This document shows, in pieces, positions 1-32,000 of a stretch of 32,000 nucleotides of DNA (positions within the stretch are counted from its first letter, which is position 1; each line of letters begins with the position of its first letter). Source of the DNA: Methanothermobacter marburgensis str. Marburg (lineage in GTDB: Archaea; Methanobacteriota; Methanobacteria; Methanobacteriales; Methanothermobacteraceae); the NCBI RefSeq assembly GCF_000145295.1, contig NC_014408.1, positions 330,001-362,000 on the forward strand, written 5' to 3'. The translations under genes were made by a program, and so were the position numbers. The notes under the pieces were generated by a model. That model ran no database searches, was not told the origin of the DNA, and saw only the letters and a list, made by a program, of their open reading frames with translations.

Positions 1-25
1 CTCATCAAGAAAATCAAATAAATAC

Positions 26-1093
26 TCAGGCATCAAGGGCACCTTTAATTCTTTCAAATATGATGTAGGGGTCGCTTCCGATGACTGAACTTCCAAAGAG
101 TTCCATACCACCCATATCAGATGATGCTGATGCAATGTTTCCGCGGTCTACGATTCTTATAATGCCCGGGATCTCCATTTTTGCATTAAATGGGTGCATC
201 GACAGGTTGAAGCTGTAGACACCACATTCATCTATCAGGCACCTTAATATCTTGAAGAGGTGATTCTGGAGATCAGAATCCTTGGAGGCATCTGTCTTAA
301 ATGTTATGATGATCTCCTTTTCCTTAAGGGGGGTTATAGTTGCATATACACGCGCTTCTCCTGATTCAGCACCAAGTCCAAGGGCACGGTGGACTGAAAA
401 GACATCATCATGGTATGATGAACCATAACGTTCCCTGTATCTCCTGGAGACATCATCAAGGAATGCAATCCTTGCATAGGGTCTCCTGCCCAGGAGAAGC
501 TGCATGTGACCGTGGATCTGGGATGCCCCCGCCCGTGGAAGGCAGTTCCATACCAGGAATGGAAAATGAAATCCCGAGGATTTCTCTGCCATTTTAAACC
601 ATTCTGAGGCTGTCATGATGTAATCTGAGAATTCCTCAAGGGTGAAGTCAAGGGGGTCATGTTTTCTGAATATCAGAAGGCCGCTCCATGCATCGTACTT
701 GGCTATGTTTGATGCTGTAATGGAGTGCCTTCCCACAACACGTCCGAAATTATCTTCAGGGGTGTACAGTTCTGGTTTGCAGAAGTCACACCTCTTTTTA
801 TCCTTGATAAGTTCATCAAGAACCTTTCTGGCGGTTTCAGTATCCGTAACGGGCTTTTTAAGGCGCATGGAATTAAAAAGTGATCCTTCACCAGTCCAGC
901 GGTTGTATGTGCTTATTATCCTTTGATTTTCAGCGGATTCAATAAATTTTGTCCCAAACCTCTCTTTGAGGCCTTCACTCACCTTAAAGTGTCCTTCACC
1001 ACATTCAAAATCGTATATGCGGTTGAATATCTCATGGATGTCCTTCTGCTCTCTTTTAAGATCCAGGAGATAGTCCCTGAGATGGGTTATCAT
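26..1093 (-). CDS. GalT-like HIT-superfamily nucleotidyltransferase/phosphorylase (HxHxQ type); substrate unknown
   Basis: 355-aa ORF. 'SQIHGHMQ' fits the HxHxQ nucleotidyl-histidine motif of the GalT/Ap4A-phosphorylase branch of HIT proteins. 'CDFCKPE' resembles the GalT CxxC zinc site. Only 24 nt separate it from the MutS-like gene upstream on the same strand, so co-transcription is likely. Confidence 0.6.
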   Translation of the reverse strand: MITHLRDYLLDLKREQKDIHEIFNRIYDFECGEGHFKVSEGLKERFGTKFIESAENQRIISTYNRWTGEGSLFNSMRLKKPVTDTETARKVLDELIKDKKRCDFCKPELYTPEDNFGRVVGRHSITASNIAKYDAWSGLLIFRKHDPLDFTLEEFSDYIMTASEWFKMAEKSSGFHFPFLVWNCLPRAGASQIHGHMQLLLGRRPYARIAFLDDVSRRYRERYGSSYHDDVFSVHRALGLGAESGEARVYATITPLKEKEIIITFKTDASKDSDLQNHLFKILRCLIDECGVYSFNLSMHPFNAKMEIPGIIRIVDRGNIASASSDMGGMELFGSSVIGSDPYIIFERIKGALDA

Positions 1094-1117
1094 GGTAAAT
1101 GATATATATTTTCAGAT

Positions 1118-3046
1118 TTATCCGTTTTTCTGAAACTTTTCAAGTATCCTCTGGTAAACCATCCTCTCATCGTCACATGACTTCTCATATATCATCCTTA
1201 TGATCAGTTCAGGGGTGCTCCTTGCAAGATAGTCTATCCTGGGTGTTCTATCCACAATGAGATTATAGTTCTCATCAAGCCCCCGCGCCTCGATACCATC
1301 AACCCGCACATCCACGTACTTGAGTATTTCACGGGCCATGTGGGTCACAATAACTGCGATGGATTCAGATTCCCTTATGAACTCTATGAAGGTTGCTATG
1401 ATCTTCACTGCGGCATCAAGTTCTGTTATCGCCTCAAGTTCATCGAGGAGTATGAGCTTTGAGCTTCCACTCATTGTTACGGGGGTGAAAGTCCTTATGA
1501 ATGACTCGAAGGCACCGGCATCCAGGGACCTCTTCTTTGAGATGAAGTGAATCTCCTCAACTGGTCTTACCATGGCCTCAAGGGCACATACCGGAAGCCC
1601 CATCTGGGCCATCATGGTCACCTGGGCAAGTGTCTCAAGAAGGGTTGTTTTTCCCCCACTGTTGGCACCGGTGAGGAGCACAACATTATCGGGGTTACCC
1701 AGTTTGTAGTCAATTCGCTGCGGGTTTTCTGATCCAACAAGGCTGAGGTGCAGTGCCCCCCTGAGGATGATCTCATCACCGAATTCTGGTTCAACGAGCC
1801 CGTAATCATGGGCGAAGAGACCAAGGGCGAAGCGGTAGTCGAATTCCATCAGCTCCCTTATTTCATTTTCAACAGCCTCTCTGAGTTCACTGAGCCTTGA
1901 TGCCGCATCGACCCTCCTTTCAAACCTCCTTATATTTCTTGATGCCGATTCAAGACGTTTAACCCTTTCAAGTTCCTGCTGATCGATCTTGAGGGGATAC
2001 GACTTTATGAAGGGATCGAACTCAACACCTGTCTTTCTCTTTATCATCTCACAGGCCTTTTTGAGGACATCATCGAATATCCTCTCCAGTTTACCAGTCA
2101 TACCCTGGTTGAGGAGGGCCAGGACCTCCTCGCCTTTAAGGTCGATATCCTTTATGAGGTCCCTTAATTCTGAATCAGCCCATGCCTTCACAGAGTTCAC
2201 GGCCTCATCAATGTCAACTTCTTCCTCTTCGAGACTACCCAGCTCGTCCATTATTGCAAGGACCTCATCAAGACAGGTTTCCATACCCAGAATCCGTTTG
2301 ATTTCAAGGGCGCCACGCAGGAGGTCAGTGTTCTCCCTGAAATATCCGAGGACATCCTCCGGCACGATCTCATGTCTTTCTGAATCTGCGGTAACCATTA
2401 CCGTGTTGAATGTGTCCTCAAGGTCAATCATTCCCTCGGAGTAGACATAGATTATCAGTTCGTATTCATCGAGTTCGCCCTGTTCAGGGTTCATTATCAC
2501 GGGATGGTAACGGTTGAGGCCCATGTCTATCATGTGATCATAGTCCTCTCTTGTCTCCACCAATATGGCCCTTGATGGATTGAAAGGGGGCCGGGCTTTT
2601 TCAGGCCTCTTAATTTTTTTCAGGAGATCCCTTAAATCTTCAACCGGAAGTTCAGATACCATTTTCTTTGATTCCATGACCATTTCAATATGGCTCCTCA
2701 TGGCATCAGTATCTGTTGAGGGGTGGAGGAGCGTTAGCCGGTTACGGGCATAGTCGGTATGGGCATATGAACTGATGGTCTCAACTATTTCCTGGTAAAT
2801 CTGAAACGCCCTTTCAGTTTTCAGGAAGGAGGGAACAGGATTTCCAAGGAGTTCACTGGTTATTTCAATGGCCTTACGCTGACTTATACCTTCAATCGAT
2901 GCGATTCTGTCAATTTCAAGGTTTTCAACCGCCTTTAAAAGCTCCTTTTCTCCCCCGAGTTCGTCTATTATCTTCTGCGCCAGTCTTTCCCCTATCCCGC
3001 TGACATCTGTGAGGGCTTCCCCGACAGAATTCATGGACTTCATCAT
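1118..3046 (-). CDS. Archaeal MutS-related ATPase (MutS domain-V type, no mismatch-recognition domain, no Smr) with N-terminal helix-hairpin-helix
   Basis: Walker A 'GANSGGKTTLLETL', Walker B 'LILLDELEAITE', N-terminal HhH 'GIGERLAQKIIDELGG'. The ORF track begins at GTG 3052. ATG 3046 lies about 27 nt from a TATA-like box (3066-3080), so a leaderless start is plausible. Confidence 0.8.
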   Translation of the reverse strand: MMKSMNSVGEALTDVSGIGERLAQKIIDELGGEKELLKAVENLEIDRIASIEGISQRKAIEITSELLGNPVPSFLKTERAFQIYQEIVETISSYAHTDYARNRLTLLHPSTDTDAMRSHIEMVMESKKMVSELPVEDLRDLLKKIKRPEKARPPFNPSRAILVETREDYDHMIDMGLNRYHPVIMNPEQGELDEYELIIYVYSEGMIDLEDTFNTVMVTADSERHEIVPEDVLGYFRENTDLLRGALEIKRILGMETCLDEVLAIMDELGSLEEEEVDIDEAVNSVKAWADSELRDLIKDIDLKGEEVLALLNQGMTGKLERIFDDVLKKACEMIKRKTGVEFDPFIKSYPLKIDQQELERVKRLESASRNIRRFERRVDAASRLSELREAVENEIRELMEFDYRFALGLFAHDYGLVEPEFGDEIILRGALHLSLVGSENPQRIDYKLGNPDNVVLLTGANSGGKTTLLETLAQVTMMAQMGLPVCALEAMVRPVEEIHFISKKRSLDAGAFESFIRTFTPVTMSGSSKLILLDELEAITELDAAVKIIATFIEFIRESESIAVIVTHMAREILKYVDVRVDGIEARGLDENYNLIVDRTPRIDYLARSTPELIIRMIYEKSCDDERMVYQRILEKFQKNG

Positions 3047-3065
3047 GCCCACTATGTGGAGTTAC

Positions 3066-3080
3066 TGGAATATATATGAA
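3066..3080 (-). promoter_or_regulatory. TATA-box-like element upstream of the MutS-like gene
   Basis: The minus strand reads 'ATTCATATATATTCC', centred about 27 nt upstream of ATG 3046. This is the typical archaeal TATA-to-TSS spacing. Confidence 0.4.
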
Positions 3081-3130
3081 TTCAGAGTGCACATGGAAAG
3101 TATTCAAGGTGGGCATCGGTAAGAATCCCA

Positions 3131-5527
3131 TTATTCCGCAAGACCCCTCCTGAAGTGTGATGCCGTTACCCCTGAGGGACCTTCCATTACAATGCGCTCC
3201 TTGATATCCGGGATCCTTTCGGGTGATTCAAGGGCACTCACATATGATTCAACAAGTAACCCGGTCCTCCTGGGGGATTGAATACGGCAGTCAATGGAGA
3301 AGTTCCTGAAGCCAGCGTCAAGAAGGGAGGGTAAAAAGTCAATGAGGCAGGTCTCCCTTGAATTCATGATTACCGTTTCACAGCCAAGGAGCTGATTTAT
3401 GGGAAATACAGCGCCCTTACTGTCCATGATCCCCCACCTGGAATCGGCGGATGTATCGAAGTCCGGCGGTGCGAGTTTCCAGAGGTTGTCCCGGGTCACC
3501 ATTGCGGTGAGGTTTCCATGGACGATGATTTCAGAGGGGACCTGAATCCTCTGAAGGTCCTGCCAGGATAGTTCAGGTGAGAGGGTCAGTAGGTTGAACT
3601 TGCCTGATAGGAGGGCCGCTGAGCTGGTGTTGAAAATGTTGAGGGCTGGTGATCCATACACCTTCACATCACAGTTTATCAGGTCAGGGATACCGTAACC
3701 ACCCACCATGAGGTCCATGGAGAGGTCCCCTTCAATTTCAAGAAGCCTTTCAAGGAGCCAGTCATGGGTTATGTCAGGCCACTTCCATACAGTTTCAGCA
3801 CCGTATCTGGATGAAACATCAGAGGCCCTCTCCAGAACACTGATGACGTCGTCACCGTCACAGCTTCTGAAGTCACCATGAACCTGGGGTTCCAGGTAAA
3901 CCCTACCTGCACCGGCCCTGAGGGCGGATTTCATTGCCTTGAGGTCCTCAACATAGACTGATATACAGGGGTCCTCTGGAAGTCTCATGGCAGGGTGATC
4001 AGATGCAGGTTTGGGATTGTGATGGTGGGGTCTTCTCTCTCTGAGTATCCTTCTTTCGACCCTCATCAGAAGTTCCCTTCTGAGGGCGTTGAGGCGGCTG
4101 ATGGGGTAGAAGAGCCCTCCGGGGTACCTGAATTCGGTTAAGGTAAGTCTGAATGGTTTATTCCCTGCCCTCAGCAGATGGTCCTTTATTGTGTCCTCCT
4201 GGAGGGGTCTTTTGAGGGCCCTCTCAAACTGTGTTTCAACAGATTCCCTGAGCCTCAACCCATTCATCATCCATTCTGCGGTTAGATCCACCATTCCATC
4301 TTTATCTGCACTGAATTTCAGTTCAATATCCCAGCACCTTCCTGGAGATGATCTTCTGAGTTTTTCAGTGAATTTCTGAAGGCTCTTCCTCCCTGTAAGG
4401 TAAACCAGAGTACCCTCTTTTACAGGTCCTGAAGGAACTGAGAGTAATCTGCCATGGTATCTATGGTCATGGACATACATTCCTTTACCTGTTCCCTGGA
4501 AGAAGAGTCCATCACCGGGTTCTGGCTTTATACGGGAGGTTATCCTTATATGGGCCCTGCCACCTGCGTACCTTTCAACATAGCCCACCGGGAGGCCCCT
4601 GTCACCGGGGTATTCCCGTCCCATGAAGTCCTCCCTGAAGAGGTGCCCTCCTGTGAGTGTCCTGTTGAAGGTAAGTCTTAGCTTCTCAAACTCCTCCTGT
4701 GATGGATTCCACACTCCCATCTTTATTTCATCAAGGGCCCTTCTGTAGACGCTTACGGTGGTGGCAACGTATTCAGGGGACCTCATCCGTCCCTCTATCT
4801 TCAGGGATCGGACTCCGGCTTCAACCAGTTCCTTGAGGTGCATGTAGGCTGAAATGTCCCTTGTGGATAGGAGGTACTCCTCCCTTAGTGGCACCCTCCT
4901 CTTTGAGGGTTTTAACTGAACGAGTTCATACCTTTTTCTACATGGCTGGGCGCACCGGCCCCTGTTACCGCTTCTACCACCTATAAATGAGGATAGAAGG
5001 CACTGGCCAGAATAACTGTAGCATAGGGCTCCATGTATGAAAACCTCAAGCTCCACGTCAGATTCAGCCGCCAGGGCCCTGACCTCATCAATGGAGAGCT
5101 CCCTTGCAGGTATAACCCTCCTAAGGCCCATCTTCTCAGCCCATCTTATCCCCGCCCTGTTGTGTATGGTCATCTGGGTTGAGGCATGGAATGGGAGGTC
5201 AAGGGATAACTCATCCCTCAGAACAAGGAGTGCGGGGTCCTGTATGATCACAGCGTCCACACCTGCACTGGAGAGTTCCTGGAGGTATTCAGCAACATCT
5301 GAAAGTTCAGAGTCCCTTATGAGGGTATTTACAGTTACATACACATTTCTGTCATGCAGGTGGGCGTATTCCACTGCCTCCCGAATTTCCTGCAGGCTGA
5401 AGTTCTCTGCATAGTGCCGTGCACCGAAGTCCTTCCCTGAGAGGTAGACTGAATCGGCCCCTGCATTGATGGCGACCCTGAAGGAGTCAGGTGAACCTGC
5501 AGGCGCAAGGAGTTCCGGGATTTCCAA
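3131..5527 (-). CDS. Peptidase-U32-family protein, double module, N-module with Fe-S cysteine motif (RlhA/TrhP/UbiU-UbiV-like putative anaerobic hydroxylase)
   Basis: 798 aa. 'EVFIHGALCYSYSGQCLLSS' matches the U32 signature ExFxxGALCxxxxGxCxLS, and 'GRCAQPCR' follows, giving CX6CX15CX3C. A second U32-like module starts near aa 520 ('ISVYVEDLKAMKSALRAGAGRVYLEP') and lacks these Cys. TTG start at 5527 with 'GGAGGT' about 9 nt upstream. Confidence 0.85.
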   Translation of the reverse strand: MEIPELLAPAGSPDSFRVAINAGADSVYLSGKDFGARHYAENFSLQEIREAVEYAHLHDRNVYVTVNTLIRDSELSDVAEYLQELSSAGVDAVIIQDPALLVLRDELSLDLPFHASTQMTIHNRAGIRWAEKMGLRRVIPARELSIDEVRALAAESDVELEVFIHGALCYSYSGQCLLSSFIGGRSGNRGRCAQPCRKRYELVQLKPSKRRVPLREEYLLSTRDISAYMHLKELVEAGVRSLKIEGRMRSPEYVATTVSVYRRALDEIKMGVWNPSQEEFEKLRLTFNRTLTGGHLFREDFMGREYPGDRGLPVGYVERYAGGRAHIRITSRIKPEPGDGLFFQGTGKGMYVHDHRYHGRLLSVPSGPVKEGTLVYLTGRKSLQKFTEKLRRSSPGRCWDIELKFSADKDGMVDLTAEWMMNGLRLRESVETQFERALKRPLQEDTIKDHLLRAGNKPFRLTLTEFRYPGGLFYPISRLNALRRELLMRVERRILRERRPHHHNPKPASDHPAMRLPEDPCISVYVEDLKAMKSALRAGAGRVYLEPQVHGDFRSCDGDDVISVLERASDVSSRYGAETVWKWPDITHDWLLERLLEIEGDLSMDLMVGGYGIPDLINCDVKVYGSPALNIFNTSSAALLSGKFNLLTLSPELSWQDLQRIQVPSEIIVHGNLTAMVTRDNLWKLAPPDFDTSADSRWGIMDSKGAVFPINQLLGCETVIMNSRETCLIDFLPSLLDAGFRNFSIDCRIQSPRRTGLLVESYVSALESPERIPDIKERIVMEGPSGVTASHFRRGLAE

Positions 5528-5556
5528 GTACTGTTACCTCCAAACAGAATAAGGAT

Positions 5557-6882
5557 TTATTTTATCTCCTCAAGGACCTCGGTAACTATCTTGAGGAATT
5601 TCTGTACAAGGGCCCTGTTCTTCTCCTCACTGGCCCTGACACGGTCCTCTTCAATTTTTCTGTGAATCGCAATTGCATATATATCTGCAAGGCGCTCCAT
5701 TACCTCAAGATCCCTTTCATCGTAGTCCCCATCCTTCCCTGAAACTGCGAGTATTCCCACAAGTTCATCGTTGAGTAGCGCGGGGCATGCCAGAAAGTTC
5801 TTTATTTCAATGTGGCCCTCAGGGACCCCCGTGGATTCAGGGTGCGAGGAGGGGTCATTTACGAGGACCGGTTCCCTTTTCCTGAGCACAAGGTTCCAGA
5901 GACCACCCATTTCAGTGGATTCGGCGTCCGGATGACATTCCTTCCCCACCTCCTCTGAGGGGAAGTAATTCCTCAGGCTGCCGTCTGACTCAAAGAAGCC
6001 AGCCATGCAGTATCTGCTGCCTGTCAGTTTTTTCGCCCTTTCAATTATGCTCGCAGATATCTCCTCGAGTGAAGGGGGGGGTAGGAGTTTCTTTGATATC
6101 TCTGCAAGGCTTTTGTTTATGGCAGTCTCCCTTTCAAGCGCCCTTCTTGCAAGTTCCTTTTCGGTGACATCCCTGTGGACACCCACAACCCCATTTATAT
6201 TGCCCTCAAAGTCACGGAGCGGTGATAGGGTTGTTTCAAAATGAAATTTACCCTTGGGCTTCCAGACCCACTCATAGCTAACGGTTTCCCCCCTGAGCGC
6301 CCTTTCAATCATTTCGCTGTGAATCCCGTCACCGAAGACCTCGCTAACCTTTTTTCCCTGAACTTCATCTGCATCAAGGCCGTATTCTGCAAGCGGCCCT
6401 GGTGATATCATGGTTAGGCTTTCATCACTGTCGGCAGTGAACAGTATATCCCTTATTGATGAGATTATGGCCCTGAAGAGTTCATCGTTCTCTGCAAGCC
6501 TCCTCTCCAGCTGGTGTTTGTGGAGTGCGACCTCTATGACGCTGTGGAGTTCCCGGTCCTCAAAGGGTTTTATTATGTATCCAAAGGGCCCTGTTATCTT
6601 GGCCCTTTTGAGGGTTTCCTCGTCTGAATAGGCGGTTATATAGATTATTGGAACCTTCATTCTTTTGGTTATCTCCCCGGCAGCCTCTATACCATCCATT
6701 TCCCCCTTGAGGACAATATCCATCAGTATGATGTCTGGCCTTGTTTTTTCAGCCATCTCAACGGCTTTTTCACCGGTGGAAACTGTGGCTGTAACCTGGT
6801 AACCCAGGGATTCAAGGCGCTGGCTTATATCAATGGCAACTATGCTCTCATCCTCAACCACCATGACCTTGGCTTTTGACAT
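5557..6882 (-). CDS. Response regulator: receiver (REC) + PAS + GAF domains, no recognisable output domain
   Basis: REC: 'VMVVEDE', phospho-acceptor context 'IILMDIVL', 'IIKPF'. The central segment is PAS-like ('[26 protein letters not shown]'). The C-terminal segment is GAF-like ('[33 protein letters not shown]'). SD 'GAGGTGG' lies 5 nt before the ATG. Confidence 0.8.
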
Positions 6883-7011
6883 GTTCCACCTCTATAATAA
6901 AATTAATAGTATAATTCTGTATCTAAAGCATTATAAACTTATGTTATGATTCCGTGTCATGATTTCGACCCTAGGGGAAGATATTTTACCTTCAGCGATA
7001 GATTAATCTCT
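6883..7011. promoter_or_regulatory. AT-rich divergent promoter region (response-regulator operon / tmk)
   Basis: 129-bp spacer with several TATA-like boxes: 'GCATTATAAAC' at 6936-6946, which read on the minus strand lies about 59 nt from ATG 6882, and 'GATATTTTACC' about 27 nt before ATG 7012. Confidence 0.4.
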
Positions 7012-7596
7012 ATGTACATATGCTTTGAGGGAATTGATGGGTCAGGTAAGACTACACATTCCGTCCTCACCGCGGAGTGGCTCAGGGAAAACGGATACAG
7101 GGTCTTTACCGTCAGGGAACCAACAGACTCCAGGATAGGGGGCCTTATAAGGGAGATGCTCTCCAGTCCCGATGCCAGGACCCCCGATGGGCAGAGGATA
7201 CTGGCACTGCTCTTTGCAGCGGACCGCCTGACCCTCAGAAGTAAAATTGAGGGGGAGTGGAGTGGAAGTGTTGTGGTGAGTGACCGGTGCTACTATTCCA
7301 GCATGGTTTACCAGGAACCCGCTGAATGGGTTTCTGAGATAAACAGGTTTGCACCACAACCGGATATAGTCATACTCCTTGACCTTGATGTTGAACTGGC
7401 AATGGAGAGATGTGGTGGTACCGATGAATTTGAGGACCCCTCATTTCTTTCACGTGTCAGGGAGAGGTACCTTGAACTCGCCGATAAAAATGAATTTTAC
7501 ATTGTTGATGCAGCAAGGGGGCTCAACATCATCCAGAGGGATATAAGGAGGATAATCGCCCCCCATCTTGGAATATGCCCTGATGGGATAAGATAG
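7012..7596 (+). CDS. tmk: Thymidylate kinase
   Basis: P-loop 'FEGIDGSGKTT' directly after Met at 7012, and the DR motif 'VVSDRCYY'. The ORF-track start at 6946 adds 22 residues with no counterpart in Tmk, so I prefer 7012. Confidence 0.85.
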   Translation: MYICFEGIDGSGKTTHSVLTAEWLRENGYRVFTVREPTDSRIGGLIREMLSSPDARTPDGQRILALLFAADRLTLRSKIEGEWSGSVVVSDRCYYSSMVYQEPAEWVSEINRFAPQPDIVILLDLDVELAMERCGGTDEFEDPSFLSRVRERYLELADKNEFYIVDAARGLNIIQRDIRRIIAPHLGICPDGIR

Positions 7597-7612
7597 ATTC
7601 AGGGGGATGCAT

Positions 7613-7822
7613 TTATTTTTCCTGGGACCCTGGATTCTCGAGTTCCTCTATCCTCTTTCTGATGGACTCAAGGATACGTTCCCTTGCCCTTTCAAGTTCC
7701 TCCAGCTCACCCCTCAAGACGGGGCCATCGTCTGTCTGTATCAGTTCAACCTCGTATTCATCAATTATCTCAGCCATTGTTGTGTGTGTTATACCTGGCG
7801 GAAGTCTCATGTCATACAGCAT
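7613..7822 (-). CDS. Small acidic coiled-coil protein, unknown function (tentative)
   Basis: 69-codon ORF whose ATG (7822-7820) directly abuts the tyrS TAG stop (7825-7823). The C-terminal half is a charged helix, 'GELEELERARERILESIRKRIEELE'. No motif recognised. Confidence 0.45.
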   Translation of the reverse strand: MLYDMRLPPGITHTTMAEIIDEYEVELIQTDDGPVLRGELEELERARERILESIRKRIEELENPGSQEK

Positions 7823-8782
7823 CTAAACACCTTCCATGTAATCTCTTACAGGTCTCAGCATGTCAGTAAGGTAATCAGAGACCGCATTCTTCAGGTCCAG
7901 CGGGTGAAGGTCGCCGCTGGAGTAGATATTCAGGAGTTCGTCAAGGTCCAGCTCAAGGTCGCCCCCGAATTTCTCAGGGCGCCTTATGGTCATCCTGCCA
8001 TATTCTGGCATTATGAAGTACTTCACGATTTCGATGATCGGGTTACCCTCCAGCTCCCCCATGGGACAGTAACTTCCCTTCACCTTTTCCCTTATCTCAG
8101 CGGGGGAGTCGTCCACTGCAATGAAGTTACCCTTGCTGGAGGACATCTTCTCTGAGCCATCGGTGCCGTGGAGAAGTGGAGTGTGTATGCACACTGGAGC
8201 ATCGAAGCCGAGTCTGGGGAGGTTCTCACGTGCCAGCATATGTATCTTTCGCTGCTCCATTCCCCCCAGCGCCACATCCACATCAAGGTAGACCATATCG
8301 ATGACCTGCATGAGGGGGTAAATAACCTCTGCAACCTTGTGGTCCTCTGATTCCCGTGTTATCTGGGCCATACTTCTCCTGGCCCGGAGGAGTGTTGTTA
8401 TGAGGGCCATTCTGTATACAAGGTCCGTGTACTCTGGCTGCGTCTGGAATGATGAACCCAGTACGAACTCGGTTCTATCGGGTGAGAGTCCAAGTGCCAG
8501 GAAGCATTTTCTGTTGTAATCTGCCATCTCCCTTATCCGCTCCATGCTGCCCTTACCATTGAGGTATGCATGGTAGTCTGCAAGGAGTATCTTGACCCTG
8601 AAGCCGGCATCCTGCAGTTCCCTGAGCTTTCTTATGGTTATGGCGTGTCCCAGATGAACCTTACCTGAGGGTTCATAGCCTGTGTAGACAACCGGTTCAT
8701 CCTTCTTCATGACCTCCAGCAGTTCATCGGGTGTTATGACCTCAAGAACATCACGGGTTATGGTGTCGAGCGTATCATCCAT
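7823..8782 (-). CDS. tyrS: Tyrosyl-tRNA synthetase
   Basis: HIGH motif 'KVHLGHAI', KMSKS motif 'KMSSS', archaeal TyrRS length. Starting at MDDTL (8782) avoids a 20-nt overlap with the upstream gene. Confidence 0.9.
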
Positions 8783-8786
8783 CAGA

Positions 8787-9842
8787 TCATTCCTCCGCCT
8801 CATCAATGATGTAGAGTCTCTTCTTAATTTCTATAACAGGAACCTGTTCTCCTATCTCAAGTTTTGATGTGTAACTGTCAGCTTCAAGGTCCACGGGTTC
8901 GTATGTTTCAGGGTGAAGCACCTGTATCCTGCCGGGGGATCTCGCTGTTACCGTGGTTGTCTTAACATCAGCGGCCCTCGCAACGAGGTCAATGTTTTCA
9001 TATTCCCCCCAGAGTATGTTCTTCACGTCACGGGTTTCAAGGTCCTTCACACTCACCCCGCGCTTTCTGAGGTCAAGGACCGTGAGCATGCGGTCCCTGT
9101 GCAGCAGGAAGTCTCCTCTTCTGAAATCAGGGAGTCTGAGTGAGATCCATGTCCTGTAGAGTCCCTTGCCGCTTGACCTATCCTGCCCCATTAGCCGGGG
9201 TGACTCACGGGCAATACCGCCAAGCTCCTCCCTAAGGGCGCTTACAACCTTTCTGGCGGATTTATGGGATCCTATGTAGTAGTCGATCCCCTCGTTCACC
9301 TCAATCCTCTGGGGTAGGTATGCCAGCTTATCCCTCCTTGAAAGCTTCAGGAGGGTCCTTTTAACTGTCAGGTCAGCCTTTTCTATTTCTGATTTGTCCA
9401 GTTCTCTTCCATCGGCCCTTAACTGTATCACAGCCTCGTAGTAACCTGAAGCCTGTTTGCTGCAGGCAGGACAGACAGTGTTTGTGAGGCGGACCTCTAC
9501 CCCGTACTCCTGGCTCACCATCCTTCCAAGGACCTCAGCATCAACCTCCACCAGGCACTGGTAGATGGTCCCCCTCTGCTGTATTATTTCCAGTTCGATT
9601 TCAGGGTTTTCAACAGGGGGTTCCCAGCTAATATTCTCCTCAAGGGCCCTGTATACTATTTCCTCCTCAGGGAGGCCCTCGTCCACCCACTGGCCACTTA
9701 TCAGCTTCGCATGGCAGTGGCTGCACACATAAACCTCTATTCCGGAGGGAATGCTGAGGATGGTGTAGTCCTCAAGGAAACAGTCCCTGCATAGTCCATC
9801 ATATAATTCAGAATCAGAACTACCGCATCTGACACAGAACAT
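8787..9842 (-). CDS. NMD3-family protein (archaeal homologue of the 60S export adaptor)
   Basis: N-terminal Cys pairs 'CVRCGS..CRDCF', 'CSHCH', 'CPAC', typical of the NMD3 zinc-binding N-domain. 351 aa. Confidence 0.8.
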
Positions 9843-9868
9843 TTTCTATAGCTGCTCCTCTATCTTCT

Positions 9869-10276
9869 CTAGACGTTCTTGAGGGGCGCCTTGGCACCGC
9901 ATGCCTCGCACTTGAGAAGGGATATCCGCCCCTCCCTGATTATCCTTGTATCAGGTCTGTTGCATTCGTGGCATATGACAAATTTGTTGACGTAGTCCTC
10001 TATCCTCTCGTTTATGAGAAAGTGGGTGAATTTACCCTGGAGTATGGCCCTTCCACCCTCAAGGTTACCTGCGGTACCCAGTTCTCTCAGAAGGAATTTC
10101 AGAAGGTGCTGGGGGTCCCTGTTGAGTGCATCTGCAACCTCCCTGAAGTTCTGTATGAATGTCCTGTTTCCCTGTATAACTGAGTACGCCTTTGGAACCT
10201 CGAAACGTTTTGTTTCAAATACCTCTGGGGGCAGCTGCTCTATGGCCCTTTCAAGTAATTTTTCGTAATCATCCAT
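9869..10276 (-). CDS. eif2b: Translation initiation factor aIF2 beta subunit
   Basis: 135 aa. '[32 protein letters not shown]' and the C-terminal zinc ribbon 'CHECNRPDT...CEACGA'. SD 'GGAGGT' upstream. Confidence 0.9.
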
Positions 10277-10313
10277 AATCTATACCTCCGGTAAAAAGTG
10301 TGTAATGGAAAAT

Positions 10314-12314
10314 TCAGACCACCTTAAGGTATCCCCTGGCGGGCTCAAATATTGCGCCCTTGTCCTTGAGGATCCTTATCAGTTCCTCAACCTTTTCCTC
10401 ACTCACGTTATATCTATCCATCATCTCAGTTATAAGAATATTGGTGGGTGCCCTGCCACCGTAGTCCTCCTCGTATTCCCTTATGAGTTCAAGTAGCAGG
10501 CGGAACTTGTCCCTCTCAGATTTGGGTGTTCTCCCCTCAACCTTGTCGATGTCTATCTTACCGGTCTCAGGGTCGTACCCCACCTGCTTAAGGCATGCCT
10601 GGGACAGCTTTATGGCCTTCCTGGCGTCCTCTGCCTCCACGTGTTCCTTGAGTTTTATCTTTGCACTGGCCTCTGAGAGTCGCACGAGGGCCTCCAGCTG
10701 CCTTGCTGTTATGGGGACCGGTGAGTCCTCATCGGCTGCACTGGCCCTCATTGATACGTAGAAGTCCTCGAGGACCTGCATCGCCTCATCTGTCAGCACG
10801 GGTCTCACATTCTTCCTTGCATAGGCTATGTACTTCCTCAGCAGTTCTGGATCTATTTCAAAGGGTGTGTGGTCCTCCTTATGTGTTTTCAGGATGTGTC
10901 TTGCAAGTTCTCTGTCCTTATCCTCATCGGGTTTGTCCTCCACAACGAATATCAGGTCAAAACGTGACAGTATGGTTGATGGAAGATCTATTTGCTCTGC
11001 GATTGATTTATAACTGTCAAATCTCCCGAATTTTGGGTTTGCGGCTGCCAGGACAGAGCACCTTGAGTTGAGGGTTGCCATTATACCTGCCTTGGCTATG
11101 CTTATGGTCTGCTGCTCCAGTGCCTCGTGGATGGCTGAACGGTCCTCATCACGCATCTTATCCAGTTCATCCACACAGACGTTACCCTTATCCCCCAGGA
11201 CAAGGGCACCGGCCTCAAGGGACCATCCACCGAATTCATCCCTCACAGCGGCGGCGGTGAGCCCAACCCCTGAGGTACCCTTACCGCTTGTGTATATCCC
11301 CCTGGGGGCCAGCTTTGACACGTACTTGAGCATCTGGGACTTACCTATACCAGGGTCCCCGACTATGAGGATGTGTATGTCCCCACGGAGGCGGGTCTTA
11401 TCATCGAGCTCCTTCCCGGTCCCCCCAAAGAGCTGAAGGGCTATGGCCTCCTTTACCTCACGGTAACCGTGTATTGATGGTGCGGTGGACCTTATGATCT
11501 TCTCGTATATGTTGGGGTCGGCTGCAAGCTCCTTTATCTTTTCCTCGTCCTCCTCACTTATCTGGAGCTCCTCGAACTCCTGTTCAAGGAACTCGGTGTA
11601 ATTTCCGTATATGAAGTTCTTGAACCGCCTGGTTCTCTCATCTCGGACTGTCCTCAGTGTACCTGTGACCCTCACGATGTCCCCCGGGGTGAGGGTGTCA
11701 ACCAGGTCATCCTCAAGGACGACGGTTATCTGGCGGGGCTGCTCACCACCTGAGAGGTTCTCAAGTGGCTCCTGGAGTTTCAGTGTCTGGGTGTCCAGGA
11801 ACTCTGATTCGTCCTGCAGGAGCCTGAATGACCTGCCACCACACTCTGAGCAGAGTGATGGCTCTGTGATCATGTTGGTGGACTGGCTGACCTCATGGAG
11901 CCTCATACAGCCCCGGCACTCAAAGACGGCCTTAACTATCCTGGGCCTTATCTCATCTGTCTTCCTCACAATACCGTCAACTGCAACGAATTTACCTATG
12001 AATTTACTCCGGAGTTCCCTGAGGGGTATGACGTTGCTGACCCCACTGAACCTTATGTTGAGGTCAACGTTCTTCCTCAGAGGATCTATGTTCCTTATGG
12101 CCTTCTGGGCGGCCCTTATCACATCGTCTGGTTTTTCAATTAGAAGGTCTGCAAGATCTGGATCGAACATTTCAAGGTCAAGGTAGTCAACTTCAATGGA
12201 TCTGACATTGGGATACTTCTCTATGGACTCAAATACCCTGTCCTTGTACTTCTTGAGTGAAAAGAATTCCTCGAATTTTGTGAGTGTCTTGCTCTTATCC
12301 ACGGTTTTCATCAT
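10314..12314 (-). CDS. mcm: MCM replicative helicase
   Basis: 666 aa. Zn finger 'CRGC...CSECGG', Walker A 'GDPGIGKSQ', Walker B 'CVDELDKM', arginine finger 'SRFDL'. Near-identical to the MCM I remember from M. thermautotrophicus. Confidence 0.95.
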
Positions 12315-12422
12315 GAAAGTATATTATAACGACATTATAAAACATTATTGAGTGGGATAAACTTGGTTCTAATCGTATGAACATGAACATTTTTTCACAG
12401 TAGCTGGATTTAAGGTGATATC

Positions 12423-12857
12423 ATGAAGAGATCAAGGATAAACCTCTTTAAGGTAACATCAATGACCATATCAATTCTGGGAGTGCTTCTCATAGCAGGG
12501 ACCATACTGATATTTGCATATATAGGTGTAGACGCAATATCTGATGCCATATCAGGGAGTGTGGAGAAGGGTGCTGAGTACGATGAACTCGCAAAGCTTC
12601 AGAGCGATTACTCGGCACTCAAGGTCCAGTATGACTCGGTTAAAAAGGAGGTCTACCAGAGGAACAACGATAACCTGACAAAGACGTACCTGAATGCTGA
12701 GATAGAGCTTGTGAAGGCCAAATCAGCGATTGACGATGTTAAAAGTGCTCTGGAGACAAACAAACCAAAATCTGAGGTTGATGGTCGCATAAAAACAGCC
12801 AGGTATCAGCTTCAGGTTGCCTCACAGGCCCTGAATGATCTGAGGGCACTCATGTGA
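12423..12857 (+). CDS. Membrane-anchored coiled-coil protein, unknown function
   Basis: 144 aa. One N-terminal TM helix ('ISILGVLLIAGTILIFAYIGV') followed by a heptad-rich segment. SD 'AGGTGAT' lies 4 nt before the ATG. Confidence 0.6.
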   Translation: MKRSRINLFKVTSMTISILGVLLIAGTILIFAYIGVDAISDAISGSVEKGAEYDELAKLQSDYSALKVQYDSVKKEVYQRNNDNLTKTYLNAEIELVKAKSAIDDVKSALETNKPKSEVDGRIKTARYQLQVASQALNDLRALM

Positions 12858-12902
12858 GACTGATGATGATTCTTTCTCATTTTTCCCTAAGTCCCGCCCG
12901 AC

Positions 12903-13538
12903 CTAGTGGATGATTCTCTTCCATTTCCTTTTACCCTTGAAGTCCCGCCCCACAATGTACATCTCTGCGCTCGCCTTTCTTGATGAGGCGGGTTTTGTTG
13001 TTTTGAGTTTCCAGAAATCCTTCTTCATCTCCTTTATGACCTTATCGAGTTCAGGGCCCTGGAATGCCTTGATCAGGATGTTCCCCTTCCTTTCAAGGAC
13101 CCTGTATGCTATATCAAGGACATTCTCAACGAGATCCACCGAGCGGAGGTGGTCGATGTCCCTTATACCGGAAAGGGATGGTGCAGCGTCTGATATAACC
13201 ACATCTGCCCTTCCACCAAGCTCCTCAATTATCCTCTCCTTTATCGCAGGGTCTGTGAAGTCCCCCATTATGGCCCTGAAGTTCTCTACGGGGAAACCCT
13301 TTATCCTCTGGAGGTCAACTGCAACCACAAGTCCCTCCTCACCGACCTTCTCAAGGGCGACCTGTGACCATCCCCCGGGGGCGGCCCCGAGGTCAAGGAC
13401 CCTGTAACCCTTCCTTATCAGTCTGTAGCGGTTGTTGAGCTGCAGTAACTTGTAGGATGCCCTTGAACGGTAGTTCTCCCTCTTGGCACTCTTGTAGTAG
13501 TGGTCCCTTTTCCTTTCAGCCTGCCATCGTTTTCCCAT
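12903..13538 (-). CDS. rlmE: 23S rRNA 2'-O-ribose (U2552-type) methyltransferase RlmE/FtsJ
   Basis: '[11 protein letters not shown]' and the SAM motif '[14 protein letters not shown]'. SD 'AGGAGGTGA' overlaps the stop codon of the upstream gene. Confidence 0.9.
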
Positions 13539-13542
13539 GGGG

Positions 13543-14061
13543 TCACCTCCTGAAGTTCAGTGATCTGCAGACAGGTGCCCCTGTCCTGATGATCCTGGCA
13601 TCAAGTTTTTCACCGTCGATTTCAAGGATCATGACGCTTGGATCTGTGAGTCTGGGCACTGTGGGGCTTCCAGGGTTGAGGAGGAGCATATCCTCAAGTT
13701 CGGTTATGAATGGCTGATGTGTATGTCCGCTTATGAGGACATCAGCACCAAGCTCAAGCCCCAGGTACCTAAGCTGCTGGGTATCACCACGGGGGTAGAC
13801 CTCCCCATGTATGAGACCCACCCTGTATGATCCGATCTCAAGTACCCTGGACCTTGGGTTATCTACACCATATCGGCGGTCCATGTTTCCCTGAACGCAC
13901 TCAACAGGTGCAATGGTTTCAAGGTCGTTCATAACCTCCATGGAGGTCAGGTCACCGGCGTGGAGTATAAGTTCAACGTCCCTGAAGACCTCAAATACCG
14001 CCTCGGGGAGTTCAACTGCCCTGTCAGGGATGTGCGTATCGGATATAACACCTACCAGCAT
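13543..14061 (-). CDS. MJ0936/YfcE-family metallophosphoesterase
   Basis: Motifs 'ISDTH', 'HAGDL', 'GNMD', 'GHTH'. ATG 14061 lies 6 nt after 'AAGGAGA'. The ORF-track start at 14067 is a GTG touching the SD. Confidence 0.85.
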
Positions 14062-14339
14062 TCTCACTCTCCTTATTGTATGTTTACCTTTGCATGCTCT
14101 CTGTGTCAGTTCTTGGGATTCTCTTATTTATCATGGTGGAATAAGCAATGAAACCACTGATCATATATCTTTTTTATCTTTAAAATAAGTTTTCTGGGCG
14201 GTATTCGTATATGGGTTGGGTCGGGAATAACTGTACCTTGTTGGGCTGCCCTCTGGTCAGGCGGTGTCTGTATTTCTGGGTTGAACCACGACCCGAAGAC
14301 ATTTGACATAAAAAATATCATAATATTTAAACTTTTATT

Positions 14340-14367
14340 ATTACAAAATGGGGTAAAAAAATAATAA
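14340..14367 (-). terminator. Oligo-T termination signal after the Gly-rich membrane protein gene
   Basis: Immediately after the TGA stop, the minus strand reads 'TTATTATTTTTTTACCCCATTTTG' (T7 run = plus-strand A7 at 14355-14361). Confidence 0.4.
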
Positions 14368-14724
14368 TCAGTCACCTGCAAGGAAACCCCCTATGGCACC
14401 ACCGATGCCCATGAAGATCATTGAAACAAGAATGAGCACCACTACAAGCAGCGTTCCGGCTAATGCACCAAGGAACAAACCGCCAAATCCGCCAATGACC
14501 GCACCAAAGACTGTAAAGAGAACTGCAAGCACTATGCCACCAAAAGCGCCGGCTACGGTGGCATTCCAGAACCCCCCAACAGCCCCCTCCTTAACCATGA
14601 GGCCAACAACAAATCCGGCAAGGAATAAACCCAGCAATGAGGCCTGGTCAATGAAAGGACTCAGAATGATCGGAAAAACGACTGCAAGTATGAAACCAGT
14701 AATTACAGCTCCCCACTTAACCAT
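14368..14724 (-). CDS. Small glycine-rich integral membrane protein (about 4 TM), unknown function
   Basis: 118 aa, hydrophobic and Gly-rich throughout ('GAVIGGFGGLFLGALAGTLLVVVLILV'). 'GGTG' lies upstream and an oligo-T tract downstream. The plus-strand ORF is its Pro/Thr-rich mirror image. Confidence 0.6.
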   Translation of the reverse strand: MVKWGAVITGFILAVVFPIILSPFIDQASLLGLFLAGFVVGLMVKEGAVGGFWNATVAGAFGGIVLAVLFTVFGAVIGGFGGLFLGALAGTLLVVVLILVSMIFMGIGGAIGGFLAGD

Positions 14725-14804
14725 ATAAACACCATGACAATTTATGTCACGCTATCCTTAAAAAACTTTTAGATTTATAGACACCTCCCGATATAATATT
14801 ATAC

Positions 14805-16265
14805 ATGCCAGGGGAATCTATGGCAGTTGTCTTCCCACATCATCTCATGGAGAATCATCCAGCTGCAGAGAAGACATCAGATTTCATTGTGGTGGAGGAC
14901 CAGCTCTTCTTTGGAGATCCTGTATTCAACCTGAGGTTCCATAAGAATAAACTCCTACTGCACAGGGCCTCCATGCGCTACTATTATGACCACCTGAAAT
15001 CAAGGGGCCTGAATGTCAGCTACATAGATTACACGCCGGACCCTGACATGGGGTACCTTAGGGACCACCTTGAGGGATATGAGAGGGTCTACACACTGGA
15101 ACTCCTTGACCATGAACTTGAGAGGAGATTGGGGCGGCTCTGCAGTGAAACCGGCACAGAACTCGTTGAAATTGAGGGACCATTCATCTTCAGAAGGAGG
15201 CTCATGGACAGTTACTTCAGGGATGGCAGGTTCTTCCTCACATCATTTTACATAAGGGAGAGGAGGAGGCTCTCCATTCTCATGGAAAACTCAAGACCTA
15301 AGGGCGGTAAATGGACATTTGATAGGGAAAACAGGAGGAGGCTGCCGCGGGGAATTAATATTCCAGAACCCATAGAACTGCCTGAAAACAGTTATGTGCG
15401 TGAGGCCAGGAGTTACGTGGCTGAGCGCTTCCATGATAACCCGGGCTCCATGGAACACTTCAACTACCCCACAACCCACAGGGAGGCCTGGATATTTTTG
15501 AGGGACTTCACAGGAAGAAGGCTCAGGAACTTTGGAAGCTATCAGGACTTCATATCCCGTGATGAGACGTTCCTCTTCCACTCTGTACTCTCTTCCTCAC
15601 TCAACATCTGCCTCTTAACCCCCATGGAGGTTCTGAAAGCAGCGCTATCTGCAGATGCCCCCCTCAATTCTGTTGAGGGATTTGTGAGGCAGGTCATGGG
15701 CTGGAGGGAGTTCATAAGGGCAGTTTACATCCTTAGGGGGTCCTATCAGAGGACCAGGAACTTCTTTAACCACAGGGGAAAACTCAATCATAAAATGTAC
15801 CTTGGCAACACCGGTCTGGAACCATACGACACTGCCGTGAGGAGGGTTTTAAGGCACGGTTACACCCACCACATCGAGCGCCTCATGGTCATAGGTAACC
15901 TCATGCTCCTCCTTGGCACTGATCCTGATGAGGTTTATCGCTGGTTCATGGAGATGTTCATAGACTCCTACGACTGGGTGATGGTCCCCAACGTCTATGG
16001 CATGAGCCAGTACGCGGATGGGGGCCTCATGGCAACCAAGCCCTACATATCATCGTCGAACTACATCCTGAGGATGAGTGACCATGCACGGGGTGACTGG
16101 TGCAGGGTATGGGACTCCCTCTTCTGGACATTCTTAAGTGATAAGAGAAATTACATAGGTGAAAATCCCCGTATGAGGCTCCTCTACAGGTACCTCACAG
16201 ATGAAAAACTTGAGGACCTCCAGACGGTTAAAAAAAGATTTTTAGATGAACTCAGAGGGCCCTGA
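14805..16265 (+). CDS. Cryptochrome/photolyase-family protein of the COG3046 (PhrB/CryB, 'FeS-BCP'-like) type
   Basis: 'HKNKLLLHRASMRYYYDHLKSRG' and 'HHIERLMVIGNLMLLLG...FIDSYDWVMVPNVYGMSQYADGGLMATKPYISSSNYILRMSD' match my memory of this family. TATA-like 'TTTATAG' lies about 25 nt before ATG 14805 (leaderless?). ATG 14820 is an alternative start. Confidence 0.75.
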   Translation: MPGESMAVVFPHHLMENHPAAEKTSDFIVVEDQLFFGDPVFNLRFHKNKLLLHRASMRYYYDHLKSRGLNVSYIDYTPDPDMGYLRDHLEGYERVYTLELLDHELERRLGRLCSETGTELVEIEGPFIFRRRLMDSYFRDGRFFLTSFYIRERRRLSILMENSRPKGGKWTFDRENRRRLPRGINIPEPIELPENSYVREARSYVAERFHDNPGSMEHFNYPTTHREAWIFLRDFTGRRLRNFGSYQDFISRDETFLFHSVLSSSLNICLLTPMEVLKAALSADAPLNSVEGFVRQVMGWREFIRAVYILRGSYQRTRNFFNHRGKLNHKMYLGNTGLEPYDTAVRRVLRHGYTHHIERLMVIGNLMLLLGTDPDEVYRWFMEMFIDSYDWVMVPNVYGMSQYADGGLMATKPYISSSNYILRMSDHARGDWCRVWDSLFWTFLSDKRNYIGENPRMRLLYRYLTDEKLEDLQTVKKRFLDELRGP

Positions 16266-16269
16266 TCGG

Positions 16270-16965
16270 TTACTCATAGCCTGTGTAGTCCAGGGCACCT
16301 GAATTGTAGAGCCTCTGAAGGTCAGATGCATGGGTGAGCTCATATGCAGTGTAGGGGTTGTTGAGGTAGGGGTGTATGAGACCCTTTATGATGTAGTAGT
16401 AGGCTCCGAGTCTACCGTACTGCCTCCAGACTATCTGCACATAGAGGGGGAAGCCACAGCCAGGGTTTATGAATACGTTGCCCTCCCTAACGGTCCCATG
16501 GAAGACCATGGGCATGGGGCCCTGCTGACCCTTCTCTGCTGCCAGCCTCTCAACGTAGTCCATGGCCTCGTAGAGGGTGTCGAATTCATATCCATCGGCC
16601 CGGTAACGGTATTTGCCGTCGGGCACACCGAATATGAAGGATTCAAGAACCTCGGTCCAGTCTATGTCTGTCCTGTACTCTGAACTGATATATGCGAGTT
16701 CTATTATGGTGACGTTGCCCTCCCTGTAGTGGCTGTAGTTTGAGCTACCTGCATAGTGGACCACAAGGGCACACTTTGACCCCCTCTGGGCCGCGTACTC
16801 TGCAAGCACCTTTGACTGGGGGTGGCCGGGGTACATGTCAGGGTTTGCAAGTTTGACAAAGGCCAGACGCCCAACAGGCTCCACAGGGCTAACGGCTGTT
16901 ACACCGTAGAGGTAGACCCCGAATATGAGAATGGCTGCAATGATGATATAGGATGATCTTGCCAT
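16270..16965 (-). CDS. N-terminally anchored/exported protein, unknown function
   Basis: 231 aa. Signal-anchor 'YIIIAAILIFGVYLYGV'. SD 'GAGGA' lies 6 nt upstream. No catalytic motif recognised. Confidence 0.55.
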   Translation of the reverse strand: MARSSYIIIAAILIFGVYLYGVTAVSPVEPVGRLAFVKLANPDMYPGHPQSKVLAEYAAQRGSKCALVVHYAGSSNYSHYREGNVTIIELAYISSEYRTDIDWTEVLESFIFGVPDGKYRYRADGYEFDTLYEAMDYVERLAAEKGQQGPMPMVFHGTVREGNVFINPGCGFPLYVQIVWRQYGRLGAYYYIIKGLIHPYLNNPYTAYELTHASDLQRLYNSGALDYTGYE

Positions 16966-17059
16966 GTTATCCTCATTGATTTATCTATTTATTTATGCTA
17001 AGGGCCCATTCTGTATAAAAGTAACGGTTCGTTGATCATATTCAGCAATGTAAAGCGCA

Positions 17060-17821
17060 TCATTTCTCCCTTATTAAGTCCTTGATTTCCCTGATCTCCC
17101 TTTTAAGATCTCCTATACTTTTTTCGATGTTTTCGATCCTGTCATGGATCTCCTTTTCTTCTTCAGGGTTTTTAACGAACCAGGAGGCAAGGGATGCTGT
17201 GAGGAAACCCACGAAGGTGACACCCACAAGCATGAGTATTCCTGTGATGACCTTACCGTAGAGGGTTGTTGGGGGTATAACCACCTCCCCCACCATTGTG
17301 GTTGTTATGCTGTACCAGAGGGAGTCCACGGGGTCATGGAGGGACTTGTTAACACCGGATTCTATCATGTAAAACAGAAGGGTACCCCCCACAATTGCGA
17401 AGAGGAGTATTCCCACTGCCTGGTCGAGGTGAGTGTCCACAAGGAATGTGAAGAACTTCTTGAGATACTTTCTGAAGAGTGCAAGTACCTTCACAACCCT
17501 TATTATTCTTATGAATCTGAAGGCCCTGAAGAAATCCACAGGCATGAAGGCCACTATATCCATCCAGTTTTCCCTTAAGAATCTTTTCCTGTCATCGGAC
17601 CGTTTGAGGTTGATGGAGAATTCGATAAAGAGGATGATACAGAGGAAAAGGTCAAACTGGTTGATGGCATTCACGGTCCCTGGATTTGAGGGGTAGAATG
17701 ATATGTAGCTTAAGAGCACTATGTCAAGGATTATGAGTATGAGAAGAGTGAGTTCCTTGAGCCTGATGATTTCTCCGTACTCCATGGGGACCACATTATA
17801 GAGTTGGGCTTGTGGCATCAT
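17060..17821 (-). CDS. Six-TM voltage-sensor-type cation channel with non-canonical pore and C-terminal coiled coil
   Basis: S4-like 'FRFIRIIRVVKVLALFRK' (R/K every third residue). Pore region 'WYSITTTMVGEVVIPPT'. C-terminal heptads 'IHDRIENIEKSIGDLKREIREIKDLIREK'. Confidence 0.8.
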   Translation of the reverse strand: MMPQAQLYNVVPMEYGEIIRLKELTLLILIILDIVLLSYISFYPSNPGTVNAINQFDLFLCIILFIEFSINLKRSDDRKRFLRENWMDIVAFMPVDFFRAFRFIRIIRVVKVLALFRKYLKKFFTFLVDTHLDQAVGILLFAIVGGTLLFYMIESGVNKSLHDPVDSLWYSITTTMVGEVVIPPTTLYGKVITGILMLVGVTFVGFLTASLASWFVKNPEEEKEIHDRIENIEKSIGDLKREIREIKDLIREK

Positions 17822-18217
17822 AAATACTTTGCAGTGTGATGGGTTTCACCTGACCGGAGAGCGGTGTTCATGCAATCCATTAATCCTACACAGCACTGAC
17901 TTCGTTATAGGATACTATTGCGAACATAGGGTCCGCATTAAAGTCATTTCATGAAATTCCTGGGGCTTCTGGACAGGTCTGTAGAATCAAGCAAGAAATA
18001 AATCTGATATCACACCAGAAAGACGATGGATACGGTTCCCAGATGAAACCCGCAATTTTTTATAGAATGGATGGAAATATAGTAATTGTTATTATCTAGG
18101 GGGTGATTGCAGAATCTGGCACCTTTTTAGTGGTTTAGGGAATTTGGATGCATTCTATCAAATCAGACATGATATCGTTTCTGGATTCTTTTCACAATTA
18201 AAGGGGAGGTTAACGGT

Positions 18218-18775
18218 TTGAACAGGATAATGAACTTTTCCAGGGACCTTGTGGGGGTTCTGGCATCACCTGAGAAGGCCCTAAGCAGGGCGAAAGACAG
18301 GGGGGTTGAAAACCAGGGCCTTTACCTCTACGTGTTCCTATCAGCATTTCTTGGCTACATGCTGGGAGGGGTAATCTCGGCTGCAACAGGCGCCGGTATA
18401 ATGGTTCCCGTGCTATTTGCAGTGGCTGTCCTTATTGTATCCTTCATAAAACTGATAGTATGGGCTCTCATATCCCATATAATTGCTGCTGTGGTATTTG
18501 AGGGTAAGGGGACATTCGCAGGCACCCTGAAGATGATGGGGTTCGCAGCGGCACCCTTTGTGGTGGGAATATTCGCCCTCCTAACAATGACACTTCTCGG
18601 GACATTCTTCACATCATCAATGCTGTTTGTGGTGATGTACATCTGGACGATAATGATTGCCGCCGCTGCAGTGGCCGCTGAACATGAAATGGGTTATGGG
18701 AGGGCATTTCTATCAGTATTTGCACTTCCAGCCATTGTAATAGCACTTCTTGTGATGCTTGTGGGGGTATTGTAA
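18218..18775 (+). CDS. Yip1-domain-like polytopic membrane protein
   Basis: 185 aa, about 5 TM helices after a short soluble N-terminus, with Yip1-like topology. TTG start at 18218 lies 6 nt after a strong SD 'GGGGAGGT'; ATG 18230 is an alternative. Confidence 0.6.
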   Translation: MNRIMNFSRDLVGVLASPEKALSRAKDRGVENQGLYLYVFLSAFLGYMLGGVISAATGAGIMVPVLFAVAVLIVSFIKLIVWALISHIIAAVVFEGKGTFAGTLKMMGFAAAPFVVGIFALLTMTLLGTFFTSSMLFVVMYIWTIMIAAAAVAAEHEMGYGRAFLSVFALPAIVIALLVMLVGVL

Positions 18776-19605
18776 TGGACAGAACCGACATTGCAGGGGC
18801 TATAATCCTCATAGTGCTGATTGCTGGGTTCATCGTGGCATCAGCAGCCTCGCTTCTACCCGGGACTCAGGATGATGCTGCCATTGTTGAAAATTTCACT
18901 CTGAACTCTGCAGATGTCTCGGGCGTTAAGTACGTGAATGTTAACATGGAATCCAATACAAGCGGGACTTATATTGGATTCACAGATAATGCAGATAGCG
19001 TTTACATGGTCGAGACAGAGACTGACCCTGGCGATGAAAAACCAGAGGTTAACTATACCGTTGAGGGGGATACCCTGAATCTCAACATTAAGATGGATAA
19101 AGGCGGTGCAAGGATACTCCTATCAAACAGGTACCAGTACAATATAACCATGAGGAGCAAGGTTGGAGGGGTTACACTGGTCCTTGCAAATAACTCAAGG
19201 ATCGACAGCATCAATTCAACCATCCAGTACGCCGGCGGCGGAACCGTTCTCCTGGGAAACACAAGCTTCAGGAACGCATCATTCAATGTGAATACCGGAG
19301 GATTCTACATAGCGGACCTCGGTCAGGGTGTGAGGCCCACAGGTAATATGAGCACTCAGGTTACGGTTGGGGGAACATCAATAGCCCTGTTTCCGGCATA
19401 CGCCGTCAGGGTCACAGGATCAGTGGACTATGGGGCTGTTGGATTCCAACCAGAGGGATTCAGGGTCATAAGAAATTCAACCAGTTACCTTGAAATTGAA
19501 AGCCCATCCTATGGGAAATCAGCCGGCGGACTTCAGATGATGAACAGTGTCGGACTCGGCGGAATCAACGTGGGTGTCTTCAGGATGCCGGTAACACCAC
19601 AATAA
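18775..19605 (+). CDS. Membrane-anchored beta-rich extracellular protein with many N-glycosylation sequons
   Basis: The ATG overlaps the stop of the upstream gene (TAATG). N-terminal anchor 'AIILIVLIAGFIVASAASLL'. Repetitive beta-strand-like segments ('GGVTLVLANNSRIDSINSTIQYAGGGTVLLGNTSFRNASFNVNTGG'). 10 N-x-S/T sequons. Confidence 0.65.
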   Translation: MDRTDIAGAIILIVLIAGFIVASAASLLPGTQDDAAIVENFTLNSADVSGVKYVNVNMESNTSGTYIGFTDNADSVYMVETETDPGDEKPEVNYTVEGDTLNLNIKMDKGGARILLSNRYQYNITMRSKVGGVTLVLANNSRIDSINSTIQYAGGGTVLLGNTSFRNASFNVNTGGFYIADLGQGVRPTGNMSTQVTVGGTSIALFPAYAVRVTGSVDYGAVGFQPEGFRVIRNSTSYLEIESPSYGKSAGGLQMMNSVGLGGINVGVFRMPVTPQ

Positions 19606-19606
19606 A

Positions 19607-21001
19607 TCATCTTAATTTTTTTTTGAAGGGAATTTTAGGCTCGATGTATGTCCTATACAGTGTTTCAAGGAATACGCGTATCATGTAACTATGCCTCAGG
19701 AGATAGGAGGGCCTTGAGTAGAACCTGAGGTACGCCTTCACAAGCTTTTTCTGGATGAGTTCACGGCTCAGACCAAGCTTCTCGTATTTGATAACGGGCT
19801 TTATGACGGTGTAATTTTCCCAGTCATCTTCGATGAGTCCCTGCCTCCTGAGCTCCGCGTAGAGGGGGGTTCCCGGGAATGGTGTAAGTATGGAGTACTG
19901 GCTGTAGTCCGGGTCAAGTTTTATCGAAAAGTCTATGGTCCGGTCCATCTCTGAGGGTTTCTCACCTGGATACCCGAGGATGAAGGAGGTTATTACCTCC
20001 ACCCCAGCCTTCCTGGCAGCCCTCACAGCATCTTCAGCCTGCTTAACAGTTATGCCCTTCTTCATCATATCAAGGACGCGCTGACACCCGGATTCAACAC
20101 CATAATATATTGTTTTCATCCCCGCGGCCCTGAGGTCCCTGAGAAGGGATTCCTGGACCATGTCCACCCTTGAGGATGTGACAAAACTCACATCAATGTT
20201 TCTCCTCTGGATCTCCTCAGCGATCTCCCTGGCCCGGCGCCGGTGGAGCATGAAGGTGTCGTCGAGGAATGCTATATCATGGAGGCCGTAGACCTCCACG
20301 AGCTCCTCAACCTCATCGACAACGTTCTCAGGGCTCCTGAACCTGAACTTCTTACCCATTATGAGGGATGATGAGCAGTACCTGCAGGGGTAGACACAGC
20401 CACGGCTGGTTATCATTCCACCGGCATCCTGACTGGAGGTTTCATAATCCCTGAATGGTACAAGGTGCCTCGCAGGGAAGGGTATCTCATCAAGGTCCTC
20501 TATGAGGGGCCGGGCCCTGTTTGTCCGTATCCTGTCACCCTCACGGTAGGTGATGCCTGCAACATCATCAAGGGACCCGGGGCCTCCCTTTTCATAGGTC
20601 TCTGCAAGATCAATGATGGTGGCCTCTCCCTCACCCATGACAACAACATCAAGGTCCCTGCATTCCTGGAGTGTATCCACAGGGAGAAATGTGGGGTGTG
20701 GGCCCCCTATAACCGTCAGGACGTCAGGTAATCGATTTTTTATCGCCCTTATGTACTCAAGGGATGTTCTTATTGTTGCAGTGGTTGCTGTTATCCCCAC
20801 AATGAGGGGGTTAATTCCTTCAACTATTCTGGCAACCCCTTCAGCTCCCATTCTCCGGAGATCATCATCGATTATCTGAACAGTGAAGGATGCCCTTTCA
20901 AGGGCAGCTCCAAGGTACATCAGATTGAGGGGTGGCAGAACAAAGCCCAGTTTATTCTTAACCGCTGTCCTGTCCTCGGGGTTTATGAGTACAACGTCCA
21001 A
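19607..21001 (-). CDS. Class-B (B12-binding-domain) radical SAM enzyme
   Basis: N-terminal cobalamin-domain-like Rossmann segment ('[32 protein letters not shown]'). Radical SAM 'GCVYPCRYC'. The TTG start directly follows the TAA of the upstream gene, with 'GGTGGTG' just upstream. Confidence 0.9.
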
Positions 21002-22366
21002 TTAAACACCACCGGTTTGTTTTTCTCCAGAAATTCTTCGCCATTCTCCAATGTTGTTCACACAGCCAGGGTCCGGCGAATGGATGTCCCCCAGATAGGA
21101 GAGGGCACGTGCCCTGCAGCCGCCACAGATGTATCTGGATTTGCATGATCCGCAGTGGTCTGAGAGTTTATCCCTATCCCTGAGGTTCCTTAGTACCCTG
21201 CTGGTCTTCCATAACTCTTCAAAGTCATCTTCTAGGATGTTGCCCACACAGAGGTCATCCAGGTGCGGGAAGAATACGCAGGGATAGATGTCGCCGTCCG
21301 GTTCGATGCTCAGGTAGAATCTTCCAGCGCCACATCCACCTATAAATTCGGCAAGATGGAGGGTCTCATCTGTGTATTCGGGGTTATAGAAGTGGGTGGG
21401 TATCATCCTCTTATCCTTGCTGAGGCCTGCTGCGATGGGTGCGAACTGTGGTGCTGTTGAGAGGACCTGGATTTTACCATGGAGGTTGCTGTGGTAGGCT
21501 TCACAGAGGACCCTGTACCTTTCCGGGGGGCCTATGTCCAGTTCAGGGTTCTCTTTTCCCCGACCCGCGGGGATGAAATTGTAGAGCATGAACCAGTCTG
21601 CGCCCAGCTCATGGAAGAATTCAGCCATTTCAGAAAGGTGCATGAAGTTCTCTGAGGTCACGGTGGTTGCAACCTCCACAAAGATGTCATACTCTGAGAA
21701 GTTTTTAACGGCCTCACATGCCCTCTCCCATGAGCCATCAACACCCCGGAATCTGTCATGGACCTCTGGCTTCATGGAATCGATACTTATCTGTACAAAC
21801 TGCAGGCCCGCATCGACGAATTTCCTGCAGACGTCCCTGTCCCTGAAGATGTACCCATTGGTTGCCATGGCGGTGTACATGCCGTTCTCATGGGACCTGG
21901 ATATGTAGTCCATTATGGCGGGGTGCATGCTTGGCTCTCCACCTGAAAGGGCAAGGGATGTTACGCCTGCATCTGTAAGTATGTCTATGACCCTGAGGCC
22001 CTCCTGGGCTTCCAGTTCATGTGGCCTCTGACTGTTGTATTCGTAGCAGTGTTTGCATTTGAGGTTGCAACGCCCTGTAATGTTCCATACCACCTGGAAG
22101 GGGGCTCCGGGTATGAATGGTCTGTTAACACCGAATAACCCGATCCCCTTGAGGACGCTGATGAGGCCCCTCATCCAGTGCGGATCATGCATCTGTTCCC
22201 TCAAATCCTCTTCATTCACGCCAAAGGCATCTGCTCCACTGCTCAATATGAGGCCAATGATGCTGGATAGTAGCCTGCACTCGAAGCAGCATTCTTCGTC
22301 ATGGAGGTAGTGTCTAAGGGCGTTCTCTATCCTTGGAGATCCATCCCTCCGGCACTCCCCCATCAT
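21002..22366 (-). CDS. Radical SAM enzyme with SPASM/twitch-type C-terminal auxiliary-cluster domain and about 90-aa N-terminal extension
   Basis: 'GRCNLKCKHCY' (CX3CX2C). C-terminal 'GGCGAGRFYLSIEPDGDIYPC' and 'CGSCKSRYICGGC'. N-terminal 'CCFEC'. Confidence 0.9.
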   Translation of the reverse strand: MMGECRRDGSPRIENALRHYLHDEECCFECRLLSSIIGLILSSGADAFGVNEEDLREQMHDPHWMRGLISVLKGIGLFGVNRPFIPGAPFQVVWNITGRCNLKCKHCYEYNSQRPHELEAQEGLRVIDILTDAGVTSLALSGGEPSMHPAIMDYISRSHENGMYTAMATNGYIFRDRDVCRKFVDAGLQFVQISIDSMKPEVHDRFRGVDGSWERACEAVKNFSEYDIFVEVATTVTSENFMHLSEMAEFFHELGADWFMLYNFIPAGRGKENPELDIGPPERYRVLCEAYHSNLHGKIQVLSTAPQFAPIAAGLSKDKRMIPTHFYNPEYTDETLHLAEFIGGCGAGRFYLSIEPDGDIYPCVFFPHLDDLCVGNILEDDFEELWKTSRVLRNLRDRDKLSDHCGSCKSRYICGGCRARALSYLGDIHSPDPGCVNNIGEWRRISGEKQTGGV

Positions 22367-22448
22367 ATGTTTCAGAAGAACCCTTGAAGCGGGGTTTTCA
22401 GAGACCCTTCTGAATGTGCCTATAAGGTCCCTGAGGTCTCGTCTGGAA

Positions 22449-23033
22449 CTATTCCTTAATCATACCACCTCCTTCTATACCCCTCCATAATATGTCTATG
22501 AAACTCTCCGCTGCTGGTGTTTCATGTCCGCGGAAGTGTGAACTGAGGCTTGCATGGGAGATGTAACTGATTATCATCTCTGCAGCGGTCCCCGGATCCA
22601 CGACCCTTATGGAGCCCTCACTGATCTTATCCCTGAGATAATGCTCAATTGAATCGTATATCAATCTGGCAGTTGAATCATGGATTTCCCACCCATCAAA
22701 ACCGTGTTCTTCAAGTTCCCTTTCAACCATCATCAAAAAGAGAAGGTCGATCTTCTCCTGGACCATGACCATGATCAGTTTCTGGATGACTTCCTTCAGC
22801 ACATCACGCGGGTCACCATCTCTCCTGAGGACTTCAAGGACCCCCGATATCCTTTCGCTGCTCTCATCCATTATCCTTTTGAGAAGGTTTTTCTTGGATC
22901 CAAATTTTCTGAAGACCGTTACTTCACTTACACCGGCCCGGGATGCAATTTCACGGGTTGTTGTACCCCTGTATCCCCTTTTTATGAAAAGTTCCCTTGC
23001 GGCTTCGGTTATCCTCTTCTCTGTGGAGACCAT
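22449..23033 (-). CDS. TetR-family transcriptional regulator
   Basis: HTH 'ELFIKRGYRGTTTREIASRAGVSEVTVFRKFGSKKNLL'. The ORF track starts at 23063, but that ATG lies upstream of the TSS predicted from the TATA at 23076-23086, so I prefer Met at 23033 (MVSTEKRI). Confidence 0.8.
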   Translation of the reverse strand: MVSTEKRITEAARELFIKRGYRGTTTREIASRAGVSEVTVFRKFGSKKNLLKRIMDESSERISGVLEVLRRDGDPRDVLKEVIQKLIMVMVQEKIDLLFLMMVERELEEHGFDGWEIHDSTARLIYDSIEHYLRDKISEGSIRVVDPGTAAEMIISYISHASLSSHFRGHETPAAESFIDILWRGIEGGGMIKE

Positions 23034-23075
23034 GATACCACTTATGTAAGTACTTACTAACATTATGGGGTTAGT

Positions 23076-23086
23076 GTTATATAAAC
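23076..23086. promoter_or_regulatory. Near-palindromic TATA box, possibly bidirectional (TetR operon / 113-aa gene)
   Basis: 'GTTATATAAAC' is centred 27 nt before ATG 23108 on the plus strand (leaderless geometry). On the minus strand it lies about 48 nt before ATG 23033. Confidence 0.4.
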
Positions 23087-23107
23087 ATTATCGCCACAGA
23101 TAGTACC

Positions 23108-23449
23108 ATGAGAATAACCGAGAAGGATGTTATTGAATCACTGGAACTCTTCACAAGGGTACCATCATTCCTACTAAGACGCTGGGTTCGGAAAGAGATA
23201 AACCTGGCATCAAAATTCAGATCACAGATAATAGATGGCTATTCACAGCTTTCAGAATATGACAGGGAGAGGTTGAGGGCCATACTTGAAATGGATGTCT
23301 CTGATATCCAGGATATACTTGGGGAAGCCCACAGGAAAACAGGAAAAGAGCAGCTAAAAATACTTTCAGATCCATCAAGCAGGAAATTCATAGAGATTAA
23401 CCTGGAAGAGACCAGGAATCTCATCTCTAATGAAAAAAGGGACAGTTAA
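23108..23449 (+). CDS. Hypothetical soluble protein (113 aa)
   Basis: ORF with leaderless-type promoter geometry. Helical and charged, with no motif recognised. Its stop overlaps the rfbB stop convergently. Confidence 0.5.
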   Translation: MRITEKDVIESLELFTRVPSFLLRRWVRKEINLASKFRSQIIDGYSQLSEYDRERLRAILEMDVSDIQDILGEAHRKTGKEQLKILSDPSSRKFIEINLEETRNLISNEKRDS

Positions 23450-24456
23450 TCCCGCAGCCTCTCGTCGTACATTCGCTCATAGTATCTCAGGTACTCTCCG
23501 CTTTTTATATTCTCCCACCATTCTCTGTTATCAATGTACCATTTTATGGTCTCCCTGATACCCTCCTCAAAGGAGTAACAGGGCTTCCAGCCAAGTTCAC
23601 TCCTTATCTTACTTGCATCGATTGCATATCTCCTGTCATGGCCAGGGCGGTCCTCAACGAACCTTATGAGGGATTCATCCTTGCCAAGCTCCCTGAGTAT
23701 GAGCTCAACGATCTCTATATTCCTCCTCTCACTGTTACTCCCTATATTGTAGACCTCACCTGCACGTCCACCGTGCAGAACGAGGTCAATTGCCCTGCAG
23801 TGGTCCCGGACATGTATCCAGTCCCTCACATTCATGCCGTCACCGTAGACAGGGAGGGGTTTATCCTCAAGGGCATTCGTTATCATGAGGGGTATTAGCT
23901 TCTCAGGGAACTGGTAGGGTCCATAGTTGTTGGAGCAGCGTGTTATGTTAACCGGCAAACCATAGGTACGGTTGTATGCCCTGGCTATGAGGTCTGCAGA
24001 GGCCTTGCTGGCAGAGTAGGGGCTGTTTGGTGCCAGCGGGGTCTCTTCGGTGAAATAGCCCTCCTCCGTGGAGCCGTAAACCTCATCCGTTGAGATCTGT
24101 ATGAACCTCTCAACACCCTGCCTCCTAGAGGCCTCCAGGAGCGTCTGAGTGCCCATGACATTTGTCCTTATGAATATGCCCGGGTCCTCAATACTCCGGT
24201 CGACATGGGATTCTGCCGCGAAGTTCACAACAACATCAGATTCTGCTATGAGGTCGTTAACAAGTTCCTTATCAGTTATGCTGCCCTTAACAAATATGTA
24301 CCGTGGGTCATCCTCCACTCCGGCGAGGTTTTCAAGGTTTCCACAGTATGTGAGAGCGTCAAGGTTGATTATCTCATAGCTGTGGTTCTCAAGCATGTAC
24401 CTTATGAAGTTGCTACCTATGAAGCCGGCTCCACCGGTTACTAGAATTCTTTCCAT
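23446..24456 (-). CDS. rfbB: dTDP-glucose 4,6-dehydratase
   Basis: 'VTGGAGFIGSNF' Rossmann motif and 'YSASKA' (YxxxK). 336 aa. SD 'GGAGAT' upstream. Confidence 0.95.
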   Translation of the reverse strand: MERILVTGGAGFIGSNFIRYMLENHSYEIINLDALTYCGNLENLAGVEDDPRYIFVKGSITDKELVNDLIAESDVVVNFAAESHVDRSIEDPGIFIRTNVMGTQTLLEASRRQGVERFIQISTDEVYGSTEEGYFTEETPLAPNSPYSASKASADLIARAYNRTYGLPVNITRCSNNYGPYQFPEKLIPLMITNALEDKPLPVYGDGMNVRDWIHVRDHCRAIDLVLHGGRAGEVYNIGSNSERRNIEIVELILRELGKDESLIRFVEDRPGHDRRYAIDASKIRSELGWKPCYSFEEGIRETIKWYIDNREWWENIKSGEYLRYYERMYDERLRD

Positions 24457-24466
24457 CTAAATCTCC

Positions 24467-25024
24467 TCAGAGGTAAACTGGTCTTTCACGGAGGGGCTTC
24501 CAGTTCATGTCCTTATCTGAAATTATGAGTTCATCCACCAGCTCCAGGGGCCACTCTATACCGATGTCAGGGTCGTCCCATGGAATGCCAGAGTCGTATT
24601 CAGGGAGGTAGAGTTCTGTGCACTTGTAGTTAACTATGCACTCATCTGCGAGGGCCAGAAATCCGTGTGCAAATCCCTCGGGAATGAAGAATTCCCTCCT
24701 GTTCTCCTCTGAAAGGTGAACACCCACCCATTCACCGTAAGTCTCTGAGTCTCTGCGAAGGTCCACTGCAACATCAAAGATTTCACCCTTCACAGCCCTG
24801 ATGAGTTTTCCCTGGGGCCTCTTCAGCTGGAAGTGAAGGCCCCTGAGGACGCCCCTGCGGGACATGGATTCGTTGTCCTGGACAAATGTGATATCAAGGC
24901 CATGGTCCCTGAATAGTGCCTGGTTGAAGGTCTCCATGAAGTATCCACGTTCATCTCCGTAGACCTCCGGTTCTATGATGATTGCACCATCAAGCCTGGT
25001 TCTCTGGAATCTGAAGTTACCCAT
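24467..25024 (-). CDS. rfbC: dTDP-4-dehydrorhamnose 3,5-epimerase
   Basis: '[18 protein letters not shown]' and 'RGLHFQ'. ATG 25024 overlaps the rfbA stop (ATGGGTAA). The ORF-track N-terminal extension to 25123 lies inside rfbA. Confidence 0.9.
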
Positions 25025-25895
25025 GGAAGTTTCCCTCCGCAAGGTCTCTGAGGTATCTGCCGTATTCTGTCTTCTCAAGTTTTTCTGCCATTTCAAGGAG
25101 ATCATCCCTTGTGATCCATCCATTGTTGTATGCTATCTCCTCAAGGCATGCGATGTAGAATCCCTGCCTCTTCTGTATGGTCTCTATGAAACTGCTTGCC
25201 TCCAGAAGGCCGTCATGGGTACCGGTGTCAAGCCAGGCCATCCCACGGCCCATGAGCTCCACACGGAGCTTCTTCATCTTCAGGTACTCCTCGTTGACGG
25301 ATGTTATCTCAAGCTCCCCCCTCTCTGATGGCTCTATCCTGCTGGCAATTTCAACCACCTGGTTGTCATAGAAGTATAGGCCCGGGACAACGTAGTTGGA
25401 TCTGGGTCTTTCAGGTTTTTCTTCTATTGATATAACCCTTCCTTCCCCGTCGAACTCAACAACACCGAAGGGTCGCGGGTCCTTTACATAGTAACCGAAT
25501 ATGACAGCACCCTCCCTGATGGACGCAGCCCTCTGGAGTATTTCACTGAACCTGTGCCCGTAGAATACGTTATCACCCAGCACCAGGGCAACCCTGGAAT
25601 CTCCAATGAACTCCCTTCCCACAAGGAATGCATCGGCAATACCGCGGGGTTCCTCCTGCACCTCATAGGCGAACCTGACACCGAACTGTGACCCGTCCCC
25701 CAGGAGGTCCCTGTAGAGTGGAAGATCCCTTGGGGTTGATATCACGAGGATATCCCTTATACCCGCGAGCATCAGCACAGATAGGGGATAATATATCATT
25801 GGCTTATCATATATCGGGAGAAGCTGCTTTGAAACAGCCCTTGTTATGGGGTAGAGGCGGGTTCCTGAACCCCCTGCAAGCACTATGCCCTTCAT
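25017..25895 (-). CDS. rfbA: Glucose-1-phosphate thymidylyltransferase
   Basis: '[18 protein letters not shown]'. 292 aa. ATGA overlap with the rfbD stop. Confidence 0.95.
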
Positions 25896-26746
25896 GGTCC
25901 ACCTCCATTAATTGATTTCATTTCCTCAAGGTAATCCTTAAGGGCTTCCCTGTAGCTTCTGAGGGGCTTAAAGCCCTCCATGATCCAGTTATAATTTTTG
26001 AGGACAGAGAATGATGGTCTGCGGGCGGGTCTCGGGAATTCATGGCTCCTTACAGGTTTCAACTTAACACCCATCTGCAGCGCATGGAATATCTCCCTGG
26101 CAAAATCATACCATGAGCAGTGGCCAGAGTTTGTTATATGATAAACACCATATGCGGGCCTTTCAATAAGCTTCCCGATTGCACCTGCAAGGTCACGGGT
26201 GTATGTTGGGGATCCATACTGGTCATCAACAACACTTATCTCATGACCCCTCTCTGCGAGTTCCACCATGGTACTTACAAAGTTTCTCCCGTTCCTCCCA
26301 AATAGCCAGGAGGTCCTTACTATGTAGAATTTATCTGTCAGATCACGCACAGCAAGTTCACCCAGGTACTTGGTTTTCCCGTAAAAGTTCAGAGGATCCG
26401 GTTCATCAAATTCAAAGTATTCTTCACCCTTCTTACCATTAAAAACATAATCGGTGGATATGTAAACCAGACTGGCGCCTGTCTGTGATGCAGCGGCAGC
26501 AACGTTCCGGGTCCCGAGAACGTTCACCTGATAGGCTGTTTCACGCTCCGATTCGGCACAGTCAACGTCTGTGAATGCAGCTGCATGTATGATGGTATCC
26601 GGACGCTTTTTGGCTGCAAGTTCCATGACACCCTCAAGGTCCCGGATGTCAAGGTCTCCTGACGTTAAAACCTCATGTCTTTCTTTCAGGACATCAATGA
26701 GGTCACTTCCAAGCATACCCGAGGCCCCGGTTACAAGAACCTTCAT
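25892..26746 (-). CDS. rfbD: dTDP-4-dehydrorhamnose reductase
   Basis: '[14 protein letters not shown]' and 'STDYVFNG'. 284 aa. Its start directly abuts the stop of the HAD gene (TGAATG). Confidence 0.95.
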
Positions 26747-27445
26747 TCAATCACCCATAACGCTCACTGCAGTACCATAACCTGTTATCTCAAGGAAGGC
26801 ATCAACGTCACCGAGACACTCAAGGACGTGGTCGGCACCGGCTGCCTCCAGTTCATCAACCGTGAAGTCCCCTGTGGCAACCCCCACGGTCCTCAAGCCA
26901 AGTTCCCTCCCGGCTTCAATATCCCGTGGAGTGTCACCTACGGTTATAACATTTTCCCGCCGTAGCCGCCCGTAAATTGAGGAGGCCCTTTCAAGGGCAA
27001 GCCTCAGTATCGAGGCCCTGCTGCACCCCTCGTTGCCAAAGCCCCCGAAGTTGAAGTATCCATCAAATGAGGCCTCTCTGAGCTTCAACCATGCAACAGG
27101 CTCAATGTTTCCGGTCACAACTCCGAGGGGTGTTCCGGCTTCACTGAGCCTTTTAAGGATAATTTCTGCACCATGCAGGGCTCTTATGTTATCCCTCTCA
27201 AGGTTCAGGCGGTAGTTATAGGAAATCCTATCCACTATCCTCACAAAGTCCCCATCGCTGATTTCAAGACCGTACTTCCATGCGGTCTGGAATATTATCT
27301 CCTTATCGGTCATCCCCTGGATTCTTTCGATGTCTATTTCAACATCAGCATTGAAAAGTTCCCTGAACGCCTGCCTGAAGGAGTAGAAGTGACAGTGGGA
27401 TCCCACAAGCAGCGTTTTATCAATATCGAATATGATGGTGTTCAT
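26747..27445 (-). CDS. HAD-superfamily hydrolase (phosphatase/phosphomutase-like)
   Basis: Motif I 'IIFDIDKTL', motif II 'VVTGN', motif IV 'VGDTPRDIEAG'. I prefer Met at 27445, 1 nt after the stop of the upstream small ORF. Confidence 0.8.
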   Translation of the reverse strand: MNTIIFDIDKTLLVGSHCHFYSFRQAFRELFNADVEIDIERIQGMTDKEIIFQTAWKYGLEISDGDFVRIVDRISYNYRLNLERDNIRALHGAEIILKRLSEAGTPLGVVTGNIEPVAWLKLREASFDGYFNFGGFGNEGCSRASILRLALERASSIYGRLRRENVITVGDTPRDIEAGRELGLRTVGVATGDFTVDELEAAGADHVLECLGDVDAFLEITGYGTAVSVMGD

Positions 27446-27446
27446 C

Positions 27447-27671
27447 TTAGACCTGCCTCTCATACTTTTTCCTGAGGTGTTCGGAGCTGTACTCATAGTA
27501 AACTATGTTTGATTTCAGAAAGACCCTCTGGGCAGGGTTGCCATTCCTGAGGTAGGTGACGGTTATCTTCCTCTCACTGACCCGTATGTCAATTGCATTT
27601 CCACGGGGACCTGTGGCGTAGGTGTGTTCAGCCCCCAGAATGTCCATTATTCTTATCCAGTCCACTGCCAT
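27447..27671 (-). CDS. Small beta-rich protein, unknown function (tentative), first cistron of the rfb operon
   Basis: 74-codon ORF whose stop is 1 nt from the HAD start. A TATA-like 'AATTTATAG' (minus strand, about 27738-27746) lies upstream. No motif recognised. Confidence 0.45.
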   Translation of the reverse strand: MAVDWIRIMDILGAEHTYATGPRGNAIDIRVSERKITVTYLRNGNPAQRVFLKSNIVYYEYSSEHLRKKYERQV

Positions 27672-27752
27672 GGCTCTTTACCCGTTCTTTAATCCTGCTT
27701 CACCATCATGGTGACGTTATTATTATCTGCAGTTTCATCTATAAATTATTCT

Positions 27753-28100
27753 ATGAAGAGTGATGTCTGTGAAATCGATGATGCCAATGAGGCCCGGGTG
27801 CTCATGGTGAGGGAGTCGATGCCTGACGACGATGAAATAAAAGGACTCTGTGACCTCTTCAAAATATTATCCGAGCCCACAAGGCTCAGGATAATCGAGG
27901 CACTCACCGTGGATTCACTGTGTGTCTGTGAACTCGCATCCCTCCTTGAGATGACCCAGTCAGCGGTTTCTCACCAGCTCAGAATTCTGAGAAGTGCGGG
28001 AATCGTTGACTATGAAAGGGATGGTAAGATGGCACGCTACCACCTCACCGATAGGGGCGTGGCGGATATTATAGAAAACTGCAGGAGCAAATGTCCTTAG
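27753..28100 (+). CDS. ArsR/SmtB-family metal-sensing transcriptional repressor
   Basis: 'LCVCELASLLEMTQSAVSHQLRILRSAGIV' (CVC metal motif plus HTH). Extra Cys in the N-terminal 'DVCEID' and C-terminal 'CRSKCP'. The ORF-track start at 27708 would leave only 36 nt for two promoters, so I prefer MKSDV at 27753. Confidence 0.8.
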   Translation: MKSDVCEIDDANEARVLMVRESMPDDDEIKGLCDLFKILSEPTRLRIIEALTVDSLCVCELASLLEMTQSAVSHQLRILRSAGIVDYERDGKMARYHLTDRGVADIIENCRSKCP

Positions 28101-28115
28101 TACAGGGGATATACC

Positions 28116-28769
28116 ATGTATGAACTTCTTTCGCATCCACTGGAGGATGGTTCACCGGTTCACCCGGCACTTGACGATGTGAGGATATCAATCAGGAACA
28201 TGATACCTGTGGATGGGTATGAGACCCACACCATCATCACATCCAACCATGCCGGGACCCATGTAGATGCCCCGGCCCATTTCATTGAGGGCGGAAAGAG
28301 GATAAGTGAATACAGTATTGAAGAACTTGTATTCAATGACGTCTGCACTGTGGACGTTGATGTGGGGCCAGGGGACCCCATAGGGAGCGGTGACATTGAG
28401 ATTCCCGACTGCGACCTCCTCCTCATAAGGACGGGCTTCGAGTCAGTGAGGGGTGGGGACACCTACCTGCAGGATAACCCCTGGATAACCCCTGAACTTA
28501 TTGATAACATAAGGAGGAACTTCAGGGGTATCAGGGCCATAGGGGTGGACTGCATATCAATATCAAATCCAGAACACCCATCTGAGGGCGAGATGGCCCA
28601 CATAATGGCCTTCACTGAGGACCCTGATTATGGGGAGCCAGTTCTCATCCTGGAGGATATGAAACTGATGAGTGCTCCGGAGGTTATTGAGAGGGTTTTT
28701 GTGGTTCCGTGGACCATTGAGGGGGTTGACAGTGCACCATGTACCGTTATAGCGGAATTTAAGGTTTAA
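28116..28769 (+). CDS. Cyclase-family (kynurenine-formamidase-like) metal-dependent hydrolase
   Basis: The signature 'NHAGTHVDAPAHF' (HxGTHxDxPxH). 217 aa. Confidence 0.8.
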   Translation: MYELLSHPLEDGSPVHPALDDVRISIRNMIPVDGYETHTIITSNHAGTHVDAPAHFIEGGKRISEYSIEELVFNDVCTVDVDVGPGDPIGSGDIEIPDCDLLLIRTGFESVRGGDTYLQDNPWITPELIDNIRRNFRGIRAIGVDCISISNPEHPSEGEMAHIMAFTEDPDYGEPVLILEDMKLMSAPEVIERVFVVPWTIEGVDSAPCTVIAEFKV

Positions 28770-28795
28770 TTTTCAGGGATCTGTGGAGGGTATCT

Positions 28796-29200
28796 GTGGA
28801 GATAAAGATAAGGCCTGTTGGATTTGTGAGATCCCCATTCATGGGGAGGGGGGAGGCACCTCACCAGGGGAGGCTCTCAATGGAGGAGAGCGAGATTCAC
28901 ATCTTCCCGGAGTACCGTGACGCCCTGGAGGGAATTGAACTTTTCAGGTACCTCTTTGTTCTCTACTGGCAGCACCTGGCTGAAAGGGATGTTCTTAAGG
29001 TTGTTCCGCGGGGTAAAAAGAAGAAGAGGGGTGTTTTTTCAACAAGGGCCCCTGCAAGGCCCAACCCGATAGGGCTGTGCCTGGTGGAGCTGCTGGAGTC
29101 AGGTGATTTCCTCAGGGTGAGGGGCCTTGATGCACTGGATGGCTCACCTGTTATCGATATAAAGCCATACCATGAGGATATCGATTCACCCGGGGACTGA
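28796..29200 (+). CDS. TsaA/YaeB (TrmO-like) SAM-binding protein
   Basis: 'RPVGFVRSPF', 'APHQG', 'RPNPIGLCLVELL', 'LDALDGSPVIDIKPY'. GTG start lies 4 nt after 'GGAGGGT'. Confidence 0.85.
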   Translation: MEIKIRPVGFVRSPFMGRGEAPHQGRLSMEESEIHIFPEYRDALEGIELFRYLFVLYWQHLAERDVLKVVPRGKKKKRGVFSTRAPARPNPIGLCLVELLESGDFLRVRGLDALDGSPVIDIKPYHEDIDSPGD

Positions 29201-29265
29201 AAGGTCAGAACGCCTTTTCACTGCAATTAGCAGGCAGTTATTGAGGAAGATGCTTAAGATCCGGA

Positions 29266-29754
29266 CTATTCCTCAGTTCTGAATGCTGCTTCAACGTCCC
29301 TTACAAAGGGTTCTATCTTGCAGTCACAGGTATTCTCCTTTATCTCCCTCTCGGTTATGGCGACTGTCTGGATGGGTTCCTTTCCTATGGTCTCGCTCAT
29401 ACGCCTGAATGTTCCCTCTGCACCGCTTCCACCATATGTACAGAAGAAGGCAGCATTCTTTATCTTTGATGCGTTTTCCCTGAGGTAGGTGCCCACCGGT
29501 ACCGATGGATTACCTGCCCAGACAGGTGTACCAACTATCACAAGATCATAGTCTGAGGGGTCCCTTTCATAGGGTTCAAGTACGGTGTCCTTGCCCCTCG
29601 CAGCCTGGTAACCTGATTTTAAAAACCCTATGATACCGGTTCGATTCTGGGTGTCCCTTATCTCCTCGATGTCACATTTGAGTTCCCTGGCGATCTGAGA
29701 TGCCACATCCCTGGTACGCCCGGTTCTTGAATAATATACCACAAGTGCCCTCAT
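29266..29754 (-). CDS. Flavodoxin-fold protein
   Basis: 'ALVVYYSRTGRTRDVA' (flavodoxin phosphate-loop-like) and 'LVIVGTPVWAGNP'. 162 aa. Confidence 0.75.
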   Translation of the reverse strand: MRALVVYYSRTGRTRDVASQIARELKCDIEEIRDTQNRTGIIGFLKSGYQAARGKDTVLEPYERDPSDYDLVIVGTPVWAGNPSVPVGTYLRENASKIKNAAFFCTYGGSGAEGTFRRMSETIGKEPIQTVAITEREIKENTCDCKIEPFVRDVEAAFRTEE

Positions 29755-29897
29755 GGTTACTGATATGTTGATGGACGCATAAATACTGTTCTCTTTGTGA
29801 TACTCAGAGGTTATAAGAACCTGGTGATAATGGAGTCATGAATATCATGGAGGAACTCTCAAAATCAGAATCATCTGCTTGCCTTAGTATGGGGGGT

Positions 29898-29976
29898 AGC
29901 TTCCAGAGATTTAAAGGGGGGTTGTTAGGAGTGAAAAAACGGGGAGGTGCTTTTTCGTTTTTTATCTCTGGAAGCT
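29898..29976. repeat. Nested perfect inverted repeat (13-bp outer stem, 8-bp inner stem)
   Basis: AGCTTCCAGAGAT (29898-29910) pairs with ATCTCTGGAAGCT (29964-29976). Inside, AAAAAACG (29934-29941) pairs with CGTTTTTT (29956-29963). Read directly from the sequence. Confidence 0.85.
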
Positions 29977-30083
29977 GATTTTTTGGTGCTTTCAACAGAA
30001 CAAAATATCCCGGAAGTTGAAAGCAATAATTTAAGGGGGTGATGTGTGTATGAGACACACAAACCTATATGTTAGAATTCTAG

Positions 30084-30093
30084 TATATAAATA
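30084..30093. promoter_or_regulatory. Strong TATA-box-like element inside the 472-bp spacer
   Basis: 'TATATAAATA', about 135-140 nt upstream of the methyltransferase ATG. Orientation is not determinable by eye. Confidence 0.35.
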
Positions 30094-30226
30094 TTTCGGT
30101 TGTGTGGGATGGTTTGCAAGCTAAGGCATCACATAAAGATTAGTGATGGAGGTCTACACACAGGTCCTCTTCACCATGGTGCATGCTAAAGTATCACATA
30201 CAACACAACTATAGACAGGTGACATT

Positions 30227-30901
30227 ATGCAGGTTATAGAGGGACCCCTCTTCACCGCCCGCACATGCCAGGAATACATGAAGATGTTTGATCTCAGGAT
30301 AAACGAACTTAAGGGGTTGCGAATACTTGACTGTCCAGCGGGTGCCAGCTCATTCACACCAATCATGGCGAAGAGGGGCCTTGATGTGAGGGCCTGTGAC
30401 ATCATGTATGGTGAGGAGGCAGATACTCTTGGGAATATGTGCAGGGAGCACCTCATGGCACTCACAGATGCCCTTAAGAGGATCAGGAACCATTTCGTGT
30501 GGAGGTTCTACTCTTCACCTGAGGAGATGCTTGAAAAACGCCTGAATGCCTGCGGGTGTTTTGAGGAAAGCTACAGAGAACACCCTGAACTTTACGTGAG
30601 GGGGGACCTCAGGGATTTACCCTTTGATGATGATGAGTTTGATCTCCTTCTCTCATCCCATCTCCTCTTCATATATGACCACAGGCTTGACAGGGAATTT
30701 CATGAAAGGGCCATTTCTGAGATGATACGCGTCAGCTCAGAGGTGAGGATATACCCGATTGTCAAGGAGAACGGAAAACTCTCAGATTATGCAGAAGGCA
30801 TACTGGAGGATAAAAGAGATGAATTTGATGCATTCACGGTCTCGGTGGACTATGAGTTCAGGAGGGGAGGTAACATGATGCTTGTTCTTAAGGGAATATG
30901 A
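30227..30901 (+). CDS. Putative class-I SAM-dependent methyltransferase
   Basis: 224 aa. Motif-I-like 'RILDCPAGASSF', acidic loop 'ACDIMYG', motif 'FDLLLSSHLLF'. The assignment is weaker than for the other genes. Confidence 0.6.
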   Translation: MQVIEGPLFTARTCQEYMKMFDLRINELKGLRILDCPAGASSFTPIMAKRGLDVRACDIMYGEEADTLGNMCREHLMALTDALKRIRNHFVWRFYSSPEEMLEKRLNACGCFEESYREHPELYVRGDLRDLPFDDDEFDLLLSSHLLFIYDHRLDREFHERAISEMIRVSSEVRIYPIVKENGKLSDYAEGILEDKRDEFDAFTVSVDYEFRRGGNMMLVLKGI

Positions 30902-31035
30902 CACCAGTTTCTGGTTCTTTTTCATGACTTTGCTTGTTCTTAAGGGAATATGACACCAGTTTCTGGTTCTTTTTCATGACTTTGCTTGTTCTTAAGGGAA
31001 TATGACACCAGTTTCTGGTTCTTTTTCATAACTTA
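30880..31035. repeat. 52-bp tandem repeat, 3 copies, first copy includes the last 22 nt of the methyltransferase gene
   Basis: The unit is GCTTGTTCTTAAGGGAATATGACACCAGTTTCTGGTTCTTTTTCATGACTTT. Copies at 30880-30931 and 30932-30983 are identical. Copy 30984-31035 differs at 2 positions. A degenerate partial copy lies at about 31067-31092. Confidence 0.9.
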
Positions 31036-31101
31036 TGATTACCTGATTTCATCCTTGAAGAAAAGATGATATCAGTTTTCTGTTCTTTCTGCGTTGGAAG
31101 A

Positions 31102-32000
31102 TCATCTGATCTCATCTAATATAGCCTGATGCATCCTCCTGATGAATTCTATCCGGTCCTCATACTTGAGCACGTCCAGGTAACCCTGGGCAACCAGGTT
31201 AAAGGCAAATGGTGAGGGTATCCTCGTGTCAAACTGCTTGATCTCCATTTCACCATCACGGATCCATTCAAGGACCCTGATGGCATTCTCGATGTCCATG
31301 TAGTCCTCCATAACCTCCCTGCGGGCCTCCTCGAGTATGGGGAACCTGTCATCCAGTTCACTCACAAATTTAAGTAGTATCTTACCCCTCACCTGCTGCC
31401 TGCCAACAGACTTCTCCTCCCCCCTGTACCTGCGGAGTATCATGAGTGCACGGCCAGCGCAGTGCCTGAACCTGCTTGCAAGGGTTTCTGTCCGGTCAAG
31501 GGCCTTCTTAAGTATCTCCCTGAGGTTCTCAGGTTCAAGTTCCATGAATGACTCGAGACCACCCATCTTTCCCTCTGAACTCAGATAGAATCCATTGTCA
31601 GATACAGATATCATGACGTCCCGCCGGTAACGCCTTGCAATGACATAGGCAACGGCCCTTGATAGGGCGTCGTTAACCCTCCTTCCAAAGAGGCTGTGGA
31701 AGACGATGAATTTTCTACCCCCGAAGCCAGTGTAGTACTCAACAAGCATCCTCCTGATGCTGGGTATTGCCGCGTAGAGGTACTGTTCACGGAAATACTC
31801 GTAGATTGAACCTGCGGCCCTCTCATCCACGTGGAGGTAGTCCATTATGAACTCTGTTATCTCTTCCTTTGAACGCCCGTACTGGAACTTACCATCCATA
31901 ATGTCCCTGAATCGCTGTATGTCAACTGCAAGGTCAAAGGAGAGGGGCAGCTGCTCCGAGAACCATGATGGAATGTTGGGGGGTCCTGAGGCGGGGCTGA
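31102..32000 (-). CDS. lhr: Lhr-type ATP-dependent helicase, C-terminal (DEAD/H-associated) region; gene continues beyond the window
   Basis: '[28 protein letters not shown]' resembles the Lhr DEAD-associated domain. The reading frame stays open from 31899 to the window edge at 32000, so the Met at 31899 is internal. Confidence 0.75.

Follow-up and report, generated by a model that had tools for sequence, protein, structure and literature searches.

A tetR-gms-gmm locus predicted to tailor tetraether membrane lipids and its putative operator conserved in Methanobacteriaceae

Described tetraether-tailoring enzymes and the gene pair in the window

Membrane stiffening under stress is the presumed role of GMGTs and their methylated forms, which are used as biomarkers of the environment and of palaeoclimate. 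Gms and Gmm, the enzymes concerned, were identified in 2024. Gms of M. okinawensis (AEH06837.1) was biochemically characterised in vitro, and its architecture was described, with SuiB as the template, as six helices at the N-terminus that precede an RS barrel and a SPASM domain (Li et al., 2024, PMC11186832). The mechanism of Gmm is described in a review (PMC13459092), and Gmm homologues have diverged into GDGT methylases (Cgm, Pgm) and a desaturase (Ted). In M. marburgensis and M. thermautotrophicus, which both produce methylated GMGTs, gms and gmm were reported to form a cluster, and M. wolfeii has gmm without gms (Garcia et al., 2024, PMC11214058). For such gms-less organisms unbridged GDGTs were suggested as a possible substrate of Gmm (Garcia et al., 2024, PMC11214058).

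The window, a stretch of 32,000 nucleotides of M. marburgensis-type DNA, contains three consecutive genes on the minus strand: tetR (longest open reading frame 22449-23063), a SPASM radical SAM gene (gms, 21002-22366 as annotated) and a B12 radical SAM gene (gmm, 19607-21001). On direct reading, all features claimed for this locus in a preliminary description were found to be present. The quoted HTH lies in the TetR_N reading frame, the motifs GRCNLKCKHCY, CGAGRFYLSIEPDGDIYPC, CGSCKSRYICGGC and CCFEC lie in the SPASM protein of 454 aa counted from the first ATG, and GCVYPCRYC lies in the 464-aa B12 protein with its TTG start. Each of the three genes is genuine and evolves under purifying selection, with dN/dS values of 0.14-0.24 for tetR, 0.12-0.19 for gms and 0.08-0.11 for gmm. 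Rfam and tRNA scans of the window gave no matches.

The preliminary description favoured a cross-linker and a B12 methylase acting on tetraether lipid, and this reading gains clear support. Residues 2-454 of the SPASM protein are 100% identical to ADL57959.1 of M. marburgensis Marburg, which is a Gms homologue in the source data of Li et al. (2024) with 40.32% identity (E = 5e-100) to the M. okinawensis Gms (PMC11186832). The B12 protein is 100% identical to M. marburgensis ADL57958.1, the neighbour of ADL57959.1, and the two genes are those of the gms-gmm cluster known from M. marburgensis and M. thermautotrophicus (PMC11214058). Since this exact pair is already published, it is not the new candidate system that it was taken for; the gms-gmm system is already known, and with both enzymes identified in 2024 the locus is a confirmation rather than a discovery. 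The enzyme assignments are carried by synteny, by the lipids that the species makes and by sequence identity with homologues in the literature, and the locus is very probably a tetR-gms-gmm operon for the tailoring of tetraether membrane lipids.

The SPASM protein matched the Pfam families Radical_SAM (8.5e-27) and SPASM (6.3e-12). The radical SAM cluster motif C100-X3-C104-X2-C107 was invariant among 45 homologues, and in the homologue alignment the SPASM domain contained seven invariant cysteines (C345, C363, C405, C408, C414, C417 and C435), a C-terminal domain that is predicted to fit two auxiliary [4Fe-4S] clusters. The AlphaFold model (pTM 0.84) has the same architecture of six N-terminal helices, RS barrel and SPASM domain as Gms (Li et al., 2024, PMC11186832), and its best PDB match is SuiB. 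No solved structure of Gms or Gmm was found by a PDB sequence search. On these sequence and model features Gms is a predicted radical SAM/SPASM enzyme with three clusters and with a helical domain at the N-terminus for lipid binding. With the known Gms proteins (M. okinawensis METOK_RS04425/AEH06837.1, P. furiosus PF0647 and T. guaymasensis X802_RS00105) it has in common the CX3CX2C motif, the seven-cysteine SPASM domain, a core like that of AhbD, about 100-120 aa of helical lipid-binding domain at the N-terminus and a GMGT-producing host. It differs from them in that gms lacks a canonical start for the full N-terminal domain (TTA for TTG) and follows a tetR gene, in the 3' end of which the gms Shine-Dalgarno sequence lies, and the function of Methanothermobacter Gms is transferred across 40% identity. 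The sequence comparison with a characterised Gms was drawn from the source data of Li et al. (PMC11186832); a scan of a genome collection gave 80 loci, none of them from M. marburgensis, M. thermautotrophicus ΔH, Thermococcales or Methanococcales.

The B12 protein contains a B12-binding domain (residues 13-131, 6.8e-27) and a Radical_SAM domain (residues 196-358, 5.1e-32) within its 464 aa, Gmm being defined by these two domains and a length of at least 400 aa. It resembles the T. guaymasensis Gmm in domains, in its length of about 460 aa, in adjoining gms and in stemming from a producer of mono- to tri-methylated GMGTs. The likeness is one of domains and position, and in contrast to T. guaymasensis Gmm the orthologues also occur in strains without gms. 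Given the divergence of Gmm homologues into Cgm, Pgm and Ted, homology does not fix the exact substrate of the enzyme in the window. As described previously, the TAA stop of gms (21004-21002) abuts the TTG start of gmm (21001), and a Shine-Dalgarno-like GGTGGTG is located within the last gms codons (21013-21007, minus strand); with the start abutting the stop, gmm would be translationally coupled to gms. The sequence TGGTGGTGTT upstream of the gmm start was kept in five of five Methanothermobacter locus types, gms-less ones included. We rejected GGTGGTG as a gms remnant that proves deletion in the gms-less strains, since it may simply be a conserved ribosome-binding site.

In about 30 loci of Methanobacteriaceae gms is directly followed by a same-strand B12 radical SAM gene, and this order was also found in Thermoprotei, Nitrososphaerales, Bathyarchaeia and Thorarchaeota, the phyla being those listed by Garcia et al. 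(PMC11214058). The adjacency occurs in about 35 loci of six or more phyla. Loci of the M. wolfeii type have the B12 gene alone, in agreement with the published account of M. wolfeii (PMC11214058). In the proposed mechanism Gms would cross-link the tetraether membrane lipid, converting GDGT to GMGT, with its N-terminal helical domain binding the lipid. Gmm would act as a cobalamin-dependent radical SAM methylase that methylates the GMGT alkyl chain one to three times, one SAM loading methyl-cobalamin and a second SAM generating the substrate radical.

The N-terminus and start codon of gms

The N-terminal extension of the SPASM protein, previously noted as unusual, is the hallmark lipid-binding domain of Gms, a probable COG4001 domain. 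It was estimated at about 90 aa, but the annotated ATG (22366) leaves out two of the six helices, which are encoded upstream of it, so the extension is about 120 aa. In the same way the distance of 82 nt between tetR and gms was correct in length, while its intergenic status was not: the stretch translates in the SPASM frame as …DLRDLIGTFRRVSENPASRVLLKH, running directly into MMGEC…. The in-frame extension comprises 31 codons (22367-22459, minus strand) and is collinear with the N-terminus of the family. The predicted full-length N-terminal peptide would include …DLIGTFRRVSENPASR…, and in the AlphaFold model the helices H9-21 and H23-31, helices 1 and 2 of the domain, fall in the part preceding the ATG.

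The extension begins at a TTA (22459-22457) in the window. The sister allele L094 has a TTG at this position, from which a 484-aa protein was called, with an 11-nt overlap between the gms start and the tetR stop. A GGAGGTG Shine-Dalgarno sequence is located 6 nt upstream of the TTA/TTG in the 3' end of tetR (22466-22472, minus strand). It is kept in the window and in the related loci L081, L091 and L094, with GGGGGTG in L001. Some strains carry natural alleles in which TetR and Gms are fused in frame. A further locus, L017, was dropped as a second case of a missing start; it contains a 1-nt deletion that is probably an assembly error or a frameshift.

The TetR regulator and its putative operator

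The TetR protein matched Pfam TetR_N (7.6e-18) and was modelled with nine helices (pTM 0.74). Its start is more likely ATG 23033, giving 194 aa (22449-23033, minus strand), than ATG 23063, which has the TATA box only 15 nt upstream of it and the operator motif 2 nt downstream. Orthologues of more than 60% identity were found in Methanothermobacter only, and more distant homologues (28-44% identity) are encoded upstream of gms in Methanobacteriaceae. As to conservation of the trio, a same-strand tetR was found upstream of gms in 13 Methanobacteriaceae species loci.

A perfect 12-bp palindrome, GTAAGTACTTAC, was found at 23046-23057 inside the putative operator GTTAGTAAGTACTTAC (23046-23061, minus strand). 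The putative operator covers the expected transcription start, occurs once in the window and is conserved in tetR-bearing relatives. It is preceded by an archaeal TATA box, TTTATATA (23078-23085, minus strand), which was invariant in a promoter alignment of seven loci and is probably common to a divergent gene at 23108. In each of the 13 tetR-gms loci a palindromic motif of 16 bp adjoins a TATA box, and the consensus across Methanobacteriaceae is about GYAAGTA-NN-TACTTAC. The motif GYWAGYANRTACNTNC had 34 matches in 1.04 Mb of loci compared to 0.5 expected in shuffles, every one of them between -66 and +6 nt of a TetR start and none elsewhere in the 1.04 Mb. The loci that supplied this pattern are also those in which it was counted, and only its specificity is therefore an independent result. 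In a generic palindrome search upstream of distant TetR genes arm length alone was not significant; the shared motif became clear only by inspection combined with a pattern search.

The HTH, the all-helical domain and the palindromic motif at its own promoter are, at the level of sequence and model, the features of a TetR repressor, and the earlier idea that TetR controls the locus is strengthened by the conserved putative operator. From gene packing and operator position we infer that this control would extend to gms and gmm. The three genes may be transcribed together from the tetR promoter, with a TetR dimer binding the 16-bp palindromic operator over the transcription start and repressing the operon until a ligand, probably hydrophobic or amphiphilic, releases it. 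Compared to FadR-type regulators (S. acidocaldarius FadR, B. subtilis FadR and Thermus PfmR), the protein has a similar nine-helix fold (TM 0.68-0.78) and a palindromic operator near a promoter beside lipid-related genes. However, identity to these regulators is only 19-22%, the predicted target here is tetraether tailoring and not fatty-acid metabolism, and the non-lipid regulators RutR and DarR score equally well. The fold search, with neighbours that include acyl-CoA sensors as well as RutR and DarR, does not discriminate between ligand classes.

Alternative readings and strain variation

The pair could instead mature a RiPP encoded elsewhere or tailor a tetrapyrrole or cofactor by AhbD/NirJ-like and BchE-like chemistry. 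Among the NCBIfam models NirJ2/AhbD scored best with the SPASM protein and BchE/HpnJ/ApyD with the B12 protein, and the structural neighbours SuiB, SkfB and CteB are RiPP maturases. The heme and heme d1 enzymes AhbD and NirJ are indeed the closest curated models, matching residues about 92-437 (TIGR04545, 2.6e-60; TIGR04055, 1.8e-61). Still, the equivalog cutoffs were missed by a wide margin (TIGR04545, 204.6 of 500 bits; TIGR04055, 208.5 of 500; TIGR04051, 183.3 of 515). AhbD, NirJ, PqqE, BchE, HpnJ, ApyD and the others tried were all far below cutoff, and none is therefore the right family. Homologues across Methanobacteriales, Thermoprotei, Bathyarchaeia, Thor- and Odinarchaeota show 45-56% identity over the full length, compared to about 205 bits to the AhbD model, which would fit a phylogenetic separation from AhbD. 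AhbD lacks the N-terminal lipid-binding domain, the list of Gms homologues includes the identical protein, the family is distributed as Gms is, and the predicted substrate here is a lipid rather than a tetrapyrrole. In line with the earlier account no precursor peptide is encoded at the locus: every open reading frame of at least 20 aa in 19400-23500 overlaps the large genes. The RiPP and cofactor alternatives are accordingly not supported, and we consider them hardly credible. That Gms is N-terminally crippled in this lineage, starting at ATG 22366 without two of the six helices of the lipid-binding domain, would fit the lack of any ATG, GTG or TTG between the in-frame TGA (22462-22460) and that ATG, the TTA in place of the TTG of the sister allele, and the persistence of orthologous B12 genes alone in M. 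wolfeii and sp. DP/CaT2, for which methylation of unbridged GDGTs is the published suggestion given above (PMC11214058). Against this, selection on gms is matched by dN/dS values of 0.055-0.098 (dS 0.58-1.0) for the codons preceding the ATG, among lineages that all lack a canonical start, and M. marburgensis, with the identical protein, is reported to make methylated GMGTs (PMC11214058); a crippled Gms is thus very unlikely.

It is also unlikely, if somewhat less implausible, that TetR regulates only itself and/or the divergent 113-aa gene (23108-23449, plus strand), with no regulatory bearing on lipid tailoring. This conserved gene lies outside the enzyme system, had no Pfam or NCBIfam match and shares the promoter region in which the putative operator is located, and M. 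wolfeii-type strains, with the B12 gene only, express gmm without any TetR. The gene was present in all three Methanothermobacter locus states, TetR-less included. However, it is absent from Methanobacterium trios, which still keep tetR and the operator. Upstream of gms, TetR is furthermore found more often than any other neighbour (16 of 68 loci), with both genes on the same strand and gaps of -4 to 84 nt in 10 of the 11 non-Methanothermobacter trios examined, and in L094 the two genes overlap.

Four points beyond the known gms-gmm pair appear unreported: the TetR with its conserved putative operator, the selected helices preceding the ATG with the TTA/TTG start, the TetR-Gms fusions and the strain states of Methanothermobacter. 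We tentatively propose, as possible rather than probable, that TetR, which is conserved across Methanobacteriaceae together with its operator, is a repressor dedicated to tetraether cross-linking and methylation and responsive to a ligand. Changes in lipid methylation that are induced by detergents or amphiphiles have been reported, and TetR could be the sensor so far missing behind them, with a tighter coupling in the M. marburgensis/thermautotrophicus group through the gms ribosome-binding site inside tetR, a TTG/TTA polymorphism toggling the canonical full-length start, and TetR-Gms fusions. The conserved TetR and putative operator upstream of gms-gmm in Methanobacteriaceae add a possible regulatory handle. 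The Methanothermobacter strains fall into three states, having the trio, tetR and gmm, or gmm alone. Gmm orthologues of 80-83% identity persist in strains without gms, and Gmm may therefore also, or instead, methylate GDGTs, as its homologues Cgm and Pgm do. These natural variants, together with the fusions and the TTG/TTA alleles, could reveal the signal that switches on cross-linking and methylation, and could show whether Gmm acts on GDGTs without Gms.

The gms-gmm pair

The enzyme pair encoded in the window, a radical SAM/SPASM protein and a B12-binding radical SAM protein, has been reported before, and for this very species. By direct BLASTP the SPASM protein had 453/453 identities to ADL57959.1 of strain Marburg, and the B12 protein 464/464 to ADL57958.1, the adjacent accession. 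The SPASM protein also has a 100% identical counterpart in Methanothermobacter sp. KEPCO 2. A cluster look-up grouped the SPASM and B12 proteins with these two Marburg accessions, and returned 82% and 91% clusters containing AAB86251.1 and AAB86250.1 of M. thermautotrophicus ΔH. The GMGT synthase Gms was identified by two papers as an AhbD-related radical SAM/SPASM enzyme whose N-terminal domain, ~100 amino acids long, is annotated as COG4001 (Li et al., 2024, PMC11186832; Garcia et al., 2024, PMC11214058). Garcia et al. also identified Gmm, a B12-binding radical SAM GMGT methylase, and stated that gms and gmm are clustered in two species known to make methylated GMGT, M. thermautotrophicus and M. 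marburgensis (PMC11214058). ADL57959.1 is found in the source data of Li et al. with E = 5e-100 and 40.32% identity, where the 100% row is the M. okinawensis enzyme AEH06837.1, characterized in vitro (PMC11186832); this supplies the comparison with a characterized Gms that the preliminary description had proposed. Based on this listing and the reported clustering, both the Gms homologue of the window and the gmm gene beside it are already in the literature.

The three genes were found on the minus strand with the coordinates and domains given in the preliminary description, as judged from the ORF listing and Pfam (E-values 1e-12 to 1e-32): tetR at 22449-23063, encoding a TetR_N protein; gms, as annotated, at 21002-22366 (radical SAM and SPASM, 454 aa); and gmm at 19607-21001 (B12-binding and radical SAM, 464 aa, TTG start). 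Pairwise dN/dS against three related lineages was 0.14-0.24 for TetR, 0.12-0.19 for the SPASM protein and 0.08-0.11 for the B12 protein, and these low values indicate real, constrained genes. The gms/gmm junction reads …ACC GGT GGT GTT TAA/TTG GAC…, so that the gms stop directly abuts the gmm start with GGTGGTG 5 nt upstream, both as previously noted. This arrangement of abutting stop and start with an internal Shine-Dalgarno sequence is compatible with coupled synthesis of Gms and Gmm.

The preliminary description favored a lipid cross-linker plus methylase over peptide (RiPP) or cofactor modification. The former is supported by the identity to the listed Gms homologue, the gmm neighbor, the structural model and synteny. 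For the latter, the AhbD/NirJ NCBIfam models do match the SPASM protein, covering only residues ~92-437 at ~205 bits vs cutoffs of 500, and none of the NCBIfam RiPP/cofactor equivalog thresholds was reached by the pair. An ORF scan around the trio likewise found no free-standing small ORF between or beside tetR, gms and gmm, in agreement with the earlier failure to see a precursor peptide. The AlphaFold model of Gms (pTM 0.84) has six N-terminal helices, an RS barrel, a bridging region with a β-hairpin and a SPASM domain, a layout that agrees with the description by Li et al.; its top match among solved structures, SuiB, was also their template (PMC11186832).

As a lipid cross-linker, Gms would cleave SAM at its RS cluster, take a hydrogen off a carbon of the biphytanyl chain and build a C(sp3)-C(sp3) bridge, probably aided by an auxiliary cluster (PMC11186832). 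In Gmm a first SAM would load methyl-cobalamin and a second would make the substrate radical (PMC13459092). Gmm is reported to favor the Gms product over GDGT-0 (PMC13459092).

Three cysteines of the N-terminal domain, C5, C27 and C30 (numbering of annotated gms), are invariant in 45 homologues and come on top of the three RS and seven SPASM cysteines; the published Gms model has three clusters only, and these residues fall outside that count. Public gms annotations were found to be shortened and misnamed in several genomes: AAB86251.1 of ΔH is 353 aa and named 'coenzyme PQQ synthesis protein', while QEF95350.1 of KEPCO-1 is 390 aa. Names given to the B12 gene include Mg-protoporphyrin cyclase, 2-hydroxyethylphosphonate methyltransferase and MiaB.

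Start codon and N-terminus of Gms

The annotated 454-aa Gms is some 30-40 N-terminal residues shorter than its homologues. The 82-nt gap noted between tetR and gms nonetheless reads …DLRDLIGTFRRVSENPASRVLLKH in the gms frame, collinear with the first helices of the Gms family. The 24 codons ahead of the ATG had a dN/dS of 0.055-0.098 and a dS of 0.58-1.0 across four lineages, and at such a ratio they are evidently translated. The predicted full-length N-terminus contains the peptide DLIGTFRRVSENPASR.

Between the in-frame TGA (22462-22460) and the ATG at 22366 there is no ATG, GTG or TTG. A strong GGAGGTG lies 6 nt ahead of window position 22459-22457, which is TTA in the window, in the related lineages L081 and L091, and in all Marburg-type assemblies. 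In the sister allele L094 the same position (801-803) is TTG, and gms is called there as a 484-aa protein overlapping tetR by 11 nt. A single A/G difference deprives the Marburg, L081 and L091 lineages of the sole canonical start for full-length Gms, and yet the 24 codons that follow remain under strong purifying selection. Production of methylated GMGT has been reported for M. marburgensis, so its Gms is presumably active.

Two natural alleles that fuse TetR and Gms were also found. P0255 (680 aa, WP_432703743.1), from one M. thermautotrophicus genome, joins the whole of TetR in frame to Gms at …GGGMIK-VKDLIGTFRRV…. P0258 (505 aa, BAZ99767.1, Methanothermobacter sp. EMTCatA1) joins TetR residues 1-34 to a Gms helix, most of TetR being deleted.

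Neighborhoods of gms and variation between strains

The synteny of gms was surveyed in 80 species-representative loci. The set does not include M. marburgensis or M. thermautotrophicus ΔH, whose proteins are 82-100% identical to the query; in that collection the region may be masked. A same-strand B12 radical SAM gene follows gms in ~30 Methanobacteriaceae genomes, and the same order occurs in Thermoprotei, Nitrososphaerales, Bathyarchaeia, Thermoproteota and Thorarchaeota, in agreement with the phyla named in the published paper. The closest upstream ORF was a TetR_N protein in 16/68 loci, followed by divergent MFS transporters (8/68). On the conservation of the trio, same-strand TetR genes precede gms in Methanobacteriaceae (n = 13), with gmm near gms in the eleven trios examined outside Methanothermobacter. 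In these eleven, TetR and gms are -4 to 84 nt apart (134 nt in the MAG locus L017), and gms and gmm -29 to 100 nt. A 1-nt deletion (GGA-CA-TTC) at L017 5920-5945 breaks the Gms N-terminal helix and probably reflects either faulty assembly or a pseudogene.

Within Methanothermobacter all locus types share the same flanks, dTDP-rhamnose genes on one side and a membrane protein and Yip1 on the other. The trio is found in Marburg, KEPCO, ΔH and relatives, TetR and gmm in sp. DP (DP-type loci L085/L086), CaT2 and K4, and gmm alone in M. wolfeii (wolfeii-type loci L087-L090) and THM-1. The trio also occurs in M. tenebrarum-type and Methanobacterium genomes, which would make successive losses, first of gms and later of tetR, the more parsimonious direction. 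The conserved GGTGGTG ahead of gmm, considered as proof of this direction, does not settle the question. The three locus types offer a ready-made natural experiment on the substrate preference of Gmm. In M. thermautotrophicus-type contigs (L081 8931-9695) Yip1 and an ion-channel gene are separated by a Band_7 (stomatin-like) gene, which is absent from the window (compare 17822-18217) and sp. DP.

A second, distinct neighborhood has a divergent MFS-type transporter upstream of gms (the Methanobacteriaceae loci L006, L018, L023, L032, L034, L037 and L066). In these seven loci no TetR, none of the operator motif described below and no B12 gene downstream of gms was detected, the L023 sequence stopping ~90 nt past gms.

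TetR and its putative operator

Upstream of tetR an archaeal TATA box, TTTATATA (23085-23078, minus strand), is followed by a putative TetR operator, GTTAGTAAGTACTTAC (23061-23046, minus strand), which encloses a perfect 12-bp palindrome and overlies the expected transcription start. Every same-strand TetR was found to have a related 16-mer (GTAAGTATGTACTTAC, GCAAGTACATACTTAC, GTAAGTAGGTACTTGC and others) beside a TATA-like box in its upstream region, although the TetR proteins are only ~30% identical. The degenerate pattern GYWAGYANRTACNTNC had 34 matches in 1.04 Mb of loci vs 0.5 in shuffles; as it was derived from the very sites counted, its specificity alone is an independent finding. All 34 matches fell between -66 and +6 nt relative to the start of a called TetR, and the motif was not found in TetR-less loci. 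We infer that tetR-gms-gmm is a TetR-autoregulated operon. TetR-like genes adjacent and divergent to gms in L022 (Thermoprotei), L041 (Methanobrevibacter acididurans) and L042 (a Methanobacteriota MAG) were found to lack the Methanobacteriaceae motif and may represent independent TetR-gms associations.

The structures closest to the TetR model include the acyl-CoA/fatty-acid sensors PfmR, FadR, AibR, SaFadR and FasR, and RutR and DarR match equally well. According to a 2025 preprint, amphiphiles induce GDGT methylation in other archaea; the preprint also cites methylation triggered by Tween-20 in M. marburgensis. This makes a hydrophobic or amphiphilic signal for TetR a reasonable guess. The main texts of Li et al. 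and Garcia et al. do not mention a regulator of gms or gmm (PMC11186832, PMC11214058), and our literature search found no paper joining the TetR family, archaea and GDGT; the TetR layer is apparently undescribed. What remains of interest is TetR with its operator, both conserved, along with the unusual start of gms and the series of natural alleles; these points are testable but modest.

No further lipid genes, tRNAs or Rfam matches were found elsewhere in the window, which otherwise holds housekeeping genes (MCM, an aaRS, NMD3, aIF2β, FtsJ, thymidylate kinase and dTDP-rhamnose genes). A response-regulator-PAS-GAF protein (5557-6882, minus strand) adjoins a 798-aa U32 peptidase/DUF3656 protein (3131-5527, minus strand). 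A divergent 113-aa gene (23108-23449, plus strand), conserved and without a family match, probably shares the TATA region of tetR and is kept even in strains without tetR and gms.
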